Assembly: GCA_965203055.1 (NCBI GenBank)
Contig: OZ241863.1
Coordinates: 3,328,001 to 3,392,000, forward strand
DNA: 64,000 bases
Direction: 5' to 3'
Source of the DNA: Spirochaetia bacterium
GTDB taxonomy: Bacteria; Spirochaetota; Spirochaetia; SZUA-6; Bin103
The notes beneath the pieces are model-generated. The model saw nothing but the letters and a program-made list of their open reading frames with translations, ran no database searches and had not been told where the DNA came from. The translations under genes and the position numbers were made by a program. Position 1 is the first letter of the stretch, and every line of letters starts with the position of its first letter. Positions 1 to 64,000 of the stretch are shown piece by piece.

Positions 1-645
1 CTACTTGAAAAATGCATCCCGGCCTATCCGCCGGCGGGGAAGCGGATGTTGTACGACGATGGCACCTGGTTCCGCACGCTGAAACGCGCCAACGTTCACC
101 TGATCACCGAGCCAATTGGCCGCCTCACCGAGACCGGCGTGGTCACCGCCGCGGACCGGCGCTACCCCGTCGACGTGGTGATCTACGCCACCGGCTTTCG
201 CACCACCGAAATGCTGTGGCCGATGACCGTCACCGGGCGCGGCGGGGCGCGCCTGCAGGAAACCTGGCGGGGAGACCCGCGCGCCTACCGCGGCATCACC
301 GTCCCGCGCTTCCCCAACCTGTTCTGCATGTACGGGCCGAATACCAACGTGGTGGTGAACGCCAGCATCATCGTGTTTTCGGAGTGCGAGATTCACTACG
401 TCATGAGCTGCCTCAAGCTGCTGCTGGAGTCAGGACGGCGCAGCATGGAGTGCCGGCAGGAGGTGCACGACGCCTACAACCGGTGGATCGACGCCGGCAA
501 CGGCCGCACCGCCTGGGGAGCGCCGCAGGTGCGCAGTTGGTACAAGAACGATAGCGGTCGGGTGACCCAGAACTGGCCGTTCAGCGTGCTGGAGTTCTGG
601 CAGCAGACGCGCGCCGCCGACCCCGCCGACTACCACTGGCGTTGA
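1..645 (+). CDS. Flavin-containing (Baeyer-Villiger-type) monooxygenase, C-terminal part (5' truncated by window)
   Basis: Frame open from base 1; motifs GKRMLYDDG, DVVIYATGF, FPNLFCMYGPN, SWYKNDSGR typical of BVMOs. Confidence 0.85.
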   Translation, partial: LLEKCIPAYPPAGKRMLYDDGTWFRTLKRANVHLITEPIGRLTETGVVTAADRRYPVDVVIYATGFRTTEMLWPMTVTGRGGARLQETWRGDPRAYRGITVPRFPNLFCMYGPNTNVVVNASIIVFSECEIHYVMSCLKLLLESGRRSMECRQEVHDAYNRWIDAGNGRTAWGAPQVRSWYKNDSGRVTQNWPFSVLEFWQQTRAADPADYHWR

Positions 646-660
646 GCGCCGCGCCCGCGT

Positions 661-2415
661 TCAGTCGGCGGCGCCGGCGGCCGGTCGGGTGATCCGCAGC
701 AGGACGCCCGCCTCCGGCACCGCGACGCGGGACACGGCGCCGTCCGGCCACACCACTTCGAGCTGTCCCGGGTCTCCGGCGCCGGCCGCGCCGAGGCCGA
801 AGTGAACCCGCGCCGGGTCGCTCGAGAGGTAGCCGCTGCTGGCGCGCATCTCGCGCAGCAGCGTGCCGCCGGCGGTATGCAGACGCAGCACGGCGCCCAG
901 CGCGCGGCTGTTGGCCGCGCCCTCCTGGCGCAGCTCCACTTCCAGGGCGGCGCCGCCGCACAGGCGATTCTCGAACAGCAGCGCCGGCGCCGCCAGGTTG
1001 TTGACCACCACGTCCAGGTCGCCGTCGTTGTCCAGGTCGCCGAGGCTCATGCCGCGCCCGCTCTGAGTGGCGTTCAACCCCCATTCCGGCGCCGGCAGGA
1101 AGCGCCCGCCGCCGGTGTTGCGCAGCGCCTGGTTTTCTTCCACCAGCTCATCTCCCGGCAGGTGGGAGAAGATTTCGGCCGCGATCATGCCGTTCACCAC
1201 GTACAGGTCGAGGTAGCCGTCGTTGTCCAGGTCGCCGAACTGGGCCGACCAGCTCCAGCCGGTGGCGTCCACCCCGGCAGCCTCGGCGGTGTCGAGGAAC
1301 GAGTCGCCGCCGCCTGCGGCCGGCCGCGCGTGCAGTACGTTGGCGGTGACCTGCACGCCGTCGGTGGGCTGCAGGTGGGCGCTCTCGGCCCACAGCGGCC
1401 CCCAGACCTCTTCGGTGGAGGCGTCGCGGTGGTACGGCTTCATGTCGGTGGCCAGCAGCTCGGTGCGCCCGTCGTTGTCGAGGTCGCCCTCGGCGAAGCT
1501 CATGGTGTTGACGGGGGTGCGGGAGAAGGGCGCCGTCTCGCTCCAGCCGCCGGGCGTGTTGAGGTAGACCACGTCGGGGGGCGAGAAGTCGTTGCCGATC
1601 AGGATGTCGCGCCGCCCGTCGCCGTTCAGATCGGTGAGCAGCATCGCCAGCGCGTGAGCGCTCCGCCCCAGCCGTTCGAAGGTGAGCAGGCCGGTGCCGT
1701 CGTTGCGGTAGAAGAACACGCCGCCGCCGACCACCATACCGTCCGCCAGCGCGCCCAGCTCGGCGTCGTAGGAGGCGCCGACCATGTCCAGGTCGCCGTC
1801 CTGGTCGAGATCCGCCCACGCCATGGAGTAGGCGGGAAACCAGGCGCGAAACCGCTCATCCTCCATCCGCGCGAACGCGGGGCGGGCGCCGGGCGCGCCG
1901 GCCGCCGCGCGCCACCAGGAGGGCAGGCCGCCGGAGTGGGTGAACACGAGGTCGATGCGGGCGTCGCCGTCGACGTCCACGGCATTGACGGCGCGGGTCA
2001 TCTCCGCCGGCAGGTCGCCGCGGCGAAAGAACAGGTCCCCCTCGTTCCAGAGCAGGGAGGTGGCCCCGTGCAGGCCGGCCAGGACGATGTCGATGCGGCC
2101 GTCCTGGTCCAGGTCCGCCAGCGCCACGCCGGCGCCGTTGCTGTCGAAGAAGCCGATGAACTCGTCCGGCCCGCGGGTGTAGTGGGGGAGCGGCTGCACG
2201 TCGAACCGCCCCGTGCACTGGCGCGGGTCGGCGCGCAACGGCGTGCTCAGGACCGTGACGCCGGTCTCGGCGTGGAGCGCGCCCGGCGCCGCGCAGAGGG
2301 CGCAAATGACGCCGAGGGCGTGCAGCCGCCAAGCCGAGGCAAAGCCCGTACCGGGGAACGCGCCGCGGCGCGCGGTGGGCTGATGCCGGCGCCGCGGCGG
2401 CCGGGCCGCCGGCAT
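661..2415 (-). CDS. CRTAC1-family FG-GAP repeat protein with ASPIC/UnbV C-terminal domain, probably secreted
   Basis: Repeated DLDxDGxxD motifs; C-terminal NSRALGA...SSGYLS...HFGLG; ATG at 2415 overlaps the stop of the upstream AKR gene. Confidence 0.85.
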   Translation of the reverse strand: MPAARPPRRRHQPTARRGAFPGTGFASAWRLHALGVICALCAAPGALHAETGVTVLSTPLRADPRQCTGRFDVQPLPHYTRGPDEFIGFFDSNGAGVALADLDQDGRIDIVLAGLHGATSLLWNEGDLFFRRGDLPAEMTRAVNAVDVDGDARIDLVFTHSGGLPSWWRAAAGAPGARPAFARMEDERFRAWFPAYSMAWADLDQDGDLDMVGASYDAELGALADGMVVGGGVFFYRNDGTGLLTFERLGRSAHALAMLLTDLNGDGRRDILIGNDFSPPDVVYLNTPGGWSETAPFSRTPVNTMSFAEGDLDNDGRTELLATDMKPYHRDASTEEVWGPLWAESAHLQPTDGVQVTANVLHARPAAGGGDSFLDTAEAAGVDATGWSWSAQFGDLDNDGYLDLYVVNGMIAAEIFSHLPGDELVEENQALRNTGGGRFLPAPEWGLNATQSGRGMSLGDLDNDGDLDVVVNNLAAPALLFENRLCGGAALEVELRQEGAANSRALGAVLRLHTAGGTLLREMRASSGYLSSDPARVHFGLGAAGAGDPGQLEVVWPDGAVSRVAVPEAGVLLRITRPAAGAAD

Positions 2416-3353
2416 CAGCCCTGAGCGCGCCACTCCTCGGAGTCGGCCTGCTCGGCGGCGGTGAACGCGGCGCGGATGGCGGCGACCTGCTCCGCGGGCA
2501 GCGCTCCCTTCTCCGCCGCGGCGATGTTGGCCGCCACGTGGCGGGGGTTGGTGGTGCCGACGATGGCGGTGTGCACGCCGGGCTGCGACAAGGTGAAGCG
2601 CAACGCCAGCTCCGGCCAAGCCTCGTCGGGCGCGCCGGCGCCGGCGTAGCCCAGTCCTTCCAGCGACAGCCCCATCTTGGCGAGCCGTTGATGGTAGATG
2701 GTGGAGTAGTTGCGGTAGAAGCCGGGCTGCTGTTCCGGCTGCTTCCAGGCGGCGTTGGCGATGGGGCGCTTGGCCAGCACGCCCAGGTTGCGCCGTTGCG
2801 CCACCGCCAGCGCGCCGTCGATATTGTGTTGATCGGCGATGCTGATGGACGTCTCGATGACCGCTACGTCAGGCTGCTCGGCGGCCCAGACCACGGCCTC
2901 GTTGTCGCCGGAGTAGCCGAGGAAGCGAATCTTGCCGGCGGCGCGCGCCTGCCGCAACGCCTCCAGCGCCTCCCCGCGCTGCAAGATCTCCAGCGCGCAG
3001 GAGTGCAGCAGCATCACGTCGATATGGTCGGTGCGCAGGCGGCGCAGGGAGCGGTCGACGCTGTTGGCGATCAGCTCGGCGGACCACGCCTCCGCCGTCT
3101 CATCGCCGACCTGCTGGCCGCACTTCGATACCAGGGTGTACCGGTCGCGGCGCGCGCCGATGGCGCGGCCAATCGCCGCTTCGGAGCCGGCGTAGCTGGC
3201 CGCGGTGTCCACCAGCGCGACGCCCAGATCGAGCAAGGCGCCGAGCAACCGGTCGCTATCCGATTCCGGCACCTCGAGCAGGCCAAACGGCGCGCCGCCG
3301 AAGCCGACCGGCGTCGCCTGCAGCCCGGTAGCGCCAAGAGAAAGGGTGTCCAT
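2415..3353 (-). CDS. Aldo/keto reductase
   Basis: DTAASY, SLRRLRTDHIDVMLLH, GKIRFLGYS, ELALRFTLS motifs. Confidence 0.88.
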   Translation of the reverse strand: MDTLSLGATGLQATPVGFGGAPFGLLEVPESDSDRLLGALLDLGVALVDTAASYAGSEAAIGRAIGARRDRYTLVSKCGQQVGDETAEAWSAELIANSVDRSLRRLRTDHIDVMLLHSCALEILQRGEALEALRQARAAGKIRFLGYSGDNEAVVWAAEQPDVAVIETSISIADQHNIDGALAVAQRRNLGVLAKRPIANAAWKQPEQQPGFYRNYSTIYHQRLAKMGLSLEGLGYAGAGAPDEAWPELALRFTLSQPGVHTAIVGTTNPRHVAANIAAAEKGALPAEQVAAIRAAFTAAEQADSEEWRAQG

Positions 3354-3496
3354 GGCCCGCATGGTGGCCCACCCGCCGCCAACTGTCCAGCCACCCGCCG
3401 CCGCCCCGGCTTCGCCGTTACCGACCAAATGGCGGCCAGCCGGCAGCCAACGGTCAACCTTGACGGCTGGCTCCCTCCCTCGTGATTATTCCCGAC

Positions 3497-4597
3497 ATGG
3501 CCGCCACTGATCTAGCCGAGATCGAGGCGCTGGCCGCGGCCGGCGAGTCGGAGACCCTGGAGTTGAAGAAGTCCACCGGCGAGCGCCGTACCGGCATGAA
3601 GACCGAACCCCTGCACGAGCAGTTCCGATGGGAAAACCAACCTGTCCCGGACTGGACGGTCGACGATCTCGATCAGACCGAGATCGTTCGTACGCTCGAG
3701 GACGCGATTCGCCACGGGCGGGCGTCAGAGCCCGGAACGCGTGACCCGGCGGAGCTGCTGCGTGGATTCGGTTTGCTCCGCGCCGACCGGCTGCTCCGCG
3801 CCGCAGTCGTGTTGTTCGGCAGATCCGATCGGCTGAGCGCCGAGTACCCGCAATGCATGCTGCGGATTGCCAAGTTCGACGGTACCTCTCGCACCGACGA
3901 GTTTCTGGACAACCGGCAGGTTCACGGCAACGCGTTTTCTCTCCTGGGCAGCGCGGAGCGCTTCTTTCGTGAGAACCTGCCGATCGCCGGCCGCATTGAG
4001 CCCGACCGTTTCGAACGGGTGGATGAGCCGCGGTATCCGCCTCCTGCTCTGCGTGAGGCGCTTGCCAACGCGATCTGTCACCGGGATTACACCATGGGCG
4101 GCGGGTCGGTGGCGGCGGCGATCTACGACGACCGCCTCGAAGTGACTTTTTCGGGTTCCCTGCCCTTCGGGCTCACCGCGGAGGCATTGTTTCAGCCGCA
4201 CGAATCGCGGCCTTGGAACCCGCTGATCGCGCGAGCCTTCTATCTTCGCGGGTTCATCGAGCAGTGGGGGCGCGGTACGATTGAGCTGCGGGAACTGACC
4301 ACCAGCGCCGGACTGCCGGCGCCGGAAATCGAGGATGCCGGCGGTTGTGTCACGGTGCGCTTCAGACCGGGCACGTACATGCCGCGGCGCGTCGAGCGGG
4401 AGGTGACCGAGCGCCAGCGGGAGATCCTCACCCTGCTGGCCGCAGCCGGCGCGGGATTGGCGTTCCGGGAGATCGTCCGGCAATTGGATAATTCACCTAA
4501 TTGGTGGCAGATACGAGACGATCTGAGGGGCCTGCGAGCGCTCGGCTTGGCGACTGTCGAGGGACGTGGCCGAGGAGCGCGATGGAAGCGGCAATAA
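3497..4597 (+). CDS. Schlafen/AlbA_2 - HATPase_c_4 (RecG C-terminal-like) - wHTH protein with most of the AlbA_2 domain apparently deleted
   Basis: GESETLELKKS start jumps directly to the RWENQP linker; ALREALANAICHRDY, WNPLIARAFY, EQWGRG; C-terminal HTH ending GRGRGARW. Confidence 0.75.
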   Translation: MAATDLAEIEALAAAGESETLELKKSTGERRTGMKTEPLHEQFRWENQPVPDWTVDDLDQTEIVRTLEDAIRHGRASEPGTRDPAELLRGFGLLRADRLLRAAVVLFGRSDRLSAEYPQCMLRIAKFDGTSRTDEFLDNRQVHGNAFSLLGSAERFFRENLPIAGRIEPDRFERVDEPRYPPPALREALANAICHRDYTMGGGSVAAAIYDDRLEVTFSGSLPFGLTAEALFQPHESRPWNPLIARAFYLRGFIEQWGRGTIELRELTTSAGLPAPEIEDAGGCVTVRFRPGTYMPRRVEREVTERQREILTLLAAAGAGLAFREIVRQLDNSPNWWQIRDDLRGLRALGLATVEGRGRGARWKRQ

Positions 4598-4619
4598 GTT
4601 GGTATCCGGGTCCTTTCCA

Positions 4620-4800
4620 TTCCTTCTCATTGTCTGCTTCCATATGCCATAAATGATTTACTTGTAACGAGTTGACAAACACTTCCCATTCATCTTCCCA
4701 TTCCTTCTCATTCCTTCTCATTCCGGCTCTATTGATTCCAAGTATCACACAGGTAAGGAGTTAAAATCGTAATTTCTTATTCTTCCTATTCCTTCTCATT
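4620..4800. repeat. AT-rich tract with four TTCCTTCTCA direct repeats
   Basis: Copies start at 4620, 4701, 4711 and 4789, plus degenerate variants; sharply lower GC than flanks. Confidence 0.7.
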
Positions 4801-4818
4801 GCAAGCGGCCGGATGGAA

Positions 4819-5940
4819 CTAGGCCTGGGCCACGCGGTGCCGGGCGATCAGGTCGTCGTTGAGTTCGTAGCCCAGGCCGGGGGCGGTGGGCGGGATGATG
4901 AAGCCGTCCTGCCAGACGATCGGCGCCTTGAGGATCTCCCGGTGGAACTCCGAGAAGGTTTCGATGCCTTCCTGGATCAGGAAGTTGGGGGAGCACACGT
5001 CTACCTGGATCGCCGCGGCGGCGGCGAAGGGGCCGCCCCATACGTGGGGAGCGATGTGCGCGTAGTGGGTCTCGGCCAGGGCGGCTATCTTCCGGCCCTC
5101 CGCGATGCCGCCGGTGATCGACAGGTCCATCTGCACGATCGACGCGGCCTGCTTCTGCAGCAGCGGCAGGAACTCGTAGCGGGTCATGAGCCGCTCGCCG
5201 GTGGCGACCGGGATCGAGGCGGCGTGGGCGACGCGCGCCATCTCGTCAACGTTGCCGGGGGCCACCGGTTCTTCGAACCACAGCGGCTCGTAAGGTTCCA
5301 GCCGCTTGGCAAGCCGAATCGCCGCGTGGGTGGTCAACTGGCCATGGGTGCCGATCAGGATGTCGCAACGGTCGCCGGCCGCCTCGCGCATCGCCCTGAT
5401 CACCTGCTCGACGTAGGTCAGGGTCTCCAGGCGGTGCGGCTCCAAGGCGCCCACCGGATCGAGCTTCACGGCGCTGAAGCCGAGGTCGAGGTAGCGCAGG
5501 GTGTCTTCCGCCGCCTGTTCGGGGGGATCGCCCACCTTCCACCCGTACAGATAGGTGTAGGCGCGGAGCTTGTCGTGGAACACGCCGCCGAGCAGGTTGT
5601 ACACCGGCTGGCCAAGGGCCTTGCCGACGATGTCCCAACAGGCCATCTCGATGGCGCTGAGCACCGGCGTGACGATCGGCCCGGGGTGGAGCACGGCGTG
5701 GCGCCGAAACACCTCCCACCAGATGCGCTCCCGGCGAAACGGATCCGCGCCCTTGAGAATCTGCTCGAAGATCTCCTGCGCCACCTGCAGCGCGGACTGG
5801 CGGTGGGTGCCGTGCCAGGTGCACTCGCCGCAGCCCTCGATCCCCTCGTCGGTGATCAGCTTGACGAATACCCAGCTCCTGCCGCCCTTGCCGGGCGGCG
5901 GGACCGGCACCAGGTAACCCTCGAATCGCTCGATCTTCAT
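4819..5940 (-). CDS. Mandelate racemase/muconate lactonizing enzyme family (galactonate dehydratase-like)
   Basis: VFVKLITDEGIEGCGE, SAIEMACWDIVGK, WFEEPV, PVATGERL; ATG at 5940. Confidence 0.9.
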   Translation of the reverse strand: MKIERFEGYLVPVPPPGKGGRSWVFVKLITDEGIEGCGECTWHGTHRQSALQVAQEIFEQILKGADPFRRERIWWEVFRRHAVLHPGPIVTPVLSAIEMACWDIVGKALGQPVYNLLGGVFHDKLRAYTYLYGWKVGDPPEQAAEDTLRYLDLGFSAVKLDPVGALEPHRLETLTYVEQVIRAMREAAGDRCDILIGTHGQLTTHAAIRLAKRLEPYEPLWFEEPVAPGNVDEMARVAHAASIPVATGERLMTRYEFLPLLQKQAASIVQMDLSITGGIAEGRKIAALAETHYAHIAPHVWGGPFAAAAAIQVDVCSPNFLIQEGIETFSEFHREILKAPIVWQDGFIIPPTAPGLGYELNDDLIARHRVAQA

Positions 5941-6075
5941 GCCCTTGACGGTAGCCCGGATGAGCCGCCGGCGCAATTCACCTGACTTGCTTGCTTGCCG
6001 CCTGTTGCCGTGCTTCGGCCGGCAACGCGCCGCGCGCCTGTTCCCGGACCGGAGGGGAAGGTAGACTGCCGTTCC

Positions 6076-7227
6076 ATGAGCGTCGCGCCGCGCCGGCTCA
6101 CGCACGGGCCGGCCCACCACTTCTTCGGCTACTACGGCATCAACGCGTGGGACCGCGGCGGGCGCTTCCACCTCGCTCTGGAAAGCGACTTCCACCGCCG
6201 CCCGCCCACGCCCGCGGACCGGGCGCGGGTCGGCTTGGTGGATGCCGCCGGCGGGGCGTTCGAGCCCCTTGCGGAGACGGCCGCGTTCAACCTGCAACAG
6301 GGCAGCATGCTGCACTGGATCGACGCCGGGCGCGGCGAGGAACTGACCTGCAACGCATGGCAGGGGCCGCGGGTGGTGGCGCACGCGCTGCCCCGCGCGG
6401 GCGGCGCCGCCCGCGTCCTGCAGGCGGCGGTGGCCGCGGTGTCGGCCGACGGGAGGCAGGCGCTGGGACTCAACTACGCGCGCATGTACCACTGCCGGTC
6501 CGTGGTCGGCTACGCCAACGACCAGGATCCCGCGGCCCTGGCGCCGGCGCCGGAAGATGACGGGCTGTACCGCATCGACCTGCCCTCCGGGCGCGCCGAG
6601 CTGCTGCTCTCCCATGCCCGGGTGATCCGCGCCGCCGAGTTGCCGGAGCCGCCGAGCGGCTTGGTGTGGTTCAACCACGTGGTGTTCAACCCCGACGGGT
6701 CGCGTGTGCTGTTCCTGTGCCGCATGCGGCGCCCTGCGGGACAGGGGCTGCGCACCTCGCTGTGGACCGTGCGCCCGGACGGCAGCGAGCTGTCCCTGCA
6801 GATCGACTTTGCGCATCGCATTTCCCACTTCGCGTGGCTCGATGCCGACCGCATCCTGATCTCCACCGACCTGCTCGGCGCGATGCAGTTCCTCACCTTC
6901 ACCGTGGACCGCAACGACTTCGCACCGTTCGGCGCCGGAGCGCTGCCGCCCGACGGCCACGCCTGCCTCTCCCCGGACGGGCGCTGGCTGGCGTGCGACA
7001 CCTACCCGCAAGGCGCGCAACGGCTCTCCCGGTTGATGCTGTACGAGATCGCCACCGGGCGGCGGGTGGACGTCGCCGGCTTCCACTCCGAGCCGGTCTT
7101 TACCGGCGACGTGCGCTGCGACCTGCACCCGCGCTGGCACCCGGACGGCGCCATGCTGACCGTCGACGCGGTTCCCGACGGAGAACGCCAGATCTACCTG
7201 CTCGACGTAGCCGGCATCGTATCCTGA
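6076..7227 (+). CDS. TolB-like/oligogalacturonate-lyase-like beta-propeller protein
   Basis: HHFFGYY, AFNLQQG, WFNHVVFNPDG, DGHACLSPDG, RCDLHPRW motifs. Confidence 0.7.
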   Translation: MSVAPRRLTHGPAHHFFGYYGINAWDRGGRFHLALESDFHRRPPTPADRARVGLVDAAGGAFEPLAETAAFNLQQGSMLHWIDAGRGEELTCNAWQGPRVVAHALPRAGGAARVLQAAVAAVSADGRQALGLNYARMYHCRSVVGYANDQDPAALAPAPEDDGLYRIDLPSGRAELLLSHARVIRAAELPEPPSGLVWFNHVVFNPDGSRVLFLCRMRRPAGQGLRTSLWTVRPDGSELSLQIDFAHRISHFAWLDADRILISTDLLGAMQFLTFTVDRNDFAPFGAGALPPDGHACLSPDGRWLACDTYPQGAQRLSRLMLYEIATGRRVDVAGFHSEPVFTGDVRCDLHPRWHPDGAMLTVDAVPDGERQIYLLDVAGIVS

Positions 7228-7249
7228 CCGCGGCGGGGGTGGCGCAACG

Positions 7250-7402
7250 ATGAGCTACTTCGACCGTTGGTGGTGGATGATCCGCCGCTGGTGGTGGGCA
7301 GTAAAGCCCTACCGGCTTCTCATTTTGGTTCTGGTCGTCATGTTTCTGGTGGGGATGTGCGGCCGGTTGTATCTCTTTCAACTCAGGGACGCTGGCTACT
7401 AA
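7250..7402 (+). CDS. Small Trp-rich membrane protein (50 aa)
   Basis: Hand translation MSYFDRWWWMIRRWWWAVKPYRLLILVLVVMFLVGMCGRLYLFQLRDAGY*; one hydrophobic helix; below the ORF-track cutoff. Confidence 0.45.
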   Translation: MSYFDRWWWMIRRWWWAVKPYRLLILVLVVMFLVGMCGRLYLFQLRDAGY

Positions 7403-7621
7403 GCTACCTTTGCGTGCTTCCCTTCTGTTGCTGGTGTCGGGGCGCCGCTACGAGTGTTCTGCGGGAGGTTCCGAGGTCGGCGGCGGGCCGATTTCCAGCC
7501 TGGTCTCGATGCGCACCAGCCGAACGTCGATGACGTGGAGCAGGAATGAGCGCGCGGCAGTCCCATGCCGAACCAGCAGACCGCACCTTCCGCAGGTAGC
7601 TGGCCGGCGCCGCGGAGACGG

Positions 7622-7837
7622 CTAACCCGGCGGGTAGATGCTCCAGTTCTGGAAGAGCCGCTCCAGCTTCGGCAATAGCAGTTCGCTCTGGTCCGGCGCG
7701 AGCGTCTGCTTTACCAGCTCCTTGACCTGCTCGGAAATCAACCACATCTGTTCAGCATCATTGGTTGGGTAGAATACGTCGTCGTCCGCGGCCGGCTGAG
7801 CAGACGGGTTTGGGTCTCCGCTACGGGGCGCAGTCAT
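7622..7837 (-). CDS. Short hypothetical protein (N-terminus resembles the Uma2 leader 'VFYPxxD')
   Basis: ATG at 7837; DDDVFYPTNDAEQM followed by an amphipathic helix; may be a remnant. Confidence 0.3.
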   Translation of the reverse strand: MTAPRSGDPNPSAQPAADDDVFYPTNDAEQMWLISEQVKELVKQTLAPDQSELLLPKLERLFQNWSIYPPG

Positions 7838-7962
7838 GGCAGCAGCGTAACGCGGCCTGCACGGTCGTAACAAGATCACGAATCAGCGCAACGCATGCTT
7901 GACGGCCCGGTATGACCGTGGTATGGCGTACTGAATTGGGTTCGGATCGAGGAGGAGAGGCC

Positions 7963-9579
7963 ATGCAACAGATTCGCGCGCTGGCGGGAGTGGCAGTGCT
8001 GATCGCGCTGGGAGCCGCGGGGGCGTTTGCCGGCGCCGCCGAAGAGACCGGGATGGCGGCCGCCGACATCTATACCGATTCCGGCTATCCGGTGACCACC
8101 GAGAAGATCACCCTGGAGATGGTGGCGGTGATCACCCACAAGACCTACCCGCACCAAGCTCTGGAGTTCTTCGACATGGTGGAGGAGAAGACCAACGTTC
8201 ACGTCGAGTGGCGCCAGATTCAGGAAGAGGCGTACCAGGAGAAGAAGAACCTGCTGTTCGCCGCGGGCGACTATCCGGACGCCTTCTTCATGCACAAGAC
8301 GCTCGATCCGGCGGACATCCTCACCCACGCGCCGCAAGGGGTGTTCCGGGCGCTCGAGGATGATCTTGAACAGTGGGCGCCGAACCTGAACCGCATCCTG
8401 CAAGACCGGCCCGAAGTACGCCGGGCGATGCAGGCGCCGGACGGCCATGTCTACTCGTTTCCCGGCATCTGGGAATCGGGCGTGGAGCCGCAGCTTCACT
8501 TCTTCATCAACCGGAACTGGCTCGACAAGCTGGGGCTGGACATGCCGCAGAACTACGACGAGTACCGCGAGGCGCTGCGCGCCTTCAAGCACCGCGACCC
8601 CAACGGCAACGGCGAGGCGGACGAGATCCCGCTCTCCTTCCGCAGCTTCGGCTGGCTGGGCGTGTACCCGCTGTTCAGCAGCTTTGGCATCGACCGCCAG
8701 CACCACATCGGCGAGGAGATGGGCATCTCGATCGACCGCGACGATCCCACGCGGGTGATCTACGTTGCCGCAACCGACGCCTACCGGGAGGGCATCGAGT
8801 ACTTCCACGGATTGTGGTCGGAAGGGCTGATCGACATCGAGGCGTTTTCCCACTCCTACGCCGAACTGACCGCCAAGCAGCGGCAGATCGATCCGCCGAT
8901 CCTGGGTTCGTTCACCGCGTGGAGCGCGGCCTACCTGTTCGGCGAAGGGGTGGACAGCGGCTACGTCACCATGGACCCGTTGGAGGGACCGGCCGGCCGG
9001 CGCTGGCCGGGCGACCCGCCGAGCTACTTCCTCAACGCGTTCACGGTCACCAGCGCCTCCGAGTATCCGCAGGCCGCGGTGCGCTGGGCCGACCTGCAAT
9101 ACGATCCGACCTGGGCGCTGCAGTCGTGGTTCGGGATCATCGGCGAGCACATCCTCGAACAGGGCGACGGCACCTACGTGCATGCCGCGGTGCCGGACGG
9201 GTTCGAGAGCCGCATAAGCTGGAAGAACCAGTCGGTGCCGCGCGGCACCGGCCTCTACGCGCTGCCGGTCGAGGTGATGCGCCGCATGGAGCCCACCGCC
9301 GACCAGCTCGACAAGTTCGCCGGCAACGACCAGTACGCCCCCTACATCGCCAGCTACGTCCGCTTCCCGCTGGTCTACATGCTGGAAGATGAGAACGACG
9401 AGATCGCCGACCTGGCGCCGGAGATCAACCAGTTCACGCAGGAAATGGGCGCCAAGTGGATCGTCGACGGCGGCATCGAAGAGGACTGGGACGGGTATCT
9501 GCAGCGCCTCGACAGCATGGGCCTGCCGCGCCTGCTGGAGATCTATCAGACCGTCTACGACCGCCACTTGAGCGATTAG
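7963..9579 (+). CDS. Carbohydrate ABC transporter extracellular solute-binding protein
   Basis: SD GGAGG; signal peptide; EEKTNVHVEW, DYPDAF, WLDKLGL, DPNGNGEADEIP motifs. Confidence 0.9.
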   Translation: MQQIRALAGVAVLIALGAAGAFAGAAEETGMAAADIYTDSGYPVTTEKITLEMVAVITHKTYPHQALEFFDMVEEKTNVHVEWRQIQEEAYQEKKNLLFAAGDYPDAFFMHKTLDPADILTHAPQGVFRALEDDLEQWAPNLNRILQDRPEVRRAMQAPDGHVYSFPGIWESGVEPQLHFFINRNWLDKLGLDMPQNYDEYREALRAFKHRDPNGNGEADEIPLSFRSFGWLGVYPLFSSFGIDRQHHIGEEMGISIDRDDPTRVIYVAATDAYREGIEYFHGLWSEGLIDIEAFSHSYAELTAKQRQIDPPILGSFTAWSAAYLFGEGVDSGYVTMDPLEGPAGRRWPGDPPSYFLNAFTVTSASEYPQAAVRWADLQYDPTWALQSWFGIIGEHILEQGDGTYVHAAVPDGFESRISWKNQSVPRGTGLYALPVEVMRRMEPTADQLDKFAGNDQYAPYIASYVRFPLVYMLEDENDEIADLAPEINQFTQEMGAKWIVDGGIEEDWDGYLQRLDSMGLPRLLEIYQTVYDRHLSD

Positions 9580-9603
9580 CCTCGAAGTCTTGGATCGATA
9601 CCG

Positions 9604-10383
9604 TTGCATCTGACCGACGCCGACACCGCGTTCTTTGCCGAGAACGGGTACTTGATCTACCGCCACCAGCTCTTTCCGGGGGAGAAGTTTCGCCGGCTGC
9701 AGCGCTTCTTCGACGGGATGCTGGCGCAGTTGCCGGAGGACGCGCGGCCGGAGGGAATGGACACTCCGCACTTCGGGCTCCCGGAGCTGTTCGAGTGGTT
9801 GCGCGCGGACGAGGTGCTCGACTTCGTGGAGCGGCTGATCGGCCCCGACATCGCGCTCTGGTCCAGCCATTTCCTGTGCAAGCTGCCGCGCAAGGGTTTG
9901 GCGGTGCCGTGGCACGAGGATTCCGCCTACTGGAACAGGACTCTGAGCGAGCACAAGGTAATCACCGTGTGGCTGGCGATCGACGACTCGCTGCCCGACA
10001 ACGGCTGCATGCGGGTAATTCCCGGCACCCACCACCATGGCTTCTCGGAGTATGAGGAGGTGGACGCCGCAAGGCACGTGTTCGGTACCCGCATCCGCCC
10101 CGATCAGATCGACGAGAGCAAGGCGGTGGACTTGGCGATTCGCGCCGGCGAGTGCCACGTCCACCACGCCAAGCTGATGCACGGCTCCAGCCCCAACACC
10201 AGCGGCCGCCGCCGCTGCGGCTATACCATGCGCTACATGCCCACTGACGTGAAGTTCGACCCGGCGCCGCAGCGCGGCCGGCACGCCATCTACCTAGTGC
10301 GCGGCCGCGACCTCGCCGGCAACGACTACGCCGATCCTGCGCGCGTGTTCGAGCCCGGCAAGCTGCGCTGGATGGGTGGCTAG
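9604..10383 (+). CDS. Phytanoyl-CoA dioxygenase (PhyH) family Fe(II)/2OG dioxygenase
   Basis: WHEDSAYW (HxD), TVWLAIDD, NGCMRVIPGTH, HGSSPNTS; TTG start. Confidence 0.9.
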   Translation: MHLTDADTAFFAENGYLIYRHQLFPGEKFRRLQRFFDGMLAQLPEDARPEGMDTPHFGLPELFEWLRADEVLDFVERLIGPDIALWSSHFLCKLPRKGLAVPWHEDSAYWNRTLSEHKVITVWLAIDDSLPDNGCMRVIPGTHHHGFSEYEEVDAARHVFGTRIRPDQIDESKAVDLAIRAGECHVHHAKLMHGSSPNTSGRRRCGYTMRYMPTDVKFDPAPQRGRHAIYLVRGRDLAGNDYADPARVFEPGKLRWMGG

Positions 10384-10530
10384 CGAGCCAAGGGTCTCCT
10401 GCAGGCGGCAGCTCAGTCTAGTTCGCTGCACGAACGAGTTCGGCAGGTGGACATATTGACCTGCCGGCCCGCGATTCGGCGACAAGCTCGCGACGACGTG
10501 CGGTACGGTTCATGCTATACTGACGGGACG

Positions 10531-10851
10531 ATGGAAACGCGCGGGTTACCGAGCAGGGACGGCGTTCTGCAGCGGGCCGGCAGATTGTTCTGGGATCGAC
10601 CGCTTGCCCCGGGCGATCTCGACGCGTATCCCCGCTGGGTGGTATCACGGGTGATCCACTACGGCGATCTGGACGATGTGCGCGGTCTCGCAACGGTGAT
10701 GGGGAAGCGGTTGTTTCTCACTACGATCTCGGGCCTCAGAGTGCAGTCCGCCAGGGTGGCAGCGCTCTGGGACGCCGTGCTGAAGCTGGAGGGCCTCCCT
10801 TGTACACGGCAGTGCTCCCGGCGGCCAGTGGCGAGTTACTGGCCGCCCTGA
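10531..10851 (+). CDS. Putative antitoxin (DUF6922-like) partner of AbiEii
   Basis: LFWD...WVVSRVIHYGDLDD motif; overlaps the downstream nucleotidyltransferase gene. Confidence 0.7.
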   Translation: METRGLPSRDGVLQRAGRLFWDRPLAPGDLDAYPRWVVSRVIHYGDLDDVRGLATVMGKRLFLTTISGLRVQSARVAALWDAVLKLEGLPCTRQCSRRPVASYWPP

Positions 10852-11429
10852 CCGCTCACGCCGGCGTCGAGTTGAACGGCTGGGTGTTGGCCGGAGGAAC
10901 CGGGCTGGCGCTGCAGCTTGGCCACAGGATTTCCGAGGACTTCGACTTTTTCCGCACGCAAGGTATGGAGACCCGTGCGCTGTTCGCGGCATTGGGCGAG
11001 GCGGCGCCCTGTACCACGCTGCATGCCGACGAGCGGACGCTGACGGTGCTCATGCTTGGCGTCAAGCTCTCTTTCTTTCAGCTAAGCGATCCGTTTCTGT
11101 TTCCGGCAGTGCCGTACGCGTTCTTCAGCGTCGCCGACCTGCGAGACATCGCCTTGATGAAGCTGCTGGCCGCGACCAATCGCGGCAGTCGCAGGGACTT
11201 CGTTGACCTTTACACGATCCTTCGGTCAGGCCCCTCCCTACACGACTACCTGCGGCTGCTGCCGCGAAAATATGGGCACGGCCGGTTGAACCCCTATCAG
11301 GTAGTGATGAGCCTGACCTACTTCGATGACGCGGAGGCGGAGCCGATGCCGCACATGCTGGTTCCCTTCGATTGGTCGGAATGTAAGGAGTTCTTTGTTC
11401 GGGAAGTCCGCAGCCTGGTGCTGCCGTGA
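10800..11429 (+). CDS. AbiEii/AbiGii-family nucleotidyltransferase toxin
   Basis: LAGGTGLALQLGHRISEDFDFF, DIALMKLLA, RGSRRDFVDLY. Confidence 0.88.
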   Translation: MYTAVLPAASGELLAALTAHAGVELNGWVLAGGTGLALQLGHRISEDFDFFRTQGMETRALFAALGEAAPCTTLHADERTLTVLMLGVKLSFFQLSDPFLFPAVPYAFFSVADLRDIALMKLLAATNRGSRRDFVDLYTILRSGPSLHDYLRLLPRKYGHGRLNPYQVVMSLTYFDDAEAEPMPHMLVPFDWSECKEFFVREVRSLVLP

Positions 11430-12325
11430 TTCTCAAGACGATTCGGCGCGAGCATCAGCTTTGGATTCTGGCGGCGCCGGCGGTCTGCTACTTCATCCTG
11501 TTCCACTACGTCCCGATGTACGGGGTGCAACTCGCGTTCAAGGACTTCGTGGCCACGCTCGGCATCACCGGCAGCCCCTGGGCGGGCCTGGTCCACTTCC
11601 GCAAGTTCTTCAACTCGTTCCTGTTCTGGCGCGTGATCGGCAACACGCTCGGCATCAGCCTGTATGAGCTGGCGGTCGGGTTCCCGGTGCCGATCATCTT
11701 CGCCCTGATGCTGAACGAGATGCGCGCCGCCGCCTACAAGCGAGTGGTGCAGACCGCGGTGTACGCCCCCCACTTCATCTCCATCGTGGTGCTCGCCGGC
11801 ATGCTCTACGCGCTGCTGTCGCCGGTCAGCGGCATGGTCAACCACCTGCTGGCGCTGCTCGGCGGCGAACCGGTCAACTTCCTGGCCGAGGCGCGCTGGT
11901 TCAAGACGATCTACGTGTTCTCCGGCGTGTGGCAGCACGCCGGCTGGGGCGCGATCATCTACCTGGCGGTGCTCGCCGGGATCGACCCCGCCCTGTACGA
12001 AGCGGCCCGCATCGACGGCGCCACCATTCGCCAGAAGATCGTCCACATCGACCTGCCGATGCTGATGCCGACGGCCGTGATCCTGCTGATCCTGAGCCTC
12101 GGCCAGATCATGAACGTGGGCTTTCAGAAGGCGTATCTGCTGCAGAATCTGCTCAACGCGGAAGCCTCGGAGATCATTGCCACCTACATCTACAAGGTGG
12201 GCCTGATCAAGGCGCAATACGACTACTCGACGGCGATCAATCTGTTCAACACCGTCATCAACATGGTCCTGCTGATCAGCGTCAACCAGATCGCCAAGGC
12301 GCTGCGGCAGAATACCCTCTGGTAG
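11426..12325 (+). CDS. Carbohydrate ABC transporter permease (LplB type)
   Basis: YVPMYGVQLAFKD, PHFISIVV, EAA loop LYEAARIDGA. Confidence 0.92.
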   Translation: MILKTIRREHQLWILAAPAVCYFILFHYVPMYGVQLAFKDFVATLGITGSPWAGLVHFRKFFNSFLFWRVIGNTLGISLYELAVGFPVPIIFALMLNEMRAAAYKRVVQTAVYAPHFISIVVLAGMLYALLSPVSGMVNHLLALLGGEPVNFLAEARWFKTIYVFSGVWQHAGWGAIIYLAVLAGIDPALYEAARIDGATIRQKIVHIDLPMLMPTAVILLILSLGQIMNVGFQKAYLLQNLLNAEASEIIATYIYKVGLIKAQYDYSTAINLFNTVINMVLLISVNQIAKALRQNTLW

Positions 12326-12341
12326 CGGGAGCGAAAGCGCG

Positions 12342-13232
12342 ATGCGGGCAGGCGCCATCCGGCCATCCGGCGCGGACCGGATCAACCTCGCCGTCATCAA
12401 CGGGTGCGTGGCGCTGGCGCTGCTGCTGGTTGCCTACCCGCTCTACTTCGTGTTGATCGCTTCGGTTTCCGACCCGGTCGCCATCTACGCCGGCAGAGTG
12501 TGGCTGTGGCCGCGCGGGCTGACCTTCGCCGGCTACGAGCGCATCTTCAACACCGGCGCCATCTGGCGCGGCTACGCCAACACCATCTTCTACGCGGTGT
12601 TCGGCACGCTGCTCAACATCGCCATGACGGTGACGGTCGCCTATCCGCTCTCGACCCGGCGCTTCTCCGGCCGCTACCTGCTGATGATCTTCCTGCTCGT
12701 CACCCTCTACTTCGAGGGCGGACTCATTCCCAAGTACCTGCTGGTGCGTTCGCTCGGCCTGCTCGACACGCGCGCGGTGATGGTGATCATGGGCGCGGCC
12801 ATGGTGTGGCACGTCATCGTTACGCGCACCTTCTTCCAGACCACCATTGCGGACGAGCTGTACGAGGCGGCGGCGATCGACGGTTGCAACCACATCCCCT
12901 TCTTCGTGCGCATCGTGCTGCCGCTTTCGAGCCCGGTCATCGCGGTGCTGGCAATCTACTACGGCGTGGAGCACTGGAACGATTACTTCAAGGCGCTGAT
13001 CTTCCTCGAAAGCCCGGAAAAGCATCCGCTGCAGATCGTGCTGCGCTCGATCCTGATCCTCGACGATCCGCAGACGGTGGCCGACATCGCCGACCTGCAG
13101 GAGCGGCAGCGGGCCGCCGAGTTGATCAAGTACGGCAGCATCGTGGTGGCCAGTCTGCCGCTGCTGATCGTATATCCGTTCCTGCAGAGGTACTTCGTGC
13201 AGGGGATCATGATCGGTTCGCTCAAGGGCTGA
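12342..13232 (+). CDS. Carbohydrate ABC transporter permease (LplC type)
   Basis: GGLIPKY, LYEAAAIDG, YPFLQRYFVQGIMIGSLKG. Confidence 0.92.
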   Translation: MRAGAIRPSGADRINLAVINGCVALALLLVAYPLYFVLIASVSDPVAIYAGRVWLWPRGLTFAGYERIFNTGAIWRGYANTIFYAVFGTLLNIAMTVTVAYPLSTRRFSGRYLLMIFLLVTLYFEGGLIPKYLLVRSLGLLDTRAVMVIMGAAMVWHVIVTRTFFQTTIADELYEAAAIDGCNHIPFFVRIVLPLSSPVIAVLAIYYGVEHWNDYFKALIFLESPEKHPLQIVLRSILILDDPQTVADIADLQERQRAAELIKYGSIVVASLPLLIVYPFLQRYFVQGIMIGSLKG

Positions 13233-13269
13233 CCGGGCGCCGGAAGGAGGCCCCGAAGGAGGCAGCGGT

Positions 13270-15339
13270 ATGGTGCAGTGGGGAGTGATTGGAGCGGGCA
13301 CCATCGCCCGCGTGTTCTGCAACGGCATGCGGTTCTCGAAGAGCGGCCGGATTGCGGCGCTGGCGAGCCGCAGCCGGGAGCGGGCGGCCGCCCTGGCCGA
13401 CCCGTTTGCGATTCCCAAGCGGTTCGACGACTACGAGGCGTTGCTCGCCGACCCCGAAGTCGACGCGGTCTACGTCAGCACCATTCACCCGGCGCACGCG
13501 GAGTGGGCGATCAAGGCGGCGGAGGCGGGCAAGCACCTGCTGGTGGAGAAGCCGCTCGGCATGAACCACCTGGAGGCGGCGGCGATGATCGACGCCGCGG
13601 CGGCCCACGACGTGTTCCTGATGGAGGCGTTCATGTACCGCTGCCACCCGCAGACCCGGCGGCTGGCAGCGCTGGTGCGCGCCGGCGCCGTCGGGGAAGT
13701 GCGCATGGTGCGGGCGGTGTTCAGCTCCCAGGGGCGCTACGCGCCCGAGTCGCGCAGCTTCGGCAACGCGCTTGGCGGCGGCGGCATCCTGGACATCGGC
13801 TGCTACGCCGCCTCGGCGGCGCGGCTGATCGCCGGGGCGGCCGCCGGCGAGCCGTTCCGGGAGCCGCACCTGGTGAAGGGGTGCGCGCAGTTGGGACCCA
13901 CCGGGGTGGACCACTACGCCGCCGCCACGCTGCAGTTCGACGGCGGCGTCATCGCCGAGCTGATCGCCGGGGTAGACTGCCGGGTGCCGAGCCAGTTGGC
14001 GGTGTACGGCAGCGACGGGATCCTGGAAGTGCCGGAGCCGTGGACGCCCGGCTCGCCGTGCCGCCGCGCGGCCGCGCCGCTGCCGCTCGACACCGCGTTT
14101 CCGCCGGGCCGGCTCCTCCTCACGCGCCCCGGCGCGTCCGCCCCCGAGACGATCACCGTCGAGGTCGACCGCGACCTGTTCACCTACGAGGCCGACACCG
14201 TGGCCGAGCATCTCGCGGCGCGGCAGGCGCCGGCGATGAGCTGGCAGGACAGCCTCGGCAACATGAAGCTGCTCGACCGCTGGCGCGAGGAGGCGGGGCT
14301 GGTCTACGAGCAGGAGCGGCGCTTCCACGCCGGCACGCTCGCCAACCGCCCGCTGCGCCGGCGCGCCGCCCGCGCCGCCCGCGCCGCGCCGGCGATGCAA
14401 TACGGCGCCATCCCGGGGCTGGACCAGCCGGTCGCCCGCCTGGTGCAGGGCGCCGACCGCAACGTCACCATCCCCTACACCGAGGTGCTGTTCGACCAGT
14501 ACTTCGAGCTGGGCGGCAACTGCTTCGACACCTCGCACGCCTACCGCGGCGGCGCCTGCGAGCGCAACCTGGGCGCCTGGATCCGCAGCCGCGGGGTGCG
14601 CGACCGGGTGGTGGTGTTCGAGAAGGGCGGCAATCCTCCGCACGGCACCCCGGAGGGCATTACCCGCGAGCTGCTGGCGGGCCTGGACGGCCTCGGCCTG
14701 GACCGCGTCGACGTGTGGCTGATGCACCGCGACAACCCTGAGGTGCCGGTCGGCGAACTCGTCGACGTGCTGAACGAGCATTGCGCGGCCGGGCGCATGA
14801 CCCTGTTCGGCGTCTCCAACTGGTCGCTGCCGCGGCTGCGGGAGGCCAGGGAGTACGCCGACCGCGCCGGGCGCAGCTACTTCTCCGTGGTCAGCAACCA
14901 GTTCAGCCTGGCGCGCATTCTCGATGCGTGGTGGACCATCGACGGCAGCTTTCCCTACTGGCAGAGCGCTTCCGATCCGGAGTTTCGGCGCTGGTTCGAG
15001 ACCACGCAGACGGTGCTGGTACCCTGGTCGAGCCAGGCCTCCGGGTTCTTCATCGAGCAGGAGGCGCAGCAGCCGCGCGACCGCGACCTGCCGCGCTGCT
15101 ACCACAGTCCGGACAACTTCACGCGCCGCGAGCGCGCGTTCGAGCTGGCGCGCCGGCGCGGCGTGAGCCCGATGAACATCGCCCTGGCCTGGGTGCTGCA
15201 GCAGCCGTTCCCGGTGTTTCCGATCATCGGGACGCGGCTGCCCGTCGAGACCCGCGACTGCCTGCGCGCCCTGGAGGTAACGCTGACGGCTGACGAGCTG
15301 CGCTGGCTGGACCTCGAGGAGCAGGAGGAGATTCGCTGA
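13270..15339 (+). CDS. Gfo/Idh/MocA oxidoreductase fused to aldo/keto reductase
   Basis: N-terminal GAGTIA, HLLVEKP, GGGILDIGCY; C-terminal FDTSHAY, DVWLMHRD, FGVSNW, IALAWVL. Confidence 0.88.
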   Translation: MVQWGVIGAGTIARVFCNGMRFSKSGRIAALASRSRERAAALADPFAIPKRFDDYEALLADPEVDAVYVSTIHPAHAEWAIKAAEAGKHLLVEKPLGMNHLEAAAMIDAAAAHDVFLMEAFMYRCHPQTRRLAALVRAGAVGEVRMVRAVFSSQGRYAPESRSFGNALGGGGILDIGCYAASAARLIAGAAAGEPFREPHLVKGCAQLGPTGVDHYAAATLQFDGGVIAELIAGVDCRVPSQLAVYGSDGILEVPEPWTPGSPCRRAAAPLPLDTAFPPGRLLLTRPGASAPETITVEVDRDLFTYEADTVAEHLAARQAPAMSWQDSLGNMKLLDRWREEAGLVYEQERRFHAGTLANRPLRRRAARAARAAPAMQYGAIPGLDQPVARLVQGADRNVTIPYTEVLFDQYFELGGNCFDTSHAYRGGACERNLGAWIRSRGVRDRVVVFEKGGNPPHGTPEGITRELLAGLDGLGLDRVDVWLMHRDNPEVPVGELVDVLNEHCAAGRMTLFGVSNWSLPRLREAREYADRAGRSYFSVVSNQFSLARILDAWWTIDGSFPYWQSASDPEFRRWFETTQTVLVPWSSQASGFFIEQEAQQPRDRDLPRCYHSPDNFTRRERAFELARRRGVSPMNIALAWVLQQPFPVFPIIGTRLPVETRDCLRALEVTLTADELRWLDLEEQEEIR

Positions 15340-15354
15340 GCGCTGCCGGTGAGG

Positions 15355-16311
15355 CTACCGGCGATCCGGCAGCCGGCGCAGGAAGTCCGCTTCGTCGCGG
15401 CACTCCAGCGCGGCTTGCATCAGTGCCGCGGTAGAGTGGTCCTCCAGCTCCGCCAAGCGCCGGGGCAGCGCCGCCGACACCGGCAGACCGCGCGAGCTGA
15501 ACACCTGCAGCACCGCCTCGCGCTGCGTTTCAAGCCGGCCCGCGGCGCGGCCCGCCTGGCGCTCGGCGCGCAGGAACGGATCGTCATCCGGCCCCGTGCC
15601 GGCCGCGGCGCCGAGAGCCCCGGCCACGCGGCGCAACGCCGCCGCGGTCGCCTCCGACAACTCCGGCTCGTTCAATGCCAGGTGAATCTCCGCCGCGGTC
15701 CAGCCGGGAAATGCCCGGCTGCTCGGCGCCGAACGGAAGCCGTGCTCCTCCAGCAGGTGAATCGTCAAGCCGGGCCGCAGTCCCGCGGGGCGGCTCGGCG
15801 ACGACGTGTCGGGCACCTCGACCCACACTTCCGGAAAGCCCCACGACTCGTACAGCGCGAGCTTGCCGCGGCGCACGTCGGTGGTGTTGTCCACCTCCAG
15901 CACGACGTCGGGAAGCGTGTCGCTGCCCACCTCGATGGCCGGGCCCCAGGGCCGCGTCGCGCGCGGGCGCAGGTACACCGTCTGATCGGCCTGCATGATT
16001 CGCAAGCGGGCGCCGCGCGCATCGCGCACCAGGAGATCGGATGCTCCGAAGGTCTCGATGGGCGAGCCCCGGACGTGGGAGATCGTCTTGAGCAACCCCG
16101 CCAGGCGCTGCGGCGGATGTTCGTGGTAGATGCTGACCGGCTCGCACACCATGGCGACTTCGGTATGGGCATCCCAATACTCAATGCGCCCTTCGTAGTC
16201 GGTGATCGCTTCCCGCGAGATACGCACCGGCCGGCAGCCCGGGAACTGCAGCGACTCCGGCTCGCCGTACGGTTCCGGCTGCTGGAGCGCGCCGGCGTCA
16301 TATTTGACCAT
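15355..16311 (-). CDS. Uma2-family PD-(D/E)XK endonuclease with C-terminal extension
   Basis: HEHP, QADQTVY, PDVVLEVD, KLALYESWGFPEVW. Confidence 0.8.
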   Translation of the reverse strand: MVKYDAGALQQPEPYGEPESLQFPGCRPVRISREAITDYEGRIEYWDAHTEVAMVCEPVSIYHEHPPQRLAGLLKTISHVRGSPIETFGASDLLVRDARGARLRIMQADQTVYLRPRATRPWGPAIEVGSDTLPDVVLEVDNTTDVRRGKLALYESWGFPEVWVEVPDTSSPSRPAGLRPGLTIHLLEEHGFRSAPSSRAFPGWTAAEIHLALNEPELSEATAAALRRVAGALGAAAGTGPDDDPFLRAERQAGRAAGRLETQREAVLQVFSSRGLPVSAALPRRLAELEDHSTAALMQAALECRDEADFLRRLPDRR

Positions 16312-16416
16312 GACCCGATGCTAACACGCGGCGGCAGGATGCGGCAGGGCGGGCGGGCGGCTGCCAGGCGGGCTGCTTGACCACACCCGGAGGGGTAGGG
16401 TTTGCTCGTTGCCACG

Positions 16417-17247
16417 ATGCCGGAGGCAGTGACGGACGACCGGGTACGGCGCTTCTTTCCCCTCGGCGCGCCGCACCCGCGGGTGCTGAGCCGCGCGCAG
16501 GTCAGGCAGTTCAACGAGCGGGGCTACCTGTTTCCGTTGGAGGTGTTCGACGCGCGGGAGGTGACCGCGCTCCGCGCCTACTGCGACGATCTGTTCGCCA
16601 AGGCGCTGGCGGCCGGGTTCGGCAGCTACGCCATCAACGGCTGGCACTGTCATTGCGCCGGTCTCTACGACCTGTGCACCGAGCCGCGCGTACTGGATCT
16701 GGTGCAGGACCTGCTCGGCGAAGACCTGATCCTGTGGGGCACCCACTTCTTCCTCAAGCAGCCCGGCGACCGCAAGCAGGTGAGTTGGCACCAGGATGCC
16801 TCCTACTGGCCGCTGTCGCCGAGCAAGACCGTCACGGTATGGCTGGCGATCGACGACTCCGACGCCGGCAACGGGGCCATGCGCGTCATTCCGCGCTCAC
16901 ACGTCAACGCCCAGCTCGCCTATCAGCGCAGTACCGCGGAGGAGAACAACGTACTCTCGCAGACCACGCTGCAGGCCGAGGCGCAGGGCGATCCGCCGGT
17001 CGTGCTCGCCCTGCGCGCGGGGCAGGTGTCGCTGCATACCGACTGGCTGGTGCACGGCTCCGAACCGAATCGCTCCGCGCGCCGCCGCTGCGGATTGACC
17101 CTGCGCTTTACGTCGGCCGACGTGCGCGCCCTGAAACCCGATTGGGCGCGGCGCAGCGTGATCTGCCGCGGCCGCGACCGCAGCGGCCATTGGGCGCACC
17201 ACCCGCGCCCGGCGGGCGAACAGATTCCCTCACCCAAGGCACGTTGA
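16417..17247 (+). CDS. Phytanoyl-CoA dioxygenase (PhyH) family protein
   Basis: WHQDASYW, TVWLAIDD, HGSEPNRS. Confidence 0.9.
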   Translation: MPEAVTDDRVRRFFPLGAPHPRVLSRAQVRQFNERGYLFPLEVFDAREVTALRAYCDDLFAKALAAGFGSYAINGWHCHCAGLYDLCTEPRVLDLVQDLLGEDLILWGTHFFLKQPGDRKQVSWHQDASYWPLSPSKTVTVWLAIDDSDAGNGAMRVIPRSHVNAQLAYQRSTAEENNVLSQTTLQAEAQGDPPVVLALRAGQVSLHTDWLVHGSEPNRSARRRCGLTLRFTSADVRALKPDWARRSVICRGRDRSGHWAHHPRPAGEQIPSPKAR

Positions 17248-17277
17248 AGCCCCGAAAGGCCGATCAGCCTGCCTTGT

Positions 17278-17706
17278 TCAGCAAGAAAGATCGTCGCGGC
17301 AGTCGTGGTCCAACAGAACGAACCGCGGGGCGGCGGTACCTATCCGCCTCGAAAGGACCCGAATTCTTGACGGCCTGTTGAGCGTCTCGTTTATTGGCGA
17401 CACGTCGATGGATCGATCGATCCGTCCGGAAATCACCTTATCGGTGTGATCTTCCAGGAACTCGAAGACCCTCTGCGAAGGAAGCGCTCCGAGAAAGCGC
17501 CCATCAATTATTCGTTCTTCTTCATGAATGTTCTCCTGGAACGATTCCTTCGGATGATCGGGCAGTGAAGCAAGTTCTTCCTCCACCTGACTCATACGAT
17601 ATTCAAGGCTGGTACGTTCGAGTATACTTTCCGCCGGTAGCCCATTGATCAGGTCTTCCAGTGTGTTCAATTCCGCCCGTAGCAATCGATATTCCGGCAG
17701 GTTCAA
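17278..17706 (-). CDS. Hypothetical accessory protein, probably internally deleted
   Basis: Lower-GC ORF from TTG 17706: helical N-part (LERTSLEYRMSQVEEEL) joined directly to a beta-rich C-part (GRFLGALP..RVFEF..PRFVLL). Confidence 0.5.
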   Translation of the reverse strand: MNLPEYRLLRAELNTLEDLINGLPAESILERTSLEYRMSQVEEELASLPDHPKESFQENIHEEERIIDGRFLGALPSQRVFEFLEDHTDKVISGRIDRSIDVSPINETLNRPSRIRVLSRRIGTAAPRFVLLDHDCRDDLSC

Positions 17707-17780
17707 TTTGGTCTTGTCACGCTGTGACTCTGGCTGTCGCCTTGGCCATGACTCCGGCGGCACTCCGTTTCCTGTTGCCC

Positions 17781-18635
17781 TTACGACCCGTCGGCGGTTT
17801 GGTAGGCGGCGGAATAGCGGAACTCCAACCACAGGCCGCCGCCGGGCTCGATCTTCCACTCCGGCCGCGGGTTGCCGGCCGCCTCGCACGCGCTGGCGAT
17901 GCGCCCGATGCCCCGGCCCCGCGCCTCGATCATCCCGGCCCGAAGGAACGCATAGGCGATTCCCGGATTGTACGGTCTCGATGCGTGCTCATGGGACAGG
18001 CGCTCGACCGTCCAGTCAGCCGGCAGGTGTCCGGGATTCCACAATATGATCCGGTCGTCGTACACGCGAATCTGAATCGGCACGGGATCGGCGTAGTCGC
18101 GATGGATCACGGCATTGATCACCGCCTCGCGCATCGCTTGGCGCGGCACGGGAAAGGTCTCCACGCGGTACACGCCGTCGTAGGAGACCAGCCCCCGCGA
18201 ATACTTGGAGTAGAGCAGGTCCATCGTACGGTCGACCTGCGTAAACAGATCACCTTCGATCACGTCCTGAAACAGCAGCTCGGCGCCGCGAAAGCATCCG
18301 ATCTTCACGTACGCATCCCGTACCAGGATTCCCGGTTCCGGGTGGAAGAGCAGCACGGCGGCCCGTTTCAGGTACTCTCCCTCCCGCAGGCGGAGCTTTT
18401 CGATCACGCCGGAGTCGGACTCGTCGAGAATGTCCCCGGCCAAGCGCCCGCTGGCGGCGGCGCGGCGGCGGAACTCGTCCAACGTGCGCCCGTCCAGGTC
18501 GCTGACGCCGACGCCGGGCAGCGGTACGTCGTCCCACGTGCGTCCGTACTTCTGACTCTCTCTCGCCACGCCTCCCACCTTCCTTTTACGGAGGTATCTT
18601 AGCCCAATATCTGGTTCGACGGGCGAGCAGGCCAA
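17781..18635 (-). pseudogene. Truncated AlbA_2/HATPase_c_4 ATP-binding protein (N-terminal AlbA and C-terminal HTH missing)
   Basis: GRTWDDVP, AMREAVINAVIHRDY, RPYNPGIA, IEARGRGI; no credible start and an early stop. Confidence 0.7.
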
Positions 18636-18761
18636 TGCTGCCCGACACTGCCAAGCGCCATGCTCTAGCCTAGCGCGTCATGGTTGCAACTCGGACAGCG
18701 CTCGGCCGCCCTCCTCGGGGAGATACTCGACATCGCCGCGCGGCGTGGCTAAGGTGGCGGC

Positions 18762-19688
18762 ATGAACCCTTGTCGTACCCTGTCGGGCCTTGCCGTGCTG
18801 CTGGTTGCGCTGGCCGCGCCCGTGTTCGCGCAGACGCCGTGTGACGCTTCCGGCGAGCCGCTGGATGCGATCCGGACCCGCCACCAGCTCAAGCGCTTCG
18901 TGCAGTGCGCGCTCGGCCACGTGGAGGCGGTAGGCTGGAGCCGGGCGGCGCAGGACTTTCAGACCGGCGGCGACTGGCTGGACGGCTCCATGTACCTGTT
19001 CGCGGGCGACGTCGAAGGAGTCGTCCATTTCGTTGCCGGGTCGGACTTCGCGCCGGGAACCGATCTCTCGGATCAGCAGGACTCCAACGGTCACTACTTC
19101 GTGCGCGACATCATGCGGGTGGCGGGTGACTACGGCGAGGGCTACGTATACTACCGCAACCTCAACCGCAACTCCGGGGAGGAGGAACCGAAGGTATCCT
19201 ACGTGATGGCGCTGGAAGTGGACGGCGAGCAGCTCTACCTCGGCGCCGGCACCTATCCGCTGGACGCGCCCGGCGCGTGCCCGGCGGACCGGGTGCGCGC
19301 GGAGTTGGCCGCCGGTGAGCGCGGGGTGGAGCAGTTCGTGCACTGCGCCGCCGAGCACCTGCGGCGGGCGGGCCTGGTCGCCGTGGCCGAGTTCGAGACC
19401 GACCCGCGCTGGCTCTCCGGCTCCACCTACCTGTTCCTGCTCGACCTGGAAACGCTGGTCACGGTCTCCAACGCCGGGGACCCCGGCCTGCGCGGCAAGT
19501 ACCGCGGCGACGCCGCGCACGTGCGGGAGATGCAGCGCATCCTGCGCGACTACGGAGAAGGGTACGTGTACTACGACCGGCGCAATCCCTCCTCCGGCGC
19601 CGTGGAACCCAAGGCATCGTTCGTCCGGCGGGTGTCCATCGACGGCCACGACTACATCCTCGGCGCCGGCCTCTACCGGGGACACTGA
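18762..19688 (+). CDS. Secreted stand-alone tandem Cache-domain protein
   Basis: Signal peptide; two internal repeats (FVxCA...W..GS.YLF...GEGYVYY..N..SG..EPK.S.V...GAG.Y). Confidence 0.75.
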   Translation: MNPCRTLSGLAVLLVALAAPVFAQTPCDASGEPLDAIRTRHQLKRFVQCALGHVEAVGWSRAAQDFQTGGDWLDGSMYLFAGDVEGVVHFVAGSDFAPGTDLSDQQDSNGHYFVRDIMRVAGDYGEGYVYYRNLNRNSGEEEPKVSYVMALEVDGEQLYLGAGTYPLDAPGACPADRVRAELAAGERGVEQFVHCAAEHLRRAGLVAVAEFETDPRWLSGSTYLFLLDLETLVTVSNAGDPGLRGKYRGDAAHVREMQRILRDYGEGYVYYDRRNPSSGAVEPKASFVRRVSIDGHDYILGAGLYRGH

Positions 19689-19707
19689 ACCCGCAGACCT
19701 AAGCGGC

Positions 19708-20369
19708 GTGGCGGTTAGCTCACTTCATCCCGAACGGTTGCGCGTCGTCACGCCCGACGACCGTACGGTGGCCGACCTTTCCGCGCTGCAGGGGTCTGGA
19801 CGCAGGCGCAGTACCTCAAGCTGACCAACCACGGCAATCGTCTGATCGAGTTTACCGACGGCTGGCTCGAGGTGCTGCCGATGCCCACGCAACGACATCA
19901 AGCCATTTCGCGGTTCCTGTTCCTGGCGCTGGTCACCTTCGTCCACGACCGCGGCGGCAACGTGTTCTACGCGCCGTGGCGCCTGCGGATCCGCGACGGC
20001 AAGTTCCGCGAGCCGGACCTGCTACTGGTTCGCGACGCCGGCGACCCGCGCTGCCGGGACGATTACTGGCGCGGCGCCGATCTGGTGGTGGAGGTGGTCA
20101 GCCCGGCAGCCCCCGACCGGGACCTGGTCGACAAGCGCGCGGACTACGCGGAGGCCGGCGTACCGGAGTACTGGATCGTGAACCCGAGCGGCGAAACGAT
20201 GACGGTGCTGGCGCTGGCGGAAGGCGGCTACCGGGAATACGGCGTGTTCCGGCCGGGAGAGCGGGCCGGCTCGTGGAGCCTGCCCGGCTTCTCCGTGGAG
20301 GTGCGCGCGGCCTTCGCCGCGGCAGGGGGCGCGCCGGCGCCCGGCGGCTGCCCCCCGGCCGGAGCATGA
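19708..20369 (+). pseudogene. Uma2-family endonuclease with a 1-nt frameshift near 19795
   Basis: GTG 19708 reads ...LSALQG, then WTQAQYLKLT..LIEFTDG.LEVLPMPT continues in the frame of ORF 19872-20369 (REPDLL, VVEVVSP, EAGVPEYWIV). Confidence 0.75.
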
Positions 20370-20383
20370 CGAACTAACTAACC

Positions 20384-22420
20384 CTAATTCTTCCAGTACC
20401 ACTGCTCGGCGGCGTCGCCGACCACCACCGAATAGTAGCCCTCATCCTCGGCGATGCCGATGTTGCCCAGGTTGACGTTGTACACGAACGGCACCGGCGC
20501 GGCGGCGACCGTGCCGATTACCCAGACGTTCTCCGCCTGGCTCTCCCAGATCTCCTTGTGAGCGCGCTGGCGCGCGGCCGGGTCGCCGGTGGACTGCATG
20601 ATTTCCTTGAGCTCGTACAGCCGCTTTACCTCGTCGGGCGGCTCGTCGCCCGCCTCGCCGCCGGTGTTGATCCAGTTGTGCCAGCCGAACGCGGTGACGC
20701 TGAAGAACGCCGGGCCGTAGATGTGCATGTACTGCACCGGCAGCCACCAGTCGGCGAAGTGGATCTCGGCGGCGCGGTTCTGGCTCCAGTAGAGGCGCCC
20801 GTCCACCTGCTTGATCTGCGTGTCGATGCCGATCGGCTTCATGAATTCGGGAAACAGCTCGGCGCCCGGGGTAGCCGTCGGGGTGACCTCGTAGTAGGTG
20901 AAGGGAATGGCCAGCCGGCGGCCGTCCGGCAGCAGGCGGTATTCCTGCTTGTCGTCCCACGCCAGTCCCATCTCGTCCAGCAGCGCGTTGGCGGCGTCCA
21001 CGTCGTAGCGGACGTAGGCGTCGTCCATGTACGGCTCCCAGACGTCCGAGCCCTTGGGCGGCGCGTACTGCGCCTCCCGGCCGAAGTCGAGGAACACCGA
21101 CTTCTTCACCTCGGAGCGGTCGATCGCCATCGATACCGCCTGCCGGAACCGCTTGTCCTGCACCACCTCGGCGTACACCTGATCCTCAGGCGTGAGCGAG
21201 GCGAAGTAGATCAGGAGCTGGTCCTGCCACGCCGGCAGCGCCATGGTGCGGTAGCCGCCCCGTTCTTCGTTGGACTTGAACAGCGGGAAGTCGCCGAGGC
21301 GGATGAACTGGAACTGCAGATCGGTCTCGCCGGCCACGATCTTGGCGGTCATCACCTCCAGGTCGGTGACGAAGATGCGGTGGCCGCGGTCGATGTAGGG
21401 AAGCTGCTTGCCGGTGGGATCGATCTTGAAGAAGTAGGGGTTGCGCTCCAGGATGAACTCGCCGGGGTTGGGTTCCTCCGTTACGTGCCACGGATGCAGC
21501 GAGGGCGCTTCGATGGCGTTCGGAAAGCGGGTCGGGATGTGATTGGCCGCGTCGGTGCTGGCCGGGTCGAAGGAGTTGTAGAACTTGCCCCACTCCTCGG
21601 CGGAATACCCCTGCTCCCGAATGACCGGCATGATCTCGTCGAGGTCGGTGTAGTCCTTGTGGAACTGCTTCATGTAGTGGCTGGGCCGCATGAACCGTCC
21701 CGCGGGCTGCCCGGTGAGCTCGCTGAGAAACAGGCCGTAGGGCTTGGCGAAGGCAACCGAGAAGGTGTAGTCGTCGATGATCGACAGCCGCACCGGTTCG
21801 CCGCCCCAGCGCGCCCAGCTCGGCAGGTTGGGCGTGATCTCCTCGTTGAAGTAGTTGTCTTCGAAGGTGTAGCGCACGTCCTCGGTGGTGACCGGCGCGC
21901 CGTCCGACCACTTCAGGCCCTTGCGGATGCGAAAGGTGAACTCGGTTGCGGCGTCGTTCTGCTCCCAGCTTTCGAGGATGGAGGGCTGGATCTCGGCGCC
22001 CACGAAGTTGTAGCGATGATTGCTCGCCGACGGCGCAATTTCCATCAGCTTCACCGCGTTCAAGTGGCGCAGATAGTGGCCGTGATCGATGGTGTACTCG
22101 GTCCAGGTGAGGGTGCCGCCGTACTTGCCATCTTCCATCCAGGTCTCCATTACCACCGGGTTTTCGGGCAGCCGATCCTCGATGGGAGGCAGCCCCATGC
22201 CGGCCAGGTAGGGGGACTCCGAAAAGACGATCTCGGCGCCGGTCAGGCGCAGGTACTCGTCCATGTTGTACTGGCCGAGCGGCAGAGGCTTGGCCCGTGC
22301 CGCCGGCGCCTCCATGGCGCCGTCATCGGCGGAGGCTGCCGTCTCTTCGCTGCCGCCGGCCACCAGCAGCAGCGGCGCCGCGCACAGCATGAGCACGGCA
22401 AGCGCTGACGTTCGTTTCAT
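20384..22420 (-). CDS. ABC transporter substrate-binding protein, family 5 (peptide/oligosaccharide)
   Basis: Signal peptide; LPPIEDRLP, GKYGG, KWSDGAPVTTEDV, ERNPYFFKID. Confidence 0.9.
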   Translation of the reverse strand: MKRTSALAVLMLCAAPLLLVAGGSEETAASADDGAMEAPAARAKPLPLGQYNMDEYLRLTGAEIVFSESPYLAGMGLPPIEDRLPENPVVMETWMEDGKYGGTLTWTEYTIDHGHYLRHLNAVKLMEIAPSASNHRYNFVGAEIQPSILESWEQNDAATEFTFRIRKGLKWSDGAPVTTEDVRYTFEDNYFNEEITPNLPSWARWGGEPVRLSIIDDYTFSVAFAKPYGLFLSELTGQPAGRFMRPSHYMKQFHKDYTDLDEIMPVIREQGYSAEEWGKFYNSFDPASTDAANHIPTRFPNAIEAPSLHPWHVTEEPNPGEFILERNPYFFKIDPTGKQLPYIDRGHRIFVTDLEVMTAKIVAGETDLQFQFIRLGDFPLFKSNEERGGYRTMALPAWQDQLLIYFASLTPEDQVYAEVVQDKRFRQAVSMAIDRSEVKKSVFLDFGREAQYAPPKGSDVWEPYMDDAYVRYDVDAANALLDEMGLAWDDKQEYRLLPDGRRLAIPFTYYEVTPTATPGAELFPEFMKPIGIDTQIKQVDGRLYWSQNRAAEIHFADWWLPVQYMHIYGPAFFSVTAFGWHNWINTGGEAGDEPPDEVKRLYELKEIMQSTGDPAARQRAHKEIWESQAENVWVIGTVAAAPVPFVYNVNLGNIGIAEDEGYYSVVVGDAAEQWYWKN

Positions 22421-22670
22421 GTGTTCTGCTCCCCTGTCGTGTTTTGGTCCCGCTCCGGGCGGAACCGCCGCAGGGTAGGGTGAGTGAGGCCGCTCGTCAA
22501 GGACGGCGTGGCTGGCTACCGCTCCGGCCAGCGAGCCAGCGCGCGCCGGTGCCGGCGCGCGCTGGCCTGGATACGGGTGGCGGGGGAAGCGGTCTCCCGT
22601 GCGGCGCGGCCGCCGGGGCGCCGCGCCGCAAGACGGGGAGACCGCCAGCGGCGGCGGACCGCTCCGACGG

Positions 22671-23756
22671 CTACTGCACTATCGGCAGATGCGCGACCAC
22701 TCCCGCATGGTCGGACGGCCACAAGCCCTTTGAGGTTTTGTCACCCGCCTTGTCGCCCACGGTATACGTGGTGATGGTAGCGGACCGCCGCAGTGACACC
22801 CCCTTGGTGAAGATCAGGTCGATCCGCCCGCCGTCGTCGCCCGTTCCCAATTCGCTCATCGCGTTCCTGAGGTTGTCGGCCTGGCAACACGTGTACCCGG
22901 GGCCGGAACCGGCTTGCCACATGTCGGTAAATCCTGCCGCCGTTATGGCCTTGTACGCCGCGCCGTCGGGAGCCTTCGTATTGAAGTCGCCCATCAGGAT
23001 CACCGGCAGTTTCTGGTCCTTCAGGCTGGCTATCAGTTCTTGAGTTTGACCGTCGCGCACTTTCTGGTCGAAGAACTCCAGGTGGGTGTTCACGACGCGG
23101 TACTTCACGCCGCCGACGGTGGCATCTACGGCAACGTAACCCCGCGGGACCTTGAGTTCACCCAGTGACTTGACTGAATATGAGTCTTTGTACTTTGCGT
23201 CTGTCGCCGCCGAAAAAGCGATGTCACCACGCACGAGAATCACGTCATGGTCCGTCAGACGTATGTCGACAAGTCCCTCCGCGGTTGGCATCGGCATCTC
23301 GAGGTCAAAGGTCGAGACTTGGCCGGCGACCTTGTAGTCCAGGCCTTCATCCTTGAGTTTCATCATGAATACTTCGCGGAAGTTCTGCTCGACGTCGGTG
23401 GCGTTCGGCTCCCGCACCGTCTGCGCATCCGAGGGATCCTGCTTGCGAACCAGCGAGATTTCCTGCAGGCCGATGATGTCGGGTGCGGTCCGCTTGATGA
23501 TCTTGGCGATTGCCGCCGCGCGTCCGGGGAAGTCGGAAGCTTGGTAATTCCGATAGAACTCGGCGACTTTCAGCGGAACTTCAGCCTGGCTCATGACGTT
23601 CAAGAGCTCGTGTGGGGGCGCGCCGACGTAGACGTTGTACGTCATCACGGTGAGTTGCGGCCAGGGGCGCGCCGGCGTCAATCCTCCGCACGCGGTCATG
23701 GCAAGGAGCACCACGATCGACGCCAGAGAAATGGCAAGGGCTTTCAACTTGGGCAT
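22671..23756 (-). CDS. Endonuclease/exonuclease/phosphatase family lipoprotein
   Basis: Lipobox MTAC; VMTYNV, DIIGLQE, NTHLE, MGDFN, RIDLIF, PSDHAGV; SD GAGGAGG. Confidence 0.88.
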   Translation of the reverse strand: MPKLKALAISLASIVVLLAMTACGGLTPARPWPQLTVMTYNVYVGAPPHELLNVMSQAEVPLKVAEFYRNYQASDFPGRAAAIAKIIKRTAPDIIGLQEISLVRKQDPSDAQTVREPNATDVEQNFREVFMMKLKDEGLDYKVAGQVSTFDLEMPMPTAEGLVDIRLTDHDVILVRGDIAFSAATDAKYKDSYSVKSLGELKVPRGYVAVDATVGGVKYRVVNTHLEFFDQKVRDGQTQELIASLKDQKLPVILMGDFNTKAPDGAAYKAITAAGFTDMWQAGSGPGYTCCQADNLRNAMSELGTGDDGGRIDLIFTKGVSLRRSATITTYTVGDKAGDKTSKGLWPSDHAGVVAHLPIVQ

Positions 23757-23986
23757 ACGTACCTCCTCGTACGGTTCATCCTCGACCGGCGATGCGGCGT
23801 GTCGGACGGCGCCTGCCACCACCAATCGACGGGCATCATACCGCAAGCCGCGGCAGGGGAACAGCATCCAAAGCCATGCCGCGTTGACCGCGGGACCGCC
23901 GGCGGGCGCGCCGCCGGGTCGCCGGGCCCGCCCGGCAGCGGCGGCCGCCCGGCGGCGGCTACGCGGTCGGCGTCATCGAAGGCGGT

Positions 23987-24048
23987 CCATCCACTCGTGA
24001 TACCTTGAAATCTCGGCGGCGACCGCTGATATTTCAAGGTATGGATGG
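23987..24048. other. Long imperfect inverted repeat (stem-loop)
   Basis: CCATCC..ATACCTTGAAAT-CTCGGCGG-cga-CCGCTGAT-ATTTCAAGGTAT-GGATGG. Confidence 0.6.
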
Positions 24049-24096
24049 CGAGGTGGCCCTCTTCCGGGTCACCGAGCGGCTCACGGCCGGCTCAAC

Positions 24097-25619
24097 GGGC
24101 GCACTTCCAATTTGTAGGTAGGCCCAAATAGAGAAGCCCTCCCAGCGACAGGTGATGTAACATCAGGCCGTCACTGGGAGGGCAACATATGTGTGATTCA
24201 TTGGTAACCGAGATTCTCAACTACTGCAAGGCCACCTGTGGTCTCGAACTGGGCCGCGCTAGCGGTCCCCACGACCTGTTGCGGGCAGAACTGAGTCTCC
24301 TCAAGTGCTTGGTGCGCCTGTGCCGCGCCGCCATGGTGGAGTGGTTCAAGGAACTGGGCCGCGATTACCGCGGCGCCACGGTCCAGCGCAACGGGGTGTC
24401 GTATCGGTTTGTCGGCCACCGCTCCAAGACCCTGCACGGACTGTTCGGGACGGTACCCTACGAACGGGCCTACTACGCCAGCGGTAGCGGCCAGGGCTGG
24501 GCGCCGTTGGATGAGCGGCTCGGCATCAAGCGCGGCCATACGCCGGGCTGCCAGTACTTTCTGAGTCAGTTCGTAGCGCGCCAGGCGCACGCAGAGAGTC
24601 TGCGGCAGTTTCACGAGGTGTTCCGCGCCGACGGCGGGGAGCTGGTGTCGGAGAAGAAGGCGTTCACGATGGTGCAGGAGGTAACGGAGGGGTTGGAACG
24701 GCAGCGCCAGCAGGAGGTGGACAACTACCAGCAGACTGCGGCGGGGCCGGAGCTGCACGAGCCGATTGGCGGGACGGTGGCGGTATGCATCGACGCGGGG
24801 AAGGTGCCGGTGCGCGGCAAGGAGCGGGTAGATGATGCCGGGAAGAAGCGCTACGAGCGGGAGTACCGGGACGCCAAGGTGGCGGTGGTGGCGGCGGTGG
24901 AGTGGGACGCTGAGGAGCAGGAGGCGCAGTGCAGCAGCAAGCCGAGCTACGTGGCGGCGAGCGAGCATGCCGACCAGTTCTTCCCGCGCATCGAAGTGGA
25001 GCTGAAACGGCGCTGCGGCGAGGGGGCGGCGCGGCAACTGGTAGTGCTGGCCGACGGGGCGGGATGGATTTGGGATCGGGCGGAGACCTGGGCGGCAGGG
25101 GGGCTGCGGGTGTGGTACATCCTGGATTTCTGGCACGCCTGCGAGCATCTCGCGGAGGCGAGTCGGAGCGTCTACGGGGAGAGGAGCAAGCAGGCAGAGG
25201 AATGCTTTCGGAGGTGGCGGACGATGCTGCGCGGCAGTCGGGCGGGGGAAGTGATAGAGGAGCTGGAGGAGTTGCGCGACGGCGGGGGGTTGAGTGCCCG
25301 GCAGCGGCACGAGGTGCAGGGGGAGATCAACTACTTGAAGAGCAACCAGGGACGGATGGACTACCGGCGGTACCGGCGGGAGGGGCTGCCGATCGGCAGT
25401 GGGGCGGTGGAGAGTACGTGCAAGAACATGGTGGGGGCGCGGCTGAAGGGGAGCGGGATGATCTGGTCGTTGGGAGGGGCGCAGGGGATGCTGCAGCTCT
25501 GCACCTCGGTGAAGAGCGGGCGGTTCAAAAGGGACTACGCGAGCCTGCTGTCCGCCTCGGTGCCGCAGGAGGCCCAGCCACAGGCCGCCTGACGCTACCT
25601 ACGTTTTGGAAGTGCGCCC
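24097..25619 (+). mobile_element. ISKra4-family (prokaryotic Mutator-like) insertion sequence, complete
   Basis: IRL GGGCGCACTTCCAATTTGTAGGTAG; IRR (reverse complement) GGGCGCACTTCCAAAACGTAGGTAG; 9-bp target duplication CGGCTCAAC at 24088-24096 and 25620-25628. Confidence 0.92.
24189..25592 (+). CDS. ISKra4-family DDE transposase
   Basis: CIDAG, LADGAGWIW, LDFWHACEHL, GLPIGSGAVESTCK, RLKGSGMIWS. Confidence 0.9.
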   Translation: MCDSLVTEILNYCKATCGLELGRASGPHDLLRAELSLLKCLVRLCRAAMVEWFKELGRDYRGATVQRNGVSYRFVGHRSKTLHGLFGTVPYERAYYASGSGQGWAPLDERLGIKRGHTPGCQYFLSQFVARQAHAESLRQFHEVFRADGGELVSEKKAFTMVQEVTEGLERQRQQEVDNYQQTAAGPELHEPIGGTVAVCIDAGKVPVRGKERVDDAGKKRYEREYRDAKVAVVAAVEWDAEEQEAQCSSKPSYVAASEHADQFFPRIEVELKRRCGEGAARQLVVLADGAGWIWDRAETWAAGGLRVWYILDFWHACEHLAEASRSVYGERSKQAEECFRRWRTMLRGSRAGEVIEELEELRDGGGLSARQRHEVQGEINYLKSNQGRMDYRRYRREGLPIGSGAVESTCKNMVGARLKGSGMIWSLGGAQGMLQLCTSVKSGRFKRDYASLLSASVPQEAQPQAA

Positions 25620-25739
25620 CGGCTCAACCCTGTTGTTGACATCCTGTTGCCGTAGTATGTTCGTTTCCAATGCTCGGTGGCGGCCCCTAGCCCCCAAGCC
25701 GCCCGGCTCGATGCCGACCTGGCAGGAGGGGATGCCCCG

Positions 25740-26291
25740 ATGGAGAACCTGAGCTTGACCATAGTGCTTACCGGCGTAGGGGTGGTGGTTGCCTTGGTGG
25801 CCGCTGCTGTCGGCGCTACCTGGAAGGTGACCACCAAGATCACCGACACGGACAAGGCAACCCGCAAGGAGATTTCCGACGAGTCAAGGGATGCCCACAA
25901 GGGGATCACCGAGAACATCAAAACCGTAGACGGCAAGATCGACGCCCTGCGCGATAGCGTAGACGCCAAGATCGACAGGACCGACGGCAAGATCGACGCC
26001 CTGCGCGATAGCGTAGATGCCAAGATCGACAGGACCGACGGCAAGATCGACGCCCTGCGCGATAGCGTAGACGCCAAGATCGGCGCCTTGAGCAAGGATG
26101 TAGGCGACCTGCGCGATAGCGTAGACGCCAAGATCGACAGGACCGACGGCAAGATCGACGCCCTGCGCGATAGCGTAGACGCCAAGATCGGCGCCTTGAG
26201 CAAGGATGTAGGCGACCTGCGCGTTGACATAGCGCGTTTGGTTGGCCCCCGCGCGCAGGACCCGGCCCGAAATGAGCGAAACCGCCCATAG
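25740..26291 (+). CDS. Membrane-anchored coiled-coil protein with KID-type repeats
   Basis: SD GGAGG; N-terminal TM helix; 18-aa repeats DGKIDALRDSVDAKIDRT. Confidence 0.7.
   Translation: MENLSLTIVLTGVGVVVALVAAAVGATWKVTTKITDTDKATRKEISDESRDAHKGITENIKTVDGKIDALRDSVDAKIDRTDGKIDALRDSVDAKIDRTDGKIDALRDSVDAKIGALSKDVGDLRDSVDAKIDRTDGKIDALRDSVDAKIGALSKDVGDLRVDIARLVGPRAQDPARNERNRP
25929..26222 (+). repeat. 54-bp/108-bp near-perfect coding tandem repeats
   Basis: Units start at 25929, 25983, 26037 and 26145 (GACGGCAAGATCGACGCCCTGCGCGATAGCGTAGACGCCAAGATC...). Confidence 0.9.
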
Positions 26292-26351
26292 CGCCCCGGA
26301 GTGTGCGTAGGTTGACGACCTGAACCTGACCCGCGCGGCGCGGGCGGGGGG

Positions 26352-27527
26352 TCAGGCGGCGTAGGGGTCGGCGGCGTCGCGCAGGCCGTCGCCGATGAAG
26401 CTGAACATCAACACCGCCAGCACCACGAACGCGCCGGGGATCACCAGCCACGGCTGCAGGGCGAGCACGGAGATCGACTGCGCGTCCTGCAGCAGCGTGC
26501 CCCAGCTCACCGCCGGCGGGCGGATGCCCAGCCCCAGGAAGCTGAGCGCGGTCTCGCCGATGATCATGCCGGGGATGGCCAGGGTGATATGGGTGATCAG
26601 GTAGCTGGTGAAGCCGGGAATCAGATGGCGCCTGATGATGGCGCCGTTCCTGGCGGCCGCGACCCGGGCGGCCATCACGAAGTCCTCCTCGCGCAGGCTG
26701 ATCAGCTTGCCGCGCACTACCCGCGCCAGGCTGGTCCAGCGCTGCACCGCCAGGATCAGGGTAATGGCGAAGTAGATCCTGAGGATGCCCCAGTCGTGGG
26801 GCAGGGCCGCCGACAGCGCAATCCACAGCGGGATGTCGGGGATGCTCAGCAGCATCTCGATGATGCGCTGGATCACGTTGTCCACCACGCCTCCGTAGTA
26901 GCCGGAGATGCCGCCGAAGATCACCCCCAGGACGAACGCCACGAACACCCCGCCGAAGCCGATGAACAGCGAGATGCGGCCGGCGAAGAAGGTGCGTGAG
27001 AACACGTCGCGCCCCAGCCGGTCGGAGCCGAACAGGAACAGCGGCACCGAGGCATCCTCGATCCCGAACAGCCTGGTATTCCAGGGGATGAAGCCGAGCA
27101 GGGTGAACGGTTCGTCGCTGCGCACCCAGAAGCGGATCACGTGCTCCTGGTCGCGTTGTTCGATGTAGCGGTACTTGAAGGTGGCCTTGTCCAGCTCGCG
27201 CACCGTGGCGAACACGAACGGCCGGCTCAGGCCGCGCTCGGGACTGATGATGCGGATGCGGGTCGGCGGCGCCTCGCCAAACTCCTTGAAGCGGTGCAGC
27301 GCCGGATAGGGGGAGAAGAACTCGGCGAAGATCGACGTGAGGTAGAGCGCGGCCAGCACCACCATCGCCACCAGCGCCAGCTTGTGGCGCCGGAACCGGC
27401 GCCACACCAGTTGTCTCTGGGAGGCGACGTAGGCGCGCTCGGCGCCGGACGCGTCGGCCGCGCCGTTGTCGTAGGCCGCCTCGGCAACCGGAGCCGCGTC
27501 CGCCGCGGGCTCGTGCGGCGCCACCAC
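26352..27527 (-). CDS. Peptide/oligosaccharide ABC transporter permease (DppC/OppC type)
   Basis: WRRFRRHKLA, GSDRLGRDVFSR, LARVVRGK, ETALSFLGLG, GDGLRDAADPY. Confidence 0.9.
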   Translation of the reverse strand: MVAPHEPAADAAPVAEAAYDNGAADASGAERAYVASQRQLVWRRFRRHKLALVAMVVLAALYLTSIFAEFFSPYPALHRFKEFGEAPPTRIRIISPERGLSRPFVFATVRELDKATFKYRYIEQRDQEHVIRFWVRSDEPFTLLGFIPWNTRLFGIEDASVPLFLFGSDRLGRDVFSRTFFAGRISLFIGFGGVFVAFVLGVIFGGISGYYGGVVDNVIQRIIEMLLSIPDIPLWIALSAALPHDWGILRIYFAITLILAVQRWTSLARVVRGKLISLREEDFVMAARVAAARNGAIIRRHLIPGFTSYLITHITLAIPGMIIGETALSFLGLGIRPPAVSWGTLLQDAQSISVLALQPWLVIPGAFVVLAVLMFSFIGDGLRDAADPYAA

Positions 27528-28525
27528 TAGCCGGCGCTCCGGCCGAGGCGGATGCGGGGATCGGTCACCGCCAGCAGAATATCGGAAATCAGGGTGCCGA
27601 CGATCACCAGGGCGCTCAGAATCATCACGATGCTGCCCACCAAGTACATGTCCTCCGACAGCGCCGCTTCCAGCAGCACCGGCCCCAGGGTCTCCAGCCC
27701 CAACACCCGCGACACGATCACCTCGCCGCTGACCAGGGTCGGCAGCGTCCAGCCGATGGTGCTGATCAGCGGGTTCAAGGCGATGCGCACCGGATACTTG
27801 AAGATGACGCGCGACTCGCGCAGTCCCTTGGCGCGCGCCGTGGTCACGTACAGCTTCTTCAACTCGTCGAGCAGGGTGCTGCGCAGGATCCGCACCAGCT
27901 GCCCGGTGGCGCCCACGCCGACTACCACCACCCCCAGCCAGGCGTTCTTGGCCACGTCGACCAGCTTCGCCCACGACCACGGGGCGTTGCGGAACTCCAG
28001 CGAGTACAGGCTGGTGATCGCGTGGCCGGTGTAGACGAATACCAGGTAGGCCAGTCCCAGCGCCAGCAGGAAGTTGGGGACCGCCAGACCGATGAAGCTC
28101 ATGGTGGTCGCCAGGTAGTCGGTGACGGAGTATTGCCGCACCGCGGACCAGATGCCGATGGGCACGGCGATGATCCAGGTCACGGCGAACGCCACCAGGG
28201 TGAAGGCGACCGACAACGGCAGGCGCTCCAGGATGATCTCCGTCACCGGCACTTCGTAGATGAAGGAGCGGCCCATCTCACCGCGCAACAGAAAGTTGCG
28301 CATCCACAGGAGGTACTGGTCGACCGGCCCGCGGTCCAGTCCGTACTGGCGGTAGAGCTGCTCCACGACGCTCTCGTTGGCCAGGAACCCCTGCTGCTCC
28401 AGGCGCTGGATGTAGGTCTCGACGTAGCTTCCCGGCGGCAGCAGGATGATGCCGAAGGAAATTATCGAGATCGCCGCCAGCAGCGGGATGGCGATGAAGA
28501 AGCGTTGGCGGATGTAGGCGAGCAC
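27527..28525 (-). CDS. Peptide/oligosaccharide ABC transporter permease (DppB/OppB type)
   Basis: YGLDR, AVPNFLL, YVTTARAKGL, DILLAVTDPRIR. Confidence 0.92.
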   Translation of the reverse strand: MLAYIRQRFFIAIPLLAAISIISFGIILLPPGSYVETYIQRLEQQGFLANESVVEQLYRQYGLDRGPVDQYLLWMRNFLLRGEMGRSFIYEVPVTEIILERLPLSVAFTLVAFAVTWIIAVPIGIWSAVRQYSVTDYLATTMSFIGLAVPNFLLALGLAYLVFVYTGHAITSLYSLEFRNAPWSWAKLVDVAKNAWLGVVVVGVGATGQLVRILRSTLLDELKKLYVTTARAKGLRESRVIFKYPVRIALNPLISTIGWTLPTLVSGEVIVSRVLGLETLGPVLLEAALSEDMYLVGSIVMILSALVIVGTLISDILLAVTDPRIRLGRSAG

Positions 28526-28546
28526 GCGCCGTTACTCGAAGTGAAT

Positions 28547-28576
28547 GAATGGGCGGAGCGTGAACTCCGCCCATTC
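28547..28576. promoter_or_regulatory. Perfect 12-bp stem-loop between SBP and permease genes (mRNA stabiliser or partial terminator)
   Basis: GAATGGGCGGAG-cgtgaa-CTCCGCCCATTC. Confidence 0.6.
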
Positions 28577-28609
28577 GTTGGTTCTCAAACCGTTCGGCAG
28601 GCGATCTGC

Positions 28610-30541
28610 CTAGTTCATGGTGCGAAAGAAGAGCTGCTCCATGCCGTAGTCAAGCGCCCGGTCGAAGGGGTAGCCCTCCTTGATCACGTTGCCCAGGTCG
28701 GCGTTGTACACCGTCGGCACCGTCATGCTGCCGGTGGGCCAGATCGACACGTAGTTGCGGCTGAACCAGTCCATCAGGTTGGCGAACGCCGCCTCGCCCT
28801 GCGGTGACTGCGGCGGATACACCTTCCAGGCTTCCCACAGATCGAAGTACTCCTCCATGTAGGCCGGCGGTTCGCGGCCGGTTTCGCCGTTCGAGCGGTA
28901 GTAGAGCCACGACTGGTTCGCCCAGTCGCCCTTGGCGTACGGTCCGAAGTCCTCGGAAATGCCGGGCGCCCAGATCGGGCGGTCGGACCAGTGCACCGTG
29001 GCCATGTGCTCGTTGTTGGCTTGACGCTGGTTCCAGATCTGATTCCCCAGAACGGTGAACGAGGTGCGCACGCCGATCTCCTCGAAGTACTGCTTCATCA
29101 ATTCGCCCACCGTCAGGAAGTCCGGCGACACGTTGGCGGTGATGATGTCGAGGGTGAACCGCGTGCCGTCGGGGCCCAGGCGGAAGCCGTCGCCGTCGCG
29201 CCGGTTCATGCCCGCCGCGTCGAGCAGCCGGTTGGACTGCGCCGGGTCGTAGGCGCGGTCGGTGATGGTGTTCAGCTGGTACTGGCCGAAGTAGACGTTC
29301 TCGTTGACGTCGTCCTTGTCGATGGCCAGCGACAGCGCCTTGCCGAACCGCTTGTCGTTCATCAGCATCTGCCACGTGCTGTCGGGCTTGTCGTGCTCGA
29401 AGTCCTGGTTCAGGAACAGCACCGGCGGGTTGTTGATCGAGCCGTGCAGCACCGTGCGGATGCCCTTGTCCGCGTTCTGCAGATAGATCGGCAGCTCCTT
29501 GAGCTGGGCGTAGCTGGTCACCACGTCATACTCGCCGGCGGCGGTGTTGAGCTTGATCGCCTCCAGGTCGGTGGAGTTTTCGGCGACGATGAAGTCGGCG
29601 TAGGGGAGCTGGTTGCCGGCCACGTCCACCTTCCAGTAGTAGGGGTTGCGCTCCAGCCGGTAGCCGGTGCTGGTGGCCTCGACGCCGACCCAGGGCGCCA
29701 GCGACGGTACGTCCAGCCCGTGCGCGCGGTGAAGCTCCCAGTGCTGCATGTCCTTCTGCTGCACGAGCTGCTCCCAGGTATCCAGCTCCAGCTCATCCAG
29801 GAGCGGCTGAATCTGGTCCATCGGCGTGTAGTCGGCGTGGAACTGCTTGATGAAGTGCGCCGGGCGGAACAGCAGCGTGTAGTCGGGGATCCAGGATGCC
29901 AGGTTGGCCAGGAAGAAGCCGTACGGCACGTCGAACTCCACGCAGAACGACAGGTCGTCGATGATGGTGACCGTCGGCGGGTTGCCGTCGGGGTCGGCGG
30001 CGCGGAAGTAGAAGGTCGGGTAGATGCGCTCGTCGCCGTACAGCTCGAAGGTCATGCGCACGTCTTCGGTGGTGACCAGCTCGCCGTCCGACCAGCGCAG
30101 CCCCTCGCGGATGGTAAAGCAGAACTCCCGGAAGTCGTCGCTGATGTCATACTCGCTGACGACCGCCGGCAGCGGATCCTTGGTGCTCTGATCGGGAGCG
30201 CGCAGGATCGACATGCCCAGCGCCAGGTAGATCTCGTGGACGCCGCTGTTGTTCAGGTTCGGCACCCGGATGGTCCCGCCGTGATTGCCCGGCTCCCAGT
30301 CCAGCCACTGCTCGGAGTTCAACACCCCGGGGCCGACCACGAACGGCTCCGCGGGAATGCGGTCCTCGATCGGCGGCAGGTCGCCGGCGGCCACGCGCGC
30401 GGCCAGCAGCGGCGACTCCTTGAAGTCTTTGGGGGGGGCGTACTTCTGCCGCCCCGTCGGATCCATGGCCCACTGCGCCGACGCAGCGGTGCCGACCGCC
30501 AGCAGCGTCAACGCCGCCAGCAAACGCACAGGTCGAGTCAT
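28610..30541 (-). CDS. ABC transporter substrate-binding protein, family 5
   Basis: SD AGGAGG; signal peptide; LPPIEDRIP, RWSDGELVTTEDV, ERNPYYWKVD. Confidence 0.9.
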   Translation of the reverse strand: MTRPVRLLAALTLLAVGTAASAQWAMDPTGRQKYAPPKDFKESPLLAARVAAGDLPPIEDRIPAEPFVVGPGVLNSEQWLDWEPGNHGGTIRVPNLNNSGVHEIYLALGMSILRAPDQSTKDPLPAVVSEYDISDDFREFCFTIREGLRWSDGELVTTEDVRMTFELYGDERIYPTFYFRAADPDGNPPTVTIIDDLSFCVEFDVPYGFFLANLASWIPDYTLLFRPAHFIKQFHADYTPMDQIQPLLDELELDTWEQLVQQKDMQHWELHRAHGLDVPSLAPWVGVEATSTGYRLERNPYYWKVDVAGNQLPYADFIVAENSTDLEAIKLNTAAGEYDVVTSYAQLKELPIYLQNADKGIRTVLHGSINNPPVLFLNQDFEHDKPDSTWQMLMNDKRFGKALSLAIDKDDVNENVYFGQYQLNTITDRAYDPAQSNRLLDAAGMNRRDGDGFRLGPDGTRFTLDIITANVSPDFLTVGELMKQYFEEIGVRTSFTVLGNQIWNQRQANNEHMATVHWSDRPIWAPGISEDFGPYAKGDWANQSWLYYRSNGETGREPPAYMEEYFDLWEAWKVYPPQSPQGEAAFANLMDWFSRNYVSIWPTGSMTVPTVYNADLGNVIKEGYPFDRALDYGMEQLFFRTMN

Positions 30542-30686
30542 GTCAGTCTTCCTCCTTGCTCGAACACCGTTGTGTTTTGGCCCCAACCGGTGATTCGCCC
30601 CGGCCGGGGGCACGGTGTCGGCCAACCTACCCCGCAAAACCGCTTCCTGTCCAGCCAGCCCGAGCGCGGCTATACGAGGACGCTGA

Positions 30687-30947
30687 TCACGACGGCGCCG
30701 GGCCGCGGTTGCGGCGGGCGGTGTGGATGCTCTGTTCCAGGTCGCGGCCGGCGGCGCGCAGCAGCGCCAGGTCGCCGGCGGCCAGCGCTGGACGAAAGAA
30801 TCCCTCCGGCCACGTTCCGGCGTTCCTGGCGATAGCCTCCTGACAGGCTCGAATGACGAACTGGTTGCGGTTCACGCCCAGACGGCGGGCAATCGCGTCG
30901 ACGCGCTCCAGCAACGGCTGCGGAAAGCGCACGGTGGTGGAAGGCAT
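30687..30947 (-). CDS. Ribbon-helix-helix (CopG-type) antitoxin-like protein, orphan
   Basis: TTVRFPQPLLERVDAIARRLGVNRNQFVIRAC followed by WPEGFF. Confidence 0.7.
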   Translation of the reverse strand: MPSTTVRFPQPLLERVDAIARRLGVNRNQFVIRACQEAIARNAGTWPEGFFRPALAAGDLALLRAAGRDLEQSIHTARRNRGPAPS

Positions 30948-31005
30948 GAACCGAAGTATAGTCCATTCGGGTTGTGGACTGCCGGCGGCGCCCGGTGCCG
31001 GTGAG

Positions 31006-31473
31006 TCAGCCCGCGGCAGTGGGCGCGAACTCGGTGGGGATGCGCTGCAGGCAGGCGAGGGTCTCGGTCCAGTAGTAGATGGTGCGGAAGAAGACCAGCA
31101 GGTCGCCCTGCTCCAGGAGCAGCTTGCGGTACATGAGCGCGCGGCCCGCGTCGTAGCCGTTCAGCACCTCGCGCCAGGCGGCGCAGTCGCCGGCCAGCAG
31201 GAAGCTGCAGCGCGGTTCCGCCGCGGCCCGCGTGGTCAGGGCGGCGCCGGTGCATGCGCCGCGCTCCAACTGCAGCACGATCGCCTCGGGAGCGCCGGGC
31301 GGCAGATCCCGCACCGCCAGCCCGAGCGTGCCGTTGACGGCGGCCTTGGCGCGCTCGACCCACTTCCAGAAGCCCTCCAGCTTGCGCTCGATCGTCGCCT
31401 GGTCGGGACCCTCGTTGATTACCGCGCGCGCCGCCTCGGCCCACCGCGCCGAGAAGAACGGGAGCTTCTCCAT
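31006..31473 (-). CDS. SCP2 sterol/lipid-binding domain protein
   Basis: FFSARWAEA, LQLERGAC, WREVLNG.D..RALMYRKLLL. Confidence 0.65.
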   Translation of the reverse strand: MEKLPFFSARWAEAARAVINEGPDQATIERKLEGFWKWVERAKAAVNGTLGLAVRDLPPGAPEAIVLQLERGACTGAALTTRAAAEPRCSFLLAGDCAAWREVLNGYDAGRALMYRKLLLEQGDLLVFFRTIYYWTETLACLQRIPTEFAPTAAG

Positions 31474-31486
31474 GCGGCCGCCGCCG

Positions 31487-32464
31487 TCAGCCGCCCGCCA
31501 GCAGCGGGTCCATCTGGTCGATCAGCGCCTCGACGTCCGCCGGCAGCGCGGCGCCGAGCAGATTCAGCTTCTTGCGGAGTTGCCGCCCGCGCAACGCCTG
31601 TTCGCGCTGCGCCGACCAGCCGAGCACTTCGAAGGTGACGCGCTTGCCGCCGGTGTTGGAGAACGCCAGCAGCGTGCGCATGGTCTCGTGCAGATCGTGC
31701 ACCAGCCCCGGCTCCTGCCGGAGCAGCTCGCGGATGAAGCGCAACCCGGCCTGCACGTGGCGCGCCTCGTCGCGGCAGGTAGCGGTGAACCCGGCGTAGT
31801 AGCCGGGCAGCACCTTGCGGTCGCGCGCGAACCCCAGCGTGATCTTCATCGATGACAGCGCCAGCACGCCCTCGATCCACAGCATGTAGGTCACCGCGTA
31901 GCGCATCAGCAGGTGGCTGTCGTACGGGTTGCGGCGCAACGCGTCGGTCAGACCGGCGAGCAGGCCGAACGGCCCGGCGAAGGTGTCGTCGACGAAGGGG
32001 AAGGACTGGTCGAGCAGGTCCATGATCCCGGCGCCGGGCATGCCCACCACTTCGCGGTAGAAGCGGTCGAAGAACAGCGTGTGGCGCGCCTCGTCCTCGA
32101 GCTGGCTGGCAAGGAAGATCTGGTAGTCCTCGGGGATGCCCATGAACAGCGGCCCCAGGCACACCGTGACCTGGCGCTCGCCGTGGTGGAAGCCGGAGGC
32201 GACCCTGAGGAACGTCTCCCGCTCCGCCTCCGTAAGGCGCTCGTTCCAGTCGCGGCGGTCGGTGGTGAAGTCGAGCGCGGTCACGTCCCAGCGCTGCTTG
32301 AGGTACTTCTCATACAACCGCAGATAGCTCGGGAACTCGCGGGCGGTGTCGTGCACGTAGTCGAGCAGGTCGTCGATATCGACCTTGCCGATGCCGCGCA
32401 GGTCGGTGTAGGCGAAGCTCGGCTCGGGCGCGGCGGCGCCGCGGGCCGGCGGCGGTTTCGTCAC
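31487..32464 (-). CDS. Ferritin-like dimetal enzyme, R2-like ligand-binding oxidase (R2lox)/RNR small-subunit family
   Basis: Carboxylate/His motifs HGERQV, EDEARH, IEGVLA, RDEARH; no RNR large subunit nearby; GTG start inferred. Confidence 0.75.
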   Translation of the reverse strand: MTKPPPARGAAAPEPSFAYTDLRGIGKVDIDDLLDYVHDTAREFPSYLRLYEKYLKQRWDVTALDFTTDRRDWNERLTEAERETFLRVASGFHHGERQVTVCLGPLFMGIPEDYQIFLASQLEDEARHTLFFDRFYREVVGMPGAGIMDLLDQSFPFVDDTFAGPFGLLAGLTDALRRNPYDSHLLMRYAVTYMLWIEGVLALSSMKITLGFARDRKVLPGYYAGFTATCRDEARHVQAGLRFIRELLRQEPGLVHDLHETMRTLLAFSNTGGKRVTFEVLGWSAQREQALRGRQLRKKLNLLGAALPADVEALIDQMDPLLAGG

Positions 32465-32753
32465 TCTGATGCCGTCGCGGGTACGGAGGATCGCCAGACC
32501 CCGACGGCGCGGCAGGCGTGACGGAGGTTTATCCGTGTACTTCGGTCGGTATCCGTGCCCATCCTTGTCCACCATCAGTCTACCGCAGATTTGGGATTGA
32601 ATCGGAAGCGGCAAAGTGATATGCATTGTTCCCCGCGCCCATCTCGCAAGGGTTGGGCGGGCGCAGGTCAGTGTCAGTCCCGCTCGAACGAATGGTAAAC
32701 GGTTCCCTTTACCGGATCAGAGGCTATCGTCATTGAAATGCAGTAGCAACCGA

Positions 32754-32767
32754 CCCCCCCCCCCCCC
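32754..32767. repeat. C14 homopolymer in the upstream region of the autotransporter
   Basis: 14 consecutive C. Confidence 0.85.
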
Positions 32768-32918
32768 GCGAGGACGATGACAGCGCGAAGGCTTGGCCAA
32801 TGGCACTCCGCCGGTCGCGCTCCTGGTCGAGAAGCTGGTCCGCCATGCCGGAGTTGGCGCCGGAAGCGACCGCGCGGCGCGCGGCGTGAATCAGTCAGCA
32901 GGGTAGGAGTACGTCAAG

Positions 32919-35900
32919 GTGACCGACAATAACAATAAGCTAGCGCTCATGCCTCCCCCCTCAGGCAGGTCCCGCATGGTACGGCGCAGGCGCTCGGTTG
33001 GCGCCCTGCTCGCGCTCTGGGCCGCCGCGGCCGTGGTCTGGTGGGCCGCGCCCGCGGAGCGGGCCATGGCGCAGACCGTCCCCGATACGACGCCGGTGAA
33101 CATCCCCGACGCCAACCTGCGGGCGGCCCTGGAAACCGTGCTGGGCAAGGCTGCCGGAGCGACGATCACCCGTGCGGAGATGGCGGCCGATACCGGGTTC
33201 CTTTGGGGGTCGCCCCCTAGGCGGACGCGGCGCCTCGACCACCGCAACTGGAACAGCCATCTTATTTACCGTCCCAGCCCTTCTATTCCCACTCCCACGG
33301 CCCCCGCTACCGTCATCAGGGATTTGACGGGACTGGAATACCTCACGGCGATCCAGGGGCTCAGTATGATCCGCCACCGGATCACGGACCTCAGGCCGCT
33401 GGCCGGCCTCACCGAAATGCGCCGCCTGTGGCTTGATGAGAACCTGATATCGGACCTCTCGCCGCTACGAGGCCTCCCCCTGGACCAACTGTCCCTCAAA
33501 CTCAACCCGGTCTCGGACCTCTCGCCGCTGGCCGGCATGGTCTGGCTGGCCACCTTCAACTGCGACCAATGCCAAATCTCGGACATCTCGCCGCTGGCCG
33601 GCCTGACGCGCCTCAGATCCCTGGACCTCCAGAACAACTACATCAGCGACATCTCGCCGCTGACCCGCGTCAACGATCTATCGGAGGTGTTCCTCTCGGA
33701 TAATCGCATCTCGGACCTCTCCCCGCTGGCCAACCGCAACCTGCGGACCCTGACCGCCGCCGGCAACCGGATCACGGACCTCTCGCCGCTGCGAAACTCG
33801 CTGAACATGGAAACGCTGGACCTCAATGGCAACCAAGGGCTCAGGGACGTTTCCGTGGTGGAGCGCATGGTCGCGTTGAAGGTCTTGAGGCTGGACGGGA
33901 CCGATGTCAGGGACCTCTCGCCGCTGGTCGCAAACACCGGGCTCGGTTCCGGGGACCAGGTCTATCTGCGCAACCTCCCGAATCTGAACGCCGACGCCGA
34001 ACAGCACGTCGCGACCCTGCGAGGCAGAGGCGTCTCCGTACGGACGAGCAGTCCGCTGCGCGTGGACAAGACGGTGCGGGGCGTGGCCGTGACGCCCGGG
34101 GTGGAGCGGCTGACGGTCACCTGGAACCCGCCGACGGTGGGGTACACCCCCGGATTCCAACGGGTCTATTGGTGGTTCGGGTTCCAAGACCGTTCGTCGG
34201 GCTTCACCCCGCCCCAGCACCATGACGTCCCCGGCGACGCGTCCAGCTACACCATCCCGAACCTCACCCCCGGCGTCGTGTACAAGGTGCAGATTTACCC
34301 TCTCAGTCCCACGGGGGATTTGTCCGCCATAGCCTCCGGCATACCGCTGGCGCCGGCGGTCGAGGACAGCGTGTCCGAACTGAGGGTGCGGCCGGCCGCG
34401 GAGAGCCTGGTCGTTTCGTGGCAGGCGAATGCCCACGCGCACTCCTACCGGGTCCAGTGGCGGCCGTCCGGCGCGCCGGAACTGGACCCCGCCGATCAGG
34501 TCTGCCTCGCTGTCCGCCAGCAAGCCTGCGGCGCCGACGGGCAGACCGGCGCCACCGGCACCGCCGGTTCCCGGGGGACCGTCGCCTGGACCATCGCCGA
34601 GCTCGAAGCGGGCACCGAGTACCGGGTGTTCGTCACTGCCATGCGCGGCAACGAGGCCATCGGCGAAACGGCGGTCGGTCTGGGCACCCCGTATCCGAAG
34701 ACCTTCGTCTCGATTACCGCCGCGGACGGGGCCGCGGGCGTGGTGGAAGGCGGCGACGCGAAGCTGCTGGTCAGGCTGAGCCAGCGCGCCAGAACCGAGG
34801 TGACGGTGACCTGGACCACGCAGGACGGCACCGCCAAGGCGGGTGAGGATTACCGGGAGATGGCCGGCAGCCTGACGTTCCAGCCGAACGAGCAGGAGGC
34901 GGCGTTGACGGTGCCGACGCTGCAAGACCGGCGGGTGGAGCCGGCGGAGACGTTCCGGGTGCTGCTGGCGGAGATCTCGAACGCCGGGCGCGACCCGGAA
35001 GCGGCCGCGGCGACGGTGACGATCACCGACGACGATACCGAGCCGGCGCGGCGCACGGCGCTGAGCATGGTGCTGGCGGGCCTGGGCCGCTGGAGCGCGG
35101 CGGACGCGGTGGCGGCGATCGAGGACCGGTTCCGCGGCCGGCAGGAGGCGGAGGCGCAGGTGAGCGTGAGCGGCCACACCTTGGCCCTGGCGGGAAGCGG
35201 GGCGCCGGGCGCGGCCTGGGCGGCGGCGCCCTCACCCGGCGCGCGGTTCGCCGGCTACCGCCTCGCGTCCGGCGCGCCGGACGCGGTGGGCGCGGGCGCG
35301 CGCCTGGAGCCGTGGATGGCGGGGCCGGAAGGGGACCCGGATGCCCTCCCGCCGGACGCGGCGGCGGCGGAACTGATTTCGCAGAGCCGGTTCAACCTGC
35401 CGCTCAGCCGGCTCAGCCAGCCGGCTGACGGCGCGGGCGGCGGCGCCGGCGGCAACGGGGGCTTGCGGATCTGGGTCCAGGGGGCGGGCGGCGGGTTCGG
35501 CGGCCGGCCAACCGCCGACTTCCGGAGCGAGGGGACGGTGCTCGGAGGGTACCTCGGCATCGACGCCGGCGTGCGGCAGGACGCGCTGGTGGGCCTGGCG
35601 ATGGCCCATAGCCGGAGCGAGGTCGATTACACCCTGGAGTCGGTCACCAGCGGCACCGCGAACCTGACGTTGACGAGCATGCTGCCCTACGCGCACTGGC
35701 GGCCCCGCGCCGGGCTGGAGGTGTGGGGCTTGGCCGGCGTCGGCCTGGGCGACGCGGCGTTGCAGGACGAGGCCGGCAAGGTCGAAACCGACCTGCTGAT
35801 GTGGCTGGCCGCGGGCGGCGTGCGGCAGCAGGTGGCAACCTGGCGCGAGGTGGAGGTGGCGGTGCAGGCCGATGCGTTCCTGACCGAGTTGAAGGCGAGC

Positions 35901-36566
35901 GGCACCGCCGGGCTGCCGCATGCCGCGGGCAACGCCGGGCGGCTGCGGCTGCGGCTCGCGGGCAGCCGGCAGTGGGAGCTCTCGCCGGTGTCGCGGATGA
36001 CGCCGCGCCTGGAAGTGGGCGGGCGCTGGGACGGCGGCAGCGACGATGACGGGCTGGGCGTGGAAGTGGGCGGCGGCCTTGGCTATACCCATACCGACCT
36101 GGGCCTGGAGGTGGAGGCGCAGGGCCGCGTCCTGCTGGCGCACTCGAAGCAGGCGTTCGGCGAGTGGGGCGGCGGGCTGCGGGTGAAGGTGGCTCCGGGG
36201 CAGGCCGGGCAGGGGCCGTGGCTGACGTTCGCGCCCGGCTGGGGCCAAGAGGAGAGCCGCACGGAGCAGATGTGGGACAGCAAGGAAGAGGTGTTCCGCG
36301 GCCCCGGCCGGTCCGGCCGCGGCGCCGCAGCGCCGGCCGCGGCGCCCAACCGGCTGGCGCTGGAGACCGGCTGGGGAGTGGCCACCCACGGCGGCGCGGG
36401 CCTGGTGACGCCCTACGCGGGGCTGTCGCTGGCCGGGTCGGAGCTGAACGACTACCGGCTGGGCGCGCGCCTGAACGCCGGGAGTGGGATGAACCTGGGT
36501 CTGGAAGGCAGGGGCGGACGGCTGCGGGAGTACGAAGTGATGCTCTACGGCCGGTTGGACTGGTAG
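32919..36566 (+). CDS. Internalin-like LRR / fibronectin type III / Calx-beta autotransporter (adhesin-like)
   Basis: IPDANLRAAL cap; repeated N.ISDLSPL LRRs; two FN3 modules; TQDGTAKAGEDY..GSLTF Calx-beta; C-terminal barrel ending YGRLDW; alternative starts 32949/32976. Confidence 0.85.
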   Translation: MTDNNNKLALMPPPSGRSRMVRRRRSVGALLALWAAAAVVWWAAPAERAMAQTVPDTTPVNIPDANLRAALETVLGKAAGATITRAEMAADTGFLWGSPPRRTRRLDHRNWNSHLIYRPSPSIPTPTAPATVIRDLTGLEYLTAIQGLSMIRHRITDLRPLAGLTEMRRLWLDENLISDLSPLRGLPLDQLSLKLNPVSDLSPLAGMVWLATFNCDQCQISDISPLAGLTRLRSLDLQNNYISDISPLTRVNDLSEVFLSDNRISDLSPLANRNLRTLTAAGNRITDLSPLRNSLNMETLDLNGNQGLRDVSVVERMVALKVLRLDGTDVRDLSPLVANTGLGSGDQVYLRNLPNLNADAEQHVATLRGRGVSVRTSSPLRVDKTVRGVAVTPGVERLTVTWNPPTVGYTPGFQRVYWWFGFQDRSSGFTPPQHHDVPGDASSYTIPNLTPGVVYKVQIYPLSPTGDLSAIASGIPLAPAVEDSVSELRVRPAAESLVVSWQANAHAHSYRVQWRPSGAPELDPADQVCLAVRQQACGADGQTGATGTAGSRGTVAWTIAELEAGTEYRVFVTAMRGNEAIGETAVGLGTPYPKTFVSITAADGAAGVVEGGDAKLLVRLSQRARTEVTVTWTTQDGTAKAGEDYREMAGSLTFQPNEQEAALTVPTLQDRRVEPAETFRVLLAEISNAGRDPEAAAATVTITDDDTEPARRTALSMVLAGLGRWSAADAVAAIEDRFRGRQEAEAQVSVSGHTLALAGSGAPGAAWAAAPSPGARFAGYRLASGAPDAVGAGARLEPWMAGPEGDPDALPPDAAAAELISQSRFNLPLSRLSQPADGAGGGAGGNGGLRIWVQGAGGGFGGRPTADFRSEGTVLGGYLGIDAGVRQDALVGLAMAHSRSEVDYTLESVTSGTANLTLTSMLPYAHWRPRAGLEVWGLAGVGLGDAALQDEAGKVETDLLMWLAAGGVRQQVATWREVEVAVQADAFLTELKASGTAGLPHAAGNAGRLRLRLAGSRQWELSPVSRMTPRLEVGGRWDGGSDDDGLGVEVGGGLGYTHTDLGLEVEAQGRVLLAHSKQAFGEWGGGLRVKVAPGQAGQGPWLTFAPGWGQEESRTEQMWDSKEEVFRGPGRSGRGAAAPAAAPNRLALETGWGVATHGGAGLVTPYAGLSLAGSELNDYRLGARLNAGSGMNLGLEGRGGRLREYEVMLYGRLDW

Positions 36567-36670
36567 AGCCGCGATCCACCTGACGCGGCCGGCGTCGCCG
36601 CGCGGTCCGCCGGCGCGCGCGGCGGACCGCGAACAGGACGCCCGTACTGGTCCGCCCAGCCCGGCGGGGA

Positions 36671-37621
36671 CTATTGGCGGGGCGCGGCCCGCTCCGTGCC
36701 GTTGGCGGAGTCGCGTTTGAAGGCGCGGTAGGTCCGCTCGTCGATGCCGGTGGCGGACTGGATCGCCGGCCACCCGAATCCTGCCCGCAGGAGCCCTTCG
36801 ATGGCCTCCGTCAGGCCCTCCTGACGCCCCTCCAGCCGGCCCTCCTGGCGGCCTTGTTGCTTGATTTCCTCGACGTAATTCATGATGTCTCCCTCCGGTC
36901 CCGGTATCTGCCGCTGCAGTTCCTTGGCAAATCGCCCCCGCAACGGTTCCCTTTGGGTCGCCAGCACGTACCACACGAACATGCTCTGCTCCCGACCCCC
37001 GCGGCGCGCCAGTTCGGCCAGCAGCGGCAACGCCCGCGCCAACGCCGGCCATGCCACCGTAGCGCGGTGCGCCAGCCGCCCCTTCAACGTGCCCCGCACC
37101 GCCTCCGGCGCGGTCGCCGAGTGGTCGATCAGCAGGTGCTCGAAGCGCGGCAGCCACCGCCAATCCCGCACCTCACGGGGGAACAACTCCGAGAACTCGG
37201 CGGCGTGACGCCAGCGGCCCTTCCCCAGATAGAACACCATCGGCACGATCGGGCGCAACATGGTCTCCGCAGGAAAGCGGCGCCGGTCGCGTTCCCAGAT
37301 CCGGCAGCAGTATTGCAGCAGCCGCAGGCGCATCCAGCGGTCACGGCGCCGCACCGTGGACTGATGCTCCAGCAGCACGTACAGCCAGGCCGGCGCGCCG
37401 CCGGCGCGGCGCCGGATGGAGTACAGCAGATCGGACTCGGTGGCGCGCAGGTCGGGGGCGATGAAGGCGCTGCTCCGGACGGAGAGGGTGGACCACTGCA
37501 GGCCGTTGGCGACGGCCGGCGGCAGATGGGCGCGCAGCAGGCCGATCGCCTCGGCGGGTTCGCCGAACACGGCGCGGAACAGGTTGTCGTGCGGCTGCGC
37601 CGCCAAGTCGTCGCTAGCCAT
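36671..37621 (-). CDS. Rpn/YhgA-like PD-(D/E)XK nuclease, copy 1 (18-bp in-frame deletion relative to copy 2)
   Basis: PHDNLFRAVF, ESDLLYS, YVLLEHQS, PIVPMVFY; three GRxE repeats. Confidence 0.88.
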   Translation of the reverse strand: MASDDLAAQPHDNLFRAVFGEPAEAIGLLRAHLPPAVANGLQWSTLSVRSSAFIAPDLRATESDLLYSIRRRAGGAPAWLYVLLEHQSTVRRRDRWMRLRLLQYCCRIWERDRRRFPAETMLRPIVPMVFYLGKGRWRHAAEFSELFPREVRDWRWLPRFEHLLIDHSATAPEAVRGTLKGRLAHRATVAWPALARALPLLAELARRGGREQSMFVWYVLATQREPLRGRFAKELQRQIPGPEGDIMNYVEEIKQQGRQEGRLEGRQEGLTEAIEGLLRAGFGWPAIQSATGIDERTYRAFKRDSANGTERAAPRQ

Positions 37622-37991
37622 GCTTCAGACCGGTTCCCGGCTGCCCGCAGGGCGCAGCCTGCGCCGTGCCGTGGGCGCAGTCTCGTTCAAGCCGCCGCGG
37701 CGGTGGCTCCCACCGGCGCGCGCGGAGAAGGGCGGCGGCCGCCGCGGGGCCGGCGAACCCAAAGTGGAGCAGATAGTCGTGGGGTTGAGTCAACGGTATC
37801 ATCATCTCTGACTGGTACAACGGCGCGGCGTCCGCGACGCTTTTCTGTTCGGCGAACTCGTGATGCCGGGAACGAAAGCCGTACCGCGGTCGTGCGTCAG
37901 GGCCGGATCAATGTTCGCCGCCCGCGCCGCCGCCCACTTCCGCGTGCGGAGTCCAGCCGGTGAACGCCTGCCCGGTGGCGGCCAGCCGCAC

Positions 37992-38276
37992 CGCGCGCCT
38001 GGAGCCGGTCACCAGCGGCACCGCGAACCTGACGTTGACGAGCATGCTGCCCTACGCGCACTGGCGGCCCCGCGCCGGGCTGGAGGTGTGGGGCTTGGCC
38101 GGGGTCGGCCTGGGCGACGCGGCGTTGCAGGACAAGGCCGGCAAGGTCGAAACCGACCTGCTGATGTGGCTGGCCGCGGGCGGCGTGCGGCAGCAGGTGG
38201 CAACCTGGGCCTGGAAGGCAGGGGCGGACGGCTGCGGGAGTACGAAGTGATGCTCTACGGCCGGCTGGATTGGTAG
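37992..38276 (+). pseudogene. Fragmented duplicate of the autotransporter 3' region
   Basis: Joins copies of 35297-35312, 35643-35843 and 36499-36566. Confidence 0.85.
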
Positions 38277-38396
38277 GGGGCGGGATCCACCTGACGCTGC
38301 CGGCGGCGCCGGTGGCGCGCCGCGCTGCCGCCGGCTCACGCGCGCGGCGGACCGCGAACAGGGGCGCCGGTACTGGTCTGTCCAGCCCGGCGGGGA

Positions 38397-39401
38397 CTAT
38401 TGGCGGGACGCGGCCTGTTCCGCGCCGTTGGCGGAGTCGCGTTTGAGGGCGCGGTAGGTCCGCTCGTCGATGCCGGTGGCGGACTGGATCACCCGCCACC
38501 CGATTCCCGCCCGCAGGAACCCTTCGATGGCCTCCGTCAGGCCCTCCTGGCGGCCTTCCTGGCGGCCTTCCTGACGGCCTTCCAGCCGGCCTTCCAGCCG
38601 GCCCTCCTGACGGCCTTGTTGCTTGATCTCCTCGACGTAATTCATGATGTCTCCCTCCGGTCCCGGTATCTGCCGCTGCAGTTCCTTGGCAAATCGCCCG
38701 CGCAACGGTTCCCTTTGGGTCGCCAGCACGTACCACACGAACATGCTCTGCTCCCGACCCCCGCGGCGCGCCAGTTCGGCCAGCAGCGGCAACGCCCGCG
38801 CCAACGCCGGCCATGCCACCGTAGCGCGGTAGGCCAGCATGATGAGCTGCGCCAGCCGCCCCTTCAACGTGCCCCGCACCGCCTCCGGCGCGGTCGCCGA
38901 ATGGTCGATCAGCAGGTGCTCGAAGCGCGGCAGCCACCGCCACCCGCGCACCTCACGGGGGAACAACTCCGAGAACTCGGCGGCGTGACGCCAGCGGCCC
39001 TTCCCCAGATAGAACACCATCGGCACGATCGGGCGCAACATGGTCTCCGCAGGAAAGCGGCGCCGGTCGCGTTCCCAGATCCGGCAGCAGTATTGCAGCA
39101 GCCGCAGGCGCATCCAGCGGTCAAGACGCCGCACCGTGGACTGATGTTCCAGCAGCACGTACAGCCAGGCCGGCGCGCCGCCGGCGCGGCGCCGGATGGA
39201 GTACAGCAGATCGGACTCGGTGGCGCGCAGGTCGGGGGCGATGAAGGCGCTGCTCCGGACGGAGAGGGTGGACCACTGCAGGCCGTTGGCGACTGCCGGC
39301 GGCAGATGGGCGCGCAGCAGGCCGACCGCCTCGGCGGGTTCGCCGAACACGGCGCGGAACAGATTGTCGTGCGGCTGCGCCGCCAAGTCCTGCTTCGCCA
39401 T
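38397..39401 (-). CDS. Rpn/YhgA-like PD-(D/E)XK nuclease, copy 2
   Basis: Same motifs as copy 1; six GRxE repeats; ATG at 39401. Confidence 0.88.
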   Translation of the reverse strand: MAKQDLAAQPHDNLFRAVFGEPAEAVGLLRAHLPPAVANGLQWSTLSVRSSAFIAPDLRATESDLLYSIRRRAGGAPAWLYVLLEHQSTVRRLDRWMRLRLLQYCCRIWERDRRRFPAETMLRPIVPMVFYLGKGRWRHAAEFSELFPREVRGWRWLPRFEHLLIDHSATAPEAVRGTLKGRLAQLIMLAYRATVAWPALARALPLLAELARRGGREQSMFVWYVLATQREPLRGRFAKELQRQIPGPEGDIMNYVEEIKQQGRQEGRLEGRLEGRQEGRQEGRQEGLTEAIEGFLRAGIGWRVIQSATGIDERTYRALKRDSANGAEQAASRQ

Positions 39402-39694
39402 TGGCTTCAGACCGGTTCCCGGCTGCCCGCAGGGCGCAGCCTGCGCCGTGCCGTGGGCGCAGTCTCGTTCAAGCCGCCGCGGCGGTGGCGGGAGTCCCAC
39501 CGGCGCGCGCGGAGAAGGGCGGCGGCCGCCGCGGGGCCGGCGAACTCAAGGTGGATCAGATAGTCGTGGGGTTGAGTCAACGGTATCATCATCTCTGACT
39601 GTTACAACGGCGCGGCGTCCGCGACGCTTTTCTGTTCGACGAACTCGTGAAGCCGGGAACGAAAGCCGTACCGCGGTCGTGCGTCAGGGCCGGA

Positions 39695-40135
39695 TCAATG
39701 TTCGCCGCCGGCGCCGCCGCCCACTTCCGCGTGCGGAGTCCAGCCGGTGAACGCCTGCCCGGCGGCGGCCAGCCGCACCGCGCGCGCGGCGCCGGGCGCA
39801 AGGTCGACCGGCTCCGTCGGGCCGAGCTCGACGCCGTTCGACAGGTGCACTTCGACCCGCACCCGCCGCAGCACGCGGTCGGTGACATTCCGCACCTCGC
39901 CGAGGAAGGCGTTGGCCGCGGCCTCGTAGCGCAGGATCAGCCGCGTACCGCGGCGTACCTCATCGTAGGTCTGGTCCGGGGTCAGCCTGGCGCCCGACTC
40001 CTCGCCGCCGGACTCGTGCTCCCCGGCGCCCGCTTCGCCCATGCCGGCGCAACTGCCAATCGCGGCCGCGGCCAGAAAGGCGATCAGCGCCGCCCCCAGC
40101 CAAATGTTCCTGACGGATGATGACCTGTTCGTCAT
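39695..40135 (-). CDS. Small exported hypothetical protein (possible lipoprotein)
   Basis: SD AGGAG; hydrophobic leader with IGSC; RVRVEVHLSNGVELGPT beta-rich domain. Confidence 0.6.
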   Translation of the reverse strand: MTNRSSSVRNIWLGAALIAFLAAAAIGSCAGMGEAGAGEHESGGEESGARLTPDQTYDEVRRGTRLILRYEAAANAFLGEVRNVTDRVLRRVRVEVHLSNGVELGPTEPVDLAPGAARAVRLAAAGQAFTGWTPHAEVGGGAGGEH

Positions 40136-40260
40136 GCTCCTGCTCCTCATCGGGTAAGCCCTGAAATATTATCGCACGAATGTCTCATCCTGAAGGCGGC
40201 GCGGCCCGGTCGCAGCGGCGGGCGCGGCTCTGCTATCATCGGACGCGGAGGGCTTGCGAC

Positions 40261-40599
40261 ATGATCAATCTTACCGACCTGCGGAGTGCCAAGACGGAGG
40301 AGGGCCCGGACGGGGTGTTCCGCACCACGCTCAGCTACGGCGCCGAGGCGATGCTGTGTCACTTCGACGCGCGCAAGGGCGCCACGATTCCGTTGCACAA
40401 TCATCCCGCGGTGCAGAGCGGCTTCTGCATCAAGGGCAAGGTGCGCTTCCAGCGCGGCCAGGGGGAGGAGCGGTTCATCGCCGAGGCCGGCACCAGCTAC
40501 TTCTTCGGCCCGAACGAGTACCACGCCGCCGAGATACTCGAAGACAGCGAGTTCGTCGAGGTGTTCTCACCGATGCGGCCGGAGTACGCCCCCTCGTAG
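40261..40599 (+). CDS. Cupin domain protein
   Basis: PLHNHPAVQSG, PNEYHAAE, EVFSPMRPEY. Confidence 0.85.
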   Translation: MINLTDLRSAKTEEGPDGVFRTTLSYGAEAMLCHFDARKGATIPLHNHPAVQSGFCIKGKVRFQRGQGEERFIAEAGTSYFFGPNEYHAAEILEDSEFVEVFSPMRPEYAPS

Positions 40600-40601
40600 G
40601 C

Positions 40602-41711
40602 GTGGCGGCGCGCGCCGAAGTGCCGTTCGCGGCGGTCGCGCGGCTGTGCGCGCGGCACGGGTTGACGCCGTGCGGGGTGGCGCCGGCGCAGCGCGACCCG
40701 GAGGCGGAGCGCGCCTATCGCGCGTGGCTGGCGGCGGGACGGCACGGGACGATGGCCTACCTGGAACGGCATGCGCCATTCAAGGTAGACCCGCAGGCGC
40801 TGCTGCCCGGCTGCCGGACGGTGCTGGCGGCGGCCCTCGGCTACTATCAGACCCCGGGCCGACGCTGGAGCGGTACTGATCCGGAGCCGGCGCGCGGCGC
40901 GGGAGGCGGCGCGGCGCCGCGCGAGGCTGCGGGCCGCATCGCGCAGTACGCCTGGGGGCGCGACTATCACAAGCTGCTGCGCGCGCGGCTGCGCGCGGTA
41001 GCGCGCGCCCTGGCGGAACAGTTTCCGCAGCACCGCTTCCGCGCCGGCGCGGACGCCACCCCCCTGTTGGAAACCCACTACGCGGCGGCGGCCGGGGTGG
41101 GCTTTCGCGGCAAGCACACGCTGGCGATCAATGGCGCCTGGGGAAGCTGGTTCTTCATCGGCGAGCTGCTGACCACGCTGGCGATCGAGCAGCCGCCCCG
41201 GCCCGCGCCCAAACGCTGCGGGCGCGGCTGCACCTATTGCATCGACGTGTGCCCGACGCGGGCGATCGTCGCCCCCTACCAGCTCGACGCGCGGCGCTGC
41301 ATCTCCTACCTCACCATCGAACACCGCGGTCCCGTACCGGAAGCGCTGCGGCCGGCGATCGGCGACTGGCTGTTCGGCTGCGACCTGTGCCAGGAAGTGT
41401 GCCCCTGGACGGTCCGCGCCCAGGCTACCGCGGAACCGGATCTGCTCACGTGGCGCGCGGGCAGCTCGCAGGCGCTGGCGCCGCTGCTGGCGCTGCGCAC
41501 CCACGCCGACCTGACCGCCCGCTTCGCCGGCTCGCCGCTGATGCGCGCCGGCCGCGACCGGCTGGTGCGCAACGCCTGCACCGTGGCCGGCAACCGCCGC
41601 GCGCGCGAGCTGGCGCCGCAGCTCCGCCGGCTGGCGGGCGACCCGGACCGCGGCGTGGCCGAGCACGCGCGCTGGGCGCTGGCGCGGATCGGCGCCGCAC
41701 CGCCGCCGTGA
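40602..41711 (+). CDS. queG: tRNA epoxyqueuosine(34) reductase QueG
   Basis: GRHGTMAYL, YAWGRDYH, GSWFFIGE, CGRGCTYCIDVCPT, DARRCISY, GCDLCQEVCPW. Confidence 0.93.
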   Translation: MAARAEVPFAAVARLCARHGLTPCGVAPAQRDPEAERAYRAWLAAGRHGTMAYLERHAPFKVDPQALLPGCRTVLAAALGYYQTPGRRWSGTDPEPARGAGGGAAPREAAGRIAQYAWGRDYHKLLRARLRAVARALAEQFPQHRFRAGADATPLLETHYAAAAGVGFRGKHTLAINGAWGSWFFIGELLTTLAIEQPPRPAPKRCGRGCTYCIDVCPTRAIVAPYQLDARRCISYLTIEHRGPVPEALRPAIGDWLFGCDLCQEVCPWTVRAQATAEPDLLTWRAGSSQALAPLLALRTHADLTARFAGSPLMRAGRDRLVRNACTVAGNRRARELAPQLRRLAGDPDRGVAEHARWALARIGAAPPP

Positions 41712-43168
41712 CCGCGCCCGCCGGCCCGGCCGCCGCCCCCGGCGGGGATCCCGCCGGCGACACCATCGCCGCCATCGCCACGCCGCCCGGCACCGGCGCG
41801 CTGGCGATCGTGCGCCTCAGCGGCGGCGCCGCGCTGGCGGTGGCGGACCGCGCCTTCCGCGGGCGCCGCCCGTTGCGCGCGGCGGCGACGCACACCGCGC
41901 ACTACGGCCGCATCCTGCAGCCTGCGGAGCCGCGCGGCGGCGGCGGCATGCAGCGTGACGAAGTGGTGGACGACGTAGTCGCCACGGTGTTCCGGGGGCC
42001 GGCCAGCTACACCGGCGAGGATACGGTCGAGATCACCTGCCACGGCTCCAACCTGGTGGCCGCAACCGTGGTAGCCGCCCTGCTGCGCCACGGCGCGCGG
42101 GCGGCCGAACCGGGCGAGTTCACGCGCCGCGCGTTCCTGAACGGCAAGCTGGACCTGACCCAGGCCGAGGCGGTGTCCGAGGTGATCCAGTCCGCCACCG
42201 CAGCCTCGCTGCGCGGCGCCCGCAACCGGCTCAACGGAGCGCTCGGCGCGCAGGTGGCGGAGTTGCGCGAACGGTTGCTGGACTGCGCGGCGCTGGTGGA
42301 GCTGGAGCTGGACTTCGCGGAAGAAGACGTGGAGCTGGCGCCGGGCGCGGAGATCGCCGCGCGCGTGGCCGAGGCGCGCGCCGCGGTCGCCGCCATGCTG
42401 GCGACGTTCCGCACCGGGCGCATGCTGCGCGACGGCGCGCACGTGGTCCTGGCCGGGCCGCCCAACGTCGGCAAGTCGTCGCTGCTGAACCGGCTGGCGC
42501 AGGAGTCGCGGGCGCTGGTCACTGACGTTCCCGGCACTACCCGCGACGTGATCCGCGAAGACCTCGACCTGCACGGCGTGCCGGTGCGGTTGCACGACAC
42601 CGCCGGGCTGCGCGCCACCGACGAGACCGTGGAGCGGCTGGGCGTGGAGCGCAGCATCGCCACCGCCGCGGCCGCCGATCTGGTGCTGTTCGTGGCCGCC
42701 GCGGACGAGCCGTTTCCGCATGCCGCCCTGGAACAGGTGCGGGCGGCGGCCGCCGGCGGCCCGGAGGTGGTAGTGATCGCCAACAAGTGCGACCTGGCGC
42801 CGGCCGCGAACGGCGCGGCGGCGCCGCGCCCGGCCCCGGAGGCGGCGGCCCTGGCCGTGTCGGCGCGGACCGGGGCCGGAATGGAAGCTCTCAGCCGCCT
42901 GCTGGTCGCGCGCACCGTGGGAGACCAGGCCGGCTCCGGCTACACCGAGCGCAGCGCCCTGGTAGCCAGCGCCCGCCAGCGCGACGACCTGCAACGCGCC
43001 GGCGCGGCGCTGCTCCGCGCCCAGGAAGCGGCCGCGGCCGGCGCCGGGGGCGAACTGGTGGCCGCCGACCTGCGCGCCGCCGTCACCCACCTGGAGGAGA
43101 TCGTCGGCATCGTGGCAGGCGACGACGTGCTCAACCGCATCTTCGCCCACTTCTGCATCGGCAAGTAG
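41708..43168 (+). CDS. mnmE: tRNA modification GTPase MnmE
   Basis: DTIAAIATP, SYTGED, GEFTRRAFLNGK, GPPNVGKSS, DTAGLR, NKCD, FCIGK. Confidence 0.96.
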   Translation: MTAPAGPAAAPGGDPAGDTIAAIATPPGTGALAIVRLSGGAALAVADRAFRGRRPLRAAATHTAHYGRILQPAEPRGGGGMQRDEVVDDVVATVFRGPASYTGEDTVEITCHGSNLVAATVVAALLRHGARAAEPGEFTRRAFLNGKLDLTQAEAVSEVIQSATAASLRGARNRLNGALGAQVAELRERLLDCAALVELELDFAEEDVELAPGAEIAARVAEARAAVAAMLATFRTGRMLRDGAHVVLAGPPNVGKSSLLNRLAQESRALVTDVPGTTRDVIREDLDLHGVPVRLHDTAGLRATDETVERLGVERSIATAAAADLVLFVAAADEPFPHAALEQVRAAAAGGPEVVVIANKCDLAPAANGAAAPRPAPEAAALAVSARTGAGMEALSRLLVARTVGDQAGSGYTERSALVASARQRDDLQRAGAALLRAQEAAAAGAGGELVAADLRAAVTHLEEIVGIVAGDDVLNRIFAHFCIGK

Positions 43169-43194
43169 CACGGCTCAAGCGCGCGGCGTCGCCG

Positions 43195-43518
43195 TCATTC
43201 GACGAGCATCTCGGAAAGTACCGACTTGACGCTGGCGACGGTCCCTGAGCCGATCTTGCCCAATCTCCTTACGAACCTCCTTCGGTCTACGGTCCGGATC
43301 TGGTCCAGCACGATCCATCCCCGTCTACTCTGAAACGTGAGCTGAACCCGGGTTGGATAGTCGCGCGACCTGGTGGTCATGGGGGCGATGATCACGGTTC
43401 CGATGTACTCGTTCATGTCGTCCGGCGAGACCACCAGACACGGCCGCAGCTTCTTCATCTCATGGCCAACGGTTGGATCGAAGTTGACCAGAACGACGTC
43501 GTACTGACCGACTACCAT
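43195..43518 (-). CDS. mazF: PemK/MazF-family toxin
   Basis: VNFDPTVGHEMKKLRPCLVVS, IIAPMT, DQIRTVDRRR. Confidence 0.92.
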   Translation of the reverse strand: MVVGQYDVVLVNFDPTVGHEMKKLRPCLVVSPDDMNEYIGTVIIAPMTTRSRDYPTRVQLTFQSRRGWIVLDQIRTVDRRRFVRRLGKIGSGTVASVKSVLSEMLVE

Positions 43519-43760
43519 TCGAAATCATGCAGGTCGAGATCCAGGGCATCATCGCTCAGCGGCCGGTCATCGCCGGCGGCTGCCATCCGCTTGAACGCGT
43601 CCTTCCACCCCGCCCGAGGCGTCCCCTTACGGGGCCGGAGCACGATCTTGTCGTCTTCCACCTCCAGCTCGAGCTCCTTATCGATAGCGCACTGCTCCAA
43701 TATCGCCTTGGGAATGCGAATTCCCCTGGAGTTCCCGATCTTGACTACGGTCAGCAGCAC
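43512..43760 (-). CDS. mazE: AbrB/MazE-family antitoxin
   Basis: KIGNSRGIRIPKAIL, PRAGWKDAF; SD AGGAGG. Confidence 0.9.
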   Translation of the reverse strand: MLLTVVKIGNSRGIRIPKAILEQCAIDKELELEVEDDKIVLRPRKGTPRAGWKDAFKRMAAAGDDRPLSDDALDLDLHDFEW

Positions 43761-43797
43761 CGTCCGCCGCCTCCTTCGACATTCAACGTGACTATAT

Positions 43798-43807
43798 TGT
43801 AATTACA
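43798..43807. promoter_or_regulatory. Candidate MazEF autorepression operator
   Basis: Palindrome TGTAATTACA in an AT-rich patch upstream of mazE. Confidence 0.4.
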
Positions 43808-43967
43808 TTACATCCGTACCGCAAGCGAAGCGGCCCGCCGGGCGCGTGCGACTTGCGCGCCGCGTTGCTGCTGACATCCGCTTCACCACGACCGATCAGG
43901 CGGCGTGACGCCGGTGTCGCCGCAAGTCGGCTTGCTTGGTAACATCGCGGGCAGGCAAGCGGAATCG

Positions 43968-45905
43968 ATGTTCGATCTGATCGTAATTGGCGGCGGACAC
44001 GCCGGCATCGAGGCGGCGGTGGCGGCCGCGCGCATGGGCTGCAGCGCAGGACTGGTCACCAGCAGCGCCGAGGCCATCGGCCGCATGTCGTGCAACCCGG
44101 CCATCGGCGGCACGGCCAAGGGCCACCTGGTGCATGAGATCGACGCCCTCGGCGGGGTGATGGGGGAGCTGGCGGATGCCACCGGCATCCAGTTCCGGCT
44201 GCTGAACCGCTCCAAGGGGCCGGCGATCTGGTCCTCCCGGTGCCAGTCGGACCGCGCCGCGTACGCCGCCGCGGCGCAGGCGCTGGTGGCGGCGGAGCCC
44301 GCCGTTACGGTCGTCGAGGAGACCGTAGTTGACGTGGTGGCCCGCAATGGGCGGGTGGCCGCGGTGGTGACCGGCGCCGGGGAGGAGATCGGCTGCCGGG
44401 CGCTGGTGGTGGCCTCCGGCACCTTTCTCGACGGGGTGCTGTATACCGGCCTGCAGGGCCGCGCCGGCGGGCGCTACGGCGAGCAGCCGGCCACCGGCCT
44501 GTCGCAGGCGTTCCGGCGCCTGGGTCTGGAGACCGGGCGCCTCAAGACCGGCACCCCGCCCCGGCTGCGGCGCGCCGGCATCGACTTCGGCGCGCTCGAC
44601 GAGCAGCCGGGCGACGCCCATCCGGCGCCGTTCTCGCGCCGCACCGACCCGGCCCGGTTTCCGCGCCTGCCGCAGGTGAGCTGCCACGTGGCCTTTACCA
44701 ACCCCGCCACCCATGCGGCGCTGGCCGCCGGCTTCGACCGCTCGCCGATGTTTACCGGCCGCATCCGCGGCGCCGGGCCGCGCTACTGCCCCTCCATCGA
44801 AGACAAGGTGGTGCGCTTCGCCGACCGCAGCCGCCATCAACTGTTCCTGGAGCCGGAGGGGCTGGACAGCGACCTGATCTATCTCAACGGCTTCTCCAGT
44901 TCGCTGCCGGCGGAGGTGCAGGAGGCGGCCCTGCGCACCGTGCGCGGCCTGGAGCAGGCGGAGGCGGCGCGCTACGGCTACGCCGTGGAGTACGACTTCT
45001 TTCCCGCCTGCCAAGTGGACGCCACGCTGCAGAGCAAGCGGTTGCGCGGGCTCTACTTCGCCGGCCAGGTGAACGGCACCTCCGGCTACGAGGAGGCCGC
45101 GGCGCAGGGCCTGATGGCCGGCATCAACGCCGCGCTGGCGCTGCGGCGCAGGGCGGACGGCAGCCGCGAGGAGCTGGTCTTGCGGCGCGACGAAGCCTAC
45201 ATCGGGGTGCTGATCGACGACCTGGTGACCAAGCCGTCGCGCGAGCCGTACCGCATGTTCACCTCGCGCGCCGAGCATCGCCTGGTGTTGCGCCAGGACA
45301 ACGCCGACCGCCGCCTGACCGCCTATGGACACGAACTCGGCCTGATCGGCGACCAGGCGATGGCGCGCCTGCGGCGGCGCGCGGAGCTGCTGGAAGCCGC
45401 GGTGGCCGAGCTGCGCCGCACGACGCTGGCGCCGGCCCGGATCAACGGCTGGCTGCGCGCGCGCGGCGCCGGCGAGTTGCGACGCCCGGAGAGCGCCGCC
45501 GCCCTGTGCCGGCGCCCCGAGGTGCGGCTGGCCGCCCTGCTGGGCGAAGCGCTGCCGCGGGTAGCCGCCGCAACCGCCGCCGAGACAGGCGCCGCCCCCC
45601 CGCTCGCCGCGCTGCTCGCCGATCCCGAGCTGCTGTCCGCGGCCGAAGTCGAACTGAAGTACGAAGGTTACGTCGCCCGCGAACGCCACAACATCGAACG
45701 GCTGCAGCGGTTCGAGGCGCTGCGCATTCCCCCTTCCCTCGACTACGCCGCGCTCGGCGCCCTTTCCCACGAGGGCCGCGAAAAGCTCCAACTGGTACGG
45801 CCGCGCACGCTCGGCCAAGCGAGTCGCATCAGCGGCGTCAGCCCGGCGGACGTCAGCATCCTGCTGGTGCGGTTGCGCGCCGGCAGCCGCGCCGGCAGCG
45901 CGTGA
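43968..45905 (+). CDS. mnmG: tRNA uridine-5-carboxymethylaminomethyl modification enzyme MnmG (GidA)
   Basis: GGGHAGIEAA, MSCNPAIGG, RLKTGTPPR, GPRYCPSIEDK, GQVNGTSGYEEAAAQG. Confidence 0.97.
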   Translation: MFDLIVIGGGHAGIEAAVAAARMGCSAGLVTSSAEAIGRMSCNPAIGGTAKGHLVHEIDALGGVMGELADATGIQFRLLNRSKGPAIWSSRCQSDRAAYAAAAQALVAAEPAVTVVEETVVDVVARNGRVAAVVTGAGEEIGCRALVVASGTFLDGVLYTGLQGRAGGRYGEQPATGLSQAFRRLGLETGRLKTGTPPRLRRAGIDFGALDEQPGDAHPAPFSRRTDPARFPRLPQVSCHVAFTNPATHAALAAGFDRSPMFTGRIRGAGPRYCPSIEDKVVRFADRSRHQLFLEPEGLDSDLIYLNGFSSSLPAEVQEAALRTVRGLEQAEAARYGYAVEYDFFPACQVDATLQSKRLRGLYFAGQVNGTSGYEEAAAQGLMAGINAALALRRRADGSREELVLRRDEAYIGVLIDDLVTKPSREPYRMFTSRAEHRLVLRQDNADRRLTAYGHELGLIGDQAMARLRRRAELLEAAVAELRRTTLAPARINGWLRARGAGELRRPESAAALCRRPEVRLAALLGEALPRVAAATAAETGAAPPLAALLADPELLSAAEVELKYEGYVARERHNIERLQRFEALRIPPSLDYAALGALSHEGREKLQLVRPRTLGQASRISGVSPADVSILLVRLRAGSRAGSA

Positions 45906-46552
45906 CTGAACACCGCGTGCGGGCGCTGCGCCGGCTCAGTCCCTCCGCCTACGTGCTCCGCCTGGAGCGCGGCGAGCTGGCATTCGAGCCGGGCCAGTAC
46001 GTGACCCTGGGACTCCCCGGCAGCACCGCCCGGCGCGAGTACTCCATCTACTCCGGCAGCGGCGATCCGTTCCTGGAAGTGCTGATCAAGCAGGTGGAGG
46101 GCGGTTCGGTTTCGCGCCAGTTCGCGCGCTTGACGCCAGGCGCTGCCCTGGAGCTGGACGGTCCGTTCGGCTACTTCCTCCTTGCGGAGGCGGCGCGCGC
46201 GCGCCCGCTACTGTTGGTGGCCTCCGGCACCGGCATTGCCCCGTTCCATTGCTTCGTCCGCAGCTACCCCGACCTGGACTACCGCCTCCTGCATGGCGTG
46301 CGCACCGCGGCCGAGACCTACGACCGCGGCGTCTATCCCGCCGGCCGCTACCGGGCGTGCCTCAGCCGCGAGCCGGCCGCGGCGCCCGGCGGGTTCGCCG
46401 GCCGCGTCACCGCCTACCTGCGCGCGCACCCGGCCGCCTCCGGTACCCTGTGCTACCTGTGCGGCAACAGCGAAATGATCTTCGAGGCATTCGACATCCT
46501 CAAGAGCGCCGGCATCCCCGCCGCCGACCTCTTCGCCGAGGTCTATTTCTAA
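45902..46552 (+). CDS. Ferredoxin-NADP+ reductase-like FAD/NAD(P)-binding oxidoreductase
   Basis: FEPGQYV, RREYSI, GPFGYF, SGTGIAPF, YLCGN, EVYF. Confidence 0.85.
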   Translation: MTEHRVRALRRLSPSAYVLRLERGELAFEPGQYVTLGLPGSTARREYSIYSGSGDPFLEVLIKQVEGGSVSRQFARLTPGAALELDGPFGYFLLAEAARARPLLLVASGTGIAPFHCFVRSYPDLDYRLLHGVRTAAETYDRGVYPAGRYRACLSREPAAAPGGFAGRVTAYLRAHPAASGTLCYLCGNSEMIFEAFDILKSAGIPAADLFAEVYF

Positions 46553-46583
46553 CCCGCACGGCGTATGGTATGACGAGATTGAA

Positions 46584-48056
46584 ATGACGCCTGACGAGAA
46601 CCATCCACAGGTACCGCTTGCGTTCCGATTCAAGAATCTTGGCCCCATCAGGACGGCGGACCTGGAACTTGGCGATCTCACGATCATTGCCGGGCGCAAC
46701 AACACCGGCAAGACCTACCTCACGTATACCTTGTACGGCTTCCTGAAGATGTGGAAGCAGTGGCCTGATGCCGACCGTTTCCTACTCGGGAAAGACAAGA
46801 ACGACCAATCTGAGAAATTTCCCGAGCTCCATGCGGTCGCTGAGCAACTCGTCCGCGAGGGGCAAGCCGACTTCCCGTTGAGCCCGGACGCGGTAGTGCA
46901 ACAGCGCGCCACAGTCATCCAACGTCTGAGCGACGATTTTTCGCACCAGGCGATGTCGGGTGTCTTCAGCATGGCCAATGAGTTCGATGACGCCTCTATC
47001 GAGATGATCGGCAACGGCTTGGAGGTACCCGCCGCAACGCAGATCCGGAGCGAAGCAACCGGCCTCTCGCTAGAGTACGACGGCAGTCGCGCCACCATCA
47101 CGGCCCATCACTCTCGGTCAAAGCCGGCGATTGATCGACTTGAGTACTACCTGGCCCACGATTACGTGGATTTCTTGCTCAACGGCGTGCTCCCTGATCC
47201 ATTCATCCTCTCGGCTGAACGCTTCGGGATATCCTTGTTCTACCGCGAACTCGACTTCACCAAGAATCAGCTCGTCGATCTTTTGCAGAGGATGGCCGAT
47301 GGCAAGAACCGTGAACGCACCTCGCCGTTCCTGTTCATAGATCGGGCTACCAGCCGCTACGCGCTGCCGATCAAGGACAACATCGACTATACCAGAAGCA
47401 TTCCCGACATAAGGAGAGACAAGAGCGACCTCCACAGGCTCAAGTTCTTCGACTACCTCAAGGACATGATGGAAGGATACTACAGCTCGTCGGGCGACGA
47501 GATACGGTTCATCTCCAAGTCGCGCGGGAAGGGACGCAGCTTCAACATCCCGCTGCACGTCGCCTCGTCGTCGGCGCGCGGACTGTCGGACCTCTATTTC
47601 TACCTCCGACACGTTGCCCGCAAGACGCACCTGGTCATGATCGACGAGCCGGAGAGCCATCTCGACACCGCCAACCAGATCCGGTTGGCGCGGCTACTGG
47701 CTCGATTCGTGAACGCTGGCGTGAGGGTGTTGATTACCACCCACAGCGACTATCTGATCAAGGAGTTCAACAACCTCGTCATGCTGAGCCAGCAATTCGC
47801 AGACAAGGAGCAGGTCGTCAGGAAACTCAAGTACGACTCCACTGATTTCCTGGAGCCGACCGCGGTTCGCGCGTACGTAGCGGAGAACAACAGTCTCACG
47901 AAGTGCAATGTTGATCGGTTCGGCGTCGACATGCCGATGTTCGACAAGACCATCGACGAAATCAACGACGCCGCAAACGAGTTGGTGTCACGGCTGGAAG
48001 AAGGGCATGTGGCGTGCGTGACGGGGCTTGCAGGGCCGGCGCAGGAGGGGGTATGA
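46584..48056 (+). CDS. AAA/ABC-type ATPase (AAA_15/AAA_21, OLD/AbiEii-like), orphan
   Basis: KNLGPI, Walker A GRNNTGKT, signature ASSS, IDEPESHL, TTHSDY; lower GC than flanks. Confidence 0.85.
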   Translation: MTPDENHPQVPLAFRFKNLGPIRTADLELGDLTIIAGRNNTGKTYLTYTLYGFLKMWKQWPDADRFLLGKDKNDQSEKFPELHAVAEQLVREGQADFPLSPDAVVQQRATVIQRLSDDFSHQAMSGVFSMANEFDDASIEMIGNGLEVPAATQIRSEATGLSLEYDGSRATITAHHSRSKPAIDRLEYYLAHDYVDFLLNGVLPDPFILSAERFGISLFYRELDFTKNQLVDLLQRMADGKNRERTSPFLFIDRATSRYALPIKDNIDYTRSIPDIRRDKSDLHRLKFFDYLKDMMEGYYSSSGDEIRFISKSRGKGRSFNIPLHVASSSARGLSDLYFYLRHVARKTHLVMIDEPESHLDTANQIRLARLLARFVNAGVRVLITTHSDYLIKEFNNLVMLSQQFADKEQVVRKLKYDSTDFLEPTAVRAYVAENNSLTKCNVDRFGVDMPMFDKTIDEINDAANELVSRLEEGHVACVTGLAGPAQEGV

Positions 48057-48063
48057 CCTGCTC

Positions 48064-49836
48064 ATGGCAACGGAGATGAGGAGTTGGCGTGAGCGGATGC
48101 GCGGGCGCAACGCGGCGGCGCGGGTGGACCATCCGGGGCTGGCGTGGTGGCGCGAGGCGCGCTTCGGGATGTTCATCCATTGGGGGCTGTACGCCATTCC
48201 CGCCGGGGTGTGGGAGGGCGAGGAGGTGCCGGGGATCGGCGAGTGGATCATGTTGCGCAAGCGCATTCCCCGGCAGCGCTACGCGGAGCTGGCGAAGAGC
48301 TTCGACCCGGTGCGCTTCGACGCCCGCGCCTGGGTGGAGCTGGCGGTGCGGGCCGGCATGCGCTACTTGGTGATCACCACCAAGCACCACGACGGGTTCG
48401 CACTGTTCCGTTCGCCGTGCTGTCCCTACAACGTCGTCGACGCCACCCCCTTCGGCCGCGACCCGCTGGCGGAGCTGGCGCAGGAGTGCGCGGCCGCCGG
48501 CATCAAGCTCGGCCTCTACTACTCGCAGGATCAGGACTGGCATGACCCGGACGGGTCGCGCAACGACTGGGACTTCGACGAAGACGGCAAGGACTTCGCC
48601 GCCTATCTGGAACGCAAGGTCAAGCCGCAGCTCCGCGAACTGCTGACCCAGTACGGGCCGATCGGCCTGATCTGGTTCGATACACCCTACACCATCAGCC
48701 GCGAGCACAGCATCGAGCTGCGCGACTTCGTGCACCGCCTGCAGCCGGAGTGCCTGGTCAGCGGGCGGATCGGCAACGACGTGGGCGACTACGGCAGCCT
48801 GGGCGACAACCAGATTCCGGCCGGGCGCGTGCGCGCCGACTACGAAACGCCGGCCACCCTCAACGACACCTGGGGCTACAAGAGCACCGATCACCACTGG
48901 AAATCGGTCTCCACGCTGCTCCTGCTGCTGATCGACCTGGCCAGCAAGGGGGTGAACTATCTGCTCAACGTCGGACCCACCGCGGCCGGGGTGATCCCGG
49001 AGCCCAGCGCCGAGCGGCTGCGCGCGATCGGCGAGTGGATGGCGGTCAACGGCGAGGCGATCTACGGCACCGGCGGCAGCCCGTTCCCCTACGAGCACGA
49101 CTCGCTGCGCATGACCTGCAAGCCGGGCCGGCTGTTCATCCATCTGCTGCGGCCACAGGCCGGCCGCCTGGTGGTGCATGGGCTGCGCTCGCGCGTCACC
49201 GGCGCCGAGGTGCTGGGCCTCGAAGCGCCGGTGGAGGTCGCCCAGGACCGCACCGAAGCCGGCGCCGTCGACCGGCTCACGTTGAGCCTCCCCGACCTGA
49301 GCGCGGCCGCGCACGTGCCGGTGGTGGCGCTGAGCATCGACGGCGCTGCCGAAGCGGACGAGCTGGCCGTCCAGCAGCCGGACGGCTCCGTACACCTGCA
49401 CGCGCACCTGGCCGAGGTGGCGCGCGCGCCGGGGTCGACGCTGGAGATCCTCTCCAACGGCCTGACCGCCGGCTGGATGGATACCGCCAGCGCGCTGTCG
49501 TGGCAGGTACGGATCTGTCAGCCCGGTTCGTTCGCCGTGACGGTGGTCGCGGCGCCGGCGCACGGCACCGAGCGGGTCACGCCGCACGAAGTCGAGGTGG
49601 CCGCCGGCGGCGTCTCCGGCGCCGGCGGTTCCGGGGGCCGCGCCGCCGGCACCCTCGGCGATACGCTGCGCATCGCCACGCCGCGCGCGCAGTACTTCCC
49701 GGAGTTCGGCACGCCAATCGGCCGCATCACCGTCGAGGCGGCCGGCGTCCACACCTTCACCCTGCGGGCGACCAACGTCATCCCGGGTACGGAAGACGGT
49801 CTGACCGTGTTCGGAGCCATCCTGCGACCGTCGTAG
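48064..49836 (+). CDS. Alpha-L-fucosidase (GH29)
   Basis: RFGMFIHWGLY, TTKHHDGF, IWFD, NYLLNVGP, NGEAIYGT. Confidence 0.92.
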   Translation: MATEMRSWRERMRGRNAAARVDHPGLAWWREARFGMFIHWGLYAIPAGVWEGEEVPGIGEWIMLRKRIPRQRYAELAKSFDPVRFDARAWVELAVRAGMRYLVITTKHHDGFALFRSPCCPYNVVDATPFGRDPLAELAQECAAAGIKLGLYYSQDQDWHDPDGSRNDWDFDEDGKDFAAYLERKVKPQLRELLTQYGPIGLIWFDTPYTISREHSIELRDFVHRLQPECLVSGRIGNDVGDYGSLGDNQIPAGRVRADYETPATLNDTWGYKSTDHHWKSVSTLLLLLIDLASKGVNYLLNVGPTAAGVIPEPSAERLRAIGEWMAVNGEAIYGTGGSPFPYEHDSLRMTCKPGRLFIHLLRPQAGRLVVHGLRSRVTGAEVLGLEAPVEVAQDRTEAGAVDRLTLSLPDLSAAAHVPVVALSIDGAAEADELAVQQPDGSVHLHAHLAEVARAPGSTLEILSNGLTAGWMDTASALSWQVRICQPGSFAVTVVAAPAHGTERVTPHEVEVAAGGVSGAGGSGGRAAGTLGDTLRIATPRAQYFPEFGTPIGRITVEAAGVHTFTLRATNVIPGTEDGLTVFGAILRPS

Positions 49837-49981
49837 CACGCCGCAGAACGACGCGGCGCCGCAAACGTTTGGATCCGACCGTTTGCCACGGCGCGCCTTC
49901 CGGTCTATAGTTGGCGGACAGGTGGCCGGCCCAGGCGCTCGGTCGCCCACGAGACCGCGCAATTACAGGGGGTAGGATTAC

Positions 49982-51166
49982 ATGAAACGTATCGTTGCAG
50001 GTGCCTTGCTGCTGATTCTGGTTCAGGCCGGCGCCGCGTTCGCTCAGGAAGTCAAGCTGGGAGTGGTTCTCGGCTATACGGGGCCGATCGAGTCGTTGAC
50101 GCCGGCCATGGCGGCGGGCGCCGAACTGGCGATCGCGGAAGTCAGCGACAGCGGCATGTTGCTCGACGGCATGCGGGTCGCCTCCGTACGCGGCGACTCG
50201 ACCTGCGTCGACTCCGCGGCTGCCGTCGCCGCCACCGAGCGCCTCGTGACCTCGGATCGGGTCAACGCCATCGTCGGCGGCGACTGTTCGGGCGTGACCA
50301 TCGCGATGCTGCAGAACGTGGCCAAGGCCAACGGCGTGGTGATGATCTCCCCGTCGGCCACCTCGCCCGCCTTGTCGACCATCGAAGACGACGGCCTCTT
50401 CTTCCGCACTTCGCCGTCCGACGCCCGCCAGGGCCAGGTGATCGCCGAGATGTTGGACGAAATGGGCATTGCCGAAGCGGCGCTGACCTACACCAACAAC
50501 GACTACGGGAAGGGCCTTGCCGACAGCATCGAGGCCAACGTGAAGATGCTCGGCGGCGACATCACCATCTCCGCGCCGCATGAGGACGGCAAGGGCGACT
50601 ACAGCTCCGAGGTTGCGGCGCTGGCCGCGGTGGGCGGCGACATCCTGATCGTGGCCGGCTATCTCGACCAGGGCGGCAAGGGCATCATCCAGGCGGCGCT
50701 CGACTCCGGCGCCTTCAGTCAGTTCTTCCTCCCCGACGGGATGATCGGTTCCAGTCTGGCCGAAGCGATCGGCCCCGATCTCGACGGTTCGATCGGTACC
50801 GCCCCCGGCACCGACAGTCCCGGCGCGGCCCATCTCGACCAACTGGTCGAGGCCGCCGGTCACGAGAGCGGGCCGTTCGTGGGTGAGTCGTATGACGCCG
50901 CGGCCTTGATCCTGCTGGCCATGCAGGCGGCCGGATCGGCCGACAGCGGCGACTTCAAGGACGAGGTGATGATGGTCGCCAACGCCCCCGGCGAGAAGAT
51001 CTTTCCGGGTGAACTGGGCAAGGGGCTGGAGATTCTCGCCGCAGGCGGTGACGTCGACTACGTCGGCGCCTCGGCGGTGGAGCTGATCGGTCCCGGCGAG
51101 AGCGCCGGCAGCTACGCTCAGTACGAGGTGCAGGGCGGCGAATTCGTAACGGTCGGCTACCGTTAG
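49982..51166 (+). CDS. Branched-chain amino acid-type ABC transporter substrate-binding protein
   Basis: Signal peptide; SPSATSPALS, FFRTSPSD, NNDYGKG. Confidence 0.9.
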   Translation: MKRIVAGALLLILVQAGAAFAQEVKLGVVLGYTGPIESLTPAMAAGAELAIAEVSDSGMLLDGMRVASVRGDSTCVDSAAAVAATERLVTSDRVNAIVGGDCSGVTIAMLQNVAKANGVVMISPSATSPALSTIEDDGLFFRTSPSDARQGQVIAEMLDEMGIAEAALTYTNNDYGKGLADSIEANVKMLGGDITISAPHEDGKGDYSSEVAALAAVGGDILIVAGYLDQGGKGIIQAALDSGAFSQFFLPDGMIGSSLAEAIGPDLDGSIGTAPGTDSPGAAHLDQLVEAAGHESGPFVGESYDAAALILLAMQAAGSADSGDFKDEVMMVANAPGEKIFPGELGKGLEILAAGGDVDYVGASAVELIGPGESAGSYAQYEVQGGEFVTVGYR

Positions 51167-51316
51167 ACCTGCAAGGAGGCAGCGGCGCATGACGGGAACG
51201 GCCGGCCCGCTTCCCTCATGCGCCCGCCCGTCCCGGCGGCGGCCCGCGCCCGACCGACAGGCGCAAGGCAGCCGCCGGCGGCCGGCCGGCGCGCCGCTTC
51301 CTCGACCGCCGACTGC

Positions 51317-52095
<779 letters not shown>

Positions 52096-52099
<4 letters not shown>

Positions 52100-52800
52100 G
52101 TCTGCTGGAAGGCGCGGAGCTGACCGGCGGCTACGGCGGCCCCGACATCCTGCGCGGCTGCTCGCTGGCCGTGGACAAGGGGGAGATCGCGGTGGTGGTG
52201 GGACCCAACGGCGCCGGCAAGTCGACCGCCATGAAGGCGCTGTTCGGGCTGCTGCGGCTCCGCGCCGGCAGCGTGCTCCTCGACGGCAAGGACATCACGG
52301 CGCTGACTCCCCCGGCGCGGGCGCGCCGCGGCATGGGCTTCGTGCCGCAGAACGAGAACGTGTTCCGCTCGCTGACGGTGCAGGAGAACCTGGAGATGGG
52401 GGCGTTCCTGCGCGGCGACGACATTGCCGGCACCATGAACGACGTGTATCACCTGTTCCCGGTGCTGCGCGAGAAGCGGCGCCAGCCGGCGGGCGAGCTG
52501 TCCGGCGGCCAACGCCAGCAGGTGGCCATTGGCCGCGCCCTGATGAACCGGCCGCGGGTGCTGATGCTCGACGAACCCACCGCCGGCGTTTCGCCCATCG
52601 TCATGCGCGAGCTGTTCGAACGCATCATCGACATCGCGCACGGCGGGGTGGCGGTGCTGATCGTCGAACAGAACGCGCGCCAGGCGCTGGAGTTGGCGGA
52701 CACGGGATACGTCCTGGTGCAGGGCCGCAACCGGCACACCGGTGCCGGCGCGGCGTTGCTGGCGAACCCCGAAATCCGCCGCTCGTTTCTCGGAGGGTAA
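52096..52800 (+). CDS. Branched-chain ABC transporter ATP-binding protein (LivF type)
   Basis: GPNGAGKST, LSGGQ, LDEP, VEQN. Confidence 0.92.
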
Positions 52801-52803
52801 CCG

Positions 52804-53817
52804 GTGCAGGACGCCGTCAACGCCGTGGTGCTGCTTACCAACTTCCTGGTCGTCCCGGCCGCAGTCTACGGGTGCCAGCTCGCGCTCGGCGCGCTCGGCG
52901 TTACCCTGGTGTACGGCGTGCTGCGCTTCTCCAACTTCGCGCACGGCGAGATCATGGCGTTCGGCGCCATGATCACCATCCTGGGCACCTGGCTGCTGCA
53001 GTCCTGGGAGGTGGGAATCGCGCCGTTGCCGACCGCGTTGCTGGCCCTGCCGGTCGCGATCGCGTTTACCGGCGGCCTGTGTCTGCTCTCCGACCGCTGG
53101 GTGTATCGCTTCTACCGGCGCAAGAAGGCGCAGCCGGTCATCTTCCTGGTGGCCTCGGTGGGCGTGATGTTCGTGCTCAACGGGCTGATCCGCTTCATCA
53201 TCGGCCCCGACGACCAGGTGTTCACTGACGGGACGCGGTTTCTGGTCAACGCGCGCCAGTTCAAGGCGGCCACCGGGCTCGCCGAGGGCCTTGCGATCAA
53301 GACCACGCAGACGATCACCGTCGCGGTAACGATAATCCTGGTGCTGTGGCTGTTCTGGTTCCTAGGCCGCACGCGCACCGGCAAGTCGATGCGCGCCTAC
53401 TCGGACAACGAGGACCTGGCCCTGCTGTCCGGCATCAACCCGGAACGGGTGGTGGCGGTCACCTGGCTGATCGTCGGCGCCCTGGCGGCGGTGGCGGGCA
53501 CGTTGTACGGCCTGGACAAGAGCTTCAAGCCGTTCACCTTCCTGTCGCTGCTGCTGCCGATCTTCGCCGCCGCCATCGTCGGCGGCCTGGGAAGTCCGCT
53601 CGGCGCCATCGCGGGGTCGTTCGTGGTAGCCTTCTCGGAGGTGTTGCTCACCTATCCCTACAAGAAGTTCCTGAGCTATCTGGGGCCGGAGGGCTGGCGG
53701 CCGGAGGGCCTGGTGCAGCTGCTGGCCACCGACTACAAGTTCGCCGTCTCGTTCTTCATCCTGGTGGTGGTGCTGCTGGTGCGGCCCACCGGCATCTTCA
53801 GCGGCAAGTCGACGTGA
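52804..53817 (+). CDS. Branched-chain ABC transporter permease (LivH type)
   Basis: NFAHGE, GKSMRA, IVGGLGS, RPTGIF. Confidence 0.92.
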   Translation: MQDAVNAVVLLTNFLVVPAAVYGCQLALGALGVTLVYGVLRFSNFAHGEIMAFGAMITILGTWLLQSWEVGIAPLPTALLALPVAIAFTGGLCLLSDRWVYRFYRRKKAQPVIFLVASVGVMFVLNGLIRFIIGPDDQVFTDGTRFLVNARQFKAATGLAEGLAIKTTQTITVAVTIILVLWLFWFLGRTRTGKSMRAYSDNEDLALLSGINPERVVAVTWLIVGALAAVAGTLYGLDKSFKPFTFLSLLLPIFAAAIVGGLGSPLGAIAGSFVVAFSEVLLTYPYKKFLSYLGPEGWRPEGLVQLLATDYKFAVSFFILVVVLLVRPTGIFSGKST

Positions 53818-55145
53818 GCGGCGCTCTGACCGGCGCGGCCGCGCGGATTCCCCGCAAGCCGGCCCTGTTCGCGGTGATGGCGGCGCTCATCTGCCTGGTG
53901 GGCCTGCTGCAAAGCTGGTCGCTGGCGCTGGCAATCCTCAACCTGTGCCTGATCTCGGCCATCATGACGCTCGGCGTGAACATCCAGTGGGGCTACGCCG
54001 GCCTGTTCAACGCCGGCATCATGGGCTTCGCCGCGATCGGCGGACTGGCCGGCGTGCTGGTGTCGATGCCGCCGGTGGCGGCCGCCTGGCGCGCCGGCGG
54101 CGCCGGCGTACTGGTGGCGCTGGGGATGGCGGCGCTGGCCGTCGTCGGGGTGCTCTTCCTGCGCCGCCGCATCCGGCATCCGGTCTACCGCCGGCTGGCG
54201 GTGGGCCTGCTGCTGGTCGGCGGCTACGCCGCGGCGCGGGCCGTGTTCGGGCCGGCGGTGGAGGCAATCGAAGCGGTGGACCCCACCACTACCGGCTATC
54301 TCGGCGGGTTCGGCCTGCCCATCGTCCTGTCGTGGCTGGTGGGCGGCGCGCTGGCCGCCGGAGCCGCCTGGATCTGCAAGATCAGCCTCAGCCTGCGGTC
54401 CGACTATCTCTCCATCGCCACCCTCGGCATCTCCGAGATCATCGTCGCGTTCCTCAAGTACGAGGAGTGGCTCACCCGCGGCGTGAAGAACGTCAACGGC
54501 CTGCCGCGTCCGGTGCCGTACGAGGTAGACCTGCAGAACGCGGTGTGGTTCCGGGAGTGGGCCGCCAGTCTCGGCGCGGCGCCCGTGGAGCTGTCGTCGA
54601 TCGTGGTGAAGCTCTGCTACGCCGGCCTGTTCCTGCTCGCGCTGGTCATTCTGATGTGGCTTTCCGAAACCGCGCTGCGGTCGCCGTGGGGGCGGATGAT
54701 GCGCGCGGTGCGCGACAACGAAGAGGCCGCCCGCGCCATGGGCAAGGACGTCACCGCCCGCCACCTGCAGGTGTTCGTCCTGGGCTCGGCGGTAATCGGC
54801 ATCGCCGGCGCCATGCTGACCACCCTCGACGGACAGTTCACCCCCGCCTCCTACCAGCCGATGCGCTTCACCTTTCTGATCTGGGTAATGGTGATCGTGG
54901 GCGGCTCCGGCAACAACTGGGGCGCCCTCCTCGGCGGCTTCGTGATCTGGTTCTTCTGGGTGCAGGCCGAACCGATCGGGCTGCGCCTGATGGAGCTGGT
55001 CACCGCCTCGCTGGCTGCCGACAGCTCGCTCAAGGCCCATCTCCTGGGCAGCGCCGCGCACATGCGTCCGGTAGTCATGGGCATGGTGCTGCTGCTCGTC
55101 CTGCGCTTCGCCCCGCGCGGCCTGATCCCCGAAGACCGCCGCTGA
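53814..55145 (+). CDS. Branched-chain ABC transporter permease (LivM type)
   Basis: GYAGLFN, LRSDYLSIATLG, SPWGRMMRAVRDNE, PRGL. Confidence 0.92.
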   Translation: MSGALTGAAARIPRKPALFAVMAALICLVGLLQSWSLALAILNLCLISAIMTLGVNIQWGYAGLFNAGIMGFAAIGGLAGVLVSMPPVAAAWRAGGAGVLVALGMAALAVVGVLFLRRRIRHPVYRRLAVGLLLVGGYAAARAVFGPAVEAIEAVDPTTTGYLGGFGLPIVLSWLVGGALAAGAAWICKISLSLRSDYLSIATLGISEIIVAFLKYEEWLTRGVKNVNGLPRPVPYEVDLQNAVWFREWAASLGAAPVELSSIVVKLCYAGLFLLALVILMWLSETALRSPWGRMMRAVRDNEEAARAMGKDVTARHLQVFVLGSAVIGIAGAMLTTLDGQFTPASYQPMRFTFLIWVMVIVGGSGNNWGALLGGFVIWFFWVQAEPIGLRLMELVTASLAADSSLKAHLLGSAAHMRPVVMGMVLLLVLRFAPRGLIPEDRR

Positions 55146-55249
55146 CGACGACACGGTGGGGCGCACTTCCAAAAATGGGGGTAAGCGTCGGGCCGCTTGG
55201 CGGCCAAGCTCAAAGTCCCAGTGTAGATGACGTTTCTCGGCGATCTTGA

Positions 55250-56611
55250 TCACCGGTCTACCGGCGCCTGACGATCCTCGCCGGGGCGGTCGAATCCGGC
55301 GCCGGCGTGGCGGTAGCGGTGATGGGCGGCGCACAGCAGGCGGAGATTGTTCGGCTCGGCGGCGCCGCCGCAGGCATACGGCACCACGTGATCGATCTGC
55401 AGCAGGTGTTGGGAGCCGCAACGGCGCCCGCTGGTGCGGTCCACGTAGCGGCAGCGGCCCTGGTCGCGCCGCCACACCTCGCGCTTGACCGCCGCCGGGA
55501 TGGCGCGGCCGGTCACGCCCGGCTTCGCTGCCGAAGTCCGGGTCCGCGGCGGCGCCGCCGGCTGCGCGCACGCCGCAGCCTGCCGGTCGAGGCGCCGCGT
55601 CTTCGGCGCCGAAGTTATGTCGCCCCCCGGCTTCGCTGCCGAAGTGTCCGGGCGGTCAGCGGCTTCGTCTCCCGGCTGCGCCGCCGCCTGAGCCGATGCC
55701 TTCGCCCCCGAAGGAACGGCGCTGTCCGCGCTGGCCTCTTGCTTCGCTGCCGAAGCGGCTCCGCGAGCCGAGGCCGCCTGCGTCTTCGGCGCCGAAGTTT
55801 GCTCGGCGCCTTTGGCCGGCGCGGCGCGCCGCCCGCGCGGCGGCCGGGCCGGGTCGTGGCGGTCGAGCCCTTCCCGCACCAGCCGCCCCATGAGCTGCCC
55901 CATCGTCAGGTGCGGATCGACGTGCGACAGGAGGCCCTGGAGCCGCTCCAAGCCGCGCCGGCACTCATCGTCGATCACCGCCTTGAGCTCCCAGCGCCCG
56001 CCGCCCAGGGGCCGCACCCGCTCCGCCGGCGCCGCCAGCTCCGGGTCCACCTCGGCCAGCAACTGCGTCACCTCCCGGCTGCTCTTGCCGGACGCCTGCT
56101 CCACCAGCTCCCGCCGCGCCTCCGCGTCCAGCACCGGCGGCGCCGCCGCCGCCGGCTTCCGCTCCGCCGGCCGCGGCGGCGCCGAGCCCTCCTGCGACTG
56201 AGCGGCAGCCCCGAACCCGGTCCCGCGCGGCGCGCTACGCGCCGCGCGTTCCTTCTTGCGCTCCTGCCGGTCGAAGGCGTTCTGCAACTGCGCCGCCGCG
56301 TTCAGCGTCATCGTGCCATTCTGCAGGCGCTCCCGCACGCCCTCGACGTCCGCGCAGAGGCGCATCGCCTTGATGCGCCGCCACGCCGCGGCGTCGCTGT
56401 AGCCCAACTCACGCACCGCGTAATCGAACAGACTCGAGAACCCGCGCCGCAGGTACAGACGCCGCTTCTGAATCTCGCGCAGGTGGTCGATCACGACCAC
56501 TTCGAGATGGTGTTCGATGCCGGACAGTTCCTTGGTCCGCTCCAACAGGCGGTCGTCTGAGAGGGCGGATACGGTAGTGGTGACGGCCCCGTCTGAACCC
56601 TGTTTGTACAT
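55250..56611 (-). CDS. HNH endonuclease with DUF222-like helical N-terminus
   Basis: LSDDRLL..HLREIQKRRLY..GFSSLFDY..LGYS..AAWRRI; C-terminal VWRRDQGRC...C...IDHVVP..GG....NLRLLCAAHH. Confidence 0.88.
   Translation of the reverse strand: MYKQGSDGAVTTTVSALSDDRLLERTKELSGIEHHLEVVVIDHLREIQKRRLYLRRGFSSLFDYAVRELGYSDAAAWRRIKAMRLCADVEGVRERLQNGTMTLNAAAQLQNAFDRQERKKERAARSAPRGTGFGAAAQSQEGSAPPRPAERKPAAAAPPVLDAEARRELVEQASGKSSREVTQLLAEVDPELAAPAERVRPLGGGRWELKAVIDDECRRGLERLQGLLSHVDPHLTMGQLMGRLVREGLDRHDPARPPRGRRAAPAKGAEQTSAPKTQAASARGAASAAKQEASADSAVPSGAKASAQAAAQPGDEAADRPDTSAAKPGGDITSAPKTRRLDRQAAACAQPAAPPRTRTSAAKPGVTGRAIPAAVKREVWRRDQGRCRYVDRTSGRRCGSQHLLQIDHVVPYACGGAAEPNNLRLLCAAHHRYRHAGAGFDRPGEDRQAPVDR
55523..55797. 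repeat. Six 14-bp CTTCG-N4-CGAAG palindromes with unique spacers inside the HNH gene
   Basis: Copies start at 55523, 55601, 55631, 55700, 55742 and 55784. Confidence 0.8.
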
Positions 56612-56617
56612 GACATA

Positions 56618-56646
56618 AGTATAACCATGGAAACTACTTGAGTCAA
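56618..56646 (-). promoter_or_regulatory. Near-consensus sigma70 promoter for the HNH gene
   Basis: TTGACT-17 bp-TATACT, ending 6 nt before ATG 56611. Confidence 0.75.
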
Positions 56647-56755
56647 GTTTTCAGCCCGGAAGATGCCACATGCTGGCGTGACTCGGCGGCGCATTTCGAA
56701 GCGGCTGGACGTTCCTTCAGATGCTACTGCCGAGATGTCGCCGGCGTCGAGCGGC

Positions 56756-56932
56756 AGGGTTCTTCTTACGGACCCAGGCGGCCTCGTCGATCTCCTGGTC
56801 GAGGAAGAGGTCGCAGGCGGTGGAACTGTCGCTCCAGCCGCCGACGTCGAGCGCGGCGCGGTCCATGGCGGCGTGCAGCGCGGCGCGGTACTCGTAGTAC
56901 GCCTTTCCGGCGGCTTCAAGGGCGGGACAGGT
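56756..56932 (-). pseudogene. Fragment of a type IIG/IIL-like restriction-methyltransferase C-terminal region
   Basis: Hand translation TCPALEAAGKAYYEYRAAL|HAAMDRAALDVGGWSDSSTACDLFLDQEIDEAAWVRKKNP; no start; family recognised from memory. Confidence 0.65.
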
Positions 56933-57055
56933 ACCAGCAAATTAGATTAAGAAGTGCGCCCACACGGTGGCTTGACCCCTCTCATCGACCGGCATAGTGT
57001 GCGGCCTGCGGGCAAGTGAAGGAAGCAAGCAGAAGGTACGTAATGATGGTGTACG

Positions 57056-60000
57056 GTGGATAGGGTTACCGTCATACCCTGCGGGCCGGCCGTCAACGAG
57101 AGCGAGCGCAGGGCCATCGAACGGCTCAAGGCCGGCCTCATAGGGCACAGGGGCGATGGCGTCTGGGTGCTCCTGACGAACCTTACCCTGTCCACGACCC
57201 ATCGGCTCCAATCTGACGAAATCGACATCGTGGCGATTGGCCCGCCGGGCGTCCGCGTGATCGAAGTCAAGCACTGGACGGCGTCGTGGGTACGGAAGCA
57301 CGGCGATCGCGTCGCTCAGGAAGCCGACCGCGTGACTGCCAAGGCGAAGAAGGTCGGCACCATGCTGCGCGCGAAGATGGAACAGCTTCCGCACGTGGCC
57401 GGCGTATTCCTCGTCACCGAAGTTCCGAGCAAAGTCGAGCGGCTGCCCGACGAAGTCGTTCGGGGTGTTCGCTTTCATACGTTCAAGACCTGGCGGGGTG
57501 CGGTCGGCGCCGATTCTTCGGAGGTGTTGACCCCGCAGCAGATCAGGGCGGCGGCCAGTCTGCTGGAGCCGAGGAGCGCGGTAGCCCTGCACGGCGAGTT
57601 GCGGCGGCTGGGCGGTTACGCGCGCCTGGAGTTGCAGACCGACCCGGCCGAACGATTCCATAGAATCTACCGGGGCACCCACGCTACCCGGCAGGATCGG
57701 GTGGTGTTGCATCTCTATGATCTGTCGGACTTGTCGGCTGGCGACGAGTCGAACGCGGAACACCGGGCGATGCGTGAGTTCAAGGCCCTCCACCGACTGC
57801 AACAGTACTCGTGGGCGCCGCGCATCGTCGACTCGTTTCAGGATGCGCCGGGCTATCTGGAGGAGATGAAGTTCTTCACCATGGCCGATCCGGCAGCCCC
57901 GTCTATCGCGGAACGGGCCGAAGACGACTCGTGGACCTCTCAAGCCCGTGTCAGCTTTGCCCGCGACGCCGTTCGCGCGTTGCGCGAGTTGCACGCGGCA
58001 AGCGCGGACGAAGAACCGATGTTACATCGCAATCTGACACCCCAAACGGTGCTGGTACGGTCCGACAATTCCCCGATTCTGACCGGCTTTGAATACACGA
58101 GAATTCCGACGGACGTGACCGTCGCATCCACCGGTTCGAGCGCGGCATGGGACGCATCGGCAGCGCCCGAGATCCGCTCCCAAGGCCGCGGCGCCGCGGA
58201 CCATCGATCGGACGTGTACTCCTTGTGCGCCTCGCTACGGGCGTTGTTCGCCGGAGGCGACGACGATAGCCATGCAGCCATCCGAATCCTGGACGGCGGC
58301 ACCAAGCAGGAGCCGTCCGCACGGGCCGAGCTGCCGGAACTGGACCGGGCGCTGTCGGCACTGCTGGGTGAGTCGATTCCGCCGCCGCCTCAGCCGCCCG
58401 CGCGGTTCTGGACCGAGGATCAGGTCGTGCGGTTCGCCGGAGGCGACTATCGCATCGTCGCTCGTCTCGGTTCAGGCGGCGTTGGGACCACCTTCAAGGT
58501 GGTGGAGATCGACCGCGACACGAAAGAGGACCTGGGCACCTATGTAGCCAAGGTGGTCCACGACCAGGAGACTGGCAAACGGGTCCTACGCGCGCACAGC
58601 TTGGCCCGATCGCATCTGCATCACTCGTCAGGACTGTCGAAAATCTACCAAGTCGATTCGCAGTGGCGGGATAACGGCGTCGCGGCGCTGCTGACCTGGA
58701 TCGACGGCGAGCCGCTTGATGAGTTCGCGGGACTGCTCCGCGAGCTTGCCGAGGACTCGCAGGAAGCGACCGACGAGGCGTTGGCGCTGCGCTGGTTGCA
58801 GGCGGCATGCGCGGCGCTCGGCGAGTTGCACCGCAACCGCTTGGTGCATGGCGACGTCAGTCCCCGCAACCTGATCCTGTCGGGCGCCGACGTGGTGCTG
58901 ACCGACTACGACTGCGTGACCAGGATCGATCAGCCGCTGGGGACGCCGGGCACCGTTCCGTACTGCTCGCCGTCCTGTCAGGAGGGTCTGCCGGCCGCGC
59001 CGTCCGACGACCTCTACGCGCTGGCGGCGAGCGTCTTCTTCGTCCTGTTCGCCAAGGAACCGTTTCAGTACCAGGGCGTACGGGCCAAGGACCGCGGACT
59101 GAACTGGGACGGTATACCGCGCGAGCAGTACCCGGTGCTGGCCGAATTCCTGGACCGGGCGACGGCGCCCGACCGCAGCCAACGTTACGCCACCGCCGCA
59201 GAAGCGCTCAGCGCCTTGGACTCCGCGCCCGGCGAAGGCCCGGCGGTGTCACGGGAGCCGGACGGCACGCCGCAGGAGACCGAGCCATCGCAACCGCTGG
59301 AACGGCACGAGAACGAAGTCGAGTGGCTGAAGTCGGTGCTGCAGTCCTACCCCGGTTCGCGGTGGGGCAATCGCGAGACGCGCGGGCTGGACACCGACTT
59401 CGCCGCCCACACCTACGTTGAGACATCACTGGAGCAGACGCTGTACGACGAACTTCGAGATCGGCGCGTCAGCCTCGTGGTGCTGTGCGGAAATGCCGGC
59501 GACGGCAAGACCGCGATCCTCCAACGGCTTGCCAAACGCCTGGGACTTGGCGACCACCGCTCCGCCACCCGCATCGTGAACGGTCAGACCGATGACGGCT
59601 TGACCGTGCGCATGAACCTGGACGGTTCCGCTGCGTGGGAGGGCCGCTCGGCGCATCAACTGCTGAACGAGATACTCGAACCGTTCCAGCACGGTCGCCC
59701 GGACGAGGACTGCGCTCATCTGCTGGCGATCAACGATGGCCGGCTGTTGGAGTGGATCGACGACGTGGAAGGCGATCATGATGGGCCGACGCCGTTGACG
59801 CAGGCACTCACCGACTTTCTCGAAGATCGAGATAAGTCGGATTCTCACGTGCGGTTCGTCAACCTGAACCAGCGTTCGCTCGTCGGCGGCATAGCGGCGG
59901 ACGGAAAGAGCATCGACACCCGCTTTCTCGATGACTTGGTGGACGGGCTCTACGGCGGTGAACGAGTGGCCGCCACCTGGGCTCCGTGTCGGACCTGTTC

Positions 60001-61099
60001 GGCTCAGGACCATTGCGCGGTCTTTCGCGCAGCGCGCAGCTTTGGGCCCGGCCGTCTTGCTGACGACGACGTTCGTACCCGTGCTCGGCAGCGGTTGTTC
60101 GAGGCGCTGCAGGCCGTTCACCTGCGCGGCGAAACGCATGTCACCGTACGCGAGTTGCGCGCTGCTCTGGTCTATATTCTGTTCGGCCTGCAGTACTGCA
60201 GCGACTACCACACTGCGGGGCAGGAGGCTGCGTTGCCGTACTGGGACCGTGCCTTCGACGCCGGTTCGCCCGGCCGTCAGGGTGACGTGCTGCGCGAATT
60301 GATACGCTTCGATCCTTCCCTCGATGCGCATCCGCACATCGACCGCGTGCTGCTGCACCCGCCGGAGGACGCCGGAGATAGCAGCGCGCCAAGACGCTCA
60401 GATGCTCTGCAGCCCAAGGAACGCCACGCGCAACTGGCTTCGGAGCGGCGCCGCGTATACTTCGAGTGGACTGACGAAGAGATCGTGCAGGTGGCCGGAG
60501 ACCCCGAAGCGTTGGGGCTGGCTCAAGGGCGGCACCTGCGTGAGTTCCGGGACGTGGCTATCGCCGACGACGCTGCGCTCGGCAAGCTGGCCCGGCGATT
60601 GTGCGGTGGCATTTCGCGGCTCGAAGCTCTGCCGCCGCAAGCTCTGGACGCGCGCGATGCCGTGCCGCTCCGGATCACGCCGCGCACTCCCATAGAGACG
60701 GCGTTCTGGGTGGAAAAATCGCCCGCTGCCTTCCAACTGCAACCCGACCTCCCTGCCTTCTCCGACCTGGATATCCTGCACCGTCAGGCAGCTCTGATCT
60801 ATCGCTATCGTGACGGGGGCGAGGAACGTCTGCGACTTGGCTACGATCTGTTCTCCCTGCTACTGGAGATGGAGGAAGGCTATCAGTTGGGAGACGTAGC
60901 CACCGACGACACCTTCGCTCAGCTTGCCATCTTCGTGCAGCGTCTGGTACGCGAGGACGAACGCCGCATGATGGCGTGGACCCCGATGAGGGAGGACACG
61001 ATCTACGAGCTGTCCGCCGACCTCGATGAAGCTGCCGGAGGTCCGCGGCAGCTTCTCAGAATAGACCTCCACAACAAGGACTCGGACGATGCCGAATAG
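57056..61099 (+). CDS. NERD nuclease - pseudokinase - Ser/Thr kinase - P-loop NTPase fusion (MADS Mad6-like; C-terminus DndF-like)
   Basis: NESE..EIDIV..IEVKHW (NERD); HRNL (degenerate kinase); GSGGVG, HGDVSPRN, DYD; CGNAGDGKT, AINDGRL. Confidence 0.85.
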   Translation: MDRVTVIPCGPAVNESERRAIERLKAGLIGHRGDGVWVLLTNLTLSTTHRLQSDEIDIVAIGPPGVRVIEVKHWTASWVRKHGDRVAQEADRVTAKAKKVGTMLRAKMEQLPHVAGVFLVTEVPSKVERLPDEVVRGVRFHTFKTWRGAVGADSSEVLTPQQIRAAASLLEPRSAVALHGELRRLGGYARLELQTDPAERFHRIYRGTHATRQDRVVLHLYDLSDLSAGDESNAEHRAMREFKALHRLQQYSWAPRIVDSFQDAPGYLEEMKFFTMADPAAPSIAERAEDDSWTSQARVSFARDAVRALRELHAASADEEPMLHRNLTPQTVLVRSDNSPILTGFEYTRIPTDVTVASTGSSAAWDASAAPEIRSQGRGAADHRSDVYSLCASLRALFAGGDDDSHAAIRILDGGTKQEPSARAELPELDRALSALLGESIPPPPQPPARFWTEDQVVRFAGGDYRIVARLGSGGVGTTFKVVEIDRDTKEDLGTYVAKVVHDQETGKRVLRAHSLARSHLHHSSGLSKIYQVDSQWRDNGVAALLTWIDGEPLDEFAGLLRELAEDSQEATDEALALRWLQAACAALGELHRNRLVHGDVSPRNLILSGADVVLTDYDCVTRIDQPLGTPGTVPYCSPSCQEGLPAAPSDDLYALAASVFFVLFAKEPFQYQGVRAKDRGLNWDGIPREQYPVLAEFLDRATAPDRSQRYATAAEALSALDSAPGEGPAVSREPDGTPQETEPSQPLERHENEVEWLKSVLQSYPGSRWGNRETRGLDTDFAAHTYVETSLEQTLYDELRDRRVSLVVLCGNAGDGKTAILQRLAKRLGLGDHRSATRIVNGQTDDGLTVRMNLDGSAAWEGRSAHQLLNEILEPFQHGRPDEDCAHLLAINDGRLLEWIDDVEGDHDGPTPLTQALTDFLEDRDKSDSHVRFVNLNQRSLVGGIAADGKSIDTRFLDDLVDGLYGGERVAATWAPCRTCSAQDHCAVFRAARSFGPGRLADDDVRTRARQRLFEALQAVHLRGETHVTVRELRAALVYILFGLQYCSDYHTAGQEAALPYWDRAFDAGSPGRQGDVLRELIRFDPSLDAHPHIDRVLLHPPEDAGDSSAPRRSDALQPKERHAQLASERRRVYFEWTDEEIVQVAGDPEALGLAQGRHLREFRDVAIADDAALGKLARRLCGGISRLEALPPQALDARDAVPLRITPRTPIETAFWVEKSPAAFQLQPDLPAFSDLDILHRQAALIYRYRDGGEERLRLGYDLFSLLLEMEEGYQLGDVATDDTFAQLAIFVQRLVREDERRMMAWTPMREDTIYELSADLDEAAGGPRQLLRIDLHNKDSDDAE

Positions 61100-62888
61100 C
61101 GCCCGCGACATCCTCCGAAACGTACTACCAAGGAACATGGCCGACGAAATCTGGTCGGCACGATACGACAAGGTCCTGCCGATTTCCTCCAATGATTTTG
61201 ACCTGTCCGCAGTATTGCCGGCGGTGCTCTACATGTTCCGCTTCGGACAGCGGCGGGGCAGAGGAAGATTCCTTGACACGTTCGTTCGGGAAGACGGCAC
61301 ACGGCCCCAACGGAGAAGGAAGGCCACCGTCGATCGGGTCGCCAAATCGCTTACGGCGACGACGGACCTGCATGGGTTTGACGGCGCGACGGAACGGGCA
61401 GTACTTGGCGACCTGCTGCTCTGCTTCGGTCTGGAAAACCGCAAGCGCGATCTCGGCAGGGACAAGCAGATTCAACGCGTCGCACCCGCCCATTACTTGG
61501 CGAGTTGGGTCGATCTGCCAGACAGTGTGGCAAATCTCCGTTATGTGCCGGAGATGATCGTGGCGATGCTGGCCGATCAGAAAGGCGCGCACGTAGAACC
61601 GAATAGCGAGGAGGACCGCACGTGGTTTGCCGTCGCACGCGGCTTCGAGCACAACGTCCTGCTGCGCGCCTTCAGTCCGGGCATCGACCACCGCGGCGGG
61701 TTCCTTGCCGACCGCAATTCGGACCGCTTCGACGAAACCGACGAGTCGGTCGGTCTGGATCAGCTCCTGATGATTCGGCTTGCGCAGCAGTTGGGTGAGG
61801 CCCCGGACCGGCCGCGCGGCCGCGAAACGGCGAGGATCTCCAATCAGCGGCCAATTGCGGAGCGAGCTGCGGAGTATTTCTCCGAAGATATCCGCCAATT
61901 CGTCCGCGCGTACGCAACGGAGACCCCGCGCCATACCTTCATCGACATGCTGGAGGCGTGCATCTCGATCGGTATGACGGCGATCCTTACCAGCGTGGTC
62001 GAGATGCTGTTCGCTTGGTCCGACACCGGCGCCGTTCCACCTCGGCGCGACCAGCAGCCGGCGGGCATCTTCGTGGACTGTTCCAATGGCGTCGATACGC
62101 GGCTGCGGGGACTGGCCGAACGATCGATGGATGACCTGATGCGCCGCGTGGAGCGTGTCCCGGTCGTCCTGACCACGTTGCGGCTGCTCGACTACTTGGC
62201 CAGGTCCAACAAGCGGGTAGTTACGCAGGACATCCCAACGCGGCCGTACGCAACCGAGTGGCTCAAAGTGCTCGGCGACCTGTTGCATGAACGCCACGCC
62301 GAAGCTCCGTTTATCCACCGCCAGATGGACGACCATAGCGAAACACTCGCCGAGCAGTTGGAGGCCGATTACCCGGCCGCGGCTGAGGTGCTGCGTGATG
62401 ACAAGAGTGAGCCCAACCCGATCCTTCGCCTCGCCACTGCCGTGACGCCGCTCATGGGACGCCGCCATCTGATCGAGATGGTGGACTCGATGCTGCAAAT
62501 CGGGCGCCCGAACGCACTGGCGCTCAAGCGGGTCACGACCCGCGGCGCAGGTACCGCCGGCTCCGGCCGGCGCCGGCGCGACGTCCGCGCGCTGGTCCTG
62601 GGCGACTCGGCGCTGGACCATCTGGTGCATCTGCACCTGCTGCGTAGCGGCAACGCCGGGCTGGGATTGCGCGTCCTGTCGCTGACGGACTTTCTGCGCA
62701 AGATTCGCGAGCGCTACGGATTTCACGTCGATACCGCTCCCTCCGGGACGGCCATCTCCAACGAGTTGCTGCAGCAGAATCGCAGGTTCCTGGAACGGCG
62801 GCTGCGCGATCTTGGACTCCTGATAGGCGTGAACGACGCTGAAGCCATGAAGCGGCTGCAGACGCGCTTCGCGCCGAAGGAGACCTGA
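61089..62888 (+). CDS. Defence-associated protein, Mad7/DndG-like
   Basis: Overlaps the kinase gene; C-terminal RERYG...LERRLRDLGLLIGVNDAE winged-helix-like tail. Confidence 0.65.
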   Translation: MPNSARDILRNVLPRNMADEIWSARYDKVLPISSNDFDLSAVLPAVLYMFRFGQRRGRGRFLDTFVREDGTRPQRRRKATVDRVAKSLTATTDLHGFDGATERAVLGDLLLCFGLENRKRDLGRDKQIQRVAPAHYLASWVDLPDSVANLRYVPEMIVAMLADQKGAHVEPNSEEDRTWFAVARGFEHNVLLRAFSPGIDHRGGFLADRNSDRFDETDESVGLDQLLMIRLAQQLGEAPDRPRGRETARISNQRPIAERAAEYFSEDIRQFVRAYATETPRHTFIDMLEACISIGMTAILTSVVEMLFAWSDTGAVPPRRDQQPAGIFVDCSNGVDTRLRGLAERSMDDLMRRVERVPVVLTTLRLLDYLARSNKRVVTQDIPTRPYATEWLKVLGDLLHERHAEAPFIHRQMDDHSETLAEQLEADYPAAAEVLRDDKSEPNPILRLATAVTPLMGRRHLIEMVDSMLQIGRPNALALKRVTTRGAGTAGSGRRRRDVRALVLGDSALDHLVHLHLLRSGNAGLGLRVLSLTDFLRKIRERYGFHVDTAPSGTAISNELLQQNRRFLERRLRDLGLLIGVNDAEAMKRLQTRFAPKET

Positions 62889-62889
62889 C

Positions 62890-64000
62890 GTGGCAGGAAA
62901 CGCGCTGCTTGGCCCGCTTCTGGCGCAGGCATTGGCCGGAGAGCTCGGCGATCCGCAACCGGGGGCCATCGCCTACGTCCGCTGCCTGACCCCGGACGTA
63001 GTCGAGCAGCTCGCCGCGGACGCCGGCTTCGAGCCCGAAGGTTGGGCGGTGTGGCGCGTCGCCGATAGCGAGCGGGACGACTTGCGGACGTTCACCGCCG
63101 ACCGGGCGGTCGAGCTGCGCGAAGGCAAGGGCGACGCGATGGTGCTCCTGGTCGATACCGGTCGCGCCGGCGCCGGTATGGACGGCATCTACAGCGCCGG
63201 GCGAGAGGTGAACGAGGCCGGTCTGTTTCGGGCGGCATTGAGCCTGGCCGCCGCGGCGATCACCAAGCGCCAGTCGGCGGTGGTGCGCCGCTATGCGGAG
63301 GACGCGCTCAGGGCGGCGAGACGTGTCGCAGGTGGCCGAGATGCCGTTTCGCCCTGGACGGCGTTTGATTACCTGTGCCGCGTCGCCGTGGGCGAACAGC
63401 CGCCGGGTGCGTATCTGAACCTGATCGGTCTCTGGCCGATTCGCGGCGGCGGCGAGGGATTCGACCATAAGGCGGCCCTGAACGACTCCCGGCGGTTCGT
63501 GGACCGACTGCTGGGGCCGGCAGCCGCCAGCCTCGCGCCCGCCGCCCGGATCGAATCGTTGCGGATGGATCAGAAGTCACGGCAGCGGCACACGCAACTC
63601 GCGCGCTTCCTGCATGCCGCGGACGCCAAGCAACACCTGCACGATGCCCTGAACGAGCTGGCGGAGCAGGAGGAACTGTGGGTCGGCTCACTGCGCACGG
63701 AAGGGCCGGCTCAGTCCATCAAGGAGATCGTACTGACGCCGTGGCGCAACCGTAGCGGCAAGGTCCACCACTGGTCGGGACTGACGGACGATGACGACGC
63801 GGAAGGTCCACCGGTGCTGAACCTGGGAACGGACCAAGACCGGCAGCGCGCCACCCTGGAAGTCCGCTGGAAGGCCGATCCCGGCGACATAGAACGTAGC
63901 GCAGTCGACTATCGGGTGGTGATCCGGACCAGCCTGGACGAGGAACTTGCCGTTCAGGACGTTCCGCATTCCGCCAGAAAGGGCGGCGAGAAATGTCGGT
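62890..64000 (+). CDS. Large defence-associated protein, Mad8/DndH-like N-terminus (3' truncated by window)
   Basis: Hand-read open frame from GTG 62890: MAGNALLGPLLAQ...TADRAVELRE...GAGMDGIYSA; absent from the ORF track because it has no stop in the window. Confidence 0.65.
   Translation, partial: MAGNALLGPLLAQALAGELGDPQPGAIAYVRCLTPDVVEQLAADAGFEPEGWAVWRVADSERDDLRTFTADRAVELREGKGDAMVLLVDTGRAGAGMDGIYSAGREVNEAGLFRAALSLAAAAITKRQSAVVRRYAEDALRAARRVAGGRDAVSPWTAFDYLCRVAVGEQPPGAYLNLIGLWPIRGGGEGFDHKAALNDSRRFVDRLLGPAAASLAPAARIESLRMDQKSRQRHTQLARFLHAADAKQHLHDALNELAEQEELWVGSLRTEGPAQSIKEIVLTPWRNRSGKVHHWSGLTDDDDAEGPPVLNLGTDQDRQRATLEVRWKADPGDIERSAVDYRVVIRTSLDEELAVQDVPHSARKGGEKCR

Follow-up and report, generated by a model that had tools for sequence, protein, structure and literature searches.

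A 1,803-bp cassette with IS-type ends

At positions 55159-56961 of the window (the whole stretch of DNA that was analysed, 64,000 nt) lies a cassette of 1,803 bp, which is flanked by a perfect 8-bp target-site duplication and starts 13 nt 3′ of the stop codon (TGA, 55143-55145) of a livM-like permease ORF (Pfam BPD_transp_2). Its termini are perfect 11-nt inverted repeats, i.e., GGGCGCACTTC at 55159-55169 and its reverse complement at 56951-56961, and reading of the sequence thus confirmed the arrangement of inverted ends, duplication and distance to the permease stop that an earlier note on this DNA had described. The site is immediately 5′ of a NERD-kinase-STAND gene that has matches in PADLOC. 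The features of the cassette, and of an insertion sequence (IS) elsewhere in the window to which its ends are compared, are the following:

55151..55158, no strand: left copy of the target-site duplication, ACACGGTG, read directly from the sequence
55159..55199, + strand: IRR-type end of the cassette, terminal 11 nt identical to the IS termini (blastn and six-way end alignment)
55229..56709, − strand: HNH unit of about 1.48 kb, the stretch common to dispersed copies in other genomes, with approximate boundaries
55250..56611, − strand: HNH ORF, intact, 453 aa, Pfam HNH at residues 397-435
55523..55797, no strand: five copies of a 14-nt hairpin-forming motif, CTTCG-NN-GCCGAAG, in the linker-coding part of the HNH ORF
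56618..56646, − strand: HNH promoter, sigma-70-type, TTGACT-17-TATACT, 10 of 12 consensus positions
56717..56941, − strand: drmMI pseudogene fragment, the decayed 3′ end of a DISARM drmMI (MmeI-like N6-methyltransferase) gene
56930..56961, − strand: IRL-type end of the cassette, terminal 11 nt identical to the IS termini (six-way end alignment)
56962..56969, no strand: right copy of the target-site duplication, ACACGGTG (sequence reading and inverted-pair control)
24097..25619, + strand: candidate helper, a complete ISKra4-family IS with a transposase ORF at 24189-25592 (467 aa)
24088-24096 and 25620-25628: 9-bp duplication of the IS, CGGCTCAAC (sequence reading)

The terminal 11-mer occurs exactly four times in the window, at the two termini of the cassette and the two termini of the IS at 24097-25619. 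With up to one mismatch allowed, eight matches are found vs. 3.47 expected, a number reached in 2 of 100 shuffles; the four one-mismatch matches do not continue into IS-like sequence and were rejected as additional ends of a cassette or an IS. The pairing of the termini with a duplication was assessed by an inverted-pair control, in which perfect 11-nt inverted pairs spaced 300-4000 nt apart were compared between the window and 30 simulated windows. Among the 670 such pairs in the window, a perfect adjoining 8-nt direct repeat accompanies only one, which is the cassette's own, and none of the pairs in the 30 simulated windows (mean 245.7 each) has one.

The transposase of the IS matches the NCBIfam model for ISKra4-family transposases (NF033572) with 216.8 bits (cut-off 205) over profile positions 28-421 of 422, and an intact transposase of the cognate type sits 31 kb from the cassette. 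The earlier note had aligned the left end of the cassette with the IRR of this IS, which is borne out by a blastn match of 41 nt at 80.5% (E 6.5e-4); the similarity extends into the region that, in the IS, holds the stop codon of the transposase. In the six-way alignment of ends, the right end resembles the IRL except for 6 inserted nt after about position 9-11, inward of which it can be aligned to the IRL of the IS and to the end of a related copy, L002. This insertion in the window copy may hinder transposase binding. Since the inner end sequences of the cassette match those of the resident IS at only ~80%, the latter may not be the true helper. No match to the IS was found in a search of a plasmid collection.

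Members of the p-MULT group, the prokaryotic Mutator-like transposases, are reported to make target-site duplications of 8-9 bp without exception, and the ends of ISKra4 (p-MULT 4) elements are described as inverted repeats of 18-39 bp with a conserved terminal C (PMC3942029). The ends of the cassette terminate in ...GCGCCC, i.e., with the terminal C, are alignable over about 24-41 nt and are accompanied by an 8-bp duplication, and these family-typical ends and duplication support the proposed ISKra4-family, prokaryotic Mutator-like origin. No remnant of a transposase was found inside the cassette: tblastn with the IS transposase gave a best E of 0.15 over 33 aa, blastn matched the ends only, and Pfam and NCBIfam searches of the single long ORF returned the HNH domain and nothing else. 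A decayed transposase in the interior, an observation named beforehand as one that would speak against the claim of a transposase-less element, is ruled out by the tblastn and blastn results.

The drmMI fragment and the HNH gene

The foreign gene fragment that had been suspected in the cassette is real and was identified as the 3′ end of drmMI. It comprises residues corresponding to about 1210-1227 and 1260-1300 of the parent, followed by the apparent last codons and the natural stop. A 31-codon deletion is observed in the fragment, and a second deletion and a frameshift probably occurred as well. The distal part, read in an adjacent frame, resembles by eye the C-terminal residues of three intact or less-decayed homologues, P0123, P0125 and P0142. 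The parent, P0142, is full-length as judged by its match to the PADLOC DrmMI model PDLC02643 (1278.5 bits, profile positions 6-1314 of 1347). The search of the plasmid collection gave a single record for the drmMI fragment, over 74 nt.

The remainder of the cargo is the HNH gene, which, as the earlier note had stated, carries its own promoter: the protein matches Pfam HNH with 28 bits (cut-off 21.4), as 41 of the 47 members of its family do, and TTGACT-17-TATACT is the sole promoter-like site in 54900-57200 by promoter scan. This promoter is conserved in other HNH copies. The ATG follows the −10 hexamer by 6 nt, so the HNH mRNA is probably leaderless. The 14-nt motif occurs at five sites (seven strand-matches) vs. 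0.01 expected, with all matches in the window falling inside the HNH linker region, and it was found in 13 of 15 related loci.

In the HNH protein, a helical, DUF222-like region at the N-terminus is followed by a second folded domain, a disordered repeat linker and, at the C-terminus, the HNH nuclease domain. Its AlphaFold model has a mean pLDDT of 77.3, with 10-residue block means of at least 84 over roughly residues 11-130, 161-260 and 371-430, and below 50 over 277-350. For the N-terminal fold, Foldseek against the PDB gave no matches at E ≤ 0.001, the best ones covering the HNH domain only, and a sequence profile of the protein likewise matched the HNH parts of PDB entries and nothing else. 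A Pfam search for DUF222 (PF02720) gave no match to the window's HNH protein even at E ≤ 1, and 3 of 47 family members matched, with a best E of 0.012. An Atlas language-model feature look-up returned a DUF222-named cluster at 0.94, which serves as a lead only, 12% of that cluster carrying DUF222. The protein is thus not placed in DUF222 by profile, and the resemblance lies in the domain architecture and the language-model look-up.

The ORF appears to be under selection, with dN/dS of 0.38-0.40 against the related copies L001 and L002, and values of 0.35-0.64 in 45 of 45 pairs of HNH copies indicate moderate constraint. A role in defence or addiction, as the earlier note had suggested for the nuclease, is unsupported: PADLOC matches the protein marginally, with a generic model for type II restriction enzymes (E 5e-4), and no immunity or antitoxin partner gene is evident within the cassette.

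The dispersed HNH unit and related copies of the cassette

The HNH unit was delimited by blastn of the cassette against 15 loci together with boundary alignments, and it starts about 95 nt before the ATG and ends about 20 nt beyond the stop codon. At least 12 diverged HNH paralogue clusters are present on the window's own contig of 4,557,819 bp (12 among the 120 homologue clusters listed), and the contig OZ241907.1 of a related MAG contains 10 HNH loci, 8 of which are without any IS end. Another contig, OZ251573.1, has four HNH loci, all without IS ends. At the DNA level, at least one IS end is found in all three copies compared from the window's sub-clade (window, L001 and L002), and in none of the seven full-length copies from the other sub-clade. 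The HNH tree is star-like, with paralogue clusters of one genome interleaved with copies from other genomes, and partial copies adjoin full copies in L003, L006 and L009.

No terminal repeats or target duplication of the unit itself were recognised by eye in the boundary alignments. A short GCCGAG-type word is seen near both boundaries of the unit. The HNH copies have no common neighbours, their flanks being unrelated apart from the HNH sequence: 36 of 44 flanking ORFs have Pfam matches, which include metabolic, transport, regulatory and DNA-repair functions, one IS3-type integrase and one Eco57I-type methylase. An ISKra4 transposase is not among the 44. With 8 of the 10 copies in the related MAG lacking IS ends, the nuclease gene appears to spread largely without this vehicle, and the description of the cassette as a vehicle spreading a nuclease is therefore overstated.

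Copies related to the cassette, the absence of which would have counted against the claim of a mobile element, are present at two other sites in the related MAG (OZ241907.1), each without one end. L002 lies at a different site and lacks the IRR; with the window copy it shares the junction between the IRL and the drmMI fragment as well as the 31-codon deletion. L001 shares the junction between the HNH unit and the IRR, at a third site, and lacks the IRL and the fragment; its left boundary coincides with the HNH unit's own left boundary, and the imperfect direct repeat of 54 nt (88.9%) on its flanks is unexplained by DDE transposition. Among these three copies, the window copy is the only one with both ends and a duplication. 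On another contig, an ORF (P0012) fuses a less-deleted drmMI fragment to an HNH protein. L001 and L002 as the two halves of one cassette split by inversion were considered and ruled out, as the flanks beside their IS ends differ.

Origin of the cassette and comparison with known systems

We consider it probable that the cassette is a non-autonomous derivative of an ISKra4-family IS, with cargo captured in one piece, which formed once and was moved in trans. Its HNH gene is one of a large, dispersed set of repeats kept by selection, which would multiply by a separate mechanism. The derivative retains about 20-45 nt of each IS end and no transposase, and would have captured a single chromosomal piece, comprising the last roughly 140 drmMI codons and the HNH unit ~10 nt past the drmMI stop. 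That the drmMI fragment runs down to its own stop, with an intact HNH gene about 10 nt further on, makes the cargo look like one piece of chromosome. The drmMI end is now decayed, by deletion and probably a frameshift. Since junctions are common to L001, L002 and the window copy at different sites, the transposase-less arrangement predates all three copies, and the cassette would subsequently have moved by cut-and-paste as a transposase-less unit, with a related ISKra4-type IS, possibly one such as that at 24097-25619, providing the transposase in trans. One such move would have placed the cassette 13 nt after the permease gene and produced the 8-bp duplication; for this movement the HNH protein would be dispensable. 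The mobility of HNH units, most of which spread independently of IS ends, could on the other hand have given rise to the cassette as a by-product.

The order of events could be the reverse, with a transposase-less IS derivative carrying the drmMI fragment first and a self-propagating HNH unit invading it later, so that the nuclease would be a squatter in the cassette rather than captured cargo. This is unlikely in our estimate, even though the boundaries of the HNH unit recur from copy to copy, at many unrelated sites no IS end accompanies it (8 of 10 loci in OZ241907.1, 4 of 4 in OZ251573.1), one of these boundaries is also the left boundary of L001, and the partial beside full copies in L003, L006 and L009 suggest repeated insertion or recombination at HNH sequences. 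However, the unit begins about 10 nt past the natural drmMI stop, as would be expected had an ordinary stretch of chromosome been captured intact, L002 and P0012 have the same fragment-HNH junction, and no HNH-less cassette was found among the 11-mer matches or by blastn in the window; neither terminal repeats nor a target duplication of the unit were recognised by eye, which speaks against self-insertion. Loss of the transposase in place, i.e., insertion of a complete IS with passenger genes, which made the duplication and then deleted its transposase in situ, is hardly credible: the contiguous IRL-fragment-HNH junctions of L002 and the HNH-IRR junction of L001 leave no room for a transposase, its loss thus predates the separation of these copies from the window copy, and the cassette holds no remnant of it. 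The duplication by itself is silent on what the element contained at insertion, and four ISKra4 elements with extra genes besides the transposase are known (Guerillot et al., PMC3942029), both of which speak for such a loss.

Two further readings concern the nuclease itself. The HNH gene as selected cargo with a role at the level of host or element (defence, addiction, or homing that aids the spread of the cassette) would agree with the intact ORF, the strong conserved promoter and the dN/dS range in all 45 pairs, as well as with the derivation of the captured fragment from a defence gene and the position of the insertion beside the NERD-kinase-STAND gene. We regard this as very unlikely, given the marginal match to a generic restriction enzyme model and the lack of an evident partner gene in the cassette; the 12 or more diverged clusters in one genome and the star-like, interleaved tree fit a selfish repeat better than a defence gene, and the flanks of the HNH copies are unrelated housekeeping genes. 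It is possible, if doubtful, that the cassette is the amplification vehicle of the whole HNH sub-clade in a high-copy, Pack-MULE-like burst, so that most of the at least 12 paralogues, together with roughly 90 close clusters in related MAGs, would lie in drmMI-tagged cassettes bounded by inverted repeats. In such a burst, the nuclease may aid spread or persistence, e.g., by breaks that promote copying into sister sites, and the result would be a partnership of a DDE-mobilised cassette with a nuclease gene.

Transposase-less elements with the ends of an IS or Tn that carry passenger genes are termed mobile insertion cassettes (MICs) by ISfinder, MIC231 of the IS231/IS4 group being an example, and the 1,803-bp cassette is a MIC in this sense. 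Its inverted repeats and its duplication are those of a known IS family, it contains passenger coding sequence and no transposase, and a cognate transposase is encoded elsewhere in the genome. The supposed novelty of an IS-ended, transposase-less cargo element is therefore not upheld, since this class is already established. Further MICs, in the parts of the literature covered, include Tn3-family MICs of Xanthomonas and a qnrS2 MIC in Aeromonas. The cassette differs from described MICs in its parent family, ISKra4, for which no MIC was found in the portion of the literature that the search covered, and in its cargo, part of which is a gene fragment and the rest itself a repeat element. ISKra4 elements with passenger genes (Guerillot et al. 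2014, PMC3942029) have in common with the cassette the terminal C and the duplication of 8-9 bp, but they keep their transposase, whereas the cassette has none.

The likeness to plant Pack-MULEs, which the earlier note had drawn, holds as a functional and mechanistic analogy: the transposases belong to the Mutator/p-MULT superfamily (PMC3942029), the element is non-autonomous and has captured a host gene fragment, and its insertion is intergenic and promoter-proximal. It does not extend to membership, as the cassette is prokaryotic and has short ends (about 20-45 nt) in place of long terminal repeats. It also differs in its 8-bp duplication, in that one complete copy is seen, and in that the cargo includes an intact gene that is predicted to be expressed. 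The word 'nonautonomous' occurs once in PMC3942029, for plant Pack-MULEs only.

For the HNH unit, the closest parallel considered is REP13E12, a mycobacterial repetitive element (Gordon et al. 1999, as cited in the portion of PMC10589994 covered), and its DUF222-HNH proteins. Both are units of roughly 1.4 kb that encode a protein whose N-terminal region is helical and whose C-terminus holds an HNH domain; both occur in many diverged copies per genome, and neither has a transposase or recognised terminal repeats. The two differ in host lineage, and here one sub-clade is tied to IS ends. A free-standing homing endonuclease gene is a further comparison, although the unrelated flanks of the HNH copies fit classical homing poorly.

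If the proposed origin is right, the locus would be a clean prokaryotic case of a Mutator-superfamily element that has shed its transposase and carries a captured host-gene fragment, made by the same process as plant Pack-MULEs, with the donor context (the drmMI 3′ end and its downstream neighbour) still readable, and it would extend the MIC class to the ISKra4 family. The wider interest lies in the HNH unit, a promoter-bearing, probably leaderless and selectively maintained nuclease gene with a dozen or more diverged copies per genome, one of which, in the window, is tractable. In practical terms the gain is modest: such repeats could be better annotated in MAGs, and the locus is a candidate for studying whether an ISKra4 transposase can mobilise an element in trans.

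With respect to insertion sites, some p-MULT 4 members target a position 15-17 nt ahead of the −35 box in a sigma-A promoter (PMC3942029). On the cassette side, the nearest −35-like hexamer, TTGACC at 56972-56977, is 10 nt beyond the end, compared with the reported 15-17, and is followed by a weak −10 (TAGTGT), the pair being below the threshold of the promoter scan. Beside the resident IS, TTGACA at 25636-25641 has no −10 hexamer at a spacing of 16-18 nt and lies 16 nt beyond the IRR, which is the reported distance.

Boundaries of the cassette and origin of its ends

The transposase-less cassette at 55159–56961 begins 13 nt after the stop codon of a permease-type ORF. Its coordinates, its inverted ends, the flanking duplication and this 13-nt distance, as given in an earlier note, were all confirmed by reading the sequence over 54900–57200. 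The features of the cassette, its surroundings and the insertion sequence resident in the window (IS, 24097–25619) are as follows.

24189–25592, IS transposase ORF, 467 aa (NCBIfam ISKra4-family, 216.8 bits vs. a cut-off of 205, profile positions 28–421 of 422)
53346–55145, upstream ORF, stop codon 55143–55145 (Pfam BPD_transp_2, branched-chain amino-acid permease type)
55151–55158, left copy of the target duplication, ACACGGTG
55159–55169, left terminus, GGGCGCACTTC
55250–56611, − strand, HNH ORF, 453 aa (Pfam HNH, residues 397–435)
56646–56618, − strand, HNH promoter TTGACT-17-TATACT, the sole promoter-like site in the region scanned
56720–56941, − strand, gene fragment with an open frame of 74 codons, related to the methyltransferase gene drmMI
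56951–56961, right terminus, reverse complement of GGGCGCACTTC
56962–56969, right copy of the target duplication, ACACGGTG

Across the 64-kb window the terminal 11-mer is found just four times, at both ends of the cassette and at both ends of the IS, and four further matches with one mismatch show no continuation into IS-like sequence. As a control for chance, all perfect 11-nt inverted pairs lying 300–4000 nt apart were collected from the window and from 30 simulated windows. The G+C-rich window holds 670 such pairs, one of which, that of the cassette, adjoins a perfect 8-nt direct repeat, and no pair in the 30 simulated windows does so, showing that the boundaries are genuine and excluding a chance match.

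The IS is itself bracketed by a 9-bp duplication, CGGCTCAAC. In a blastn comparison the IS and the cassette match at their ends alone, the left end of the cassette resembling the right end of the IS (IRR), with 80.5% identity along 41 nt. In a six-way alignment of both IS ends, both cassette ends and one end each from the related loci L001 and L002, this left end is likewise of the IRR type, as had been proposed from the sequence, and the right end is of the left-end (IRL) type; the latter has 6 nt inserted directly after its terminal nucleotides, which may disable this end of the window copy. For all prokaryotic Mutator-like elements, Guerillot et al. 2014 (PMC3942029) describe IRs of 18–39 bp with a terminal C and 8- or 9-bp duplications; the cassette has these features, its 8-bp duplication agreeing with what the earlier note states of the group. 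A decayed transposase in the interior, which that note had named as a finding that would undo its reading, was ruled out, since the best tblastn match of the IS transposase to the cassette has E = 0.15, and the claim that no transposase lies inside stands.

A TTGACA hexamer starts 16 nt beyond the IRR of the resident IS (window 25620–25641), a distance that matches the one reported for promoter-targeting ISKra4-group elements (PMC3942029). No −10 hexamer lies at a 16–18-nt spacing from it, and the promoter scan lists no promoter there. An ORF of tandem peptide repeats (DALRDSVDAKI-type unit) adjoins the IS at 25677–26291 (+), and the antisense frame at 25595–26230 (−) is equally open.

The HNH gene and the drmMI fragment

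The description of the cargo as an HNH gene with its own promoter is borne out by the Pfam match and by the TTGACT-17-TATACT pair, and the ATG lies 6 nt past the −10 hexamer, suggesting that the mRNA would be leaderless. An AlphaFold model (47-sequence alignment, mean pLDDT 77.3) predicts confident helical and mixed domains at about 11–130 and 161–260, a disordered linker at 277–350, and the HNH domain. Foldseek found no match for the model in the PDB at E ≤ 0.001, and the best of the weaker matches are HNH domains (e.g., Cap5, McrA and Gme). Pfam DUF222 does not match the protein and weakly matches three of 47 relatives; an Atlas look-up points to DUF222-named clusters, as a lead only. In architecture and multi-copy habit the protein resembles the mycobacterial REP13E12/DUF222/HNH repeats, which PMC10589994 lists as repetitive elements. 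PADLOC gives no convincing defence assignment, which leaves the suggested role in defence unsupported. Among 10 HNH copies, dN/dS is 0.35–0.64 in 45 of 45 pairs, which shows that coding capacity is maintained.

A 14-nt hairpin-forming motif, CTTCG-NN-GCCGAAG, occurs at five sites (55523–55797; 0.01 expected), all in the linker-coding part of the ORF, and is also present, several times in each copy, in 13 of the 15 related loci (L001–L013). On the coding strand it yields a repeated T/A-S-A-A/P-K peptide. L013 carries, a few hundred bases downstream of its HNH match, a tandem array of ~111-nt units, ~82–93% alike (5161–6075), and in the linker of the window HNH gene, too, repeats are spaced 111 nt apart.

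Neither Pfam nor NCBIfam has a family that matches the 74-codon frame. A search for longer proteins gave 68 relatives among 297 candidates, mostly of ~1,300 aa with N6_Mtase, Eco57I, MmeI_TRD and MmeI_Mtase domains. The fragment aligns, with a 31-residue gap, to residues 1211–1300 of the homologues P0142 and P0127, the former of which is a full-length DISARM DrmMI (PADLOC, 1278.5 bits), identifying the foreign gene piece seen earlier as the 3′ end of drmMI. By eye, its distal part resembles, in an adjacent frame, the C-terminal residues and stop of the less-decayed P0123 and P0125; on that reading, the fragment would reach the natural end of drmMI, broken by two deletions and one frameshift. 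The sole match of the cassette in the plasmid collection lies in this fragment (56804–56877; 74 nt, 85.1%), to a 'hypothetical protein' gene of Candidatus Thiodictyon syntrophicum plasmid NZ_CP020372.1.

Related copies and the HNH repeat family

A genome scan with the HNH protein found at least 15 loci, at least 10 in MAG chromosome OZ241907.1, at least four in OZ251573.1 and one short match in another MAG. Most share with the cassette just the ~1.48-kb HNH unit (window 55229–56709), which extends ~95 nt ahead of the ATG and ~20 nt beyond the stop. The flanks of the 15 loci are unrelated, and no terminal repeats or duplication were recognised at the unit boundaries in the alignments. Pfam matches 36 of 44 flanking ORFs, with metabolic, transport, regulatory and DNA-repair functions, one IS3-type integrase and one Eco57I-type methylase, and finds no ISKra4 transposase among the 44.

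Related copies, on whose existence the earlier note had made its case depend, were found at two sites that differ from each other and from the window site, each with one IS-type end. In L002 alone this end is on the left; the copy has IRL, the drmMI fragment (with the 31-codon deletion of the window copy) and HNH, and no IRR. In L001 alone it is on the right, the copy starting where the HNH unit itself begins on its left side and running to an IRR that has one mismatch. A second complete cassette was not seen among the 15 loci. On yet another contig, the ORF of P0012 joins a drmMI fragment that has lost less sequence to the HNH protein. The L001 copy lies between imperfect 54-nt direct repeats (88.9%; L001:3835–3888 and L001:5387–5438), which are not accounted for by DDE transposition.

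In a word-indexed protein search that scored 8,000 candidates, 1,842 proteins passed E ≤ 1e-3, and the top 120 share 71–100% identity with the query; 12 of these 120 clusters, including the window's own protein, lie on one 4,557,819-bp contig, taken as the window's genome. Among 50%-identity representatives, searched exhaustively, 16,941 clusters reach E ≤ 1e-3, and 874 of them reach E ≤ 1e-30. A tree of the best 120 homologues splits into two clades, one of 93 proteins and one of 27 (support 98 each). The larger holds the window protein together with P0057 and P0062, which come from the contig of L001 and L002 and agree with these loci in their start or tail residues; the seven remaining full-length copies from OZ241907.1 show the N-terminus of the smaller clade. 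Copies from other contigs are interspersed among the 12 paralogues of the window's genome (10 label changes vs. a shuffled mean of 10.2), and internal branches are short and terminal ones long, as in an old burst and not in recent activity. The HNH gene sits in three IS-ended copies, but most copies share the HNH unit alone, so that the proposal of a vehicle spreading a nuclease is overstated. What is unusual about the cassette is this cargo, which belongs to an HNH repeat family that looks selfish and whose capture history can still be read.

Partial HNH copies and duplicated flanks lie beside full copies (L003:5591–7213, L006:4036–4236, L009:4014–4197), and in L003 the segments 1382–2176 and 3497–3770 recur downstream, with a 3′ piece of HNH after them, suggesting recombination or repeated insertion at HNH sequences.

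Comparison with known cassettes, assembly and movement

ISfinder defines the mobile insertion cassette (MIC), an established class of which MIC231 is reportedly an example. MICs are IS-ended, transposase-less and passenger-bearing, as is our cassette, which is ordinary in kind. The qnrS2 cassette of Aeromonas is another example (PMC5444012). The ISKra4 elements with passenger genes described in PMC3942029 keep their transposase, whereas the window cassette has none. No transposase-less ISKra4 cassette was found among the literature matches listed, although the supplementary tables of PMC3942029 might list non-autonomous derivatives; the cassette therefore adds to a known kind, and the earlier impression of an undescribed pairing is overstated, such cassettes being an established class. 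The match for mobile insertion cassettes and HNH together concerns fosfomycin resistance, and no bacterial Pack-MULE counterpart is described among the literature matches listed. The Pack-MULE parallel is a fitting analogy. Overall, the earlier observations (coordinates, ends, duplication) stand and their interpretation is supported in part.

The junctions IRL–fragment–HNH and HNH–IRR are common to the three copies of the window sub-clade, contiguous and with no room for a transposase, indicating that the transposase-less arrangement arose once and has since spread to at least three sites. The drmMI remnant runs to the natural stop of the gene, ~10 nt before the shared boundary of the HNH unit. 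On the simplest reading, a chromosomal stretch comprising the drmMI 3′ end and the HNH unit just downstream came between two ISKra4-type IS ends, perhaps by deletion or template switching, and the cassette would then have been moved by a transposase supplied in trans, leaving the 8-bp duplication. While the anatomy and shared junctions are directly observed, we infer the mobilisation in trans, for which the resident IS is a plausible helper, but its inner end sequences are only ~80% like those of the cassette. A protein search with the 467-aa transposase did not return the exact sequence (best match 94% identical), and the 4.56-Mb contig taken as the window's genome carries a second, truncated paralogue of 378 aa that aligns with 63% of the query at 84% identity. 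None of the best 120 of 179 transposase relatives is on the chromosomes holding L001 and L002, which fits these copies being stranded and decaying.

The next gene after the insertion (57056–61099, +), a candidate defence gene, starts 94 nt beyond the cassette end. Its 1,347-aa product combines NERD nuclease-related, protein kinase and STAND/AAA NTPase regions and has PADLOC matches to the PD-T4-6, MkoA and SspF models. Facing this gene, and beginning 10 nt past the right end of the cassette, is a weak promoter-like pair, TTGACC-17-TAGTGT (56972–57000), which agrees with the consensus at 8 of 12 positions and falls short of the threshold of the scan.
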